From a virus, in UHGV virus genome UHGV-0206210: DNA of 44,081 bases. One strand, 5' to 3'. Shown one piece after another: positions 1 through 44,081 of this stretch. Within the stretch, counting starts at the first letter, position 1; every line of letters starts with the position of its first letter. The notes under the pieces were generated by a model, which worked only from the letters and a program-made list of their open reading frames with translations, ran no database searches and was not told the origin of the DNA. Both the position numbers and the translations under genes were made by a program.

Positions 1-3
1 ATT

Positions 4-2487
4 TTGGCTATAGTTGAAGATCAAATTAGTTTTGCACGTGTAGAAGATGGCGAAGATGGAAGAGGAATCAAAGGGACACCTGTCTCAACTTATGCACAAT
101 CAACAAGTGGTACGACTCCGCCAACTACATGGTCAGATACTAGACCAAATGTGCCAGCTGGACAGTATCTTTGGACAAGAGTTGTCACAACATATACAGA
201 CGACACAACATCAGAAACCCAGACACCTACATTAATGGGAAAAGAAGGAACACCCGGCCTAGGTATTAAATCTAAGTCTATTAGCTATGCAATCGGTACA
301 AGCGGAAATACACCACCAACTAGCGGTTGGCAAGAGTCGATTCCTAGCGTATCAGCAAATCAATATCTTTGGACAAAAACTACACTTGTTTATACTGATG
401 ACTCAAAAACAGAGGCCTATTCAGTTGGGAAGATGGGGGCTAATGGCGCAGATGCCAAACTTCTTTATTTAACTGCATCAGCAGAGAATATTGTGTTTAA
501 TGCTGACGATACACCAAAGACAACACAGACGATCAATATAACAGCAAAGCTCCAAAACGTTACTGGAACAGCGACGTTCGCTGCTATTCCTTATATCGGC
601 AATACAGCACAAGCTGCTATTACGTTAGGCGGAAGTGGGAATACAAGAACCTTAACAAGTGCACAATGGACGAACAAGAACTGGACCTTAATTGTCATCA
701 CTGCCACTTTAGATAATCTAAGCGATACGTTAAGTATTGTAAAAGTAAAGGATGGAAAAGAAGGTGAAGATGGACAAGATGCTCATATATATCAAGCTTA
801 CGCATGGAGCGCTGACGGCACTGACCGCTTTACTACGACATATCCGGGCGAGAATTTAGTCCTAAATTATGATTTCTCGAAAGACCCCACTATTAATGGT
901 TGGACAGGAAATGGTGCGACTATAGAATATTCAAACGGGAACATGCGAGTGTTGTTTAACGACTCATCAACTAACAGAAGAGTCTATTATAGCAATGACT
1001 TATTAACCAACTACTTGCCAGCAGGAGTTAAATATTCCGTCACAATAGACGCATTCAGCAACAATGGAGGGTATATACGGGTAGGTAACTTCGATACTTT
1101 AAGTGCTTGGCAAACAATAAAACAAGGTGATACACCCTCAACGTATAAATTTGAAGGTCTAACCGCTGGGACAAATAATGCTTTTAGTATACAGGGTAAT
1201 TCAAATGCTTTAATTGTACGCATACTAAAAATAAAAATAGAATTAGGAAACACGGCAACCATCTACACATCAGCACCATCTGAAAACTTTATCAATGCAT
1301 ATCCTTCTTATGTAGGATCGTACACAACATTTGATGATGTCCAATCAACAAATCCTGCTGATTATACGTGGCAACGATTCATGGGGAATCAGGGGAAAGA
1401 TGGCGAGGATGGGATAAGCATTGTAGGCGTTGAGGTGCAGTATGCTCAAACTACAACATCGACTGAACCCACTTCGGGCTGGTCTTATACACGTCCTACA
1501 CCCATACCTGGTCAATATTTATGGACAAGAACACGAAATAAATTTTCTGATGGTACATTTGGTTCGTGGGCAACATTTCCAACTATGATTGGCAGAGATG
1601 CAATCGTTGTTTCAGAAATCGCACCTGCTAATCCATCAATTGGTACCCTGTGGCAAAAGCCTAGCGATCCAAATGTACAAAAATGGAACGGTACCAAATG
1701 GGAGAATTGGGGAATCGCACCAGAAAATATTGTAGCGGATAATCTGGTGGTTAAAGATGGTAGGTTTGAAAAACTTGTAGGGGCTGAATTAGAAAGTGGT
1801 ACGATTACCAATTCTTTTGATTTTTGGGATGGGAGCTTAGTACCGAACACTAGTGCTCAGATGTGGCGAAGAGGAAAAACCACTATAAAAAATGCGGAAG
1901 TCACTACTCTTTGGGAAGACTACAACAAAAGCACGGGGGCAAAAGTCAAAGAAGGTGGCGTTATACATGATTCTGATGGAACATCTGTATACATTAATGA
2001 TCCATCTAATTTCAATCAAACAGCTTCGTATAGGTCCTCAGGGATTCTTTTGAGGGATTCTCGTGTTCCTAGCAATGTATCAGGTTCTTTCCTGTCTTAT
2101 AATGATTTATTGATTTATCCTGCTACTCCAATTCCAGCAGCTTCCGGGTGGTCAGCATATGCAACTTCCGGAGCTAACCAGCCGATGGCAGTTAGATATG
2201 GAAGAAGTGTTAGATTAACCGGTGCGTTCAAGAATAATACAACTTTGCCGAATACTAACGAAATTTACAAGATAGGTACCCTCCCTGTAGGTTTACGACC
2301 TTCAACTCAAGAAAAGTGGTTGGCAAAAGGCGCGGGAACAACGATATTCCAAATAACCGTTGATACAAATGGGGATATACTTGTCAATTATCGTCTCGGT
2401 TGGACAGGCAGTACATTTGGTTATCTTACAAACAATTCTGGAGACATTTTCAATATAGCGGGTGGTTTTGCTGCAGCTGATATATAG
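4..2487 (+). CDS. Phage tail fibre / receptor-binding protein. Short collagen-like Gly-X-Y runs and three copies of an approx 38-aa repeat (...TSGxTPPTxxW...GQYLWTR...YTDD).
   Basis: 827-aa ORF. GEDGRGIKGTP, GKEGEDGQD and GKDGEDG motifs. Repeated PTSGW...QYLWT(R/K) blocks. TTG start at position 4 lies 6 nt after a GGAGGG found at the window end (44073-44078). Sits upstream of a holin-lysin cassette. Confidence 0.7.
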   Translation: MAIVEDQISFARVEDGEDGRGIKGTPVSTYAQSTSGTTPPTTWSDTRPNVPAGQYLWTRVVTTYTDDTTSETQTPTLMGKEGTPGLGIKSKSISYAIGTSGNTPPTSGWQESIPSVSANQYLWTKTTLVYTDDSKTEAYSVGKMGANGADAKLLYLTASAENIVFNADDTPKTTQTINITAKLQNVTGTATFAAIPYIGNTAQAAITLGGSGNTRTLTSAQWTNKNWTLIVITATLDNLSDTLSIVKVKDGKEGEDGQDAHIYQAYAWSADGTDRFTTTYPGENLVLNYDFSKDPTINGWTGNGATIEYSNGNMRVLFNDSSTNRRVYYSNDLLTNYLPAGVKYSVTIDAFSNNGGYIRVGNFDTLSAWQTIKQGDTPSTYKFEGLTAGTNNAFSIQGNSNALIVRILKIKIELGNTATIYTSAPSENFINAYPSYVGSYTTFDDVQSTNPADYTWQRFMGNQGKDGEDGISIVGVEVQYAQTTTSTEPTSGWSYTRPTPIPGQYLWTRTRNKFSDGTFGSWATFPTMIGRDAIVVSEIAPANPSIGTLWQKPSDPNVQKWNGTKWENWGIAPENIVADNLVVKDGRFEKLVGAELESGTITNSFDFWDGSLVPNTSAQMWRRGKTTIKNAEVTTLWEDYNKSTGAKVKEGGVIHDSDGTSVYINDPSNFNQTASYRSSGILLRDSRVPSNVSGSFLSYNDLLIYPATPIPAASGWSAYATSGANQPMAVRYGRSVRLTGAFKNNTTLPNTNEIYKIGTLPVGLRPSTQEKWLAKGAGTTIFQITVDTNGDILVNYRLGWTGSTFGYLTNNSGDIFNIAGGFAAADI

Positions 2488-2498
2488 GAGGAATCGAG

Positions 2499-2798
2499 AT
2501 GTTAGAAGAATTTAAAAAACAATATATTGAGAAATGTATTCATGGAGACGGCTTTGACAACGAATTAAACAGCTTGTTTGAACAGGTCTTAATCGAGGTT
2601 TTTAAGGATGATAGCGAAAAAATGAGCGCATTTATCCAATCAATCAATGATGAGATATTACCTGAAGAATTATCTGAGGTTGAACTATTGAAACAAGAGA
2701 ACACAAAGTTACAGGCAGCAATCAAATCCATGCAAGATGAATCTGAAATGGTTCAAAATGCCTTCATGGAAATATCAGATTATGTTTTTTCAAAGTAA
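2499..2798 (+). CDS. Small acidic protein in the XkdW-like position, between tail fibre and lysis genes.
   Basis: 99-aa ORF. GGAGG RBS at 2486-2490 precedes the ATG. Position matches the PBSX-like gene order. No motif recognised. Confidence 0.4.
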   Translation: MLEEFKKQYIEKCIHGDGFDNELNSLFEQVLIEVFKDDSEKMSAFIQSINDEILPEELSEVELLKQENTKLQAAIKSMQDESEMVQNAFMEISDYVFSK

Positions 2799-2812
2799 AG
2801 GAGGAGTGACAA

Positions 2813-2953
2813 ATGGAATTTTCAGCATTGAAAATGTTGTACGCAACACACGTAATTGAAGGAAAACGCACAATCGAAAGTGTGCCAGATATTTTACGAG
2901 AAGATGTTGCAAAAATTGTTGACGAAGCAAAAAAGCCAGAAGGAACAAAATAA
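2813..2953 (+). CDS. XkdX-like small phage protein (46 aa). Too short for the ORF track.
   Basis: AGGAGG RBS 7 nt upstream of ATG 2813. Reads MEFSALKMLYATHVIEGKRTIESVPDILREDVAKIVDEAKKPEGTK. Size and position are typical of XkdX-family genes before phage lysis cassettes. Confidence 0.35.
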   Translation: MEFSALKMLYATHVIEGKRTIESVPDILREDVAKIVDEAKKPEGTK

Positions 2954-2975
2954 TCGGATATACAGTATCAGGGGC

Positions 2976-3012
2976 GATCGGCTTTCTAGCCGGTTGCTTT
3001 TTATTTTAAGCG
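2976..3012 (+). terminator. Rho-independent terminator-like hairpin followed by a T-run.
   Basis: atcggct-ttct-agccggt stem, then tgcttttTatttt. Confidence 0.45.
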
Positions 3013-3024
3013 AGAAGGTGAAGC

Positions 3025-3318
3025 ATGTTAAATGTGGGAGAATTAGCGACGTGGGCTGGATGGGTAATGACAATTATTGGATTAGTTGCATTTGTTGTCC
3101 GGCCAGTAATGAGTAATTTTACGAAAATAGCAGAGAATTTAACTAAACTTAGTCACAGCTTGGATCTATTGAATAGAGATTTGGAAGCTAGCAAATCTGA
3201 TCGTGTTGAGATTCATAACGAACTCAAGCAGCATGATGAACGACTAGACAGGCACAACGAACGACTAATTGAACATGGTGAACAAATAAAATCTCTATGG
3301 AAAGAAAGAGGTAAATAG
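3025..3318 (+). CDS. XhlA-like / holin-associated membrane protein. One N-terminal TM helix plus a coiled-coil.
   Basis: Hydrophobic segment WAGWVMTIIGLVAFVVRPV, then a charged heptad-like tail. Lies immediately upstream of the holin, as xhlA does in PBSX-type cassettes. Confidence 0.4.
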   Translation: MLNVGELATWAGWVMTIIGLVAFVVRPVMSNFTKIAENLTKLSHSLDLLNRDLEASKSDRVEIHNELKQHDERLDRHNERLIEHGEQIKSLWKERGK

Positions 3319-3319
3319 T

Positions 3320-3556
3320 ATGAAAATGACAAACGAACAATATGATTTAGCGAAAAAAATCATTACACAATGGTCTCCAGCTTTGGGTGTTTTAATTGCT
3401 GGAATTGCAACATTATATGATTTTGATGCAACTAAAATCGTTGGAGTGATTTCCTTAGTTACTGCATTTGCAGGTGTAGTGCTGGGAGTTTCAAGCAATA
3501 ACTATAACTATAAAGATTATGGCGATGGCCAAGAATTTACTGATCAAAAAGAGTAG
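3320..3556 (+). CDS. Holin (two TM segments).
   Basis: 78 aa. TM1 PALGVLIAGIATLY and TM2 IVGVISLVTAFAGVVLGV, then a charged C-terminus. Directly precedes the endolysin. Confidence 0.6.
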   Translation: MKMTNEQYDLAKKIITQWSPALGVLIAGIATLYDFDATKIVGVISLVTAFAGVVLGVSSNNYNYKDYGDGQEFTDQKE

Positions 3557-3586
3557 TCGATTGACTGCTCTTTTTAATTTGAAAGG

Positions 3587-4537
3587 ATGGTAAATATGAG
3601 TTTTATCAAATACGAATATATCAGAATCGACAAGTTTTCTCGTCCAGGAATCAAGAACTATGGTATCAAAGGAATTATCATGCATTACACGGCTAACAAT
3701 GGCGGTACTGCCCGAAATCACAAAGACTACTTCAACAATCTGAATGGCGTTTATGCGTCAGCTCATTTGTTTGTAGATGACAATGAAGCTATTTGTATCA
3801 TTCCGTTAGACGAAGTCGCTTACCATGCAAACGATACGGTTAGATACAATTCTGATGGATCTATCTACAAACCTTTATATTCGCAAATTGGCAATGCTAA
3901 TTATGGTGCTATTGGCGTAGAGATGTGCTTGGATAGAAATGGAAATATCACTGAAAAAACATTCCAGAACACTGTTAAAGCTGTCAAAGAATTGATTGCA
4001 AAATATCCAAATGTCACTCGAAACAAGATTTGGCGTCATTATGATGTTACTGGCAAGAACTGCCCGGCTCCATGGGTAGCAAAACCAAGTGAGCTAGAAC
4101 GTTTCAAGGATGCGGTGTTTGGCAAGACTAGCGGTTCTAATTCAACAGCTAAACCTAGCACACCATCTGCAAAGCCAAGCACGCCAGCTACTAAGCCAAG
4201 TTATATTACCTTATCAGTAGATGGCAAGTTTGGTCCAGCCACTGCAAGACGGTTGCAGCAATATTTCGGGACCACTCAAGATAGTGTTATCAGTCACCAG
4301 TATAAGCAAAAGTTTAATCAAAATATATATGCTGCACAATTCGATCAAACATTGAGAGGATCTAATGTAATTCGTGCATTACAGAAATTGTTAGGAGTTT
4401 CTCAAGATGGATTGATGGGCCAAGCAACAATCAAAGCATTGCAGAAACGATTGGGCACGACACAAGACGGCATCATCAGTCCAGTATCCAATGTAGTCAA
4501 GGCGTTGCAGCAAGCGTTGAACAAAAATAAACTGTAA
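3587..4537 (+). CDS. Endolysin. N-acetylmuramoyl-L-alanine amidase (PGRP/amidase_2 type) with a Pro/Thr/Lys-rich linker and two C-terminal PG_binding-like repeats.
   Basis: HYTANNGG...AHLFVDD...AYHAN...NCPAP zinc-amidase motifs. Linker AKPSTPSAKPSTPATKPS. Repeats DGKFGPATARRLQQYFGTTQD and DGLMGQATIKALQKRLGTTQDG. Confidence 0.8.
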   Translation: MVNMSFIKYEYIRIDKFSRPGIKNYGIKGIIMHYTANNGGTARNHKDYFNNLNGVYASAHLFVDDNEAICIIPLDEVAYHANDTVRYNSDGSIYKPLYSQIGNANYGAIGVEMCLDRNGNITEKTFQNTVKAVKELIAKYPNVTRNKIWRHYDVTGKNCPAPWVAKPSELERFKDAVFGKTSGSNSTAKPSTPSAKPSTPATKPSYITLSVDGKFGPATARRLQQYFGTTQDSVISHQYKQKFNQNIYAAQFDQTLRGSNVIRALQKLLGVSQDGLMGQATIKALQKRLGTTQDGIISPVSNVVKALQQALNKNKL

Positions 4538-4545
4538 CAAAAATA

Positions 4546-4570
4546 CCCCTTACTCTTTTGAGTAGGGGGG
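4546..4570 (+). terminator. GC-rich hairpin just after the lysin stop. Weak U-tract.
   Basis: ccccttactc-tttt-gagtagggggg. Confidence 0.4.
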
Positions 4571-4650
4571 CTTATACATAGAGTATTCTCTTTCCTTGCT
4601 TATAAAATGCATCTATTGTAGAATTTTTATGGCGACATTAAATCGTCAAT

Positions 4651-4710
4651 GAAGAGTATTAGGCGGTGGAAGCTTGGGGAAGTGTGCCTAATACTCTTCT
4701 TCTTTATTTT
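4651..4710 (+). terminator. Perfect 14-bp inverted repeat followed by a T-rich tract. A terminator or regulatory hairpin.
   Basis: gaagagtattaggc (4651-4664) and gcctaatactcttc (4686-4699), with a 21-nt loop, then ttctttatttt. Confidence 0.45.
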
Positions 4711-4802
4711 AGCATCATTTTTATTTAATAGATATTATTGATTAGAAAATCGTCTGAAATATTTTATTTGAATTAAATTAAGATAAATTATAGAATAGTG
4801 AC

Positions 4803-4872
4803 AGCCTTTTCAAAGGCTATCTTTTTTTCATTTCTGCGCCCACTCTACCCGAGAGTGGGTTGTTTGTTGTTG
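4803..4872 (+). terminator. Two consecutive terminator-like hairpins.
   Basis: agccttt-tc-aaaggct followed by ctttttttc. Then cccactct-accc-gagagtggg followed by ttgtttgttgttg. Confidence 0.45.
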
Positions 4873-4898
4873 AAAAGCAAACTGATGTTTGGTATAAT
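4870..4898 (+). promoter_or_regulatory. Near-consensus sigma-A promoter (TTGAAA, 17-bp spacer, TATAAT) reading into the 3-gene cassette.
   Basis: TTGAAA at 4870-4875, a 17-bp spacer, TATAAT at 4893-4898. Confidence 0.6.
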
Positions 4899-4932
4899 TG
4901 CTTCATAATCCTCAATAGATTATATCTGCTAT

Positions 4933-4976
4933 AGGAAGTCTAGGAAAACGCTTGTTTTTCGGACTTCCTTTTGGTT
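4933..4976 (+). promoter_or_regulatory. Leader hairpin followed by a T-tract, between the promoter and the first cassette gene. Possible attenuator.
   Basis: aggaagtc (4933-4940) and gacttcct (4962-4969), an 8-bp inverted repeat, then ttttggttt. Confidence 0.3.
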
Positions 4977-5012
4977 TAATTTAATTAGCAGATGAATCGG
5001 AGGTTTTATACA

Positions 5013-6224
5013 ATGGAAATTCCCAATTTCTTGAAAAATGATTTAACGAATGACTATTTAAAAGTGTTCTTGAAGAACAAAAATATTCCATGTTCTAACA
5101 CTAATAAGGCTGAGTTGCTAAACATCCTGAAACACTCTTTAGAAAATAAAAAAATAAGTGAACCAGAGTTTCAAGATTTTTTAGCAAGATATTATAAGTA
5201 CGGGAGAAATAGAATTGTTATTTCAAATATCATCAATTTGACCGTACTTAATCCTATCATGACAAAAAGTAGTCTTGAAAAAAGACTCAGCAATGCGAAA
5301 GAGCCAACTGGATATTTTAATGAAATACTAGATATCTCAGAAACCAAAGAATCAAATGATAGTATGTTCTACCAATCTATTAAATATGATGAAAATGATA
5401 GAACTATGCTTTTTGAAAGAGGATACTTTCGAGATGAAAAAGTTGTTGCTACGGATTCGGATGGGACTCCAATCTATAGTTATAAGAAAGTGTTTACTTG
5501 GGTTGTAATTGATGTAGAAAATAGAAGGTTTAATATCCATACTCGCGATTTAGATCCTAATTATTTTGGCAAAAATACTACAATTAGGCAAACTAATGAT
5601 ACTTTCTTAGATATTTTTAAAAAGATGTTTTCTTTTACTGTATCTAGTGCGCTAAATGAAGAAAGAACTCTATATAATATTTATAAGCATATGACTGAAA
5701 CTGCTGAAGCTCCTTTTAAAAATATGATAACAGATGAAATAAAAAAAGAAATCAGCGATCTATATATACGGGTTTCTGATATTTTGGAGTACAATACCTC
5801 TAAAGATAAGTTGAAAATTCCTAACAGATTTGAAAGGCTATTTGAGAGAGGTTTAATTAATCAGAACTTTGAGGTATACTCTCGGTATGAAGTTGGAAAA
5901 GTAGGGATTATTAAACGAATCGTATTTTTCGATGGTACTGGTGCAAATGTAAGTGCTATGGTAAAAGAAATTAGCGAGAATATAAGTTCGTATGATATTT
6001 ATTTTGATACTCGTGATACTCTTGATGAACGTAAAGCCTTAAATAAACTTTGGGCTTTTTGGTATTTTAAGTCCAGTCTCGATAGTAAAGAAGAAAAATA
6101 CGAAGTAAAGATGGAGATAGAAGAAGATTTCTATGTTACGCATTTTCTGCGAAAAAATATTTTAGAGGAGGTTGCAGAATATGTTTTTCAGCAATTTAGA
6201 AAATTCGAAGTCCTCAATGCCTAA
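5013..6224 (+). CDS. Cassette gene A. Approx 403-aa soluble protein of unknown function. No Walker, HNH, HEPN or other catalytic motif recognised.
   Basis: GGAGG at 4999-5003 lies 9 nt upstream of ATG 5013. The ORF-track start at 4992 is in frame. AT-rich codon usage is visibly different from the flanking phage genes. Confidence 0.6.
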   Translation: MEIPNFLKNDLTNDYLKVFLKNKNIPCSNTNKAELLNILKHSLENKKISEPEFQDFLARYYKYGRNRIVISNIINLTVLNPIMTKSSLEKRLSNAKEPTGYFNEILDISETKESNDSMFYQSIKYDENDRTMLFERGYFRDEKVVATDSDGTPIYSYKKVFTWVVIDVENRRFNIHTRDLDPNYFGKNTTIRQTNDTFLDIFKKMFSFTVSSALNEERTLYNIYKHMTETAEAPFKNMITDEIKKEISDLYIRVSDILEYNTSKDKLKIPNRFERLFERGLINQNFEVYSRYEVGKVGIIKRIVFFDGTGANVSAMVKEISENISSYDIYFDTRDTLDERKALNKLWAFWYFKSSLDSKEEKYEVKMEIEEDFYVTHFLRKNILEEVAEYVFQQFRKFEVLNA

Positions 6225-6681
6225 TAACTATATTATATTATTAGATCATTGGCTTGGGACAATGACGTCCTTATATCACAAAAAGATTAATCCAAGAGAT
6301 TTTTCTTTACAGAATGGAATGGACATTGAGTTTGTACTAAAGCTTTTCGACTTAGCAGTTGAAAGTAACGTTTTACTCCCTAAAATAATTGTGACTAATG
6401 ATGAGAAAGTTCCTTTTGGGACATTCTATAATATTGCGGAGATTCCGGATTACATCGAAGATTTTGAAAATAACACAGAATTTAAAGTTAAGGAACATAA
6501 TTTGGAAATTTGGTATGAGTTGATTGCAGTCCCAAAAGATGAAGACGTACCTGAGAATAACTTTGTAAACAACAATAGCAAGACTAATGCTGATAGACCG
6601 ACATTAGATGTTTTGAAAAAATCAGGTGCGTCTACAACAATGAGAAAGATAGGAATGAAATTAAAAAATTGGGAAAAATAA
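6181..6681 (+). CDS. Cassette gene B. Approx 167-aa acidic protein of unknown function, translationally coupled to gene A.
   Basis: AGAGGAGG at 6164-6171 lies 9 nt before ATG 6181. Overlaps the end of gene A by 44 nt. The ORF-track TTG at 6172 is in the same frame. Confidence 0.55.
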   Translation: MFFSNLENSKSSMPNNYIILLDHWLGTMTSLYHKKINPRDFSLQNGMDIEFVLKLFDLAVESNVLLPKIIVTNDEKVPFGTFYNIAEIPDYIEDFENNTEFKVKEHNLEIWYELIAVPKDEDVPENNFVNNNSKTNADRPTLDVLKKSGASTTMRKIGMKLKNWEK

Positions 6682-7256
6682 CAATAAAACGAATCTTGAT
6701 GTTCTTATTATTTTCAATAATAGTTTTCTTCTTGGGGAGATATTCACATAAAATAAACTTGCTAATTATGGATAATAATTTGTATGGAAATATTATAGAT
6801 TTTTTAGGAAACATATTAATAGCTTTAACTTCTGCGGGTATTGCGTGGTACGTGTCGTACAAAGAATCTTCCAAGAATCAAAGAAAAGATATGCTTGAAA
6901 AAAAACAAGAACAACTTGGTATGCTGAAACTGCTTGCTTTAGAAAACACTTTCAACAAAGCTTCTTTTGAAACAATAAGTGAGACAAATAATTGTTTAGA
7001 AAAACAAAGTGAGTTAAGTAGATTAAGAACTAAAATTTGGGATAGTTTAAAATTCAAGCTAGACCAACCTTCTCAGGTTTTAGAAGATATTTATCTATAT
7101 TATTATCAAATCGAATCGGCAAAAGAACTTTCAAAAGAAGGCATAGAAGAAGATCCTAAAATATTAGAGGATTTAGCACAAATGAATTTAGATATTCTTG
7201 AAATGATAGAAGCTTTAATCAAAAATATAAATGAAAATAAAACTACTTTCAGCTAA
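6669..7256 (+). CDS. Cassette gene C. Small membrane protein with two N-terminal TM helices and a C-terminal coiled-coil/charged domain.
   Basis: Hydrophobic segments FLLFSIIVFFLG and ILIALTSAGIAWYV, then a KESSKNQRKDMLEKKQEQL...-type helical region. Overlaps the gene B stop. Start may be TTG 6669 or ATG 6699. Confidence 0.5.
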   Translation: MGKITIKRILMFLLFSIIVFFLGRYSHKINLLIMDNNLYGNIIDFLGNILIALTSAGIAWYVSYKESSKNQRKDMLEKKQEQLGMLKLLALENTFNKASFETISETNNCLEKQSELSRLRTKIWDSLKFKLDQPSQVLEDIYLYYYQIESAKELSKEGIEEDPKILEDLAQMNLDILEMIEALIKNINENKTTFS

Positions 7257-7274
7257 CTAAGATAAATATTAAAA

Positions 7275-7304
7275 AGACCCTAGTGAAAGCTAAGGTCTTT
7301 TTTC
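7275..7304. terminator. Bidirectional terminator between the convergent cassette and the yolD-like/umuC unit.
   Basis: agaccctag-tgaaag-ctaaggtct, with an A-run on the left and tttttt on the right. Confidence 0.5.
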
Positions 7305-7576
7305 ATTGCTTCAAATTCAATCATAATCTTCGTTTTACCGATTACTGAATATTTCCGAACAACAAATTGCTTCCAATCGTTATAATATCCAGCGACAACG
7401 ATTTCCATTCCTTCACCTACATCTGCCAAAAAGCTCAAACTATGTGCTGCAATCAGACAGTTTACATTATCCAGCGAGAAACGCACTAAAGGGGTCCTCG
7501 ACATTTTCAACACTCGTATCTTCGAAACTACACCTTTCATTGACTTCATGATGATCGCCTCCATACTCTTGTACAT
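7280..7576 (-). CDS. Possible YolD-like accessory protein of the Y-family polymerase. Assignment uncertain.
   Basis: 98-aa ORF downstream of the umuC-like gene. C-terminal VVAGYYNDW...VIGKTKIMIE resembles the YolD-like pattern. A second ORF in another frame (7467-7787) and a 31-aa ATGA-coupled ORF overlap it, so the locus may be frameshifted. Confidence 0.25.
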   Translation of the reverse strand: MYKSMEAIIMKSMKGVVSKIRVLKMSRTPLVRFSLDNVNCLIAAHSLSFLADVGEGMEIVVAGYYNDWKQFVVRKYSVIGKTKIMIEFEAMKKDLSFH

Positions 7577-7713
7577 AGTAATTAAAATCAGTTTTCCCTA
7601 AAGTAACAGCAACATAAAATTCTACGCAACGAGTACCAAATAAGCACTCCTGCGATTCAGATATACTATCAGGAAATTCCTGGACAAAATTTGAATAGGA
7701 GATGTAGCCTTGT

Positions 7714-9078
7714 TCATACTGACTTATGATGTTTATTTTTATCAGTCCCTTCGTTCGAAATACCATCCATACCGCCTGCGTGTCCACCTACCAACTTGCT
7801 CCGAGCAATCGCACGGGCGCCATCAAGTTTGCTATTAGCATGAACAATAGAAGTAAATCCGTATTTCTCTCTTATCTTGTCGATGATCTTATCAAGCTTT
7901 ATCTGCTTTATCTGCTCCTCAGCATCAGCAAATAAATCAAGCTGAACACTTGATGTGTAAATCAATTTTGAATAAGTGATACCAACGTGACGAACCACTT
8001 GGCCAGTATAATATTTACGAAATAGGAACAGTGCGTGCGACACCAATACTTTTGTGTTATCTGTTGGCGGGACAGTCATTTGTCTAGAGAATCCTTTCTG
8101 TGTTTCTCCAAACGCAACACCAATGTAAATGGAAACGCAAGAAGTTTGACAATGATGTCTTCGTATCCTTGCAGCAACCTGTTCCGCCATCTCTTTAACA
8201 ACAATTTCAATTTCATCTTGTAAATAATAATTCCTGTTTAGCACTTGACTATTTCCATAACTTTTATCTCTTGTCTGAGGAGCTGGCTCAGAAATAATCG
8301 TCCGATCAATTCCATTCGCATGATGGTATAACTGTTCTCCTATGATCCCCATTCTACTTCGCAACAAATCGGGGTTAGCCTTTGCGAGTTGTTCTATCGT
8401 TTCTATTCCCATTCGCTCAAGTCGTTTTTGTGTGCGTGATCCAATGCCCCAAAATTCTGTGATAGGAGAGATGTTCCAAACTTTACTTTCCACGTCTTGA
8501 TAGGTCCATTCCGCAATAAGTGATTTATTATGCTTCGATTCGTTGTCTAATGCTAGTTTGGCCAAAAGAGGATTGTCTCCAATCCCAACCGTCACGTATA
8601 GCTTTGTCGTGTCATAGACATCACGTTGAATCATCTTAGCTAGTCGCCATCGTCTTTCGCTTCGAGACAAGCTTTTGTCTGGCACAAACAAGTTCAGCGA
8701 TTTAGTTACGTCCATCATTGATTCATCAATAGAGTAGAGGAGTAGATCCTCATCGGCTACATATTTTCTAAATACATTGTTTACTTTCAGATTTTCTTTT
8801 ATATATAAATTCATCCGTGGAGGGACCTTGAATAGGAGCGGATGGTTCGGTAAATTATCTGCACGAGTAACATTTGAGATTCCCAATTTCTTTTTTGCCA
8901 AGGGAGAAGCAGCAAGGACCAGTCCGTTTCCTGTATTATCAGATTGAGACATGACTACAAGCATGGTTTTCATTGGATGAAATCCACGTTGTACACACTC
9001 GACAGATGCATAAAATGATTTTACATCAACAAAAAGAATGTCACGTTTGGGTTCAAGTTCGTATCTAAAACGCCCCAT
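7714..9078 (-). CDS. Y-family translesion DNA polymerase (UmuC/UvrX/PolY2-like).
   Basis: 454 aa. N-terminus MGRFRYELEPKRDILFVDVKSFYASVE with the conserved FxDxxxFYASVE palm motif. AAGGAG RBS 9 nt upstream on the minus strand. Confidence 0.8.
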   Translation of the reverse strand: MGRFRYELEPKRDILFVDVKSFYASVECVQRGFHPMKTMLVVMSQSDNTGNGLVLAASPLAKKKLGISNVTRADNLPNHPLLFKVPPRMNLYIKENLKVNNVFRKYVADEDLLLYSIDESMMDVTKSLNLFVPDKSLSRSERRWRLAKMIQRDVYDTTKLYVTVGIGDNPLLAKLALDNESKHNKSLIAEWTYQDVESKVWNISPITEFWGIGSRTQKRLERMGIETIEQLAKANPDLLRSRMGIIGEQLYHHANGIDRTIISEPAPQTRDKSYGNSQVLNRNYYLQDEIEIVVKEMAEQVAARIRRHHCQTSCVSIYIGVAFGETQKGFSRQMTVPPTDNTKVLVSHALFLFRKYYTGQVVRHVGITYSKLIYTSSVQLDLFADAEEQIKQIKLDKIIDKIREKYGFTSIVHANSKLDGARAIARSKLVGGHAGGMDGISNEGTDKNKHHKSV

Positions 9079-9105
9079 AATAGCTCACTCCTTAAGGAAA
9101 GTATA

Positions 9106-9118
9106 CGAACGTTTGTTC
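9106..9118. promoter_or_regulatory. LexA (Cheo) box CGAAC-N4-GTTC inside the umuC-like promoter.
   Basis: cgaacgtttgttc lies between minus-strand -35 TTTACA (rc of 9123-9128) and -10 TATACT (rc of 9100-9105), 17-bp spacer. Matches the Firmicutes LexA operator consensus CGAACN4GTTCG. Confidence 0.6.
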
Positions 9119-9195
9119 TGTTTGTAAAGCGAACAGGAAATAAAAAAATCAATCTAGGATAAGCGAGGAAAATAAATTGGTTTGATGATGATAAT

Positions 9196-9228
9196 TGACT
9201 ACCATTTTGACTACCATTTGACTACTAA
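9196..9228. repeat. Three tandem copies of TGACTACCATTT, the third degenerate. Candidate integrase arm-type sites of attP.
   Basis: tgactaccattt tgactaccattt gactactaa. Confidence 0.5.
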
Positions 9229-9229
9229 A

Positions 9230-9329
9230 AAGGAAAAACTACGAAAAGCTTTTCTATAGCTTGAACACCAAAAAAGAGGTAGAAACCTCTGTGTAATAGG
9301 GTTTCTACCTCTCAGGAAAAACTACGAAA
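9230..9329 (-). terminator. 13-bp perfect inverted repeat. With the T-run on the minus strand it acts as the integrase terminator. Flanked by 17-bp direct repeats aggaaaaactacgaaaa.
   Basis: agaggtagaaacc (9275-9287) and ggtttctacctct (9300-9312). On the minus strand, ttttttggtgtt follows the stem. Direct repeats at 9230-9246 and 9313-9329. Confidence 0.5.
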
Positions 9330-9401
9330 ATCTAATCGATTTTAGTCTATGGAGATGGCGGGAGTCGCATTTTTATTGATAGAACAATGCTTCTTTAGAA
9401 A

Positions 9402-9423
9402 TGACTACCATTTTGACTACCAC
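9402..9423. repeat. Two more tandem TGACTACCATTT copies, immediately 3' of int. Arm-type site candidates.
   Basis: atgactaccattttgactaccacg. Confidence 0.5.
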
Positions 9424-9425
9424 GA

Positions 9426-10568
9426 TTAAAAGTCAACGTAATTATTAAACCTATTTGCTAACTGCTCTTTTGCTGTTTTTGATACGTGGGTATATACATC
9501 CATTGTAGTTTGGATGTCAGAATGACCAAGCCTTGATTGAACGTCTTTAATAGAAGCACCGGCTTCAAATAATAACGATGCATGTGTGTGACGAAAGCCA
9601 TGAATAGATATCTGTTTGAAATCATCCGGCAAGTTTTTCATGGCAGTTAGGTACCATTTTCTCGGTTTAGCAGGCGATAATATTCCTCCATCTTCACTTT
9701 GAAAGACTAAACCATCTGGAGACTTTTTTTTGTACTCTTGTAATATAGACACAGTTTTGTCATCAATTGAGATTCTTCGAATAGAAGAAGGAGTTTTTGG
9801 CGTTTGAATATAAAGCCCTGTTGCACTTCTCGAAACAGCCTTGTTTATGTATAATGTTTGTTTTTCCAAATCGATATCAGACCATTTCAGCGCTAATGAT
9901 TCTCCTTTGCGCATTCCGGTAAATGCTAACAAACGAAAATATACAAAAGATCTAAAATTGTTGTTGTTTTCTAAAGCTGCCATAAATTTCTTCAACTCAT
10001 CTTTGTCATAGAAATTCATATCTTTGTCTTCTCTAACTGATTCCTTCCTTACAGGCTTCTTAATCACTTTTGTTGGATTCATATTGATCAATTGCATTCT
10101 TATTGCGTAATCAAATACCAATCCAGCATAATTCATAACCATGCTTGCACGCACAAGCTTCTTGTGCCAAATATTCATTTGATTCTGTGCATCCATCGGT
10201 TTGATGTCTTGTATAGGTTTATTACCAAATGCTGGAAGTATATGATTTTTGAAAACTCGCTCTGTTTTTAGTAACGTTGAAGCTTTAACTGTTGTTTTGT
10301 ATTCCTCATACCATAGATTATATATCTGTTCATAGGTATGAATCATTTGTGGTTCAGACTCTGGTTTTGATAATCCGTTTAGTTCTAAATCAGCGATTGC
10401 TAAACGTGCTTCTCTTTGAGTTCTAAAGCCACGTCTTGTAGTGCGGATTGGTTTTTTGGTGTCTTGATCAATGCCAAGATACAGCTTAAACATATAAGCT
10501 TTTTCGCCATTTTTTTTGACGTATTCTTTTATTCGGATATCCTGTTCTTTCTTAGCCAATTGCTTCAA
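9426..10568 (-). CDS. int: Tyrosine site-specific integrase.
   Basis: C-terminal HGFRHTHASLLFEAG...LGHSDIQTTMDVYTHV (R..HxxR..Y catalytic motif). TTG start. RBS spacing favours the TTG at 10559. Confidence 0.85.
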   Translation of the reverse strand: MKQLAKKEQDIRIKEYVKKNGEKAYMFKLYLGIDQDTKKPIRTTRRGFRTQREARLAIADLELNGLSKPESEPQMIHTYEQIYNLWYEEYKTTVKASTLLKTERVFKNHILPAFGNKPIQDIKPMDAQNQMNIWHKKLVRASMVMNYAGLVFDYAIRMQLINMNPTKVIKKPVRKESVREDKDMNFYDKDELKKFMAALENNNNFRSFVYFRLLAFTGMRKGESLALKWSDIDLEKQTLYINKAVSRSATGLYIQTPKTPSSIRRISIDDKTVSILQEYKKKSPDGLVFQSEDGGILSPAKPRKWYLTAMKNLPDDFKQISIHGFRHTHASLLFEAGASIKDVQSRLGHSDIQTTMDVYTHVSKTAKEQLANRFNNYVDF

Positions 10569-10663
10569 CTCCTTGAATTTGTTACAATAGGCGTAGCAAA
10601 TAAGCCTTATTGTTTATTGCTTTAGCACGCTCGCTTTGGACGGTGGGGCGTGTTATTTATGTT

Positions 10664-11260
10664 TTATTCATCCCATGTTGCTTGACCGTAAGTAACGGAA
10701 TATGGCGCATTTCCTTTGGAAGAAAAGTGCATAATCACTGTTGCTTTTTTGCCGCCTGCTATAGTATGGGGAATATTATTCAAATAGGTAGAAGCATCGA
10801 AAGTCGCTAATTCAGAGTTCCCATCGTACAAATCGAATGTCTGAGCATTAAAGTCTATTGGTTCGTTAGAAGTATTTTCTACTATTGCCGTTACAACAAC
10901 AGGATGCTCACCTTCTTTAGGATCATCTAAAGTTACTGAATCGTCTGCTTTTACCTCAGTAACAGTAATCTTCTCTTTCGTTGTGAACTCAGCCGATTCT
11001 CCATATTTAAACGAACTAGCCGATGATGCAGAATTGTCATCTTCTTGGGTAGCAGATGTGCCTTCAAATAAATTCTCAAAATTTGCTACTCTTTCAGACA
11101 GCTCACTGTTTTCTGATTTCAATTTTGAATTCTCAGCTGTTAAACTATCTACTGTATCTTGCAAATCTGAATCGTTAGATGCTCCTGCTTGACCATTCTG
11201 TCCACTGCATCCGGAAAGCAACAACGCACTAAACAAAACCCCAAAGATTACTTTTTTCAT
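10664..11260 (-). CDS. Prophage lipoprotein. Signal peptide with lipobox LLSGC, a Ser/Asn-rich linker and a beta-sandwich-like C-terminal domain. Candidate superinfection-exclusion or surface moron.
   Basis: MKKVIFGVLFSALLLSGCSG. Location between int and the repressor module is typical of sie/Ltp-type genes. Confidence 0.55.
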   Translation of the reverse strand: MKKVIFGVLFSALLLSGCSGQNGQAGASNDSDLQDTVDSLTAENSKLKSENSELSERVANFENLFEGTSATQEDDNSASSASSFKYGESAEFTTKEKITVTEVKADDSVTLDDPKEGEHPVVVTAIVENTSNEPIDFNAQTFDLYDGNSELATFDASTYLNNIPHTIAGGKKATVIMHFSSKGNAPYSVTYGQATWDE

Positions 11261-11317
11261 TCCTTTTCCTCATTCCTTTGATATAATATATTTGTAATCT
11301 CTCAGAAATGAGTGACC

Positions 11318-11351
11318 CTTATCGAAGCTGGAACTTCGGTAGGGGTGTTTT
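11318..11351 (+). terminator. Plus-strand hairpin followed by a T-run, between two minus-strand genes. Could end a short transcript from the extended -10 TGATATAAT at 11279-11287.
   Basis: cgaagctggaacttcg inside acccttatc...gtaggggt, then gttttttat. Confidence 0.25.
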
Positions 11352-11762
11352 TTATCCATAGTTTAGCATGCTTTCTCGAACGCAACTTTCAAGATTCCAT
11401 GGTATGTTGTAATACTCCATAAATTTAACAGCATTCAATTGCTCTTTGTCAAAGTCGTATTCATTTGACCAAATAAATAAAAGTATTTCTATAGCAATCC
11501 GATTTGCTTCAAATTCTAATTTATGCCTGCTGTAATCTGTTGCGTTGTAATAAGCAGAAAGTTCTTCATGCTTTTTAATGCAATGACCTAGTTCGTGGGA
11601 TATTTCAAAATCTGAATTATTCTCAAGTAATTTATCACTTAAAAAAATCACTTTTTCATCCGCAAAATAAATACCGCTTCGATCCATATCCGTAAAGATC
11701 AGATCCAAACCCATATCATTTACTATTTTTAGCAAATGATGATTAACCTCGCACATATACAC
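11352..11762 (-). CDS. ImmA/IrrE-family zinc metallopeptidase (anti-repressor protease).
   Basis: HEXXH motif HELGHCIKKHEE. Lies adjacent and co-directional to an XRE-type repressor. Confidence 0.75.
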   Translation of the reverse strand: MYMCEVNHHLLKIVNDMGLDLIFTDMDRSGIYFADEKVIFLSDKLLENNSDFEISHELGHCIKKHEELSAYYNATDYSRHKLEFEANRIAIEILLFIWSNEYDFDKEQLNAVKFMEYYNIPWNLESCVRESMLNYG

Positions 11763-11773
11763 ATCACATCGCT

Positions 11774-12085
11774 TTACTTTTTCTCTGCAGCTCTTTTGGC
11801 AGCTAGAACTGATTTCAAGAACTCCACTTCTTCATCTGTTACTGGTTCTCCATCAAATGCGAAGACCCCATATTTTTCCGCAAGAGAACTTTGCTCTTCA
11901 CGACCCAGAAGGTAATCTACACTTACATTGAAGTAATCAGCTACCGCTTCTAGTCTATCCGATTTGGGACTAGACTTTTTCCACTGGTAAAAAAGATTTT
12001 CACTGAAACCAAGGTCAGTAGCAACCTTTGAAACACTTACGCCTCTTTTATCAGCAAGAAATTTAATTCTGTCAAATACAGTCAT
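11774..12085 (-). CDS. XRE-family HTH repressor (cI-like, ImmR-type).
   Basis: N-terminal HTH SVSKVATDLGFSENLFYQWKK. Faces cro divergently. Confidence 0.75.
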   Translation of the reverse strand: MTVFDRIKFLADKRGVSVSKVATDLGFSENLFYQWKKSSPKSDRLEAVADYFNVSVDYLLGREEQSSLAEKYGVFAFDGEPVTDEEVEFLKSVLAAKRAAEKK

Positions 12086-12116
12086 ATCAATGGTTCCCCT
12101 TTGTTCGAGGAATAAA

Positions 12117-12168
12117 ATTATAGTTTTCTATAGAAATTTGTTGACATATTCTATAGTTTGCTATAATA
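12117..12168. promoter_or_regulatory. Genetic-switch region. Palindromic operator copies overlap the divergent promoters, including TTGACA, 16-bp spacer, TATAAT on the plus strand.
   Basis: ttatagttttctatagaa (12118-12136), TTGACA at 12141-12146, ttctatagtttgctataat (12149-12167) with TATAAT at 12163-12168. Minus-strand TATAAT is the rc of 12117-12122. Confidence 0.55.
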
Positions 12169-12288
12169 TAAACCTCGTAAGATAAATGGCAAGAAAAAAA
12201 GATACATAAATCTAACCTAATAATTCCAACGTTTGGCGACGTAATCGAAATAAAAAGGTTTTTGTAAGCTTATTTAACTATGCTTTCA

Positions 12289-12308
12289 TTCTATAGTTTT
12301 CTATAGAA
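12289..12308. promoter_or_regulatory. Third operator copy, a perfect palindrome TTCTATAGttttCTATAGAA.
   Basis: Exact 8-bp half-sites separated by tttt. Lies upstream of cro. Confidence 0.5.
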
Positions 12309-12375
12309 AAGTCAATAGGTTAATGTAAATTTCTTGCCGATTATCTTACAGAATATATGAAAAGGAGGTAATGAT

Positions 12376-12567
12376 ATGCCGAGTATAGCAACCGGGAGGC
12401 AAAAAGTATTGGAATACATTGAAGAAAATAATATTTCTATGGCTGATCTAGCTGTCGCATATGGAGTGAAAAGACAGGATATACACTCTTACTTGACTGG
12501 GAAATTAGAGAACGTAAAAGGCAACCAGTTGATTCTTAGGATTATTGCTGATTATCGAATCAGATAG
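12376..12567 (+). CDS. Cro-like HTH regulator.
   Basis: 63 aa with HTH ISMADLAVAYGVKRQDIHSYL. AAAGGAGG RBS. Confidence 0.6.
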   Translation: MPSIATGRQKVLEYIEENNISMADLAVAYGVKRQDIHSYLTGKLENVKGNQLILRIIADYRIR

Positions 12568-12577
12568 GAGGGAGACC

Positions 12578-12811
12578 ATGCCGGATATTGATGAAAAAAC
12601 TATTCAACTTATTTTGAAAAAGTACGTTCCTAAGCGCTACCTGAATCAGCGTGAGGCTTGTATCTACGCTGGGACAAGTCCAAAGACTATGAATGCATGG
12701 ATTAAGCGAGGACTGAAGCAAATCGTTCTTGATGATGAAAGTAACCCAAAATACGATGTTCGAGATATCGACGCTTTCATGAAAGAACACAAAATCGGGA
12801 TCGGGAAGTGA
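12578..12811 (+). CDS. Excisionase-family (MerR-like HTH) DNA-binding protein.
   Basis: AGGAGGG RBS. Motif NQREACIYAGTSPKTMNAWIKRGLKQI. Confidence 0.45.
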   Translation: MPDIDEKTIQLILKKYVPKRYLNQREACIYAGTSPKTMNAWIKRGLKQIVLDDESNPKYDVRDIDAFMKEHKIGIGK

Positions 12812-12815
12812 TTGT

Positions 12816-13010
12816 ATGAACTACAACTTGCAGCAAGAACTTATGATCCATGGTCTTATCAAAGAAAAGATGAGAACCTTACACGATCAACTTAACGACC
12901 GGAAAGTACCCCTGACCGAGACACAACGAGATTTATCGATTCGTGAATGCAGAGAGTATCAAGAACTACTTTATCAAAATCGATTGCATCGGCAATCAGA
13001 AACGAGGTGA
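12816..13010 (+). CDS. Hypothetical early protein.
   Basis: 64-aa ORF in the early operon. Confidence 0.3.
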   Translation: MNYNLQQELMIHGLIKEKMRTLHDQLNDRKVPLTETQRDLSIRECREYQELLYQNRLHRQSETR

Positions 13011-13016
13011 GAGAAA

Positions 13017-13228
13017 TGAAAATCACAATCAAAGCAACACCAGAAGAATTAGCAAAATTGCTCCAAGCTATCGGAAGTAGCAAGGAGCAAAAAACAACTG
13101 TTTCTATTGATGAGGAACGAGTTGGAAAAACTATTTTTGAAGCCACTCAAGGAAACGATGAATCAATAGCTCCTCGAAAGTTCAGTCTTGAAGAAGGCTA
13201 TGGAGACAAAATTAAAAATCCTTACTGA
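13017..13228 (+). CDS. Hypothetical early protein.
   Basis: ATG 13017 follows GAGGTGAGAGAA. 70 aa. Confidence 0.3.
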
Positions 13229-13500
13229 GGGAAGATATGTTTACGAATAAATTCCCAATCTTCTTCAGTAGCACGGCCTTGATAGTTCTTAATAATCTCG
13301 CATATGAAAAGTGAATCATTATTATCAAGAACTGTGTTTAGCTTATCTGTCATTTGGTTAGGAGAAAGCGATGTTTTAACCAACCAGAATGATTTTTGGA
13401 GTTTAATGTAAGTTCCAAATTCTTTGATAATCTCGAAAACCTTATCGTATTTCTGACCGGGATCATTCAAATCGTAGCTAATCATAAAAGATTTAAACAT
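13222..13500 (-). CDS. Antisense small protein with a Cas2/VapD-like sequence pattern.
   Basis: 92 aa. AGGGGGTG RBS. MISYDLNDP...YDKVFEIIKEFGTYIKLQKSFWLVKTSLS...DSLFICEI aligns with the Cas2 beta1-alpha1-beta2 pattern (YD...hG.hhQ.ShF). Opposite strand to both neighbours. Confidence 0.3.
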   Translation of the reverse strand: MFKSFMISYDLNDPGQKYDKVFEIIKEFGTYIKLQKSFWLVKTSLSPNQMTDKLNTVLDNNDSLFICEIIKNYQGRATEEDWEFIRKHIFPQ

Positions 13501-13568
13501 TTTTACACCCCCTTATCAATTATTTCAGCCTGTCACACTGATAAGGAAATTATACCAAAGAAAGGAGA

Positions 13569-14480
13569 ATGACATTGAATGAAGTTTCAACAAATTTTGA
13601 CTATTCAATAGTAGATGATACTATTGCTCAATTTTTAAAAGTAAAAGAACAAGAGCTACAGTCAATCGTTCTAAACAGTTCCATCCAGTTAGGCGAAGCC
13701 CTTATTGAGGCACAAGAAAAACTTGCCAAGTATGGAGAAGGAACGTTCGTGAAGTGGTTCGAATCAATTGGGTTGAAAAGGCAAAGCGTATACAACTATA
13801 TCAATCAATGCAAGTTTTTCCATCAAATGGAAAAAGTCGAACAAATCGAAATGTTCCAAGAACTACCAACCACACTCAAAACAGAAATATCTAAACCGTC
13901 AGCTAAACCAGAAGCGGTAGAAATGGTGCTCTCAGGCGATATAAAAACCACCAAAGAATATCGAGAGCTTGAGAAACAGCTAAAAGCAAAGGATGAGCAA
14001 ATTAAACTACAAGCACAGATGATTGATGATCTGAATGAGCAAGAAACGGAAGTAGTTGAAAAAGAAGTCATTGTCGAAAAGGTTCCAGACGACTATCAGC
14101 AGCTTAAGCAATCTACGAAGATTGTTGATGAAATCACCAGAGAAAATAAAGCGCTTAAGGCTGAACAGGAAGCTTTGAAACAACGTATAGCAGATTCCGA
14201 AAAAGCATTGCAAGAAAAAGCGAAGGTTGAAAATGATGAACTAGAACAAGCACAACTAAAACGTTTGAAACGAGATGCTGATATTAGTGTTCATAAACTC
14301 ATTATCAATATGAATCAATTTGTTAAAGAACAAGCGATAACGGTATACGATTCGCAAGCAATCGCTGGTACGAACGATGAGACAAAGCAAAAACTCACGG
14401 ATTCAATTTCCAGAGTTGAAAAATTACTAAAACAAATCAAACAAGAAATTGGGGGAGAAGTAGCATGGGTAATCAATTAA
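13569..14480 (+). CDS. Early protein. N-terminal DUF3102-like domain plus a long coiled-coil.
   Basis: 303 aa. QSIVLNSSIQLGEALIEAQEKLAKYGEGTFVKWFESIGLKRQSVYNYIN. Likely TTG start at 13575. Confidence 0.35.
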   Translation: MTLNEVSTNFDYSIVDDTIAQFLKVKEQELQSIVLNSSIQLGEALIEAQEKLAKYGEGTFVKWFESIGLKRQSVYNYINQCKFFHQMEKVEQIEMFQELPTTLKTEISKPSAKPEAVEMVLSGDIKTTKEYRELEKQLKAKDEQIKLQAQMIDDLNEQETEVVEKEVIVEKVPDDYQQLKQSTKIVDEITRENKALKAEQEALKQRIADSEKALQEKAKVENDELEQAQLKRLKRDADISVHKLIINMNQFVKEQAITVYDSQAIAGTNDETKQKLTDSISRVEKLLKQIKQEIGGEVAWVIN

Positions 14481-14980
14481 CTAAAAACAACACGATCGCA
14501 TTGATCCACACATTGGAAACGCAAGGCAAACAAAGTGAAGCGTTGGTAAGTTTGTTGCGTGAAATGGGAAATGTCAAAGAAGAAATGATTGAGCTGAAAG
14601 ACGAAGTAAAAGAGCACGTCAATGAAAGCCGCTCGCTGTATGAAAAAATGTCTGAGCAAGTCACTATCACGTATGAAGAGCAAAAGGAATTGCGTTCAAT
14701 TGTCAGCAAACTTGCCATTAGCTTAACCGAAGAACATCAAAAGCGCCAAGGTAAAACATACAGCGGCAATCTATTTAAAGCTTGGAAAGGTATGTTCATG
14801 AGCCGTATCCACTCTAAGCTTAAGAAACGCATGAACGTTGTCCGTTACACATCAATTAAGCGAGTTGATTTTGATGAAGCCTTAGCTTATTTAAACGTAC
14901 TAACCTATGAACACTTTAGTCTGGCAGATTTGCAAGCAACGCCTGCAGTATTGAACGTTTTGGAATTGGAGGAGAAATAA
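14465..14980 (+). CDS. Hypothetical early protein.
   Basis: 171-aa ORF, coupled to its neighbours. Confidence 0.3.
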   Translation: MGNQLTKNNTIALIHTLETQGKQSEALVSLLREMGNVKEEMIELKDEVKEHVNESRSLYEKMSEQVTITYEEQKELRSIVSKLAISLTEEHQKRQGKTYSGNLFKAWKGMFMSRIHSKLKKRMNVVRYTSIKRVDFDEALAYLNVLTYEHFSLADLQATPAVLNVLELEEK

Positions 14981-15171
14981 TGGAGTACGAAAACGTAAAA
15001 GAAGCCTTAAAAGATGCAATCGAAATTGCTGAATCTAAGGAAGTGATTACTTGGGATATCGACACAAATTCAAGACCGGCGACAACTGAAGAAGTGCAAG
15101 AAATGATTCGTGAACGCCTGTATAACATTGCGGATTTACTCGGGCTGTCGGAATTGTATTTAGAAAAATAA
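14980..15171 (+). CDS. Hypothetical small acidic protein.
   Basis: 63-aa ORF. ATGG overlap with the upstream gene. Confidence 0.3.
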   Translation: MEYENVKEALKDAIEIAESKEVITWDIDTNSRPATTEEVQEMIRERLYNIADLLGLSELYLEK

Positions 15172-15200
15172 CCCCACACGGAAGGAGGGGCTAAATGGTA

Positions 15201-15818
15201 TCACATATTCTTTAAAGTTTCCAAAACCTCGTAGGCAATTTGTCTAACGGAAGCATAATGAAGATTATCAATATTTTTTGAGTCACCTACTTGTTGCCCG
15301 TTTATATGGTAGAAAGTGGTGCTCCCATCTCCTTTTCGAGAGAAATCATAGTAGTTTATCGGAAGTTTTGGATCCGAGTGCGCGCCACCGTCTTTATCGG
15401 CAATAAAAAGAATGATATCTGCACGAGTAAATCTCTTTTCAGTATCACGATAAACAATTTGATTCCACCAATCGTCAAAAGGAATATAGCTTTTTGGGGA
15501 AGAGTCGAATAGTGGGTAATATTTAAAAAACTCGAAGTTTTCATCGGGTCCCATCGATACTAAACAATTGTCAGATAAAAGATTGTTTTCATCAATTTCA
15601 AAAGCGGTATTAAGGAAAAGCTTATTTTTAAGACCCATGTGCTCAAAAAGCGAGATATTTCTACCGTTGTCATTTAATAAAACTCTTAACCTCGTAGCTA
15701 TATCAATTATTGCAAACTCGTTACCTTGATCGTAATTATCAGAGCTTAATTGGAGCATTTGAACATTCATTTGAAATTCTTTAGAAAAGTCGTCTTTATT
15801 CTTTTTATAGTTGCTCAT
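15201..15818 (-). CDS. Antisense moron. Approx 205-aa protein of unknown function.
   Basis: GAGGTG RBS before ATG at 15818. AT-rich. Transcribed against the early operon. Motif FIADKDGGAHSD, no family recognised. Confidence 0.5.
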   Translation of the reverse strand: MSNYKKNKDDFSKEFQMNVQMLQLSSDNYDQGNEFAIIDIATRLRVLLNDNGRNISLFEHMGLKNKLFLNTAFEIDENNLLSDNCLVSMGPDENFEFFKYYPLFDSSPKSYIPFDDWWNQIVYRDTEKRFTRADIILFIADKDGGAHSDPKLPINYYDFSRKGDGSTTFYHINGQQVGDSKNIDNLHYASVRQIAYEVLETLKNM

Positions 15819-16420
15819 TTTACACCTCAATCAGAAAGGATAGTTGCTATGAATGAAAAAATTATGGGATTTATTCATCAAGCTATAACAGTTGATGATG
15901 ATTACATCAAAAACTTGCTAGAAATATACAAGATAATGAACGGATTGAAAAACGGAGATTTGGTTGCTACAAAAGAAAAAATAAAGGAAAGGAATCAAAA
16001 ATAATTATCCATCAATACACCACCAGTTTTTAAACAATTATACCAAAGGAGGAACCACAAGGTAACAGAAATCACTATCTCAATAGAAAAAAACGGATCG
16101 ACAATGCAACACACCGTCTCGACAAAAGAAGAAGCCCTAGCTTTGATCGATCGATACTTCAAGGAGGGATCAGCATGAATAAAAAATGGTTAGCAAGTCT
16201 AAATAGAAACAACTTTTACAAAGCACGACAACTCCAAGCAATTTCATATTTGAGCATTGGTTTAAACATCGTACTTTTGTTAACTCTGATTTGGATCATG
16301 GGGGTTAAGTAATATGACTAGAGCTGAAGCACTACGTATTGGCAAAATCATTGCTGATCGCTGGTACAAGCATAACAAGCCGTTGATTCAATCAAGGCAG
16401 AATATTGGGAGGATGAAAAA

Positions 16421-16678
16421 ATGGCTAAGTACAGATGGCATGTGACAGTAAAAGGAAGAGATGACGTTGAGGTCGTCAGACACTATAAATGGGTAACGAA
16501 ACTTTATAGATTTATAGCGAGAAGTCATCGTTTTCTAGGAGGTAAGGAGTTAACAATTTATCGAAATGGCAGACCTTATACGGATATACATTACAACGAT
16601 GTAATCGCAAGGCTAAGCATGAACCGCAAGGAAGGGGAAGAACGCAAGTATTTAATGACAATAAAAAAGACCGACTAG
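16421..16678 (+). CDS. Hypothetical protein.
   Basis: 85-aa ORF. Confidence 0.3.
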   Translation: MAKYRWHVTVKGRDDVEVVRHYKWVTKLYRFIARSHRFLGGKELTIYRNGRPYTDIHYNDVIARLSMNRKEGEERKYLMTIKKTD

Positions 16679-16751
16679 CCGGCAAGCTTTAGTCAGTCAG
16701 AAACGAAAAAATATATACCTAAGTTTACCACAAATAAAGAGGAGTGGGAAG

Positions 16752-17087
16752 ATGTCAGATTATATCGCAACAAATTACGACAACCTGTTGCAAGACGAAA
16801 GCAGTCATGTGATGCCTAATATCCATTCTTTAGACGACAACGAGGAAGAAGTAGACCTGTCAGCACATTGGAATGAGGACGATAACGGAACGATTGTTCA
16901 TGAATCGGATTGGATGTTTATAGGTTATCGAGAAAACAAAAATGGCACGCTTGCTAAATATGTCGTACAGCAAGAGAATTTCTTACTTGTAGTTGATGAA
17001 TATGGGCCAAAATCACTGAGGATGGACATGATGAAAATTATCAGTGGTAAAGAATGGCTGAAGCAAAGACAGGAGGAATTTAAGTGA
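16752..17087 (+). CDS. Hypothetical acidic protein.
   Basis: 111-aa ORF. GAGGAG RBS. Confidence 0.35.
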   Translation: MSDYIATNYDNLLQDESSHVMPNIHSLDDNEEEVDLSAHWNEDDNGTIVHESDWMFIGYRENKNGTLAKYVVQQENFLLVVDEYGPKSLRMDMMKIISGKEWLKQRQEEFK

Positions 17088-17764
17088 GCGAAACTACCTT
17101 AGTTGAGAAGTTGATCCAACTACGAAAAAAAGTTCCTTATATCAAGAAAGAACAAAAGCAATATATCAAATTTTCAGTGGTAAGTTCTGAAACAGTATTG
17201 ACAGAGTTCAATACTCATATGAACGAACTGAATATTTATCTCAAAACAGAAGTAGTAAATAAAACTATTGAAAGACAAAAGATAGCTGTAAACGAGAAAA
17301 CTAAGAAAGATATATTTAGCTATCTTGTAACGCTCGATATGAAGTATACGTGGATCAATGGTGACAATCCATCTGAAAGAGAAGAGGTAACATTCTCGGC
17401 AATTGCTGATGATGAAAATTCTTCGTATGCATACGGACAAGCTTTAACATATGCAGAAAAAACGTTCTTTATGAAAGAGTTTAATATTCCTGCGGATGAC
17501 GTGGATCCTGATGTGTTTCAAAAAGAAATTCTAAAACGTATTCCAGCAAGCCCTGAACAAATCGAAGCCATACACATTCAGTTAGGAAAGCTAGAAGAAT
17601 TAACAGAGCAACCGAAACTTGCGTTCTTAGAACAAGCAAAAATGACAAACGGTGTAAATGCGAAGAAAGCTCCTGAAGAGTTCACCGGATATGATTTTGG
17701 GCTAGTAATGAACACCTTAACCGGATGGGTTAATGGATATGAAAAGAAAAAAAGTAAGAAGTGA
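17084..17764 (+). CDS. ERF-family single-strand annealing protein.
   Basis: AGGAGG RBS plus GTG start. Pattern YIKFSVVSSETVLTEFNTHMNEL...SYAYGQALTYAEKTFFMKEFNIPADDVD parallels P22 Erf (KYKYRSCEDILEGV...SYARKYCLNGLFGIDDAKD). Confidence 0.55.
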   Translation: MSETTLVEKLIQLRKKVPYIKKEQKQYIKFSVVSSETVLTEFNTHMNELNIYLKTEVVNKTIERQKIAVNEKTKKDIFSYLVTLDMKYTWINGDNPSEREEVTFSAIADDENSSYAYGQALTYAEKTFFMKEFNIPADDVDPDVFQKEILKRIPASPEQIEAIHIQLGKLEELTEQPKLAFLEQAKMTNGVNAKKAPEEFTGYDFGLVMNTLTGWVNGYEKKKSKK

Positions 17765-17769
17765 TGTAA

Positions 17770-18447
17770 ATGAACAATCTTTCGTATCTAGCAAAAATAA
17801 CAAATGTCGATGGTGATAAAGTCACATTGCAGCTCAAAGAGTCGCTAAATATCGAACGACTCAAAACAATCTTTGATGGATATGACGGCGAGAGACAAGC
17901 GGAAATATTCATCAAAGACCCACGAGGGTTCACAGTCGAGCAGAGGAAGTTTTTCTTCGCTTTGTTAAACGATATCTACAAAGAGACAGGGCTGTCTATT
18001 GACGAGATGAAAGATTATATCTACTCAATGTTTAGATACGCCACAGGCAACAATATAAGCCTTTCAAATCAATCTGTATCGACAGTTGATGACGTTTCAT
18101 ATTTAACCAATCTCGTACTTGATTTCATATTTGAGCACGATATTCCTTTCAAGGATGGATACGAGGTTCCGCCGCAAAACATTCAGTATTTCTTTTATAA
18201 ATGTGTGACAAACAGGACCTGCTGCATTTGCGGTAAAAAGAACGCTGACATCGATCACTTTGACAAAGCTTTGGGAAGACGAAAGCGGAGAGAAGTTGAT
18301 CACACAGAATTTACTTTTGCAGCGCTTTGTAGAACTCACCATACCGAGAAGCACCAAATGGGAATTACGGAGTTTAAAAACAAGTATCACGTTATTGGCA
18401 TTAAGTTGAATCAAGAAGAAATTAAAAAATTGAGGATTGGAGGTTGA
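17770..18447 (+). CDS. Protein with a C-terminal HNH-like Cys/His nuclease motif.
   Basis: CCICGKKNADIDHFD...VDHTEF...CRTHHTEKH. Confidence 0.4.
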   Translation: MNNLSYLAKITNVDGDKVTLQLKESLNIERLKTIFDGYDGERQAEIFIKDPRGFTVEQRKFFFALLNDIYKETGLSIDEMKDYIYSMFRYATGNNISLSNQSVSTVDDVSYLTNLVLDFIFEHDIPFKDGYEVPPQNIQYFFYKCVTNRTCCICGKKNADIDHFDKALGRRKRREVDHTEFTFAALCRTHHTEKHQMGITEFKNKYHVIGIKLNQEEIKKLRIGG

Positions 18448-19273
18448 TTCCTTGGCAGAAGTAAGAACTCAAATATTCCGCCAATCAAAAACAAATAACT
18501 ACTCGATCATTCATAACGAGATACTTCGTCGAAACGATATTAGTTGGAAGGCTAAAGGAATAATGTGTTACATCCTTAGTCTTCCTGATGATTGGGTAAT
18601 TTATTTGGAAGAATTGATTGAACATGCTACCGACAAGAAAGCAAGTTTCAGAAGTGGTTGGAACGAATTAACAGAAAAAGGGTATGTACGTAGGTTTCCG
18701 ATTAGAAATGAATCAGGAAAAATAGTTGAGTGGAGGACGGAAATTAGAGAAAACGTTGATTTAACAACAAGTTCACCACTTACCGATTTTCAAGAAGTAG
18801 AAAACCAAGAAGTAGAAAACCAAGAAGTAGAAAATCGGAAGCTACTAAGTACTTATTCTTTTACTAATGACTTATCTATACCAAGTACTAATTTATATAT
18901 AGCTCGATTCGAACAATTTTGGGAAAGGTACCCTAAAAAGACACAAAAAAAGAAGGCTAAAGAACAATTTAGCAAGAAGGTTACTAACCAGACAGAGTTT
19001 GAAAGGTTTAAGACAGGTTTTGACAACTACATGGCTTATATCGAATTAAACAGTTGGTACAACGCACAGGAGTTTTTTAGATGGATAAGAGACAAACGAT
19101 ATCTGGACCAGTATGATTTGACACCCAAAAAATCATTCTCAAATTCTACTAGGCAAGAACAACTGCCAGATTGGGCGAAGGAGCCAGTCGATTATTCTAG
19201 CAACAAGCCAAAAGTGACTGATGAAGATTTAAGGAGGTTCTTAGAAGATGTCGGAGACACAGAGGGATTTTAG
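18437..19273 (+). CDS. Replication initiator / replisome organiser (DnaD-like winged-helix N-terminal domain). Internal QEVEN x3 repeat.
   Basis: N-terminus IHNEILRRNDISWKAKGIMCYILSLPDDWVIYLEEL. Probable TTG start at 18452 after GGAGG. Confidence 0.55.
   Translation: MEVDSLAEVRTQIFRQSKTNNYSIIHNEILRRNDISWKAKGIMCYILSLPDDWVIYLEELIEHATDKKASFRSGWNELTEKGYVRRFPIRNESGKIVEWRTEIRENVDLTTSSPLTDFQEVENQEVENQEVENRKLLSTYSFTNDLSIPSTNLYIARFEQFWERYPKKTQKKKAKEQFSKKVTNQTEFERFKTGFDNYMAYIELNSWYNAQEFFRWIRDKRYLDQYDLTPKKSFSNSTRQEQLPDWAKEPVDYSSNKPKVTDEDLRRFLEDVGDTEGF
18781..18835. repeat. 15-bp tandem repeat caagaagtagaaaac, three copies, inside the initiator gene. Candidate origin iterons.
   Basis: caagaagtagaaaac caagaagtagaaaac caagaagtagaaaat. 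Confidence 0.5.
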
Positions 19274-19559
19274 TAAGCCTGTGAAATTGATATTCAACCT
19301 TTTGCCTGCTGAACATCAAGAATCGATGAAGTTTCCGCTAGAGTCTATGACTGGTTATGTCAAAGAGACAGGCGATACAGAATCGACTGGAGCGGAAGCT
19401 AAATTCAGAGTGTTCATGCTCATGTATCGACATTTGCTTATATCAAAGCGGTTAGTAGACAGCAATCACTTTGGAAAGAATTTCATGGATGTCACGACAG
19501 ATGAACTTTGGAAAGAGGCGCAGCAGCTATACATCAGTTTGAAAAATGGAGGCGGATGA
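19248..19559 (+). CDS. Hypothetical protein.
   Basis: 103-aa ORF. Confidence 0.3.
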   Translation: MSETQRDFSKPVKLIFNLLPAEHQESMKFPLESMTGYVKETGDTESTGAEAKFRVFMLMYRHLLISKRLVDSNHFGKNFMDVTTDELWKEAQQLYISLKNGGG

Positions 19560-19743
19560 CATGGAGAAAGTGATTTGCTTAGACGGGTGGCGATTTGATT
19601 TCCCTAAAAGATTACTCGTGAGAGCAGCGGCACTCTTAGATTCTGGTATGAAGCCAACGGAGGTTGCACAAGAATTGAAATTATCAGAAAGGGATATAGC
19701 GGTCATAACTTTGGACCTCTTGGATAAACGAAATGCCTTATAA
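19546..19743 (+). CDS. Hypothetical protein.
   Basis: 65-aa ORF. Confidence 0.3.
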   Translation: MEADDMEKVICLDGWRFDFPKRLLVRAAALLDSGMKPTEVAQELKLSERDIAVITLDLLDKRNAL

Positions 19744-20116
19744 CAAAAAGATTGTAATTCCTGGGGAATTGACTGACCTGAACAAGTTCATCAATAGCCA
19801 GCGGACGAACCGCTATGCAGGCGCTAAGTTGAAAAAGGAGAACACAGAAAAATGTTGTTATGCTTTTCTGATGGCGAAAGCGGAAGGGCTGAGAGTGACA
19901 ACGCCGATCAACTTGAAAATCACTTGGTACTGCAAAAATAAGCGCAAGGATAAAGACAACATTGCGTTTGGGATCAAGTTTATCTTGGACGGAATGATTG
20001 AAGCAAGAGTGATCGCAAATGATGGTTGGGGCGAGATTGCCAACTTTGAGCATCGGTTTGAAGTGGATAAGGATTGCCCGAGGATTGAAATTGAATTGGA
20101 GGAAGAAAAATGTTAA
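19733..20116 (+). CDS. RusA-like Holliday-junction resolvase.
   Basis: 127 aa. KITWYCKNKRKDKDNIAFGIKFILDGMIEARVIANDGW has the RusA-like acidic catalytic cluster. Confidence 0.45.
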   Translation: MPYNKKIVIPGELTDLNKFINSQRTNRYAGAKLKKENTEKCCYAFLMAKAEGLRVTTPINLKITWYCKNKRKDKDNIAFGIKFILDGMIEARVIANDGWGEIANFEHRFEVDKDCPRIEIELEEEKC

Positions 20117-20373
20117 ACATGAGAGTTTTAGATTATCAAATTACTAGTGATGAAAATTCTGTATCAGTTAACAAGGCAAGAATAAGTGAGAAAAATGGTA
20201 AAGAAGTTTTCTCGCTAGTTGGGCATTATCCGACTTTAGAAATGGCATTAAGAGGAGTTCAGAAACACTACACGCTAGGAGAAGGAACCGAAATACAAAC
20301 TATCAGTGACTACCGAAAAGCTTTGGAAAAAGTTCATGAAGCATTTCAAATCGAATTGGAGGAAGCAGAATGA
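20110..20373 (+). CDS. Hypothetical protein.
   Basis: 87-aa ORF. Confidence 0.3.
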   Translation: MLNMRVLDYQITSDENSVSVNKARISEKNGKEVFSLVGHYPTLEMALRGVQKHYTLGEGTEIQTISDYRKALEKVHEAFQIELEEAE

Positions 20374-20669
20374 ATGTGTGTGAAATCAGAACACTAGCAA
20401 AAGAACTACAGGAATATACAAGAGTTGTTGGTAGCCACAACAAACATATACAGAGTGTAGCTAACCGTCTGGTGGAATTAACTGAGCAATCGCAACTCAA
20501 CGAGTGTCAGCAGATTGCAATAAACAAAGCCAAGAAGTCTTTTGAAAAAGGTTCAGATTTATACGATTGTGCCATTGATATGATGCTATACGATGGCTTG
20601 ACAGATAAAGAATGGGCAAAAGCAACAGTTGCTTTCTTGTTGTGGGCGCAGAAACGGGAGGAAGAGTGA
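20370..20669 (+). CDS. Hypothetical protein.
   Basis: 99-aa ORF. Confidence 0.3.
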   Translation: MNVCEIRTLAKELQEYTRVVGSHNKHIQSVANRLVELTEQSQLNECQQIAINKAKKSFEKGSDLYDCAIDMMLYDGLTDKEWAKATVAFLLWAQKREEE

Positions 20670-20866
20670 TGAAAAGGCGCCAAAAAAATAAACAATTTAA
20701 GAACTGGCTAATCGAAAACGGTTATCCAGATAAAAAAGTAACGCTTTATTGTTCAGAATGTGGAAACAGATTGAGTTTTAAGAATGAATACCATAAGAGA
20801 CATCTGTTGTGTAACGAATTTTGCTTCATGCGCAGCATCGGTCTTGGATGGAACGATTTTCTATGA
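20668..20866 (+). CDS. Small Cys-rich (zinc-ribbon-like) protein.
   Basis: CSECGN...CNEFC. ATG at 20668 follows GGGAGG. Confidence 0.3.
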
Positions 20867-20884
20867 TGAATAGGGGGAAGAAAA

Positions 20885-21352
20885 ATGATAAATAATGTCA
20901 CTCTAGTCGGAAGACTAACGAAAGATCCGGATTTGAGATACACGAGCAGTGGTACTGGTGTTGCAACCTTTACCCTAGCAGTCAACCGCAACTTTACAAG
21001 CGCTGACGGCAATCGTGAAGCAGATTTTATCAATTGTGTAATTTGGAGAAAGTCAGCTGAGACATTAGCAAACTATGCGAAAAAAGGCGTATTGATCGGA
21101 GTAACAGGACGGATCCAAACACGTTCCTATGATAACCAACAAGGACAAAAAGTTTATGTCACAGAAGTGATTGCAGACAACTTTCAGATGCTAGAAAGCA
21201 AGAAAGCCGATTCTAGCCAAAATACACAAGGTAGCGGCGCTACAAATAGTCAAACGAATAATAATGCCAACGCTCAACAAAATCGCAACAATGTCCAATC
21301 AGACCCATTCAGCAACTCATCGATCGATATCGATGATAGCCTTCCATTTTGA
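20885..21352 (+). CDS. ssb: Single-stranded DNA-binding protein.
   Basis: OB-fold N-terminus [20 protein letters not shown]...FINCVIWRK. Gly/Gln/Asn-rich tail ending DIDDSLPF. Confidence 0.85.
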
Positions 21353-21503
21353 GAGGTGAGCAGATGACACCGACACAAGAAAGTCTACGCAAACTATCAG
21401 ATAAAGAGTTAATAGCACAACTAAAAATCGTACGCAGCGCACAAAGGCGATTTGAATTTCGTGAAAAATGGATTTGTGAAGAAATGGAACGGAGGAGTAA
21501 ACC

Positions 21504-21743
21504 ATGAAACTAGCAGACACAGTAACAAGAGTGCAAGACGGTAAGTATAGCCCACCGCCACGAGTAGCCAGAAAGCAACGGAGAGTAAAAGCAGGCATCG
21601 AGTATTGGTGCGTGACCGAACGTTTTAAAACACCTTTCAAAGCAGTGTGTGTCAAAGTGCTTGATAACTCAGCTATTGTGACGTTTGGCAGCGATCGGAC
21701 AGTTGTTAAATTGCGAAATATGAAGAGGGGGGATGAATCATGA
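21504..21743 (+). CDS. Hypothetical protein.
   Basis: 79-aa ORF. Confidence 0.3.
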   Translation: MKLADTVTRVQDGKYSPPPRVARKQRRVKAGIEYWCVTERFKTPFKAVCVKVLDNSAIVTFGSDRTVVKLRNMKRGDES

Positions 21744-21967
21744 ACATTGTTGATGTTTTCTGGAAAAACGTTGCTTGGCATTTGGGGAATAAGAATATTC
21801 TGCTAACCAAGACACAGATGATTGCATACAGAAAGAAAGCAGGCGTGACTTTGACGACAGTTCAAGAAATTGCTGAAAAGCTTGATATTGATGATTACGC
21901 CATCTTATTTGAGCAGCTAGATGATGAAAAGGCAAGTCAGAAATCGGAAGAAATAGAGGAGTGCTGA
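21740..21967 (+). CDS. Hypothetical protein.
   Basis: 75-aa ORF. Confidence 0.3.
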   Translation: MNIVDVFWKNVAWHLGNKNILLTKTQMIAYRKKAGVTLTTVQEIAEKLDIDDYAILFEQLDDEKASQKSEEIEEC

Positions 21968-22212
21968 GGATGGATGAAAAATACCTAAGACATTTAATTT
22001 TAGGGACTGTAGAGCATGAACAATATTTAACGGATGCATATTACTGTGGTCGGATAGCACCACCATCAATTATTCAAACGTTGAAACAGAAGTTATGCCG
22101 ACATAAATTTTCTCTGTGGTGTACCAATTATGGTGTGCAAGATGCAGTATTAATCAACCAGAGAATATGTGTCAAATGTGGAAAAGAAGAAGTCAGCTAT
22201 CCGACGAAATAA
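21961..22212 (+). CDS. Small Cys-rich protein.
   Basis: 83-aa ORF with two CxxC pairs. Confidence 0.3.
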   Translation: MLRMDEKYLRHLILGTVEHEQYLTDAYYCGRIAPPSIIQTLKQKLCRHKFSLWCTNYGVQDAVLINQRICVKCGKEEVSYPTK

Positions 22213-22268
22213 AAAACTGATTGATACTGGCATCAATCAGTAAGGGATATAAACGATCGAGGATAATA

Positions 22269-22577
22269 TTAGTTATCATCGTTTTCTTTAAAGTAATCAT
22301 CAATGTACTCTTTAATTTTTTCAAAATCTTTAGTCAGAAAGAATTTAGAAGGAACTTTTATGATAGGAAGGTTGTTTTCATTATCAAAAGGAACGAATGG
22401 CTCAGGAAGGACCAAGTAGTCAACATTATCTTTGTCCCTAAGATAATTTACTGAAACATCGTAAAACTGAGAAAAATAATCTTTAAGGCTTGTATCTTTT
22501 TTAAAAAGAAGTCCCGGAGATAATGGCGTATAAGACATTACATTATTGAGCACTAAGACAAAACAAATTTTTTTCAT
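22269..22577 (-). CDS. Antisense moron. 102-aa protein with a hydrophobic, signal-peptide-like N-terminus.
   Basis: AAAGGTGG RBS 7 nt before the ATG. MKKICFVLVLNNVMS. Embedded in an AT-rich spacer and opposite to its neighbours. Confidence 0.45.
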   Translation of the reverse strand: MKKICFVLVLNNVMSYTPLSPGLLFKKDTSLKDYFSQFYDVSVNYLRDKDNVDYLVLPEPFVPFDNENNLPIIKVPSKFFLTKDFEKIKEYIDDYFKENDDN

Positions 22578-22737
22578 AGATAAACCACCTTTCAGTTAAA
22601 TTATATACTAATTAATAGAATTAATGTAAATGAATTGAAAATATCGGTATTTGATTTTTTGATAATAAAAAATCTTTAGAGTGTAAAAAAACAAATAAGT
22701 CAGCAATCGTCAGCGATAACAAACAGGAGGGATAAGA

Positions 22738-22923
22738 ATGAGCGAAGTAAAAGTAGAGGTTTTAAATCATGTGTCTGGTGAGGAGCTAGAAAATATGTTG
22801 AACCATTATCTGGGCGCTGGATTCAATATCCAAGATAGTCATGTTAGGTGGTATCAAGGAACAATTGAGGGTGTCTACGTGTTTGCAAAATATATTGCCG
22901 TCGAAATCGAACAGGAGGAATAA
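22738..22923 (+). CDS. Hypothetical small protein.
   Basis: 61 aa. AGGAGGG RBS. Confidence 0.35.
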   Translation: MSEVKVEVLNHVSGEELENMLNHYLGAGFNIQDSHVRWYQGTIEGVYVFAKYIAVEIEQEE

Positions 22924-22924
22924 T

Positions 22925-23347
22925 ATGGTACCAAAATTTAGAGGTAAAAGAAAAGACGATGGAAAGTGGGTTGTAGGAGTTCCGATTCCAAATAGCTTTT
23001 GCGACGTGGTCCACATGATTCCTATTCTTTTGACAGACAAAGTAGCCTATCCGCCAGAAAGATTATATGAATATTTAATTGAGATAGAGCCTGAAACGCT
23101 TAGTCAATCAACAGGATTGAAAGACAAGAACGGCGTGGAAGTATTTCAAGGGGATATCGTAAGATGCACCAGAGGCTGCCCTCATGAGGTGGTTTGGCTA
23201 CAGGAATATGCTGGCATGTATGTTGGTGGAATGCCTGCATGGTATCTTTCAGGGCTAAGTGAAGGATATGCGTGGACTGGCGAAGAGGAAGTTATCGGCA
23301 ATATCTACGAGAACCCAGAACTATTGGAGCGAGCCGATGAAAACTAG
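22925..23347 (+). CDS. YopX-like phage protein.
   Basis: N-terminus MVPKFRGKRKDDGKWVVG, the classic YopX start (M.PKFRAWDK...). ORF-track frame, with start at ATG 22925. Confidence 0.45.
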   Translation: MVPKFRGKRKDDGKWVVGVPIPNSFCDVVHMIPILLTDKVAYPPERLYEYLIEIEPETLSQSTGLKDKNGVEVFQGDIVRCTRGCPHEVVWLQEYAGMYVGGMPAWYLSGLSEGYAWTGEEEVIGNIYENPELLERADEN

Positions 23348-23525
23348 CCAAGCAATCATCATAACGATCCTAACTGTCCTGGCACTGAGTTGTTTAACCT
23401 ATACAATAGTGGACCAACAGAAACAAATCAACCAGCTAGAACAGCAGTTACAAGATGTGCAAAGGAAGTATGAAATTATCAAAAATGATCCGTTAGTCAG
23501 GGATGCGATGGAAGCGGGAGGATGA
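23334..23525 (+). CDS. Small membrane protein (one TM plus a coiled-coil).
   Basis: MKTSQAIIITILTVLALSCLTY... Confidence 0.3.
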   Translation, partial: PMKTSQAIIITILTVLALSCLTYTIVDQQKQINQLEQQLQDVQRKYEIIKNDPLVRDAMEAGG

Positions 23526-23658
23526 AAATGGCACTACCTAAGAAATCAAATCATGTTCGTGAAGTTAAAGTGATGGAAGATCTGTATGTGAATGGCACGC
23601 CAGAGGAATTAGTAAAATATTTGTTCTGGTTTGGCAGACGTTAAGGGAGGGCAAGTGA

Positions 23659-24072
23659 TTGAGGACATTAAGCGAGGCGACTAAGAAGAGTCTTGATGAA
23701 GAACTATTTGAATATAATTCGATAGCTTACGAAATTGCACTCAGGAAACTGGAAATCGAAACTACCAGAGAGCAAGATGAAAATGTTGGCGGTGGTAAGA
23801 GCGGGTATATTTCTAAAATACCTGAATCACTAGTGATTAAGTATAGTGAAGATAGCCGAATCCAATATTTAGAAAAGTTGAGAAGTGACATAGAGCAACT
23901 TTACCATGAATGCACTGAAGAACAACGGCTTATTATTGATTTGAGATGGCTATTAAATGAATCAAATACTTGGGAAGAGGTTGCCACGAAAATTCATTGT
24001 TCAGAAAAATCTGTTTATCGTAAAAGAGAAAAGATTTTAGAAAGATATGCGAAGATAAAAGGCAAAATGTGA
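23659..24072 (+). CDS. ArpU-family late-gene transcriptional regulator (sigma-like).
   Basis: GGGAGGG RBS plus TTG start. C-terminal sigma region-4-like helix WEEVATKIHCSEKSVYRKREKILERYAKI. Lies at the early/late junction. Confidence 0.55.
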   Translation: MRTLSEATKKSLDEELFEYNSIAYEIALRKLEIETTREQDENVGGGKSGYISKIPESLVIKYSEDSRIQYLEKLRSDIEQLYHECTEEQRLIIDLRWLLNESNTWEEVATKIHCSEKSVYRKREKILERYAKIKGKM

Positions 24073-24487
24073 CAGGGAAAAGCGTATTATTGTCACAAAA
24101 AACAAGCTAAAATAGTATTATCAGATATCGTCCACAAGCACAACGGCATTCAACTTCCTTTTGATACGTAAAAATTATTCTGTGGGCGATAGTCACTGTG
24201 GCGGAAGTAGAAGACGCAACTAAGGAACACAGTGTTCTGTACGTAGAAGTGACTTTATAGTTACAGCGTGAGTACAAATCAGAACGTGAGTGGGGCAGTA
24301 CCACTCCAGTGACATTGAGATTGAGCAAAAGCACGTGGCAATCAGCTATTGAGTTATCCCAAGGCTTTTGTCGGATAAACAATCTCAAAACACGGGGCTT
24401 AGATCCCAGAAAAATAAGCATGCAGAGGGTAGCTCCCTCAAGTTGGTGGATATGGTTGTACGGAGGACCGGAAGAACCGGCAGCGTC

Positions 24488-24512
24488 ACAGGTTCGAATC
24501 CTGTGTCACCAA
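24488..24512 (+). ncRNA. tRNA-like T-arm and 3' acceptor segment (acagg-TTCGAAT-cctgt-gtcacca). No canonical cloverleaf found upstream. Part of a long non-coding stretch (24073-24600).
   Basis: Exact T-loop consensus TTCGAAT closed by a 5-bp stem. A terminator hairpin (agtcactc-attgc-gagtggct, then ttttatttt) follows at 24562-24595. Confidence 0.3.
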
Positions 24513-24829
24513 TAGGGTTTATAGTTATCCCGACTGCTAGTCAGCGAAAACTTGTTACATAGTATTTTTAGTCACTCATTGCGAGTGGCTTTTTATTTTG
24601 GGGAGGAATGAAAATGTTACAAGAAGCTATTTTAAAAGGTGAAGAAGCATATTTGAAGAAAGCTTCCGAGGATAGACGATTTTCCCTACATGAGTGGGAA
24701 GGCATTAAAGCGATTGTAGATGATAAAAGAGCAGGCGTAAAACTGGATCAAGCGGTTGATCAGCATGCAAGTACGGTACATGCATTTTAAAAGCGTAGCT
24801 AGTCTCCGCAATACATAGAACGAAGCGAG

Positions 24830-26044
24830 GTGGCAGACATTACTAAATGGACGGAACAGCAGGTCAAACGATTGTCGGAGTTGGCAAATGAAGGACTAAC
24901 AAATATAGAGATAGCGCCTATGCTATCAGAGGAGTTCGGCAAAGAGTTCTCATGGCCAAGCGTTAGAAGTAAACGTGCCAGGTTGAATTTGCCACCGAGC
25001 GAAAAGAATATGCGAGTTAAGCAACCGAGTGACCAATCAATCAAAGTAAACGAGCGTCATAATCCTGATGGAACAATCTCTCAAGCCGAGTTTGAAGTAA
25101 AGATGGCATTCTATCAGAAACGAAGTAAAACGCCAGAGGATATCCTCAAGTACAAGGGCTATGATCCGCAAGAGTGGGAAATATCTCAAGTAACCACTAA
25201 TGAGTGGACAACCACTACAGCGGATATCCAGAAGTGGAACCAACAATTGAAGTTTGTGGTTAAGCCAAAACATAAGGCATTCGATCCATCAGCGTTCACT
25301 GATTCAATAGAGCCGGTAAAACTAACCGCAATCAAGACTGGTGACAGAAACTTGTTCATCGGCTTAGCTGATTGGCATTTCGGTATCACTAAGCTAGAGG
25401 ATTTACAAGATAAGCTAGCGAGAATGATTGAAGTTATCTCAAAAGGCTATAAGCAGATTGTTATTGGTCAGCTAGGAGATTTATTCCATAGCAGCCAAAT
25501 TAAGAAGTCAGTCACGATGGCTGGCACACAATTAGATGATGTGGACATGGTTACAGCTATCAAAGACGCACGAGCATTCTTCGATATGTTGATTACTGAG
25601 TGTGTGAGACATTCGAAACAAGTGACTGTCGAACACGCGGGCGGGAATCATTCGGAGAATTTGGAGTACATGTTTCTCTTATACCTAGAAGCCAAGTATC
25701 CGGACATCCAAGTCAACTATCACAACAAATACCGACAAGCATTCATGTTGGATAATGTGGCAATCATGATTACTCATGGGCAATATGGCAAGCGGAAAGA
25801 TTTACCAATGTTGTTCGCTACTGAGTTTAGCGATATATGGTGCAAGGCAACTACACGGGAGATAATCACAGGACATTTTCACACGCAACAGACGAACGAC
25901 TACCAAGGTGTGATTCATCGGCAGCTAGGTACCATTAAGCCGAATGACAGTTACGAGATAGAGAACGGTTGGACGATGGGCAAGAAGGTGTTGCAGTTGT
26001 TTGAATATGATAGTGAAAGGTTGAGGGTGACGTATGACATCTAA
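24830..26044 (+). CDS. Fusion protein. N-terminal HTH (sigma region-4-like) plus a C-terminal calcineurin-like metallophosphoesterase of SbcD/Mre11 type.
   Basis: LSELANEGLTNIEIAPML HTH. Motifs ADWHFG (DxH), GDLFH, GGNHSE (GNHE), ITHGQ, GHFH (GHxH). GTG start is uncertain. Confidence 0.5.
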   Translation: MADITKWTEQQVKRLSELANEGLTNIEIAPMLSEEFGKEFSWPSVRSKRARLNLPPSEKNMRVKQPSDQSIKVNERHNPDGTISQAEFEVKMAFYQKRSKTPEDILKYKGYDPQEWEISQVTTNEWTTTTADIQKWNQQLKFVVKPKHKAFDPSAFTDSIEPVKLTAIKTGDRNLFIGLADWHFGITKLEDLQDKLARMIEVISKGYKQIVIGQLGDLFHSSQIKKSVTMAGTQLDDVDMVTAIKDARAFFDMLITECVRHSKQVTVEHAGGNHSENLEYMFLLYLEAKYPDIQVNYHNKYRQAFMLDNVAIMITHGQYGKRKDLPMLFATEFSDIWCKATTREIITGHFHTQQTNDYQGVIHRQLGTIKPNDSYEIENGWTMGKKVLQLFEYDSERLRVTYDI

Positions 26045-26057
26045 AGGAGGAAACGGA

Positions 26058-26261
26058 ATGAGCGAGCACGAATTTCATGTAATCGTAAAGGAATTATCAT
26101 ATCTACACGAGAAAGAAATCATTACGGCAGAAGATTTTACTGCAAGAGTCAAAAGTTTATCTGAAGATGTAAATGCCGAAATAAAGTTAAAGCCATCATT
26201 ATGTACGGAAAATCCAGTTCCTTGCAAAAAGCCTATAACTTTTTATGATTCAGGCGAATGA
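26058..26261 (+). CDS. Hypothetical protein.
   Basis: AAAGGAGG RBS before ATG 26058. Confidence 0.35.
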   Translation: MSEHEFHVIVKELSYLHEKEIITAEDFTARVKSLSEDVNAEIKLKPSLCTENPVPCKKPITFYDSGE

Positions 26262-26469
26262 TATGCATTACTATTACATCCAACTATCAGTGGGAATACT
26301 AAGGCATAAGAATATCCGACAAGCGGAGTTGAAACCAAAGCATACGTTGCTTGAATGCTATCAGCAGTTTAATGACGATTATATCGATCAGCATAGGTTT
26401 ATATACATTGGGCATGGTTGGAAGAGTGATCCGCATATTGTAGAGAGGTTAAGGAGGTATGGAATGTGA
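26245..26469 (+). CDS. Hypothetical protein.
   Basis: 74-aa ORF. Confidence 0.3.
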   Translation: MIQANDMHYYYIQLSVGILRHKNIRQAELKPKHTLLECYQQFNDDYIDQHRFIYIGHGWKSDPHIVERLRRYGM

Positions 26470-26762
26470 ATGACAAACACCAGGAGTTCCTAAACCTACT
26501 GAAGAAGGTAAGGGAAGAGAAAGACATTGATCAGATAGCAGAGCTGTTCATGTCTGTTATCAACATGTATGGATTAACTACTGACGAAGTGTGTTCATTG
26601 AGCTATTACATGGTTGATCTTACATTACAATCAAATAGCAATAAAACGCTCTTGCGCAATGAATTCAGTATAGACATAGATAAGCTAGGTATCGATGGCA
26701 AACTTGCCATCATGAAAGCTATGGTAGCCACTTACGTAGACAAGGTGAGCAAGGGTGGCTAG
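26466..26762 (+). CDS. Hypothetical protein.
   Basis: AAGGAGG sits 8 nt before GTG 26466. Confidence 0.35.
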   Translation: MNDKHQEFLNLLKKVREEKDIDQIAELFMSVINMYGLTTDEVCSLSYYMVDLTLQSNSNKTLLRNEFSIDIDKLGIDGKLAIMKAMVATYVDKVSKGG

Positions 26763-27099
26763 GCCTAAGAGGTTGGCGATAGTCAATGGTAAGAGAGTGT
26801 TGGTTGAGTATGACAGCAGACGCGAAGAGTATCAAGAGTATAACCAAGACAGGTGGAAGCATCAGAATGACTTGATGAAGTTCTATAACTCAAAGGCATG
26901 GAGACAACTGAGCAAGCTAGTATTGAATGAATACTACTATGTGTGTCGTATGTGTGGAGGAGATGCAACACTTGCGGATCATATCATTCCAGTTCGTGTC
27001 GATTGGTCCAAAAGGTTAGACAAAGATAACATTCAACCATTGTGTGAGTCATGTCATGCTATCAAGACTAAAGAAGATAAGAATAAATACAATATGTGA
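26755..27099 (+). CDS. HNH endonuclease, packaging-associated.
   Basis: CRMCGG...ADHIIPV...DNIQPLCESCHAIK. Immediately upstream of a P27-type small terminase, as in cos-type phages. Confidence 0.7.
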   Translation: MARPKRLAIVNGKRVLVEYDSRREEYQEYNQDRWKHQNDLMKFYNSKAWRQLSKLVLNEYYYVCRMCGGDATLADHIIPVRVDWSKRLDKDNIQPLCESCHAIKTKEDKNKYNM

Positions 27100-27237
27100 C
27101 GGTTTTTATGGTGGGGGAAAATATCATATACGGTAAGAAAGTGGGGAATGGTACCCCTTATTTTTAAAACGGGGTAGGTTTGTGGGAGACAAAACAACGC
27201 TGCTCTCTTCCGTGACCAAAATTCCCTTTTGAAATGA

Positions 27238-27717
27238 TTGGAGGTGTGGAAAACGGGCAGAAAACTAACATTATTGGATAACAATAAAAAACACTTAACT
27301 AAAGATGAGGTTGAAGACCGTAAATCGGCTGAAAAGCTTGCTGGTGATGGTTTGGTGGAGATGCAGATTACTGCACCTAACCACATGAACTCCATCGCTA
27401 AACAGGAATACAAGCGAGTAGTCGGTGATCTGCAAAAGTTACCACTTAGAAATCTTGATAGAGCGATGTTGGAAAACTATTGTTTGTGGTATTCGGTGTT
27501 CAAAGAAACAAGTCAGAAATTAACTGAGCAAGGTAATATTCTAGATCATGGCGAAGGCAACTACGAGGAAAATCCATTAATTAAGACACTAGAAAAGGCG
27601 ACTAAAAACATCAAATCCACAGCGAGTGAGTTGGGATTGACTGTTGATAGCCGCCTTCGTTTATATCTTCCTAAGAAAGACGAGAAAAAGAAAGACATGT
27701 TTGATCAATTTGGATAG
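27238..27717 (+). CDS. terS: Terminase small subunit, P27 family.
   Basis: KTGRKLTLLD...HLTKDEVEDR...LENYCLWYSVF...ENPLIKTLEKA...ELGLTVDSRLRL pattern of Terminase_4. Confidence 0.65.
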   Translation: MEVWKTGRKLTLLDNNKKHLTKDEVEDRKSAEKLAGDGLVEMQITAPNHMNSIAKQEYKRVVGDLQKLPLRNLDRAMLENYCLWYSVFKETSQKLTEQGNILDHGEGNYEENPLIKTLEKATKNIKSTASELGLTVDSRLRLYLPKKDEKKKDMFDQFG

Positions 27718-27720
27718 AGA

Positions 27721-28203
27721 TTATTTTTTCTTAGACTTTGATTTTATTTTTTGTGGCATTTTACTTTCAATCATAGAAGCAACGAGATTAGTTAGAGGTC
27801 TTCCAATTGCTTCTTTGTAATTGAATCCTAAAAGTTGCATAGTTTTTAATGTGTCTTTATTTAACAATTTAATAATCATTTCAATTGATTCTGCATTTTT
27901 TTCGGCTTCGGGTATGAAATCCGAAAGTAAATCCAAGATACTCTTCAGTGTGTTTTGTAAATAATCAATATCTTCATCACTTATGGTAACACTCTCGTAT
28001 AAATCCTGGTATTGGTAAGCAATCCTTTCAATATCTTGTTTATCTTTAAGGAGGCCGTTTACAAGTTCGGTATAAACTAAATTTACTTCTTCGACAGTCT
28101 TTTTGGTTCTTGCTTCTTTTATTCTAGCCTCAACAAAACCTAGTGTGTTGTTTCCAGCTGTTCTTAATAAGTCGGTGGCTAAAGTTGCAAGTTGGGGATC
28201 CAT
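27721..28203 (-). CDS. Antisense gene wedged between terS and terL. Approx 160-aa helical acidic protein of unknown function.
   Basis: It is the only ORF in the 540-bp terS-terL gap. GGAAG lies 7 nt before the ATG at 28203. The ORF track extends it to 28272. AT-rich. Its stop is 3 bp from the terS stop. Confidence 0.45.
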   Translation of the reverse strand: MDPQLATLATDLLRTAGNNTLGFVEARIKEARTKKTVEEVNLVYTELVNGLLKDKQDIERIAYQYQDLYESVTISDEDIDYLQNTLKSILDLLSDFIPEAEKNAESIEMIIKLLNKDTLKTMQLLGFNYKEAIGRPLTNLVASMIESKMPQKIKSKSKKK

Positions 28204-28257
28204 AATATCGCTTCCAATCTTTTTTGCTTTAAGTATACCACGAAAGGAGGAATTCAT

Positions 28258-30000
28258 TTGGTAGAATATCAAGCTATACCAGAAGAGTATAGAGATGATA
28301 CGTACGCTTATGCAGTGTTAATCGTTGATCGTGCTATCGAATCATGCAAGAAGGTCTATGATGCTTGTGTCCGCCATTTGAAAGACCTTCTAAAAATTAA
28401 AAAAGCCAGTTGGAAATATCAGTACAATCCAGATGAAGCTAGAAAAGCAATTGACTTCCTAGAAATGCTGCCAGATGTAAAAACAGGTAAAACATATCCT
28501 TTGGCAAACTTTCAGAGGTTCATTATCGGTAATATTTATGGTTGGCGGCACAAAAAAGACAAAGGATTGCGCAGATTCAAGCGAGCATTCATCAGTGTGG
28601 CTCGTAAAAATGGAAAAACTATTTTAATCGCTGGTATAGTGTTGTACGAATTTTTGTTTGGCAAGAATCCAGCGATGAGTAGACAAATATTTTGTACAGC
28701 TAATGCAAAGGATCAGGCGAAAATTGCATTTGAAATGGCCAGAAAACAATTAGATGCATTACGTGCTAAGTTCCCAGAAATCAGAAAAGCTACTAAGCGT
28801 GTTCGTGATGAACTCAAAAATTTGAAGGACGAATCGTATGTCACCTATTTATCTAAAGAAACAGGCGCTATTGACGGTTTTGAGCCTTATGTAGGCGTGT
28901 TTGATGAATATGGTGCTAGTAAGACTAATGAAATGATGGAACTTATTGAGTCTGGTCAAGGGCAGTTGGATAATCCGTTGACTCTGATTATATCGACTGC
29001 AAACTTTGATTTGAATGTACCAATGTATCAAGTTGAATATCCACGAATGACAAGTATTCTTGACGGCAAAATAGAGGATGAAGAACAATTTGCATACATA
29101 GCGGAACAAGAAGCGTTGGACGAGATAGAAAAGCCCGAACTGTACATCAAAAGCAATCCTATTCTCGTTGTAGAAGCTTTGAAAGACAAGATGATGGATT
29201 ACTTAAAGAAACGGTGGAAGACCGCTAAGGAAACAGGAAATACCGTTAAAGTAATGGTCAAAAACTTCAACATGTGGACTCAATCGAGCGAAGAGTCCTA
29301 TCTCTCTGCTGAGCATTGGAAAAAAGCTTTAATAGAAAAACCAGATATAACCGGCCGCAAAGTTTGGGTCGGAGTTGACGTGGGTCGTACAAGTGACTTG
29401 TTCAGTATTTCGTGGGCAGTTCAAATGGACGACTATTTTTATGTGGACTCATTCAGTTTTGTAGCTACTAAATATGGTTTGACCACTAAAGAAAAACGTG
29501 ATGGCATGAATTACACTGATTTGCAAAGTAAAGGTGAATGTAAAATCACTGAATTGGAAAGTGGAGTTATTGATTATGATGAAGCATATGAGTGGTTGGA
29601 ATACTTTATTTATGACAACGATTTGGAAGTTCAATGTATAGCATACGATCCACATCAATACGGACACATTCTCACGTCTATCGAGAAGAATCATCCAGAT
29701 TGGCAACAAGTCGAGATAAGACAAGGCACCATGACCCTAAACATGCCAACAAAGCAATTTAGAGATGATGTGATTGATTTGAAAGTTAGGCATAGTGGCA
29801 ACCAATTATTAACTGCGGCGATCAACAACGCTATTACCAAAACTGATAATAATGGCATGCGGATCGACAAAAATAAAAACGGGAATAAAATCGATCCAAT
29901 TGATGCATTATTAGATGCTTATGCAATGTGCTATACGGAGTTTCAAACCGGCGGATACTGGACAGATGAAATGATTTTAAGCGGAGATTTTGGGTTCTAG
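28258..30000 (+). CDS. terL: Terminase large subunit.
   Basis: AGGAGG sits 8 nt before TTG 28258. ATPase and nuclease regions (VARKNGKT Walker A-like, DEYGAS, C-terminal DPIDAL...). 580 aa. Confidence 0.8.
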   Translation: MVEYQAIPEEYRDDTYAYAVLIVDRAIESCKKVYDACVRHLKDLLKIKKASWKYQYNPDEARKAIDFLEMLPDVKTGKTYPLANFQRFIIGNIYGWRHKKDKGLRRFKRAFISVARKNGKTILIAGIVLYEFLFGKNPAMSRQIFCTANAKDQAKIAFEMARKQLDALRAKFPEIRKATKRVRDELKNLKDESYVTYLSKETGAIDGFEPYVGVFDEYGASKTNEMMELIESGQGQLDNPLTLIISTANFDLNVPMYQVEYPRMTSILDGKIEDEEQFAYIAEQEALDEIEKPELYIKSNPILVVEALKDKMMDYLKKRWKTAKETGNTVKVMVKNFNMWTQSSEESYLSAEHWKKALIEKPDITGRKVWVGVDVGRTSDLFSISWAVQMDDYFYVDSFSFVATKYGLTTKEKRDGMNYTDLQSKGECKITELESGVIDYDEAYEWLEYFIYDNDLEVQCIAYDPHQYGHILTSIEKNHPDWQQVEIRQGTMTLNMPTKQFRDDVIDLKVRHSGNQLLTAAINNAITKTDNNGMRIDKNKNGNKIDPIDALLDAYAMCYTEFQTGGYWTDEMILSGDFGF

Positions 30001-30009
30001 GAGGTTACC

Positions 30010-30180
30010 ATGAGCAAACTATTTAAATTGCTATTTTTAAACATTCATACACTACTATTATTTGTCGGTATTGCTTTTATAGCTATATCGGCTTTTTTGT
30101 ACTCTTTGATTGTCGGTTTTTTTGTGCTAGGTGTATGTTGTATAGCTACTAGTTTAATTATCAACAAATCAATGGGATAA
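30010..30180 (+). CDS. Small two-TM membrane protein (56 aa) between terL and portal.
   Basis: AGGAGG RBS. MSKLFKLLFLNIHTLLLFVGIAFIAISAFLYSLIVGFFVLGVCCIATSLII. Confidence 0.4.
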   Translation: MSKLFKLLFLNIHTLLLFVGIAFIAISAFLYSLIVGFFVLGVCCIATSLIINKSMG

Positions 30181-30209
30181 CTGATTTTAACTAGAAAGGA
30201 GGTGGAAAA

Positions 30210-31460
30210 ATGGTATTTTTTCAACCGCTTGGATCAACAGAACAGCAAGTGAAAGAAATGCTGTACGATACACCATCCGCAAATTCATATGTCGGTATCA
30301 GAGGACTTAAGAATTCAGATGTGTTGACTGCAACGACAATTATCGCTGGTGATATAGCAAGGTTTCCGATTATCAAAAAAGATTTAGACGGTAATATTGT
30401 TCAAGATGAAAAACTGAATTACTTAATGAACGTCCGATCAACTAGTAAGATTACGGCTCATGTATGGAAATTCGCTATGGCCGTGAACACAATTCTTTGT
30501 GGAAATAGCTATTCTAGGATTTTGCGTGATCCAGTAACAGGAGAACCTTTGGAATATGAATTCTATCCACCCTCAGCAGTTGTAATTGAATCGGATGATA
30601 ATTTTGAATCGTTCTATTACATGTTTTACCCACTAAACGGAAACAAACAGATACGATGCGAGCCAGAAGATGTGATTCACTGGAAGTTTTTCAGTCACGA
30701 TACAATCTATGGTCGTTCTCCTTTGTTATCGCTGAATGACGAAATCAATTTACAAGATTCTGGTATTGCAACATTGCTGAAGTTCTTTAGAGATGGTTTT
30801 TCGAGTGGGATATTGGAAATGAAAGGCGCTAAGTTGTCTGGAGAAGCTAGAAAAAAAGCTAGACAGGAATTTGAGAAGTCAAGAGAAGGATCAACAGGCG
30901 GAAGTCCTATAATTTTAGATTCAACTATGGGATACACACCGCTAGAAGTTGATACAAACGTTCTAGGGCTGATCAATTCAAACAACTACTCAACAGCCCA
31001 AATTGCTAAATGCATGCGTGTACCAGCGCATAAATTAGCTGTAACGAACCCCAATCAGTCGGTTAAGCAGCTGAATGACGATTATATCCTAAATGACTTG
31101 CCTTATTACTTCAATGCAATAACATCTGAACACCAGATGAAGAATTTTAGTGACGAGGATAGGCATAAATATACTTTAGAATTTGACACTAGGTCCGTAA
31201 CTGGCATGAATCCGGAAGAAGCATTGAAGCTTTATAATGGCGGTGTAATAACTGGAGATCAAGCACTAATGTACATGGGCAAATCACCAACAGATGATAA
31301 GGATATGCAACGAAGAAAATTCAGTTTGAACTATGTTTGGGCGGATAAAGCGGAAGAGTATCAAGTGAACCATAAGCAACGAAAGGCAGGTGAAGAGGAT
31401 GAAGAAAACGGAAGTTCGTCAACTGACAACGAAACTCGAATTGAGAACGTTGGAGAATGA
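30210..31460 (+). CDS. Portal protein (HK97 family).
   Basis: AAAGGAGG RBS. 416 aa in the conserved position after terL. Confidence 0.7.
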   Translation: MVFFQPLGSTEQQVKEMLYDTPSANSYVGIRGLKNSDVLTATTIIAGDIARFPIIKKDLDGNIVQDEKLNYLMNVRSTSKITAHVWKFAMAVNTILCGNSYSRILRDPVTGEPLEYEFYPPSAVVIESDDNFESFYYMFYPLNGNKQIRCEPEDVIHWKFFSHDTIYGRSPLLSLNDEINLQDSGIATLLKFFRDGFSSGILEMKGAKLSGEARKKARQEFEKSREGSTGGSPIILDSTMGYTPLEVDTNVLGLINSNNYSTAQIAKCMRVPAHKLAVTNPNQSVKQLNDDYILNDLPYYFNAITSEHQMKNFSDEDRHKYTLEFDTRSVTGMNPEEALKLYNGGVITGDQALMYMGKSPTDDKDMQRRKFSLNYVWADKAEEYQVNHKQRKAGEEDEENGSSSTDNETRIENVGE

Positions 31461-32016
31461 TACAGAGGTTATCGAAGGGTATGCATTAAAGTTCGATAGA
31501 TGGTCAGACACTTTAGGGTGGTTCTATCCTTTCCGTGAAAAATTAGAACCTGGATGCTTAGATGATGCAGACACTAATAATGTAGTAGCATTATTCAATC
31601 ATGATCAATCACAAATTTTGGGTAGAACTGGTGTCAACTTAGATTTAAATGTGGATAATATCGGGTTAAAATTCCGAATTAAACCTACGAATACGACACT
31701 ATCGAATGATTTGATAGAGAATATCCGTTCTGGAGTGATTAATCAGTGTTCTTTTGCTTTTACAATTCCTGACGAAGAAGGTGCAGAAGAGTGGCGAGAG
31801 AACAAAGAAACAGGTGTTTATGAGCGTTATGTTCGCAAAATAGACAAATTATACGATGTTTCAGTGGTTACTACTCCAGCTTATCCAGATACAGAAGCGG
31901 TAGTAGGCGCTAGAAGCAAAGAAATTGTCGAAGAATTGAGAAGCCATCCTAAAAAACAGGAAATCCAACGGATGCTTGCCGAATTAGATAAAGAAGAAAT
32001 TTTAAATACATTATAA
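31390..32016 (+). CDS. Prohead protease (HK97/S78 family).
   Basis: 208 aa with ALFNHDQSQILGRTG... Overlaps the portal 3' end. Confidence 0.6.
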   Translation: MKRMKKTEVRQLTTKLELRTLENDTEVIEGYALKFDRWSDTLGWFYPFREKLEPGCLDDADTNNVVALFNHDQSQILGRTGVNLDLNVDNIGLKFRIKPTNTTLSNDLIENIRSGVINQCSFAFTIPDEEGAEEWRENKETGVYERYVRKIDKLYDVSVVTTPAYPDTEAVVGARSKEIVEELRSHPKKQEIQRMLAELDKEEILNTL

Positions 32017-32077
32017 GAAAAGTCATTTCAATTGAGGAATGGCTATTTTTTATCCCAAAAAACAAGGAGGACAAACA

Positions 32078-33274
32078 ATGTTTGAAGAAAAAATGACGGA
32101 GATTCGCTCTCTTATCACAGAAAAAGAGGGGAAAGTCGAAACTCTAGCAACAGAGATTCGTGGGTTGCTGCAAGAAGAAAAATTGGACGATGCAAAAGGC
32201 AAAAAAGAAGAGCGTGAAGCGTTGAAAGCGGAACTTGTTCAGTTGCGGGAAAATCTTTCGCTTTACGAAGAGCAGAAAGAAGGTAAAGAAGTGAAAGAAG
32301 TTAAACGATCAAAAGAAACGCCACAACAAAAAGAATATCGTGACTCATTGAATGAATTTATTCGTTCAAAAGGTGAAAAACGTGAAGGGGTAAACTTCAA
32401 AGATGGTGAAGCTGTTGTACCAGCTGAATTTTTAAATGTTCGTGCAGCTACAGACGATGGTATTGTTAAAAATGATGTTGGCGTTACTATCCCAGAATCA
32501 ATTTCTTACAATCCGCAACTAGAAGTTAAAACGGTAACTGATTTGAAGAAATTCACTAACATTTTTCAGGCGACCACAGGAAGCGGTAAATATCCTATTC
32601 TTAAAAAAGCAACTGCTCGTTTGAGTACTGTGGCTGAGTTAGAAGCAAATCCTGCTTTGGCTAAACCAGAATTTGAAGAAGTTGATTGGGCAGTACAAAC
32701 TTATCGTGGCGCTATTCCATTGTCTAATGAATCTATTCAAGATTCTGCAGTTGACTTAGTAGGGATCGTGGCACGTAATGCAAACGAACAAAAATTAAAT
32801 ACTACAAACTACGCAATTGCGAATGTATTGAAAACTTTCACTGCTGCACCAATGTCTACATTGGATGACTTGAAAAAAATCATCAATGTGACTTTAGACC
32901 CAGCATACAACAAAGCGATCGTTGCCACTCAATCTTTCTATAATGTGTTAGATACATTGAAAGACGGAAACGGACGGTATTTACTGCAAGACTCAATCAT
33001 TTCTCCAAGTGGTAAAACATTGTTGGGTATGTCGGTATTCGTTATTGAAGATACACTGTTTGGTGCTGCAGGAAATACCTCGGCATTTATTGGTGACTTG
33101 GGACGTGCGGTATTGTTTGCTAACCGTGTTGATGTAACTGTACGTTGGGTTAATCACGATATTTATGGACAATACTTGCAAGTTGCAACTCGTTTTGACA
33201 CTAAAAAAGCTGATTCAAACGCTGGTTACTTTGTAACTTATACAGCGCCTATTGAGGGTGGTTCGGGGGAATAA
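32078..33274 (+). CDS. Major capsid protein (HK97 fold) with an N-terminal coiled-coil delta/scaffold domain.
   Basis: AAGGAGG sits 7 nt before ATG 32078. Glu/Lys-rich coiled-coil N-terminus, then the capsid core. Confidence 0.7.
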   Translation: MFEEKMTEIRSLITEKEGKVETLATEIRGLLQEEKLDDAKGKKEEREALKAELVQLRENLSLYEEQKEGKEVKEVKRSKETPQQKEYRDSLNEFIRSKGEKREGVNFKDGEAVVPAEFLNVRAATDDGIVKNDVGVTIPESISYNPQLEVKTVTDLKKFTNIFQATTGSGKYPILKKATARLSTVAELEANPALAKPEFEEVDWAVQTYRGAIPLSNESIQDSAVDLVGIVARNANEQKLNTTNYAIANVLKTFTAAPMSTLDDLKKIINVTLDPAYNKAIVATQSFYNVLDTLKDGNGRYLLQDSIISPSGKTLLGMSVFVIEDTLFGAAGNTSAFIGDLGRAVLFANRVDVTVRWVNHDIYGQYLQVATRFDTKKADSNAGYFVTYTAPIEGGSGE

Positions 33275-33412
33275 TGGCACCTCTCATAGCAGAGGTGAAA
33301 CCAGATAACAGTTGGCTTAAATCTGATATTCAAAAATGGTTAGATGAACGCGGTATTGCTTATGAAACAACTGATACAAAGGCAATTTTATTGGAAAAGG
33401 CAGGTGATTAGA
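33275..33412 (+). CDS. Small protein (45 aa) with a Rho-N/SAP-like motif.
   Basis: MAPLIAEVKPDNSWLKSDIQKWLDERGIAYETTDTKAILLEKAGD. Confidence 0.3.
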
Positions 33413-33765
33413 TGAATTATTCGAAACTGATTAACGAAGAGCAATTAAATCAGATCAAAATATATTTAAAAGTAGATATTGATTACGAAGACGATTTGAT
33501 TAAAGAGTTTTTAGATTCCGTCGCTTTAGAATTAGTAGATGCGATTGATTCCTCTAAAATACCAGCTGATTTTATTGATGACCCTAGATTTCATCTAGCA
33601 GTTAAAAAGCAAGCTAAAGAAGAATATGAGCATAGAGGCTTAACAGCAGATACGATGCGCTACACGCTTGCTAACGGTGTAGACAATATCATTCATCAAC
33701 TTCGGGTGAAAGGAGTTGTTTTGGATGATAACACGCAAACTCAACGAACGGATTACATTTTTTGA
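33412..33765 (+). CDS. Head-tail connector (gp6-like).
   Basis: 117 aa. Position and size. Confidence 0.45.
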   Translation: MNYSKLINEEQLNQIKIYLKVDIDYEDDLIKEFLDSVALELVDAIDSSKIPADFIDDPRFHLAVKKQAKEEYEHRGLTADTMRYTLANGVDNIIHQLRVKGVVLDDNTQTQRTDYIF

Positions 33766-34060
33766 ACGGAAAACAAAAAAAGATGAAAATGGAGATTCTT
33801 ATCAAATAGATGAGGATCTCTTTTCTTGTTGGGCTGAAGTTGCTAAATCAACTACTAAAGAATTTAGGAATCGTTCGAACGATAAAATTGAAGATCTTAA
33901 AAAAAGGCGTAACAAAAAGACGCTTTATTTGAGATTTAGAACAGACATAGCTTCTGAGATGTTAGTTAGGTGGAGGACTCATGAGTACAAGGTGATAGAC
34001 CTTGAAGAAGACTGGCAGTCAAAAGATATGCTGATGGTAACTGTGGAGGTGGTCGAATGA
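33725..34060 (+). CDS. Head closure / head-tail adaptor protein.
   Basis: Approx 111 aa. Position. Confidence 0.4.
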   Translation: MITRKLNERITFFERKTKKDENGDSYQIDEDLFSCWAEVAKSTTKEFRNRSNDKIEDLKKRRNKKTLYLRFRTDIASEMLVRWRTHEYKVIDLEEDWQSKDMLMVTVEVVE

Positions 34061-34422
34061 CAACAGGCTTAGAAGAAATACTTTCTAACATTCACAAGTT
34101 GCAGGTGAATAACAAACGAGTTGCTCGTGAAGCTGTTACGGAAGCGGCTGAACTATTTGCGGATAATTTAGAAGCCAATACCCCAACCGATGAAGGCGAA
34201 ATGGCTAACGATGTCCAGATAACTGGCTTCAAAGGTGGCGCTAAAGGACAAATTGAGAAGGATATCGGCTACGGGAAATCAACTGGTTATCGTGTTAAAT
34301 ATCCCGATGACGGAACTATTCATCAGAGACCGCAAAACTTTAAAGAGCGTACCATTCAACAATCAACTCAACCCGTTAAGGAGATCTATGTTAAGAAGAT
34401 ACAAGAGGGGTTGAAGCTATGA
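34057..34422 (+). CDS. HK97 gp10-like tail-related protein.
   Basis: 121 aa. Position. Confidence 0.4.
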   Translation: MTTGLEEILSNIHKLQVNNKRVAREAVTEAAELFADNLEANTPTDEGEMANDVQITGFKGGAKGQIEKDIGYGKSTGYRVKYPDDGTIHQRPQNFKERTIQQSTQPVKEIYVKKIQEGLKL

Positions 34423-34877
34423 ACATCGAAACTAGAGTGTATAAGCTTTTAACAGCAAGCGATATACCTAACCTTTTGAATTCTATTCGCGGATCAGTAA
34501 TACCCGAAGAAGATGGAATCTGGAAACATGATATTCCAGAAACGTTCCGTAAAAAAGAGTTAGCGCCATTCATTCGGATTAATCCAGTGTACGAAGGTGA
34601 CTACGACTATTCGGATGACAGTGCGATGTCTGAAGAGCAGAGAGTTCAGATATCTTACTGGTGTAAAACAGATACGCAGGCTTATCAAATTAAACAGATG
34701 TTAGATGATGTTTTGAAAGTCAATGACTTTACAAATTATACAGCAAATGAAACCCCGAGATATAAAGACACCGATATTGACCTGCTGATTAATCACAGGA
34801 AGTATCGGTTTTTTGATTGGGAATCTGAGGAGGAAAACAAATATGGCAACAAGAACAGTAAAAATTGGGTTAGATAA
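34419..34877 (+). CDS. Tail completion protein.
   Basis: 152 aa. Position. Confidence 0.4.
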   Translation: MNIETRVYKLLTASDIPNLLNSIRGSVIPEEDGIWKHDIPETFRKKELAPFIRINPVYEGDYDYSDDSAMSEEQRVQISYWCKTDTQAYQIKQMLDDVLKVNDFTNYTANETPRYKDTDIDLLINHRKYRFFDWESEEENKYGNKNSKNWVR

Positions 34878-35409
34878 TTGGGAAGTGGCTACACTCGATG
34901 ATGCAGACAAAGTAACGGGAACACCTACTGTTATCCCTGGACTAACATCTGCACAATTATCAATCACTATTAATAGTGCAAACTTTCAAGCAGATGATGG
35001 TTTGTGGGCAGTATTAGACGGAGGTATTTCTGCAATGCAGTTGACGATCGGTAATGCCGACTTGAAGTCTGAAGCAAAAGCAGTTTTACACGGATTGACA
35101 TTGGAAGATGGAATGGAAATCTATACATCTGATATGACGATCCCTTATGTAGCAACTATCTTCCGTTCTCGGTTAAATACAGGGAAATTCGTATGGTTCG
35201 GCCTTGCTAAAGGGAAATTTGTACCTGGTGGGTATGATTTGAATACACGTGCTGAAACGCCTTCTGGACAACCAGATTCCTTAGTAGGTAATTTTGAGCC
35301 ACGCGCTGATAAAGTGACACACATTATTACTAGAGAAGATAATGCGGATTTTGATATTGTTAAATTCCGTGCGAAAATTTTTCAATTAGCAGCTGGTGGC
35401 GATGAATAG
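34843..35409 (+). CDS. Major tail protein.
   Basis: GAGGAGG RBS before ATG 34843. Followed by a strong terminator hairpin and then the chaperone genes. Confidence 0.6.
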   Translation: MATRTVKIGLDNWEVATLDDADKVTGTPTVIPGLTSAQLSITINSANFQADDGLWAVLDGGISAMQLTIGNADLKSEAKAVLHGLTLEDGMEIYTSDMTIPYVATIFRSRLNTGKFVWFGLAKGKFVPGGYDLNTRAETPSGQPDSLVGNFEPRADKVTHIITREDNADFDIVKFRAKIFQLAAGGDE

Positions 35410-35438
35410 AGAGGGCGAAAGCTCTCTCTTTTTTATTT
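35408..35438 (+). terminator. Rho-independent terminator after the major tail gene.
   Basis: gagagggcgaaagctctctc followed by ttttttattt. Confidence 0.6.
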
Positions 35439-35451
35439 GAGGAGGTAAAAA

Positions 35452-35784
35452 ATGGTTGAGATTAAGCTAACAATCGATGGTAAAAAACAAACATTCAAAA
35501 AAAAGGAATTCACTATACGTGACAATATGCTTGCTGTAAAGCACCAAATTGTTGCAACTGAATTTTATGCAGATGAAAAGAATACAAATGATCCCGAAGA
35601 GTATGAGCAATTACAAGTCAATTTTGCTAAAACGATTTCTCAAATATTTAACAATGAATTTACTTATGAACAACTACTTAACGGACTGGCAGTGAAAGAA
35701 ATGAGTGTTTTAGATCAAATTTATATCGAAGCTTTAGGTGGAGAAATTGAGGATAAGGACGAAAAAAAGTCATTGATCCAGTAA
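35452..35784 (+). CDS. Tail assembly chaperone (gpG-like).
   Basis: 110 aa directly upstream of the tape measure. Slippery heptamer A_AAA_AAG at 35763-35769 near its 3' end. Confidence 0.6.
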   Translation: MVEIKLTIDGKKQTFKKKEFTIRDNMLAVKHQIVATEFYADEKNTNDPEEYEQLQVNFAKTISQIFNNEFTYEQLLNGLAVKEMSVLDQIYIEALGGEIEDKDEKKSLIQ

Positions 35785-35963
35785 CTCCAATCGAAGCGTA
35801 TCAATCTATTAAAGGAATGGTTCAAGGATTGATGAAGGCAGGATACAAACTACCAGAAGTATTAAATATGACGCTAAAGGATCTCGAACTCTTCAATGAG
35901 ATTCTCGACGAGTCATCAGAAGAGAGTGAGCTAACAGAAGACTTCTTGGACCTATTGATGTAG
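35452..35963 (+). CDS. gpGT-like chaperone fusion made by a -1 programmed frameshift at AAAAAAG (35763-35769). Extension reads ...KKVIDPVTPIEAYQSIKGMVQGLMKAGYKLPEVLNMTLKDLELFNEILDESSEESELTEDFLDLLM.
   Basis: The -1 frame stays open from the heptamer to TAG 35961-35963. Canonical X_XXY_YYZ heptamer in the zero frame. Confidence 0.55.
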
Positions 35964-35977
35964 AAAAGGAGGATAAA

Positions 35978-38900
35978 ATGGCTACAAATTTAGGTAATTT
36001 AGCAGCAACCGCCAGTCTGAATATAGATCCCTTTCAACAATCAACAAGGGTACTTGAAACGCAAATGCGTTCTATTGATAGAGCGTTAAAGGCGCAAGAA
36101 ACTGCATGGAAAAACAACTCTAAAAATGTTAATGCTCAAAAGGCGCAATATAATCTTACTGGGAAAGCAATTCAAAACTATTCAGCGCAGTTAGAAAAGC
36201 AGCGTGAAAAGTATGAAGGATTGATGTCGGAAATTGGAAATTTTAACCAAGCGACTGCTGACCAAAAAACGCAACTACTAGCAGCGGAAGCAGCAGTAAA
36301 TAAAACGGTTGGACAGATTGAAACCTTAACTGGTAAGTACAATGAATTAGGAAAACAAATCGCAATCAGTGAATCGAATTGGACTAAATCTGGTAAAGTG
36401 CTTGAAGAATTTGGCTCTAAGACTTCAAAAGTTGGTGAGGGTCTTAGTAGTTTTGGTACAAAAATGTCAATAGGAGTTACCGCTCCAATAGTGGCAGGAG
36501 TTACAGCAGTCACAAAAGCAGCTATTGATTGGGAATCGGCGTTCGCAGGTGTAAAGAAAACAAACGACGAAATAGTTGATTCAAATGGAAATGTTGTCTA
36601 CTCATATGCTGATTTAGAAAATGGACTACGTAATTTAGCAAAAGAATTGCCGTCGAGCCACAAAGAAATCGCTTCTGTTGCAGAAGCAGCCGGCCAATTA
36701 GGCATTCAAACAGAAAATGTTGTGGGCTTCACTAAAACCATGATTGATTTGGGAGAATCAACAAACATGGGAGCAGAAGAAGCGGCTACAGCACTTGCTC
36801 GACTAGCTAATATTACTCAATTACCTCAAGATCAGTTTGATCGTCTTGGATCTGCAATAGTCGATTTAGGAAACAATTTTGCTACCACTGAATCTGAAAT
36901 TACAGCAATGGCTCTTAGATTAGCGGGGGCAGGCTCGATAGTCGGGTTGTCGGAGGCAGATATTTTAGGATTGAGTGCAGCTCTTAGTTCTGTTGGAATC
37001 GAGGCTGAAGCTGGAGGATCAAGCATATCCAAACTGATGATAAACATGCAGTTAGCCACTGCTAAAGGTCAAGACGCATTTAAAAACTTACAGGAAGTTG
37101 CTGAAAGAAATGGGATCGCCTGGGAACAAGTGGAACAAGCGGTTGCAAATGGTGGTAAAGAATTAAAAAATATGTCTAATACTTTGGGATTAGGTAACAA
37201 GGGGTTAGCTGAGCTATACAAGAATGCGGATGATGCAAAATCCTCTTTGGAAGACTTTGCATATGTAGCTGGTATGTCTGGTGATGACTTTGCTAAGGCA
37301 TTCCAAGAAGATGCTGTAGGTGCAATAGGTAAGTTCATTGAAGGCTTGTCTCATGCAGAAGAAAAAGGGACTACAGCAATCGAAATGTTAGACAACATGG
37401 GAATTACGGAAGTTCGATTGCGTGATGCGTTACTTCGGGCCGGTGGTGCAAGTGAACTTTTCGGGGATGCAGTGGATAGATCGAATAAAGCTTTCGAAGA
37501 AAACACGGCTTTATCTGAAGAAGCTAGAAAACGTTATGAAACTGTTGAGTCACAACTAAGCACACTAAAAAATGAAGTTGTTGACATTGCAATTGAATTT
37601 GGTGGTCCATTCTTGCAAGCTCTTAGAGACGGTATACAGGCAGCTAAACCTCTTTTACAAACAGTAGGGGATCTAGCGAAGAAATTTAGTCAAGCAAATC
37701 CAGAAACTCAACAAGCAATTATGAAGTATCTCGGTTTAGCAGCGGCAATTGGTCCGGTTTCAAAAGTGATGGGTGGCTTTTTGAAAATAGCAGGTGGAGG
37801 CATTTCTACGATAGGCAAATTCAGTCAATGGATAGGCAAATTATCTGGAAATGCAAAAGCAAGCGAAGTTGCCCTGAAAATCGCTGAAGATGGAACTGTT
37901 AAAGTAGTTAATGCTATGTCAACAGGCACACAATCAGTTGGGTTGTTTAGCAAGTTAGTGGCAGGAGCGACAAAAAGTGTTTGGGGATTCAGCGGTGCCC
38001 TTGGATTGGTTACTTCCCCACTTGGTATCGCAGTGGCTGCTATCGCTGCCGGAGCTTTTGTCTATAAAACTTGGGGAGAAGACGCATTAGATTCTGCAAG
38101 AAAAACACAACGATGGGGAACCGATGTTTCTGATGAAACTGAAAAAACTCTAGAGAAGGTTAGAGAGTTTTCTTGGAACAGTTCCGATATGATGGGCAAC
38201 TTTGATGAAAGTGTCAATGCAAGTGCAAAAAATGTTGAAGAACAGTTTGGAGCAATGCAACAAACTATCTCAGATACAGTAGAGGAAATTAACAAAAAGA
38301 ACCAAGAAATAATTGAAAGCCTTCCCGAAGAACAACAGGGTCAAGCTCAAAAGAATGCTGAAGAGATTGAAAAAATTAATCAGCAGGTAGTTGAAGCAAC
38401 GCAATCTATGACCAACAGAGTAGTTGCTATTTACAAGAAACACAATGGGGATGTATCTCAATTTACCATTGCTGAAAAAGAAATGGTACTTTCAGCTAGA
38501 GAATCTATGATTCAAACAGAAGTTAACCTTCTGGAAATGTCTGGCGAAAAGAAAAAAGCTGTTATGCTTGCTATGGGAACGGACATAAACCAGATGAATA
38601 TGAAACAAGCTGGTGAATATGCTCAATATTTAACTGAGGCTGTCCAAAAAAGTAATGAAAGTTATGACAAGCAAATTTCAAAGCAAAAAGAGGCATTAGA
38701 AGCTGGACTTATTTCTCAAAGTGATTATGCAGCTAAAGTAGCCGAGATACAGACCAACCACGATCTGTCTACGCAAGCTTTTGCAGACAAACTGTATCAG
38801 TATTACAAGAAAATGGGCGATGTAGATGCTGATGTAGGTAAGGTTCGATTAGCATTCCAAGAATTGGGATTAAACTATGATGAAGTAGCGGCAAGAGCTG

Positions 38901-40066
38901 AATCAGCCACAGCGACTATGATTGATAAAAATTCTATTCTTGCAAAATCAACTCAAGATATGTCAAATGAAGCTATCATTGCAAATGAGCAATGGAATAA
39001 CATGGTTTTCGATCCAAAAACAGGAGAAATAAAGTCAAATGCGAAGGAAATTATTGCAGAAGCTTTTAGCAGTGAAGAGGGTTGGAACAATTTAGAATTC
39101 ATTCTAAAAAATGCGAATTTGACTTCTAATGCACGTGCTGAAGTGGCTATTGCAACTGGAGAAGCAGGTAAATGGAATGAACTTAATCTTGATCAGAAAT
39201 ATATTCTGGCAAATGGCGATCAAGCTTTAATTGCTTTTTATGATGCAATAGATGCTAATGGGCAGTGGAATGAATACGAATCGGTTGTAAAGATTATCGG
39301 GGCGAATAACACACAAGCTATTCAAGCTATTTTTGAATCAAAAGAAAATTTAAAAGCTTGGAACCAACTTTCTCCAGAGCTCAAAGACATTATCGTCAAT
39401 GATAAAGCTAGTGACAAACTTATTCCAGGAACAAATCTTTATAACGAATGGTTGCGACTTCCTGACAGTTTGAAAAATATCAAAATCAATGCAGATACCT
39501 ATGGCGCAACTTTAGCCCAACAAGCAATCAATAGTGTAAATGACAAGAATGTCTATATTAGAGTGCATTATCAAGGTAGAGATACAGGTCAAACCGCTAT
39601 AAGAGCAACAGGAGATCCTTATTTTCAAGGAGGCCCGGTTTGGTTAGGTGACGGAGGTAAAGCGGAACCTTATTTGACTCCACAAGGTCATTTTGGTATT
39701 TCTCCTGCCGATTGGACAATGTACAACTTACCGAGAGGAACTAAGATCTGGCCATCGGTTCAAAAAATGATGGAGACTTTACCACGCTATGCAAACGGAA
39801 CAAAGTTCGATGACACAAACATTTCTCGAATCGGCAATATTTTTTCACCCAATAAATCTGGATCCACACACGAATCTAATGTGACAATCAAGTTAGATCA
39901 AATAATTGGACTACTGAACAGTATATTGAATAAAGAGCTAAATTATAATTTTGAAGGAATTATACAGCTCGAAGATAAGCAAAAAGTTGGTAGATGGTTA
40001 GCACCTGTTTTGAGAGCTATAGAAAAGAATTCTACTACAATTCAGATGATAAAGGAGGGAAAGTAA
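35978..40066 (+). CDS. Tape measure protein.
   Basis: 1362 aa. AGGAGG RBS. Long helical Ala/Gly-rich segments. Position after G/GT. Confidence 0.85.
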   Translation: MATNLGNLAATASLNIDPFQQSTRVLETQMRSIDRALKAQETAWKNNSKNVNAQKAQYNLTGKAIQNYSAQLEKQREKYEGLMSEIGNFNQATADQKTQLLAAEAAVNKTVGQIETLTGKYNELGKQIAISESNWTKSGKVLEEFGSKTSKVGEGLSSFGTKMSIGVTAPIVAGVTAVTKAAIDWESAFAGVKKTNDEIVDSNGNVVYSYADLENGLRNLAKELPSSHKEIASVAEAAGQLGIQTENVVGFTKTMIDLGESTNMGAEEAATALARLANITQLPQDQFDRLGSAIVDLGNNFATTESEITAMALRLAGAGSIVGLSEADILGLSAALSSVGIEAEAGGSSISKLMINMQLATAKGQDAFKNLQEVAERNGIAWEQVEQAVANGGKELKNMSNTLGLGNKGLAELYKNADDAKSSLEDFAYVAGMSGDDFAKAFQEDAVGAIGKFIEGLSHAEEKGTTAIEMLDNMGITEVRLRDALLRAGGASELFGDAVDRSNKAFEENTALSEEARKRYETVESQLSTLKNEVVDIAIEFGGPFLQALRDGIQAAKPLLQTVGDLAKKFSQANPETQQAIMKYLGLAAAIGPVSKVMGGFLKIAGGGISTIGKFSQWIGKLSGNAKASEVALKIAEDGTVKVVNAMSTGTQSVGLFSKLVAGATKSVWGFSGALGLVTSPLGIAVAAIAAGAFVYKTWGEDALDSARKTQRWGTDVSDETEKTLEKVREFSWNSSDMMGNFDESVNASAKNVEEQFGAMQQTISDTVEEINKKNQEIIESLPEEQQGQAQKNAEEIEKINQQVVEATQSMTNRVVAIYKKHNGDVSQFTIAEKEMVLSARESMIQTEVNLLEMSGEKKKAVMLAMGTDINQMNMKQAGEYAQYLTEAVQKSNESYDKQISKQKEALEAGLISQSDYAAKVAEIQTNHDLSTQAFADKLYQYYKKMGDVDADVGKVRLAFQELGLNYDEVAARAESATATMIDKNSILAKSTQDMSNEAIIANEQWNNMVFDPKTGEIKSNAKEIIAEAFSSEEGWNNLEFILKNANLTSNARAEVAIATGEAGKWNELNLDQKYILANGDQALIAFYDAIDANGQWNEYESVVKIIGANNTQAIQAIFESKENLKAWNQLSPELKDIIVNDKASDKLIPGTNLYNEWLRLPDSLKNIKINADTYGATLAQQAINSVNDKNVYIRVHYQGRDTGQTAIRATGDPYFQGGPVWLGDGGKAEPYLTPQGHFGISPADWTMYNLPRGTKIWPSVQKMMETLPRYANGTKFDDTNISRIGNIFSPNKSGSTHESNVTIKLDQIIGLLNSILNKELNYNFEGIIQLEDKQKVGRWLAPVLRAIEKNSTTIQMIKEGK

Positions 40067-40068
40067 AT

Positions 40069-41544
40069 TTGAAAAAAATTATCCAATTTAATGATAAACA
40101 ATTAGAAGTTGATAGTTTGAAAACAACAATTAAGCCGATTGTCACAATAAACAATAATCTTTTAAACAAGACAAATTCGATTGTTAAAAAGATTGGAAAT
40201 TATGAAAGCAGCCCCAAAATTATCGTTTTATCTTTCCCCTTACAGCATCAAAATAAAAATAATACCATCGAGAAGATCGGTTCTTTTTTTTACACTGAAG
40301 ATGTTAAGAGATTAGTTAATCCTAGAGATGAATCCAAGTTCTTTTTAGCAAAGTTAGAGGGAGAAATAGAGTATAACGAAGATGGAAATATAGTATATTG
40401 TACTGTTAGTATGGTAGTTCCTGAAGGTGTGTCTAGATCTATTGATATAACGGCTGCTCCTTTTGAAGATTCAACAGAAGGTAAAATTGCGACAATCAAA
40501 AATAATGGAACTTTTAACACAACTGTAGATTTCAATGTGAACTTTTTGTCAGATGCTAATTCAATTGCGTTTGTGTCTGGTGAAAAAGTGTTGCAGTTGG
40601 GATCTGCAGAGGCACCTGATTCTAGCGGAGAAGTACCCAAAACAGAGCTTGTTTTAAAAGATCAGATGACTAGTTCCACTAGCGCTCAATGGAACATTAA
40701 TCAAGCTAGAATTCGTCGTAATGAAAGCGCAGGAGATCATACTTCAAAACGGATGGGAAGTTTAAAGTATGATTCAACTGGTACATGGGTCAATAGTACA
40801 GGCAGCGTTACTGATGAAGACAAGTTTTGGCATGGCCCATCAATAAGTCGAGATATTATTGAAATGGAAAACTGGGAAGTTTGGAGCGCAGTTACCTTTA
40901 AATCTACAGGGGGAGGAAAATCGGAAGCTGCTCAAGAAGGTTTAATGGAAATTAATGTACTGGATGAGGATAACAACTTCTTAATGGGGTTGCAATTGAT
41001 GGATGGATATCCTTCTCTCGATAAAGTTAGTTGGACATTCTTCATTGGAGACAACGTAGTTGATTGGGGTTATTTTCCAAGCAGTGTAATGAAATCTGGG
41101 GGTGGATTTTACGGACAAGTTATCTTCAAAAAAGTAGACAACAAATTTAGTTTTAAAATTGCACGAGTGTCAAACAACAAGGAGACCTGGAGAGTAACTA
41201 GAGAAACTATAAACAACACGATTGCTACACTCTCAGCTAAGCGGGTGTCATATTATATGGCCACCTACGGAAAACAACCTGCTTATAATATGGGGGTTAG
41301 TTTCTGCCAAATCAAAAAGATTAATTCTTTAGACCCTTTAAATGTACCTTTAACGTTTTACGAAGGCGACTATCTGCAGGTTATTGATAACAAGATTTAC
41401 TTGAATAGTGTTTTATCTGGAGACTATAGGGTTGTCGGCAGTAGCAATGTATTTACGGTGGATGCTAGTTCAACAACACCAATCTATTGCGTGACAGATG
41501 GAGATGTGACTGCAACTGCAGAAATTAGGGAGCGATTCGTATGA
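40069..41544 (+). CDS. Distal tail protein (Dit), extended form.
   Basis: GGAGGG sits 9 nt before TTG 40069. N-terminus KIIQFNDKQLEVDSL...IIVLSFPL is typical of siphovirus Dit. Extra C-terminal beta-rich module. Confidence 0.6.
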   Translation: MKKIIQFNDKQLEVDSLKTTIKPIVTINNNLLNKTNSIVKKIGNYESSPKIIVLSFPLQHQNKNNTIEKIGSFFYTEDVKRLVNPRDESKFFLAKLEGEIEYNEDGNIVYCTVSMVVPEGVSRSIDITAAPFEDSTEGKIATIKNNGTFNTTVDFNVNFLSDANSIAFVSGEKVLQLGSAEAPDSSGEVPKTELVLKDQMTSSTSAQWNINQARIRRNESAGDHTSKRMGSLKYDSTGTWVNSTGSVTDEDKFWHGPSISRDIIEMENWEVWSAVTFKSTGGGKSEAAQEGLMEINVLDEDNNFLMGLQLMDGYPSLDKVSWTFFIGDNVVDWGYFPSSVMKSGGGFYGQVIFKKVDNKFSFKIARVSNNKETWRVTRETINNTIATLSAKRVSYYMATYGKQPAYNMGVSFCQIKKINSLDPLNVPLTFYEGDYLQVIDNKIYLNSVLSGDYRVVGSSNVFTVDASSTTPIYCVTDGDVTATAEIRERFV

Positions 41545-44072
41545 TATTACACTTTTTGGACAAACAAATGAATCATATAGAAACAGTGGACACTTCCTAT
41601 CAGATGGATACAATTATTTCTGAGCTTTTTATTGAAAAAGAATTAGTTAATGGTACTGCTATTCATACTGCGAGCTTTGATATTTATAAAACGAGTGATA
41701 TTAGTGAGAAGTTAAATCTTGGAAAATTTTTAATCATTGATGACTTAAAAATTTTAATGGTCATCATGGCAGAATCAGAAGAAACTGAATATGTTAGACC
41801 AGTGACTTGTTATGATTTAGGTGTGTCACTTAGAAACGGTAGTGCAGTAATGATTGATTCAAGAGATGCACAATATATTGATTATTATGTCAATCGAGAA
41901 ATTGCTCAGACGGACTGGGAGATAGGTAGAAATGAGCTTGGAACAGATATTAAGAAGATAGGAAACTTTTCTGAAGAATCACCACTTTCTCGTTTGCAAT
42001 CGATATGTGAGTTATTTAACTGCGAGATGTCTTTTAGATATGAGTTTTCAAATCTAAAAGTGACAAAAAAATACATTGATATCTCGTATAGCATCGGTGT
42101 CGATCGATCAAATGATATTCATTATTCTGGAGAAGATGTAGTTTCAATTAGTAAATCATCAGATATCTATAATTTCTTTTCAGCGATTAGAGACCAAAAT
42201 CAGGGATTCAATGACTTGGTACTAGACGATGGTAGATTTTTTACTATGAAAGGTGAGTCAATTATTTATGATCGCCAATCAAATACAGAATATGGGTATT
42301 CTAATACATCTAAAGACGTGTTTACTAGTTATACATTTGGTAATTTTTCTTCAAGTGATGAATTGAGTCCACAAGAAAGATATAACCAGGGATTGGATTT
42401 ATTAAAAGCGAGTAACAGTCCGACCTTAGAAGTTACGGTAAACCATCTTTTTGAGATGGGGGATTTAGATGTTGGAGATACAGTCATCTATATTGACGAA
42501 GAATTCAAACCAGCATTAAGGGTAAAAGCAAGGGTCAAAAAGATTACTATGAATGATGATCAAACAAAAAATGAGGTGGAATTAAGCAACTATGAGCTTC
42601 TGCAAAGTCAGATTTCATCTGATGTCATTGCTCTTCAACAACAACTTGCACCGCCAAAAGATATCTATCTAGTTAAGATATCGTCAGATAGTCCAACATC
42701 GATTAAAGATAATGTAGGCAACATTACACTTACAGCGACGGTCTATCACAATGGTAGAGATATTACACCTAAAGTTAATAAGGATACGTTTGTATGGACG
42801 AAGCAAAATGAACAAGGCATTCACGATGAGCAGTGGGAAGCGAATGCCAAGGGAAATCAAGTTGTCATTCCAAAAAATAGTATCTCAGAAAAAACAGATA
42901 TCATAAAATGCCAAGCTGTTGTATTCGAAACACCTGGTGTACAAGCAATTTATTTTATAAATGGGTTAAAGTCAGTCACTAACGATGTTTTGCGGTATAT
43001 CAATAAGGAAATGATTGTCAGCGCATTTATCACTGATATACATTTCGCAACTGACACAGCTATCCGTGATGATTTATCAAATTATGGTATTTCTCATCGA
43101 CATGTAGATAATGTGGTTGCTTTTAGTAAAAATATTGCTCTAGATTATATTGTTGGTGGAGGAGACTTGATTGACGGCAGCACTTACAATAAAACATTAG
43201 CTAAGAGAGACTTAACAAATATTGTATCGAGAATGGGAAACGCAGATTGTCCTTATTTTTCGATTATTGGAAACCATGAATTTAATTCATGGGGAGATGG
43301 AAGATCAGGTGGGATTCTTAAAAAAGTGAATGCATATCAAATGAAAGACCCGAACAGTACCTTGTTTGTTGGGAAGTTAAAAAATGTTCTAACGATGAGT
43401 GAGTTGTATCAGGCAATGATTCGTCCATCAACAATATTCTCAATAAATGATAGTGGAAAAGGCTATTACTATTATGATGTTCCTGATAAGAATTTTCGTG
43501 CGATATTTCTTAACTCAAGCGATATTCCGCTAACCCTCGATGTGGATGGATATGCAAAGTACAACCCTATTGGAGTTTCTGGTTATCGCCAAGAACAAAT
43601 TGACTGGTTGAAAAATGTTTTATTAAATACACCAACATCAATGACAGTTGGCGTATACCAGCATTTTCCATTCGGAAGAAGGTATGATGCAAACGATAAT
43701 AGTTATCCATATAATTACGAAATGATTGATGGCTTGTTATCGGCTTTTAAAACTGGAGGCAGTTTTACTAGAACCTATTCAGATAATGTAGATTTTCAAG
43801 CAAGTGTTTCCGTCAATTTTAATGGGCGAAAGGGAACAGTTGCTTTTTTGATGCACGGACACACTCATAAAGATCGAATTTCGCTTGGAGAAGATGGTAT
43901 CCATAATGTGTCGACTGGATGTTCAGTTAGTCGACCAAAACACGATATGCTAGATCGTTCAATCGGAACATTGAGTGAAGATTTATGGGATGTTGTAGCT
44001 GTTGATACAAAGAATAGAAAAGTAAAAATGTTTCGGTTTGGTAGTGGAGAGGATCGAGAGTTCTCGTATTAA
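41541..44072 (+). CDS. Tail-associated protein (Tal-like). N-terminal tail-tip domain plus a C-terminal calcineurin-like metallophosphoesterase domain.
   Basis: 843 aa. C-terminal motifs FITDIHF (DxH), GGGDLIDG (GDxxD), IGNHEFN (GNHE), MHGHTHKD (GHxH). Confidence 0.6.
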   Translation: MILHFLDKQMNHIETVDTSYQMDTIISELFIEKELVNGTAIHTASFDIYKTSDISEKLNLGKFLIIDDLKILMVIMAESEETEYVRPVTCYDLGVSLRNGSAVMIDSRDAQYIDYYVNREIAQTDWEIGRNELGTDIKKIGNFSEESPLSRLQSICELFNCEMSFRYEFSNLKVTKKYIDISYSIGVDRSNDIHYSGEDVVSISKSSDIYNFFSAIRDQNQGFNDLVLDDGRFFTMKGESIIYDRQSNTEYGYSNTSKDVFTSYTFGNFSSSDELSPQERYNQGLDLLKASNSPTLEVTVNHLFEMGDLDVGDTVIYIDEEFKPALRVKARVKKITMNDDQTKNEVELSNYELLQSQISSDVIALQQQLAPPKDIYLVKISSDSPTSIKDNVGNITLTATVYHNGRDITPKVNKDTFVWTKQNEQGIHDEQWEANAKGNQVVIPKNSISEKTDIIKCQAVVFETPGVQAIYFINGLKSVTNDVLRYINKEMIVSAFITDIHFATDTAIRDDLSNYGISHRHVDNVVAFSKNIALDYIVGGGDLIDGSTYNKTLAKRDLTNIVSRMGNADCPYFSIIGNHEFNSWGDGRSGGILKKVNAYQMKDPNSTLFVGKLKNVLTMSELYQAMIRPSTIFSINDSGKGYYYYDVPDKNFRAIFLNSSDIPLTLDVDGYAKYNPIGVSGYRQEQIDWLKNVLLNTPTSMTVGVYQHFPFGRRYDANDNSYPYNYEMIDGLLSAFKTGGSFTRTYSDNVDFQASVSVNFNGRKGTVAFLMHGHTHKDRISLGEDGIHNVSTGCSVSRPKHDMLDRSIGTLSEDLWDVVAVDTKNRKVKMFRFGSGEDREFSY

Positions 44073-44081
44073 GGAGGGAAT

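Follow-up and report, generated by a model that had tools for sequence, protein, structure and literature searches.

The Enterococcus prophage UHGV-0206210 carries a cassette made up of a promoter, a leader with RNA structure and three genes that overlap (here A, B and C), enclosed on both sides by terminator hairpins, and the evidence supports its being an independently transcribed, horizontally exchanged module. The reading that we favor, on somewhat better than an even balance, is that the cassette is a three-component system for phage exclusion or abortive infection, expressed in the lysogen and resembling lambda RexAB. A novel defence or abortive-infection candidate had been proposed in the first-pass annotation of this DNA. 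The candidacy gains from the exchange of the module, its conservation in Firmicutes, the defence genes beside some copies, a nuclease variant that looks like an effector swap and the absence of a match to known defence models, all of which fit a candidate defence system; the proposal goes too far in making it wholly new, since the system is RexAB-like in kind. A broader proposal, plausible but slightly more apt to fail than to hold, is that these genes represent an undescribed, Firmicutes-wide, three-component defence family with a SAP-plus-RdgC-fold clamp sensor (a deep structural relative of RexA), a dedicated adaptor, effectors that can be exchanged for one another (either a nuclease or a membrane protein with a glycine zipper) and, in Enterococcus, gating of expression by the terminator within a conserved leader RNA.

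Architecture, exchange and distribution of the cassette

Coordinates refer to the window, that is, the whole stretch of 44,081 nucleotides that was analysed. Its features in and around the cassette are as follows.

Stop at 4537: lysin (Amidase_2), the upstream neighbour of the cassette
4541..4573, plus strand: hairpin CCCCTTACTC...GAGTAGGGGG, immediately 3' of the lysin stop codon, read directly from the sequence
4651..4699, plus strand: second terminator-like hairpin, a perfect 14-bp inverted repeat and then a T-rich run
4782..7267, plus strand: exchangeable module, the interval diverged from the related prophage L023 (blastn)
4800..4821, no assigned strand: hairpin with a terminator-like score on either strand
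4838..4860, plus strand: GC-rich terminator-like hairpin, immediately 5' of the cassette promoter
4870..4898, plus strand: sigma-70-type promoter TTGAAA-17-TATAAT with a TG extension, 11/12 match
4907..5012, plus strand: structured leader RNA, from folding and a covariance model
5013..6224, plus strand: gene A, 403 aa, soluble, pI 5.9
6181..6681, plus strand: gene B, 166 aa, soluble, whose start and ribosome-binding site fall within the last part of A, the two genes sharing 44 nt
6669..7256, plus strand: gene C, 195 aa, TTG start, 13-nt overlap with B
7271..7302, no assigned strand: bidirectional intrinsic terminator, common to the cassette and a convergent operon of a 98-aa gene and a Y-family polymerase gene

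The hairpin directly after the lysin is likely the terminator of the late/lysis transcript. The cassette promoter is the top-scoring site in a region where promoter-like sites occur at chance level (16 found, 15.8 expected), and its -35 element, spacer and -10 element are kept in L023 and in a further locus, L024. Most elements that the first-pass annotation had named are present as listed, namely the near-consensus promoter, the four upstream terminator-like hairpins, the bidirectional terminator downstream and the gene overlaps of 44 and 13 nt, which are exact; of its gene sizes that of A is right, whereas B has 166 residues rather than 167 and C has 195 rather than about 190. An Rfam match to BSnc120 (29 bits, 7254-7337) was rejected because it amounts to the terminator hairpin only. 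The AT-richness that had been judged by eye is borne out by computation: GC content is 0.299 across 4870-7304 against 0.375 for the whole 44-kb window, and no other 2.4-kb interval in the 44 kb is as GC-poor as the cassette, which lies 3.4 standard deviations under the mean. The cassette does not adjoin attP, as had been supposed, since the 98-aa gene and the Y-family DNA polymerase gene (7280-9078, minus strand) intervene; attP lies at about 9368-9425, beside the integrase stop, as placed from the homology breakpoint against a related prophage, and the repressor region is some 4.5 kb from the cassette, across the integrase.

The limits of the module are set by comparison with L023, which matches the window at 91.7% identity over 1-4781 and at 88% over 7268-9367 (blastn) and holds in the same slot a protein A of 43% identity to that of the window; such a divergent allele between matching flanks delimits the exchanged interval to 4782-7267. 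The earlier description of a self-contained unit is thus upheld by its own promoter, by the bracketing terminators and by exchange as a module in L023.

The A-B-C trio is found in about 35 loci (Enterococcus, Paenibacillus, Bacillus, Rossellomorea, Psychrobacillus, Pelosinus and metagenomes), with the same gene sizes, internal ribosome-binding sites and overlaps throughout, and an exhaustive HMMER search places A in a family of 89 clusters at 50% identity, mostly of about 400 aa. The trio usually follows the prophage lysin, and the lysins that precede it are unrelated among prophages, belonging to GH25-LysM, Amidase_2 and Amidase_3 (a holin-lysin pair, with the trio directly after). Other copies lie at the edge of small elements, beside integrase or repressor genes. 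One trio (L008) is flanked by a Type I HsdR gene (PADLOC, 2e-145) and a NERD+UvrD helicase gene (2e-92), and another (L013) is near a metallophosphoesterase gene that matches the PADLOC 'Effector endonuclease' model (1e-74); the company that non-prophage copies keep with restriction and defence genes is an observation from a handful of loci and carries no statistics. DNA and tblastn searches with three variants of A found no match in 50,697 deposited phage genomes and 72,556 plasmids, which indicates that the family is rare.

Leader RNA and the three gene products

Folding of positions 4905-5020 gives -33.9 kcal/mol (z = -4.2), with a 5' hairpin followed by an outer helix (AUAUCUGCUA/UAGCAGAU) around a variable, covarying hairpin; a U-rich tract after this enclosed hairpin makes a terminator-like arrangement. 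In the window's own leader, a CCUC sequence is predicted to be able to pair with the GGAGG of gene A. A covariance model scores 85-117 bits in all Enterococcus cassettes and in L036, a locus that was not in the seed; paired cells reach 96% in the alignment against 44-49% in slid controls, and compensatory changes occur at six pairs. An Rfam search assigned no family, and conservation of the leader was looked for outside Enterococcus-type cassettes and was absent there. The leader hairpin of the first-pass annotation is therefore real, yet it belongs to a larger structured RNA that is conserved and includes a terminator-like hairpin, and this RNA is perhaps a new cis-regulatory element over a toxic operon.

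Gene A has the ribosome-binding site GGAGG 8 nt 5' of its start, and the program-called reading frame begins at 4992. Structure prediction gives its product a putative SAP-like helix-extended-helix motif at the N-terminus and beyond it, in a monomer model, an RdgC-type two-domain fold; this is the RdgC/IML3/CHL4-type architecture of the soluble component of RexAB. The two features together place the system beside lambda RexAB in kind, and on the strength of the model protein A may well bind DNA. The most conserved motifs of the family are RLFERGLI, DxTGAxVxA, DIYFDTR and LDKLW, and the segment that holds the most conserved motifs, residues 283-336, is modelled at low confidence. By inspection, the spacing of D-x-T-G-A is unlike both the aspartic-protease signature D-[TS]-G-[AS] and the P-type-ATPase signature DKTGT, and both assignments were rejected. 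Sequence relationship to the known folds is not detectable: A has no match in Pfam at E<=1, RexA included, no Pfam RdgC match arises among 68 members of the A family at E<=0.01, and a profile built from 68 A sequences, aligned with lambda RexA by hhalign, gives a probability of 0.7%.

Gene B begins at ATG 6181 rather than TTG 6172, the start being the same in all relatives, and is preceded by AGGAGG at 6166-6171, 9 nt 5' of the ATG. Its product has a conserved N-terminal helical domain (MYFxxL...DxWL), followed in Bacillales relatives by a central zinc ribbon (CPxC...CxxC) that is lost in the window's protein; the structure model of B has a pLDDT of 47, too low for use. Three loci (L020, L021 and L022, in Desulfotomaculum, Sporomusa and Paenibacillus agilis) keep A and B and are without C, and in these B is fused to a domain of about 180 aa with an E...IDVTV...CECK motif, GKALE...NQIDVTV...CECK being invariant in all three. 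Given this motif and a weak Pfam Mrr_cat hit (E 0.023, one of the three proteins), the fused domain may be a PD-(D/E)xK-like nuclease, and the arrangement looks like an effector swap in which a nuclease-like domain takes the place of C. Neither PDB nor NCBIfam gave a match when searched with a profile of the fused domain, and a scan of viral contigs yielded no relatives of it.

Two segments of protein C are hydrophobic (about residues 8-27 and 40-62), in agreement with the two-TM membrane protein that had been predicted from the last gene, and a charged tail of about 130 aa, probably cytoplasmic, follows them. The second segment is glycine-zipper-like and bears the most conserved motif of the family, GNIIDFLGNILIALTSAGIAW in the window and, in Bacillales, the glycine zipper GNIIGGIxGGxIAY. 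Against lambda RexB, hhalign gives a probability of 3% and Pfam RexB is not matched; over 20 homologues of C, Pfam returns no consistent family.

Searches of Pfam, NCBIfam, PHROGs and PADLOC with the window's A, B and C gave nothing significant, the weak matches all having E values of at least 0.005, and no significant match was obtained when these proteins and distant relatives were compared with the 5027 models of PADLOC-DB v2.0.0 (2023). The best matches of the distant relatives (to Cas5_IIIg, and to PDC-S05 across a stretch of about 35 residues) have insignificant E values of 0.004-0.07. PDB sequences compared with profiles of A, B, C and the nuclease-like domain gave weak SAP matches and otherwise nothing. 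The Pfam and PADLOC runs, proposed earlier as a check, accordingly match no known family to any of the three proteins, and the statement that no known catalytic or defence-family motif is recognised in them holds for sequence families; at the level of predicted structure A does show features, namely the SAP-like motif and the RdgC-type fold. Searches of the literature on SAP-domain and RdgC-like defence proteins and on Enterococcus prophage defence after the lysin turned up no account of the family, nor was the combination of SAP and an RdgC-like sensor fold found linked there with defence systems other than Rex.

Comparison with Rex and competing explanations

There is reason to set the cassette beside RexAB, a type of system that also includes the Rex-like genes of mycobacteriophages Sbash and CarolAnn and the P. 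putida genes PP_5643/PP_5644. Lambda RexA has an RdgC/IML3/CHL4 fold and binds DNA non-specifically (PMC11077077), in P. putida a RexA-like DNA binder activates a membrane effector with membrane damage as the result (PMC12894663), and it is by such damage that Rex excludes other phages (PMC11077077, PMC12894663). Cassette and Rex alike belong to prophages and have an expression separate from that of the lytic genes, and both pair a soluble protein of this fold (predicted for the cassette; the DNA binding is that of RexA) with a small inner-membrane effector (putative in the cassette). The differences are nevertheless considerable. A and C are without detectable sequence homology to RexA and RexB; A has 403 aa against 279 for RexA, begins with an additional, putatively SAP-like segment and looks more like RdgC than like RexA; B, coupled in translation, adds a third component; and C, with two TM segments and a tail of about 130 aa, is unlike the four-TM bundle of RexB. 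RexAB, which protects its lysogen by way of a loss of membrane potential, is a two-gene operon co-transcribed with the immunity repressor, whereas the cassette has three genes, its own promoter and a place at the lysin-att end, and its family includes a nuclease-fused effector variant and a structured leader RNA. To RdgC itself, a recombination-associated DNA-binding protein (PDB 2OWL/2OWY) characterised by a ring-shaped dimer with non-specific DNA binding, protein A has no sequence similarity, and the gene for RdgC stands alone on proteobacterial chromosomes without a membrane partner. The cassette also recalls the class of multi-gene abortive-infection systems in joining a sensor module that is conserved to an effector that can be either a transmembrane protein or a nuclease, in its carriage on mobile elements or in defence islands, its AT-richness and its rapid allelic turnover, and departs from that class in that none of the 5027 PADLOC v2 models matches its proteins.

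Under the Rex-like reading, the cassette's own promoter would drive expression in the prophage state, terminators would insulate it from the late lysis operon, and the terminator-like hairpin of the leader would hold expression low or conditional. Protein A, through its SAP motif and RdgC-type clamp fold, would bind DNA and detect an infection-specific DNA or DNA-protein intermediate; B, translationally coupled to A, would act as an adaptor that relays the signal to the effector; and C, with its glycine-zipper second helix and cytoplasmic helical domain, would oligomerise and permeabilise or depolarise the membrane, the damage halting infection. In the sister systems that lack C, the PD-(D/E)xK-like nuclease domain on B would serve as the alternative effector.

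What triggers RexA and how RexB is activated has been a question for some 70 years, and it was reportedly only in 2024 that RexA was seen to have an RdgC-like fold. The cassette, as a system independent of RexAB and unrelated to it in sequence but built on the same fold logic, would bring an explicit adaptor and two alternative effectors and would allow sensing and signal transfer to be dissected by comparison. If the proposal is right, the Rex paradigm of sensing DNA intermediates with an RdgC fold would be an ancient, modular immune strategy that extends beyond lambda, and a Gram-positive version would offer a fresh route to the target of Rex-type sensors. The prophages of Enterococcus, Paenibacillus and Bacillus would moreover gain a defence family that has gone unannotated, with relevance for enterococcal phage therapy and for the prediction of prophage-mediated resistance.

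It might instead be supposed that the cassette regulates the prophage life cycle or DNA metabolism, with A acting like RdgC on RecA, recombination and the SOS response or like RexA on the lysis-lysogeny switch, B and C tethering or tuning A, and possibly joint work with the Y-family polymerase. The RdgC-type fold of A is consistent with this, as RdgC is an inhibitor of RecA and RexA by itself can bias the lambda switch (PMC11077077), and so is the polymerase operon that adjoins the cassette in the window and in L023. However, among gene-mapped loci the polymerase stands beside the trio in these two only, the trio occurs outside prophages beside restriction genes as well, a membrane partner and a nuclease-like replacement would be unexpected for a recombination regulator, and the deep allelic divergence in a single slot suggests conflict-driven evolution; we regard such a regulator as unlikely. 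Superinfection exclusion of a non-abortive kind, in which A and B form a complex that C tethers to the membrane, incoming phage DNA is clamped or blocked and the cell survives, would suit the predicted clamp-like DNA-binding fold and SAP motif of A, the probable large cytoplasmic domain of the membrane protein C and the prophage moron position, which is typical for Sie genes of Firmicutes. It is made decidedly unlikely by the glycine-zipper second segment, which as the most conserved part of C suggests an intramembrane function, and by the nuclease-like variant without a membrane anchor, which implies that tethering is not essential to the family.

The tight coupling of the genes, a membrane protein that is potentially toxic, a conserved leader whose terminator could give a small RNA and the presence of the cassette on mobile elements every time would also be in keeping with an addiction module of toxin-antitoxin type that has no dedicated anti-phage role, with C or the fused nuclease as toxin and, as antidote, A/B or the leader RNA. 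Yet a DNA-clamp-like component of 400 aa is unlike known antitoxins, no toxin-antitoxin family in Pfam, NCBIfam or PADLOC is matched, and one locus (L018) has A broken with B and C intact, which would be lethal were A the sole antidote, so this account has little probability. An accessory lysis function, such as a holin or an antiholin regulator, is very improbable: the cassette follows a holin-lysin pair and C is a small membrane protein, but its best match to a phage holin (phrog_4237, E 0.026) is not significant and was rejected, the cassette has its own promoter with four hairpins separating it from the lysin, and in L005, L008, L013, L025 and L026 the trio is remote from lysis genes.

Anatomy and exchange of the cassette

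The window is the genome of a temperate Enterococcus phage or prophage of about 44 kb, with a lysis region 86–87 per cent identical to that of E. gallinarum phages and its closest protein relatives in E. casseliflavus. Behind the lysin lies the three-gene cassette that the first-pass annotation had proposed as a candidate novel defense or abortive-infection system, arranged as follows.

Ending at 4537: Dp-1-type holin, then Amidase_2 lysin, upstream of the cassette
4541–4573, 4651–4699, 4800–4821, 4838–4860: four hairpins in the 330-bp spacer after the lysin
4870–4898, plus strand: sigma-70 promoter TTGAAA-17-TATAAT with TG extension, the best match in the region
5013–6224, plus strand: gene A, 403 aa, GGAGG 8 nt upstream
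6181–6681, plus strand: gene B, 166 aa, AGGAGG inside the 3' end of A
6669–7256, plus strand: gene C, 195 aa
7271–7302: bidirectional terminator closing the cassette
7280–9078, minus strand: Y-family (DinB/UmuC-like) DNA polymerase, 454 aa, and a downstream 98-aa protein (phrog_15227, unknown function), convergent to the cassette

The original observation holds, with small corrections. The four upstream hairpins, promoter, structured leader and downstream bidirectional terminator were all located in the sequence, the reported overlaps of 44 nt (A/B) and 13 nt (B/C) are exact on ORF mapping, and the AT-richness once judged by eye has been computed: GC is 0.299, where the window as a whole has 0.375, and no other 2.4-kb interval of the sequence is lower (3.4 sd under the mean). 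Gene A has the expected 403 aa; B is 166 rather than 167 aa, and C is 195 aa where about 190 had been given. The TTG at 6172 that an ORF finder selects for B directly abuts the AGGAGG and is thus not its start. The cassette does not adjoin attP, the 98-aa and polymerase genes lying in between.

A metagenome-assembled prophage (L023) has the tail, holin, amidase and Y-polymerase backbone in common with the window and is 91.7 per cent identical to it over 1–4781 and 88 per cent over 7268–9367, whereas between 4781 and 7268 only short patches align and the A proteins are 43 per cent identical. Alike flanks around a diverged cassette define 4782–7267 as the unit of exchange, in essential agreement with the 4870–7304 first delimited. 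In E. hirae the same allele is found after either of two lysins, GH25-LysM or Amidase_2; at other loci the cassette follows an Amidase_3 lysin, marks the edge of small elements, behind replication genes, or stands beside lepA with no phage genes upstream.

Distribution of the family and its putative effector genes

A word-indexed search with gene A returned only 17 clusters, all those with a source name being Enterococcus, and an exhaustive HMMER profile search of 1.84 billion representatives returned 89, 51 of them at E<=1e-30 and most with a length near 400 aa. Contig scans (genome, viral and metagenome) yielded loci from Rossellomorea, Pelosinus, Paenibacillus, Bacillus, Psychrobacillus, Desulfotomaculum and Sporomusa, and others on unassigned viral and metagenome contigs; the family was not found in deposited phage genomes or plasmids. 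Many loci directly follow holin–lysin genes or adjoin an integrase, ImmA or repressor gene. At loci with no evident prophage, the neighbors are defense genes: in Rossellomorea (L008) the trio is flanked by genes for Type I HsdR (PADLOC 2e-145) and a NERD+UvrD helicase (2e-92), and the vicinity of the trio in a Bacillus MAG (L013) includes a phosphoesterase that PADLOC labels 'Effector endonuclease' (1e-74). Two Paenibacillus ottowii loci (L011 and L012) about 60 kb apart on one contig (NZ_VIJZ01000002.1) share one ORF map across 13 kb, lysis genes and A-B-C included, which suggests a duplicated or tandem prophage. In Psychrobacillus sp. NEAU-3TGS (L018, 5501–6747) A is broken into 142- and 140-aa fragments beside intact B and C, as if the copy were decaying.

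Where downstream DNA suffices, most loci share the A-B-C layout: about 400 aa for A; about 160–185 aa for B, which begins M-[YF]-[FY]-x-x-L and has its RBS within A; and about 185–200 aa for C, with hydrophobic segments at its N-terminus. The N-terminus of B is helical and conserved. A mid-protein zinc ribbon, CPxC...CxxC, occurs outside Enterococcus and Psychrobacillus (window B compared with the B genes of L008–L019); in these two genera all four cysteines are lost and the neighboring sequence still aligns. C has a basic N-terminus, TM1 and then TM2, its most conserved part, which reads GNIIGGIxGGxIAY (a glycine zipper) in Bacillales and GNIIDFLGNILIALTSAGIAW in the window; the charged tail of about 130 residues that follows is probably cytoplasmic by the positive-inside rule.

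The exceptions to the layout are three loci in which no C gene follows B, and B is instead fused to an extension of about 180 aa.

L020 (Desulfotomaculum), 6722–7807: fused B
L021 (Paenibacillus agilis), 7205–8329: fused B
L022 (Sporomusa), 6767–7855: fused B

The extension motifs GKALE...NQIDVTV...CECK (E...D...ExK), invariant in all three, follow the pattern of PD-(D/E)xK nucleases. There is a single weak Mrr_cat match (E 0.023) and no relative among the viral contigs scanned; sequence searches of PDB and NCBIfam found no match and added no support, which leaves a domain that we infer to be nuclease-like. A module of A and the B N-terminus joined either to a membrane protein or to such a putative nuclease would be a modular pattern typical of immune systems.

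Protein A and the comparison with Rex systems

HMM searches found no significant match to the window's A, B or C among Pfam, NCBIfam, PHROGs or PADLOC models, and the cassette is unrelated in sequence to any catalogued system. An AlphaFold2 model of A built from a 16-sequence alignment is usable (pLDDT 78.8, pTM 0.80). Foldseek matched it to RdgC of two species (probability 0.92–0.97), and its best BFVD matches include proteins named 'exonuclease' and 'recombination-associated protein', probably phage RdgC-like proteins. Pfam detects a SAP domain N-terminally in 8 of 68 relatives. The most conserved motifs (RLFERGLI, DxTGAxVxA, DIYFDTR, LDKLW; invariant residues R272, R279, D307, G310, D332, W347 and W350) fall partly in low-confidence segments of the model. 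DxTGAxVxA and DIYFDTR (residues 283–336, window 5859–6020) are mostly in segments with pLDDT below 50, and may form a partner- or ligand-dependent site.

The crystal structure of lambda RexA has an RdgC/IML3/CHL4 fold and the protein binds DNA non-specifically (PMC11077077, 2024), and in a RexAB-type system of P. putida a RexA-like DNA binder activates a membrane protein that permeabilizes the cell (PMC12894663, 2026). Set against this literature, the DNA-clamp fold of A and the membrane protein C make the cassette Rex-like as far as anatomy tells: a prophage-borne candidate sensor with a membrane protein as putative effector. The cassette does not belong to the Rex family: hhalign gives a probability of 0.7 per cent for lambda RexA and 3 per cent for RexB, RexA is absent from the top structural matches of A, C has two TM helices where lambda RexB has four, and both the third gene and the genomic position differ from those of lambda RexAB. 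Literature searches on SAP/RdgC-like defense and Enterococcus prophage defense found no publication describing the A-B-C family.

Comparative evidence, namely exchange as a module, location on mobile elements and in defense islands, the effector swap and the Rex-like sensor fold, supports the cassette as a candidate defense or abortive-infection system, which on anatomy would best be classed with Rex-type sensor-plus-membrane-effector exclusion. We lean somewhat toward the reading set out above, a Rex-like system of abortive infection or exclusion. A variant that excludes phage without abortive infection seems improbable; the remaining probability is shared by a regulator of recombination or lysogeny, an addiction module and a lysis accessory.

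The leader RNA and the attP side

When the window is compared with L023, L024 and L006, no part of the cassette aligns better than the 5' leader, which is more strongly conserved than the coding genes. In the window it spans about 105 nt and folds much more stably than shuffled controls (z = -4.2).

4907–5012: window leader
7897–8003: L001/L002 leader
7893–8000: L005 leader
7888–8003: L006 leader
5899–6003: L023 leader
5896–6003: L024 leader
5897–6003: L025 leader
5900–6003: L026 leader
1878–1981: L036 leader

Folded independently, eight of nine Enterococcus leaders take the same shape, an outer helix of 9–10 bp (AUAUCUGCUA/UAGCAGAU) around a long hairpin of variable sequence and then CUUUUGGUUUAAUU, in effect an intrinsic-terminator-like element (hairpin and U-tract) within a closing helix. 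Pairing holds in 96 per cent of cells against 44–49 per cent with slid partners, a comparison favored by an alignment fitted to the structure, and compensatory changes occur at six pairs. Built from nine sequences, a covariance model picked up all Enterococcus cassettes and, at 94 bits, the unseeded metagenome locus L036, whose A is only 24 per cent identical to that of the window. The leader corresponds to no Rfam family and does not occur in cassettes other than those of the Enterococcus type. It may act as an attenuator that restrains a toxic operon, respond to infection as a switch, serve as a processing site or give a small RNA.

The polymerase and 98-aa gene pair also occurs in L023; it may serve the prophage as a moron for mutagenesis or damage tolerance. 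Homology to that integrated relative stops at 9367, just short of the integrase stop at 9426, which places a probable attP core at about 9368–9425 beside the stop of the tyrosine integrase. The L023 prophage borders host genes for a Hydrolase_3 protein and an SdpI/two-component system. Adjoining the integrase in the window, upstream of the ImmA-like (M78) and XRE repressor genes, a minus-strand gene (10664–11260) encodes a 198-aa lipoprotein with a DUF4352 domain, in the usual position of a lysogen-expressed surface or superinfection-exclusion protein.

Follow-up and report, generated by a model that had tools for sequence, protein, structure and literature searches.

A predicted RNA-only unit in an Enterococcus phage carries two anticodon-less RNAs of tRNA descent

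Organization of the locus

The DNA analyzed here, referred to as the window, is the whole 44,081-nucleotide stretch of the virus genome UHGV-0206210. Positions 24073 to 24607 read as a transcription unit without coding sequence, located where early and late genes meet in a temperate phage of Enterococcus (casseliflavus/gallinarum group). A RinA-family gene is followed by a promoter, a 5′ leader hairpin (P1), a tRNA-like unit (unit A), a structured spacer, a leader hairpin, another tRNA-like unit (unit B), a 3′ spacer and a terminator (Table 1); the 321-nt block inserted between P1 and the 3′ spacer (24192-24512) is referred to as the cargo. Judging from its sequence, the stretch is a small RNA-only unit with two tRNA-derived RNAs whose anticodons have been lost, and it belongs to a widespread, unannotated family. 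A preliminary description of the locus missed the second, larger tRNA-like unit (unit A), the conserved 5′ hairpin and the promoter.

Table 1. Features of the RNA unit and its flanking genes (positions in the window)
Feature	Position	Strand	Basis
RinA-family late transcriptional activator gene, 137 aa	23659-24072	+	TIGR01636, phrog_36
Inverted repeat GTGACA...TGTCAC, directly 3′ of the activator stop codon	24069-24096	+	sequence
Promoter -10 region: TAAAAT (24108-24113), TAGTAT (24113-24118)	24108-24121	+	conservation, promoter scan
5′ leader hairpin P1: 11-bp stem TATCGTCCACA / TGTGGGCGATA, 44-nt loop	24126-24191	+	fold, conservation
Unit A	24192-24314	+	fold, frame of relatives, covariation
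Spacer module G: 9-bp closing helix TTGAGATTG (24315-24323) / CAATCTCAA (24380-24388), predicted branched element inside	24315-24425	+	inverted repeat I1
Leader hairpin GAGGG-TAGCT-CCCTC, 5′ of unit B	24425-24439	+	covarying stems in relatives
Unit B, degenerate tRNA-like RNA of the tRNA-Lys lineage	24444-24512	+	shared flanks and T-arm, Rfam 15.9 bits
3′ spacer Z1, conserved core	24513-24569	+	91-100% identity among relatives
Intrinsic terminator: 8-bp stem AGTCACTC / GAGTGGCT, loop ATTGC, then TTTTTATTTT	24570-24600	+	terminator scan
58-aa gene, outside the RNA unit	24614-24790	+	phrog_24047, GGAGG 7 nt upstream

The activator matches TIGR01636 phage_rinA with 67.2 bits (cut-off 31.9) and phrog_36 “transcriptional regulator” with an E-value of 3.5e-25. 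Ltr activators bind a regulator-specific block immediately distal to their own gene (PMC3753634), and the inverted repeat at 24069-24096 is a candidate for such an activator-binding block, or else for the terminator of the activator gene; relatives with other types of regulator carry their own inverted repeat in the equivalent position. A promoter scan identified TTGTCA-17-TAGTAT, and TAAAAT, TAAATT or TATAAT is kept at the -10 position in all relatives, with upstream sequences that vary with the regulator type. The locus therefore presents the characteristics of an Ltr/RinA-dependent late promoter, namely a location directly 3′ of the activator gene, an upstream block that depends on the regulator and a common core promoter, and this arrangement would fit the published biology of Ltr and RinA (PMC3152322, PMC3753634). 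The RNA probably starts near position 24120. Its first element, P1, is 88-98% conserved in nearly all relatives and has a fold z-score of -2.3; a C-to-T change in the window retains a G-U pair. The P1 loop contains a pyrimidine motif, CUUCCUUUU, similar to an anti-Shine-Dalgarno sequence, and an alternative version of the loop in three relatives (L246, L248 and L250) likewise contains UCUCCUUUC.

At the opposite end, a GC-rich hairpin of 8 pairs and the U-tract TTTTTATTTT are predicted to act as an intrinsic terminator, which is 90-100% (mostly 97-100%) identical among relatives and occurs in L072 and L085 as a variant with compensating changes. The preliminary description had regarded this hairpin as a terminator private to the T-arm discussed below; the hairpin and its T-tract stand, but they close a multi-module RNA of approximately 480 nt. 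The terminator directly adjoins the ribosome-binding site of the gene that follows, which matches phrog_24047 (E 4.5e-16), is among the genes called in public assemblies, and is absent from most relatives, including phiEG37K. The genes between 24614 and 27099 are tightly packed, with no room for a promoter, and the late genes would have to be transcribed via read-through of the terminator. The 404-aa product of a neighboring gene matches phrog_704 “DNA repair exonuclease”; considered as an RNA-repair enzyme, it had no sequence relative in the PDB and no match in PADLOC.

No reading frame in 24073-24607 is consistent among relatives, and the open frames of homologous arrays (49 to 132 codons, on either strand) do not agree in frame. 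The minus-strand ORF at 24107-24421, which had already been considered not credible, is not conserved among these arrays. The earlier view of the locus as approximately 750 bp of non-coding DNA with no credible ORF is thus accurate from 24073 to approximately 24607 (about 535 nt) and breaks down at the 3′ end, since 24614-24790 is a real gene.

The two tRNA-like units and their relatives

The T-arm that first drew attention to the locus (acagg, 24488-24492; ttcgaat, 24493-24499; cctgt, 24500-24504) is present in unit B as a 5-bp stem with a canonical 7-nt loop, and it is followed by gtcacca (24505-24511). As a motif alone it is only mildly unusual: there is one exact copy of the 11-mer GGTTCGAATCC in 44 kb, and two matches were found against 0.44 expected when one mismatch was allowed. 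The gtcacca strand pairs with TGGTGGA at six of seven positions, leaving an A-G mismatch, and is followed by a discriminator A at 24512; GG is present in the D-like loop. Unit B has no anticodon arm, the only stem possible being one of 4 bp with a 5-nt loop (CCGG-AAGAA-CCGG), and retains nothing but the acceptor/T-arm helix and a hairpin resembling a D-arm. ARAGORN and Rfam searches had been proposed in the preliminary description, in which neither a canonical cloverleaf nor a tmRNA-like fold could be drawn, and they bear out that observation. ARAGORN found no gene in the window in either tRNA or tmRNA mode, and Rfam found no family at its gathering scores; with E-values up to 10, it yielded chance-level matches (SAM-II, GP20-b, JA04 and XIST intron) and a weak match of the tRNA model RF00005 to unit B (15.9 bits, E 3.9; gathering score 29), and this model did not report unit A. 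A canonical tRNA was rejected on the ARAGORN result, the score below 29 bits and the missing anticodon arm (5-bp stem, 7-nt loop), and a tmRNA on the lack of a match in ARAGORN tmRNA mode and in Rfam. What both units share with a canonical tRNA is the stacking of a 7-bp acceptor helix (paired at 6/7 in unit B) on a T-arm whose loop has 7 nt.

The window contains no true tRNA, but in five relatives (L077, L081, L082, L120 and L245) the slot of unit B, with the same leader hairpin and 3′ flank, is occupied by a true tRNA-Lys(UUU), and unit B shares its flanks and T-arm with the true tRNA-Lys(UUU) genes of L245, L081 and L077. The leader hairpin is located upstream of true tRNA-Lys genes as well as degenerate units, and its stems covary (GGAGG/CCTCC, AGAGG/CCTCT and GAAGG/CCTTC). 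The acceptor stems of the unit B family show fully compensated differences (TTGACGTG/CACGTCAA, TTGGTATA/TATACCAA and TTGGCGTG/CACGCTAA). Among the options raised previously, a degenerate tRNA or tRNA-like structured RNA is therefore borne out, with unit B as a degenerate member of a tRNA-Lys(UUU)-derived phage family with common flanks; an intron-containing tRNA is not, because the odd region lacks a flanking anticodon stem-loop. Unit B is thus placed in the phage tRNA-Lys(UUU) lineage, and it is unable to decode. In the GenBank records of phiEG37K and EH-TP1 nothing is annotated at this locus, and EH-TP1 contains an unannotated true tRNA-Lys.

Unit A is cloverleaf-like, with a fold z-score of -2.70 on the plus strand versus -0.77 on the minus strand. 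Its acceptor helix is paired at 7/7 positions (GTCACTG, 24192-24198; CAGTGAC, 24307-24313) and followed by a discriminator A at 24314, its D-arm is GCGGAAGTAGAAGACGC, and its T-stem comprises 6 bp (GAGTGG, 24288-24293; CCACTC, 24301-24306). A structured insert of 70 nt takes the place of the anticodon and variable arms, so that, where an anticodon arm would be expected, there is a 5-bp stem closing a loop of 3 nt and, 3′ of it, a hairpin of 39 nt. The T-loop is the non-canonical GGCAGTA, and the D-loop AAGTAGAAGA lacks GG, as do the D-loops of 24 of 24 copies with a GGCRGTR loop. Because both the canonical T-loop and the D-loop GG are missing, unit A in the window may lack the usual tRNA elbow that RNase P uses. 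The same frame in L150 is a true tRNA-Leu(UAA), and relatives that carry large inserts exceed the gathering score of the Rfam tRNA model (35.7 bits for L042 and 29.8 bits for module A of L004). Thus, unit A is, by comparison with these relatives, built on a phage tRNA-Leu(UAA) frame and cannot decode. A strict minihelix scan of the whole window returned AT-rich chance matches only and overlooked both real units on account of the 6-bp T-stem and the single mismatch. Between the two units, spacer module G is kept in five sequences (L002, L004, L039, L048 and L250) with G-C to G-U changes, and a small hairpin lies 3′ of its closing helix at approximately 24394-24407.

These departures from a typical tRNA raise the question of decay, in which both units would be non-functional relics of former tRNA-Leu and tRNA-Lys genes drifting to extinction. 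The true tRNAs in the same slots of relatives, the rejection of both units by ARAGORN and Rfam, the acceptor mismatch of unit B together with its weak fold (z-score -0.94 for the unit alone, no better than shuffled sequence), and the absence of the T-loop consensus and the D-loop GG from unit A are all consistent with such an origin. However, decay should affect stems as often as loops, yet the scaffold stems of unit A are 98.7% paired over 40 distinct versions, with changes on both sides in five of the six T-stem pairs, much of this covariation representing a few ancestral events between two subtypes rather than many independent ones. Moreover, the anticodon region has not been point-mutated but swapped wholesale: the unit A frame, represented by 96 distinct sequences, carries approximately 34 unrelated classes of structured insert (at least 33 of them non-tRNA), one of which is a long hairpin with four compensated pairs, and the derived GGCRGTR-loop subtype alone hosts at least eight different inserts. 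Unit B, for its part, is held at 95-97% identity across at least nine loci with different arrays. Decay is consequently an unlikely explanation.

Modular turnover of the cargo

A comparison with related phages, also suggested in the preliminary description, covered approximately 250 loci (L-numbered); it shows that units A and B both derive from tRNAs and that the modules of the arrays turn over. An array identical to that of the window is present in L247 (assembly GCA_009832495.1). Five minimal loci, phiEG37K among them, consist of P1, a 10-nt stretch, the 3′ spacer and the terminator and nothing else, and relative to these five the cargo is an insertion. Identical activator proteins in different prophages are followed by different arrays, and close relatives have freely gained, lost or rearranged modules. 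Sets of modules with the same units are also found behind other promoters and terminators at unrelated positions (e.g., L072 and L085) and in the tRNA islands of a 155-kb phage, beside ROOL.

The terminator may simply make the stretch a leader or attenuator. The whole locus would then be a purely regulatory leader of the late operon, a 5′ untranslated attenuator like lambda pR′-6S RNA-tR′ or HK022 put, in which the terminator controls entry into the late genes, and tuning of folding or read-through is the only role of the tRNA-like parts. Conservation is indeed highest for P1, the 3′ spacer and the terminator, which survive alone in minimal versions of 178 nt without any cargo; the activator gene lies immediately upstream, and the terminator abuts a first gene that has no room for its own promoter. 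Such a leader accounts for the core of the unit but not for the cargo, which is dispensable in five relatives and whose units recur behind the unrelated promoters and terminators and in the tRNA islands mentioned above. A purely regulatory role is accordingly improbable.

It is also conceivable that the unit forms a single large folded RNA of the GOLLD, ROOL or OLE kind, with the tRNA-like parts as domains. Its length of approximately 480 nt, its prophage location and its association with tRNAs are shared with GOLLD and ROOL (PMC5737381, PMC12286853), and a true ROOL RNA (264.8 bits) directly adjoins a scaffold of the unit A type in L124. This detection indicates that the search works, yet the window has no match to RF03087, the GOLLD model or any other family, at the gathering score or with E-values up to 10 beyond the chance-level and tRNA matches given above, and ROOL and GOLLD were rejected as identities of the locus. 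Furthermore, the free exchange of modules is ill-suited to one conserved tertiary fold, and the z-score of the whole-transcript fold is only -1.85. We consider a single large RNA very unlikely.

The least probable reading, to which we give hardly any credence, is that the locus acts at the DNA level, as an attP or cos/pac site or a recombination hotspot in which a tRNA fragment happens to be included. The 3′ ends of tRNAs are commonly duplicated in the attachment sites of phages, and the locus is a hotspot of module exchange. Each acceptor helix nevertheless has both strands, an integrase-like ORF is located approximately 14 kb away (9426-10568), and the substitutions preserve G-U pairs specific to the plus-strand RNA; the earlier suggestion of a relic of tRNA-targeted recombination fails on the first two of these points. 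The suggestion of a cos/pac site fails as well, since the genome ends of phiEG37K are found further downstream, past the next block of genes. Size, topology and the position of these genome ends led to the rejection of a group I intron, an attP site and a cos/pac site.

Further searches concerned repeats, antisense pairing and the distribution of the locus. Tandem Repeats Finder detected no tandem repeats in the window, and direct repeats were short and at chance level; a type III antitoxin array of the ToxI kind was rejected, there being no tandem direct repeats of one RNA unit. Comparison of each module with the window revealed no complementarity longer than 12 nt, which is the chance level, and no antisense target is therefore evident within the window. 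A 25-mer comprising the T-arm and acceptor strand was not found by exact search of viral contigs, and BLAST of the interval against phage GenBank entries returned a single relative. In a scan of the genome collection with an 18-mer of the leader, the match in Enterococcus entomosocium was real and the other 14 were due to chance.

The arrays of some relatives contain an element that resembles the abiF motif (RF03085, 26.2 bits, E 0.019 locally; gathering score 37). It is below threshold in L072, L085 and L191 and is conserved in Lactobacillus phages, and no Abi_2 gene was seen next to it. The abiF motif itself (6-bp outer stem, 3-bp inner stem and CCUCU.AAC.AUG loop) is absent from the window.

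A possible natural tRNA scaffold and its comparison with known systems

We favor, with a probability of roughly 0.5, the explanation that the units are natural tRNA scaffolds, which would be excised by RNase P and RNase Z and would carry accessory, possibly counter-defence RNAs. A promoter 3′ of the RinA-family gene would drive an RNA composed of P1, the cargo, the 3′ spacer and the terminator. The structural prerequisites of an RNase P or RNase Z substrate are present as acceptor/T-arm helices, a predicted handle; if RNase P, RNase Z and the CCA-adding enzyme recognize these retained helices, the tRNA-like parts would serve as processing points and stabilizing frames, as a natural counterpart of the engineered “tRNA scaffold.” Late in infection, processing of the primary transcript would yield stable small RNAs whose activity would reside in the inserts and spacers, and the late genes would be reached by terminator read-through. 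The cargo would most likely act as accessory, possibly counter-defence RNA, for example as decoys or antitoxin mimics; since the window contains neither an abiF-like motif nor a true tRNA, the idea of counter-defence rests on the relatives. It is tempting to extend this reading, more tentatively, to phages of Enterococcus and other Lactobacillales, in which frames derived from tRNA-Leu and tRNA-Lys might be a natural chassis to express, process and stabilize fast-evolving structured effector RNAs, at an RNA-only accessory or counter-defence locus driven by a late promoter.

The organization of the locus resembles lambda pR′-6S RNA-tR′ and the late promoters of RinA/Ltr phages in its order of a late activator gene, a promoter, a short non-coding RNA with a strong terminator, and late genes. 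Unlike in a lambda-type leader, the RinA-family proteins are activators and are not known as antiterminators, and none of the published Ltr loci describes an array of structured RNAs in the leader. Phage-encoded RNA decoys are established for ToxIN. The abiF-motif RNA neutralizes the AbiF toxin (bioRxiv 10.1101/2025.04.15.648962), and a similar hairpin occurs in the arrays of relatives; in contrast to abiF and type III-like antitoxins, the window lacks the motif, the match in relatives is below threshold, tandem repeats are absent, and a decoy role is hypothetical. If such a role is true, RNA decoys would join the likely counter-defence tools of Gram-positive phages.

ROOL and GOLLD are located near tRNA islands, and the linker of GOLLD sometimes holds tRNAs (PMC5737381, PMC12286853). 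They and the phage tRNA islands resemble the present family in their location in phages or prophages, co-transcription with tRNA genes and possible activity in late infection; however, they have one conserved large fold, whereas here hypervariable structured RNA is built into a tRNA frame. If the proposed reading is true, it would provide a clue to the role of unannotated gaps beside phage tRNA genes and ROOL or GOLLD. Such elements are missed by tRNA finders, and annotators leave the gap empty.

In tmRNA, the bacterial Y-RNA-like YrlA, the mascRNA of MALAT1, the tRNA-miRNA chimeras of murine gammaherpesvirus 68 and the stable RNAs of the T4 tRNA cluster, tRNA mimicry recruits RNase P, RNase Z, CCA-adding or modification enzymes; in the gammaherpesvirus chimeras, the tRNA-like part is a processing handle for the attached small RNAs. 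The topology of YrlA is the opposite: the ends of the RNA form the Ro-binding stem, and the end resembling an acceptor is closed. To our knowledge, none of these examples combines one frame with dozens of unrelated inserts, and a literature search for a natural phage tRNA-scaffold array found no description. The closest topology to that of unit A is found in the engineered tRNA scaffold of Ponchon and Dardel, in which a foreign structured RNA replaces the anticodon arm; the chimera retains the acceptor, D-arm and T-arm and is thereby processed and protected by cellular enzymes (PMC3753655, PMC3401473). That scaffold is a laboratory design, whereas the phage family is natural and evolving, and its processing and stabilization are inferred. 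If its RNAs are processed and stable, they would represent a natural version of the laboratory tRNA-scaffold trick and a new type of accessory RNA in phages, in which a structured payload can be exchanged within an invariant frame.

A conserved, predicted expression slot with variable contents

The gap of phiEG37K (E. gallinarum), the only phage relative in GenBank, measures 223 bp and is composed of a homologue of 24086-24191, 10 nt, and a homologue of 24513-24602. The window thus holds an insertion of 321 nt (24192-24512), the 3′ border of which falls exactly after the strand that the preliminary description had taken for an acceptor. In 49 IMG/VR loci, all chosen for encoding the 404-aa protein and all with its gene after the array, gap lengths start at 178 nt and exceed 750 nt at the upper end. 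Their constant core comprises the leader hairpin P1, the 3′ spacer and the terminator (90-100% identity across relatives, mostly 97-100%), with a variable set of modules in between. RinA-like proteins of 100% amino-acid identity precede module sets that differ considerably from one prophage to another, and an array identical to that of the window occurs in two assemblies. Judged by these comparisons, the locus is a conserved, predicted expression slot for modular cargo, the turnover of which is evidently rapid. Such free gain and loss of modules contradicts a single large RNA, which we consider improbable.

Beyond the 404-aa gene lie three small overlapping ORFs, an HNH endonuclease, TerS and TerL. 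Genes in 24614-27099 are tightly packed or overlapping, and a promoter scan of this region gave nothing above the shuffled expectation; therefore, a late promoter fits only in 24073-24125. A -10 hexamer at 24108-24113 is conserved in all relatives (TAAAAT, TAAATT or TATAAT), and the segment between the regulator stop codon and this hexamer varies with regulator type, usually containing an inverted repeat. This predicted layout is that published for Ltr/RinA activators: immediately beyond the regulator gene comes a binding block specific to that regulator, and after it exchangeable DNA (PMC3753634; PMC3152322). The inverted repeat of the window (GTGACA...TGTCAC, 24069-24096) overlaps the activator stop codon and is a candidate activator-binding site or terminator of the regulator gene; at the same position, other regulator types (L002, L008 and others) carry GGGAAA..TTTCCC or GAGACA..TGTCTC around a similar AAACGTRTAGTT core.

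Together, these features mark 24073 to about 24607 as a predicted promoter-to-terminator RNA unit. It had been proposed that 24073-24829 holds no credible ORF; this is borne out as far as about 24607 and fails at the 3′ end, where the 58-aa gene lies. The minus-strand ORF at 24107-24421, already doubted, lacks conservation among the homologous regions, which share no reading frame (their open frames span 49-132 codons and lie on either strand).

Several further observations concern the core. The P1 loop (24137-24180) contains a pyrimidine motif resembling the 16S rRNA 3′ end, CAACCUCCUUUUGA in most relatives and CUUCCUUUU in the window; an alternative, unrelated loop in L246, L248 and L250 likewise contains UCUCCUUUC. 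Masking of a Shine-Dalgarno sequence is a possible role of this motif. The 8-mer TAGTCACT is shared by the 5′ end of unit A (24190-24197) and the 5′ arm of the terminator (24569-24576); it could allow the 3′ strand of unit A to pair alternatively with the terminator, or represent recombination microhomology. The 58-aa gene, which separates the terminator from the 404-aa gene, is present in few relatives (L004, L038, L040, L045) and absent from most, so that a second variable insertion point lies directly 3′ of the terminator. A helix-turn-helix-like region at the N-terminus and metallophosphoesterase-like motifs characterise the 404-aa protein, which has no sequence relative in PDB and no PADLOC match; a putative role in RNA end-healing is conceivable.

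Features of the locus and of related phage loci (L-numbers); positions without an L-number refer to the window
Feature	Position	Strand	Description
RinA-family late transcriptional activator	23659-24072		Directly upstream; TIGR01636, 67.2 bits (cut-off 31.9); phrog_36
P1, 5′ leader hairpin	24126-24136 paired with 24181-24191	+	Fold z -2.3
Unit A, acceptor helix			GTCACTG / CAGTGAC; 7 bp, perfect; discriminator A
Unit A, D-arm			GCGGAAGTAGAAGACGC; class II-type
Unit A, T-arm			6-bp stem GAGTGG / CCACTC; loop GGCAGTA
Module G, spacer between units A and B	24315-24425	+	Perfect 9-bp closing helix
Leader hairpin 5′ of unit B	24425-24439		GAGGG-TAGCT-CCCTC
Unit B	24444-24512		Acceptor TGGTGGA / GTCACCA, paired at 6/7 positions; canonical T-arm; no anticodon arm
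Unit B, T-arm stem, loop, stem	24488-24492, 24493-24499, 24500-24504		acagg, ttcgaat, cctgt
Unit B, acceptor-like 3′ strand	24505-24511		gtcacca
Terminator	24570-24600		8-bp hairpin and T-tract
58-aa gene	24614-24790		GGAGG 7 nt upstream; phrog_24047, E 4.5e-16; gene-called in public assemblies
404-aa protein	24830-26044		Downstream of 58-aa gene; phrog_704
abiF-like hairpin in RNA arrays	L085 528-564; L072 2036-2072 (-); L191 2998-3034 (-); L244 2501-2542

Two tRNA-derived units

The T-arm, acceptor-like strand and terminator of the preliminary description are all present; its observation was largely right and its interpretation partly so. ARAGORN detects neither tRNA nor tmRNA in the whole window, and a search of the window with Rfam yields no RNA family at gathering thresholds; in permissive mode, the sole match reported is the tRNA model at unit B (15.9 bits, E 3.9). 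The T-loop 11-mer GGTTCGAATCC has a single exact copy in the window and, with one mismatch allowed, two matches against 0.44 expected; by itself it is thus only mildly unusual, and its significance comes from its context.

In unit A (24192-24314), the place of the anticodon and variable arms, between the D-arm and the T-arm, is taken by two hairpins, one of 5 bp with a 3-nt loop and one of 39 nt. Its fold z is -2.70 on the plus strand versus -0.77 on the minus strand. The complete scaffold was recovered from about 86 of the loci in the wider fetch, and all loci fetched contain 96 distinct sequences of this frame, with inserts of 29-113 nt in about 34 unrelated classes. One of these classes proves to be a genuine tRNA-Leu(UAA) (ARAGORN, L150), and L004 scores 29.8 bits with the Rfam tRNA model in spite of its insert. 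Over 40 distinct versions of the scaffold, pairing holds in 98.7% of the stem cells and five of the six T-stem pairs have changed on both sides; the covariation score of 0.293 was reached by none of 500 shuffles. The best-sampled insert class would, according to RNAalifold, form a long hairpin, four pairs of which are compensated. Of the two scaffold subtypes, one combines a D-loop GG with a canonical T-loop, and the other, to which unit A of the window belongs, lacks both.

Unit B occupies a slot in which relatives carry varied elements, enclosed by the same leader hairpin (with covarying stems), linker and 3′ flank (...CAA-TAGGG). A true tRNA-Lys(UUU) is found there in L077, L081, L082, L120 and the E. 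hirae phage EH-TP1 (L245 2790-2862; 70 bits in Rfam). The last is absent from the EH-TP1 annotation, and the GenBank records of phiEG37K (LC625742) and EH-TP1 (PQ571301) leave the region unannotated. Other relatives (L142, L177, L084, L026, L027, L046) have tRNAs with unusual anticodon loops, namely an 8-nt loop or those called SeC(TCA), Stop(TTA) or Ile(AAT) by ARAGORN; they are candidate suppressor or frameshift tRNAs, or may represent stages in the loss of the anticodon. Degenerate versions include a bare 45-nt minihelix (L012). Differences in the acceptor helices of the occupants are fully compensated, and at least nine loci with differing neighbouring modules share unit B of the window type at 95-97% identity. 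The predicted fold of unit B alone is no more stable than that of shuffled sequence (z -0.94).

These patterns indicate that both elements keep their acceptor and T-arm helices under purifying selection, and that their anticodon loops have been lost, the anticodon region being swapped wholesale for unrelated folded inserts. The main rival is that the units are decaying tRNA genes, as the failed tRNA tests would allow; we consider this unlikely, since it is at odds with intact stems, cassette-like replacement and the spread of a derived scaffold subtype with at least eight different inserts.

Other modules and wider distribution

Several relatives keep module G, and their substitutions from G-C to G-U are sensible only for a plus-strand RNA. 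These strand-specific changes, the topology and the position of the phiEG37K genome ends all contradict a DNA site, the least probable of the readings.

Further modules in relatives match no Rfam family. The module GCAACCGAGG-(20-50 nt)-GTGTAGGTTGC occurs in 72 IMG/VR contigs (e.g., L036 973-1032), and its internal hairpins covary. Another shares the stem, bulge and loop layout of the abiF motif (RF03085; 26.2 bits, below the gathering score of 37; local-search E 0.019). The same module recurs, at about 90% conservation, in Lactobacillus phages P1, P2, Nyseid and SA-C12 and adjoins tRNA-Gly there (in phage P1, between terS and terL). AbiF-motif RNA neutralises the AbiF toxin through direct binding (bioRxiv 10.1101/2025.04.15.648962); because no Abi_2 gene was seen adjoining the abiF-like hairpins, they may be orphan antitoxin mimics.

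Arrays of the unit A-type scaffold are also found with different promoters and terminators in further prophage families (e.g., L072, L085), and in tRNA islands of a 155-kb phage contig (L124). A purely regulatory leader, in our estimate slightly less probable than tRNA decay, would account for the core and leaves the cargo unexplained, since the cargo lives elsewhere too. P1 and the terminator, which are retained in loci without cargo, probably act in late transcription itself, by stabilising the 5′ end, by controlling read-through, or both.

Possible function and relation to known RNAs

The element by which RNase P, RNase Z and the CCA-adding enzyme recognise their substrates is the acceptor/T-arm helix. 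Most likely, recognition by these enzymes would lead to units A and B being excised from the transcript and stabilised, so that they would act as punctuation and as carriers for inserts and spacers. A counter-defence role for the payload is suggested by what accompanies it: the true tRNA-Lys(UUU), the antitoxin-like hairpin and the fast turnover of a "moron"-type slot.

No description of this tRNA-frame array family was found in Rfam 15 or in the literature searched. What makes it interesting is that, within its arrays, the tRNA frame is conserved and the structured payload hypervariable. The family is best filed with tRNA-derived, tRNA-island-associated phage non-coding RNAs. ROOL and GOLLD are located near phage tRNA islands (PMC5737381; PMC12286853), and in L124 a tRNA is followed by a ROOL RNA (1140-1726; 264.8 bits) and, directly after it, by a tRNA-Leu-like scaffold of the unit A type (1740 onward). 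The logic proposed for the phage units is the same as that of the engineered tRNA scaffold (PMC3753655).
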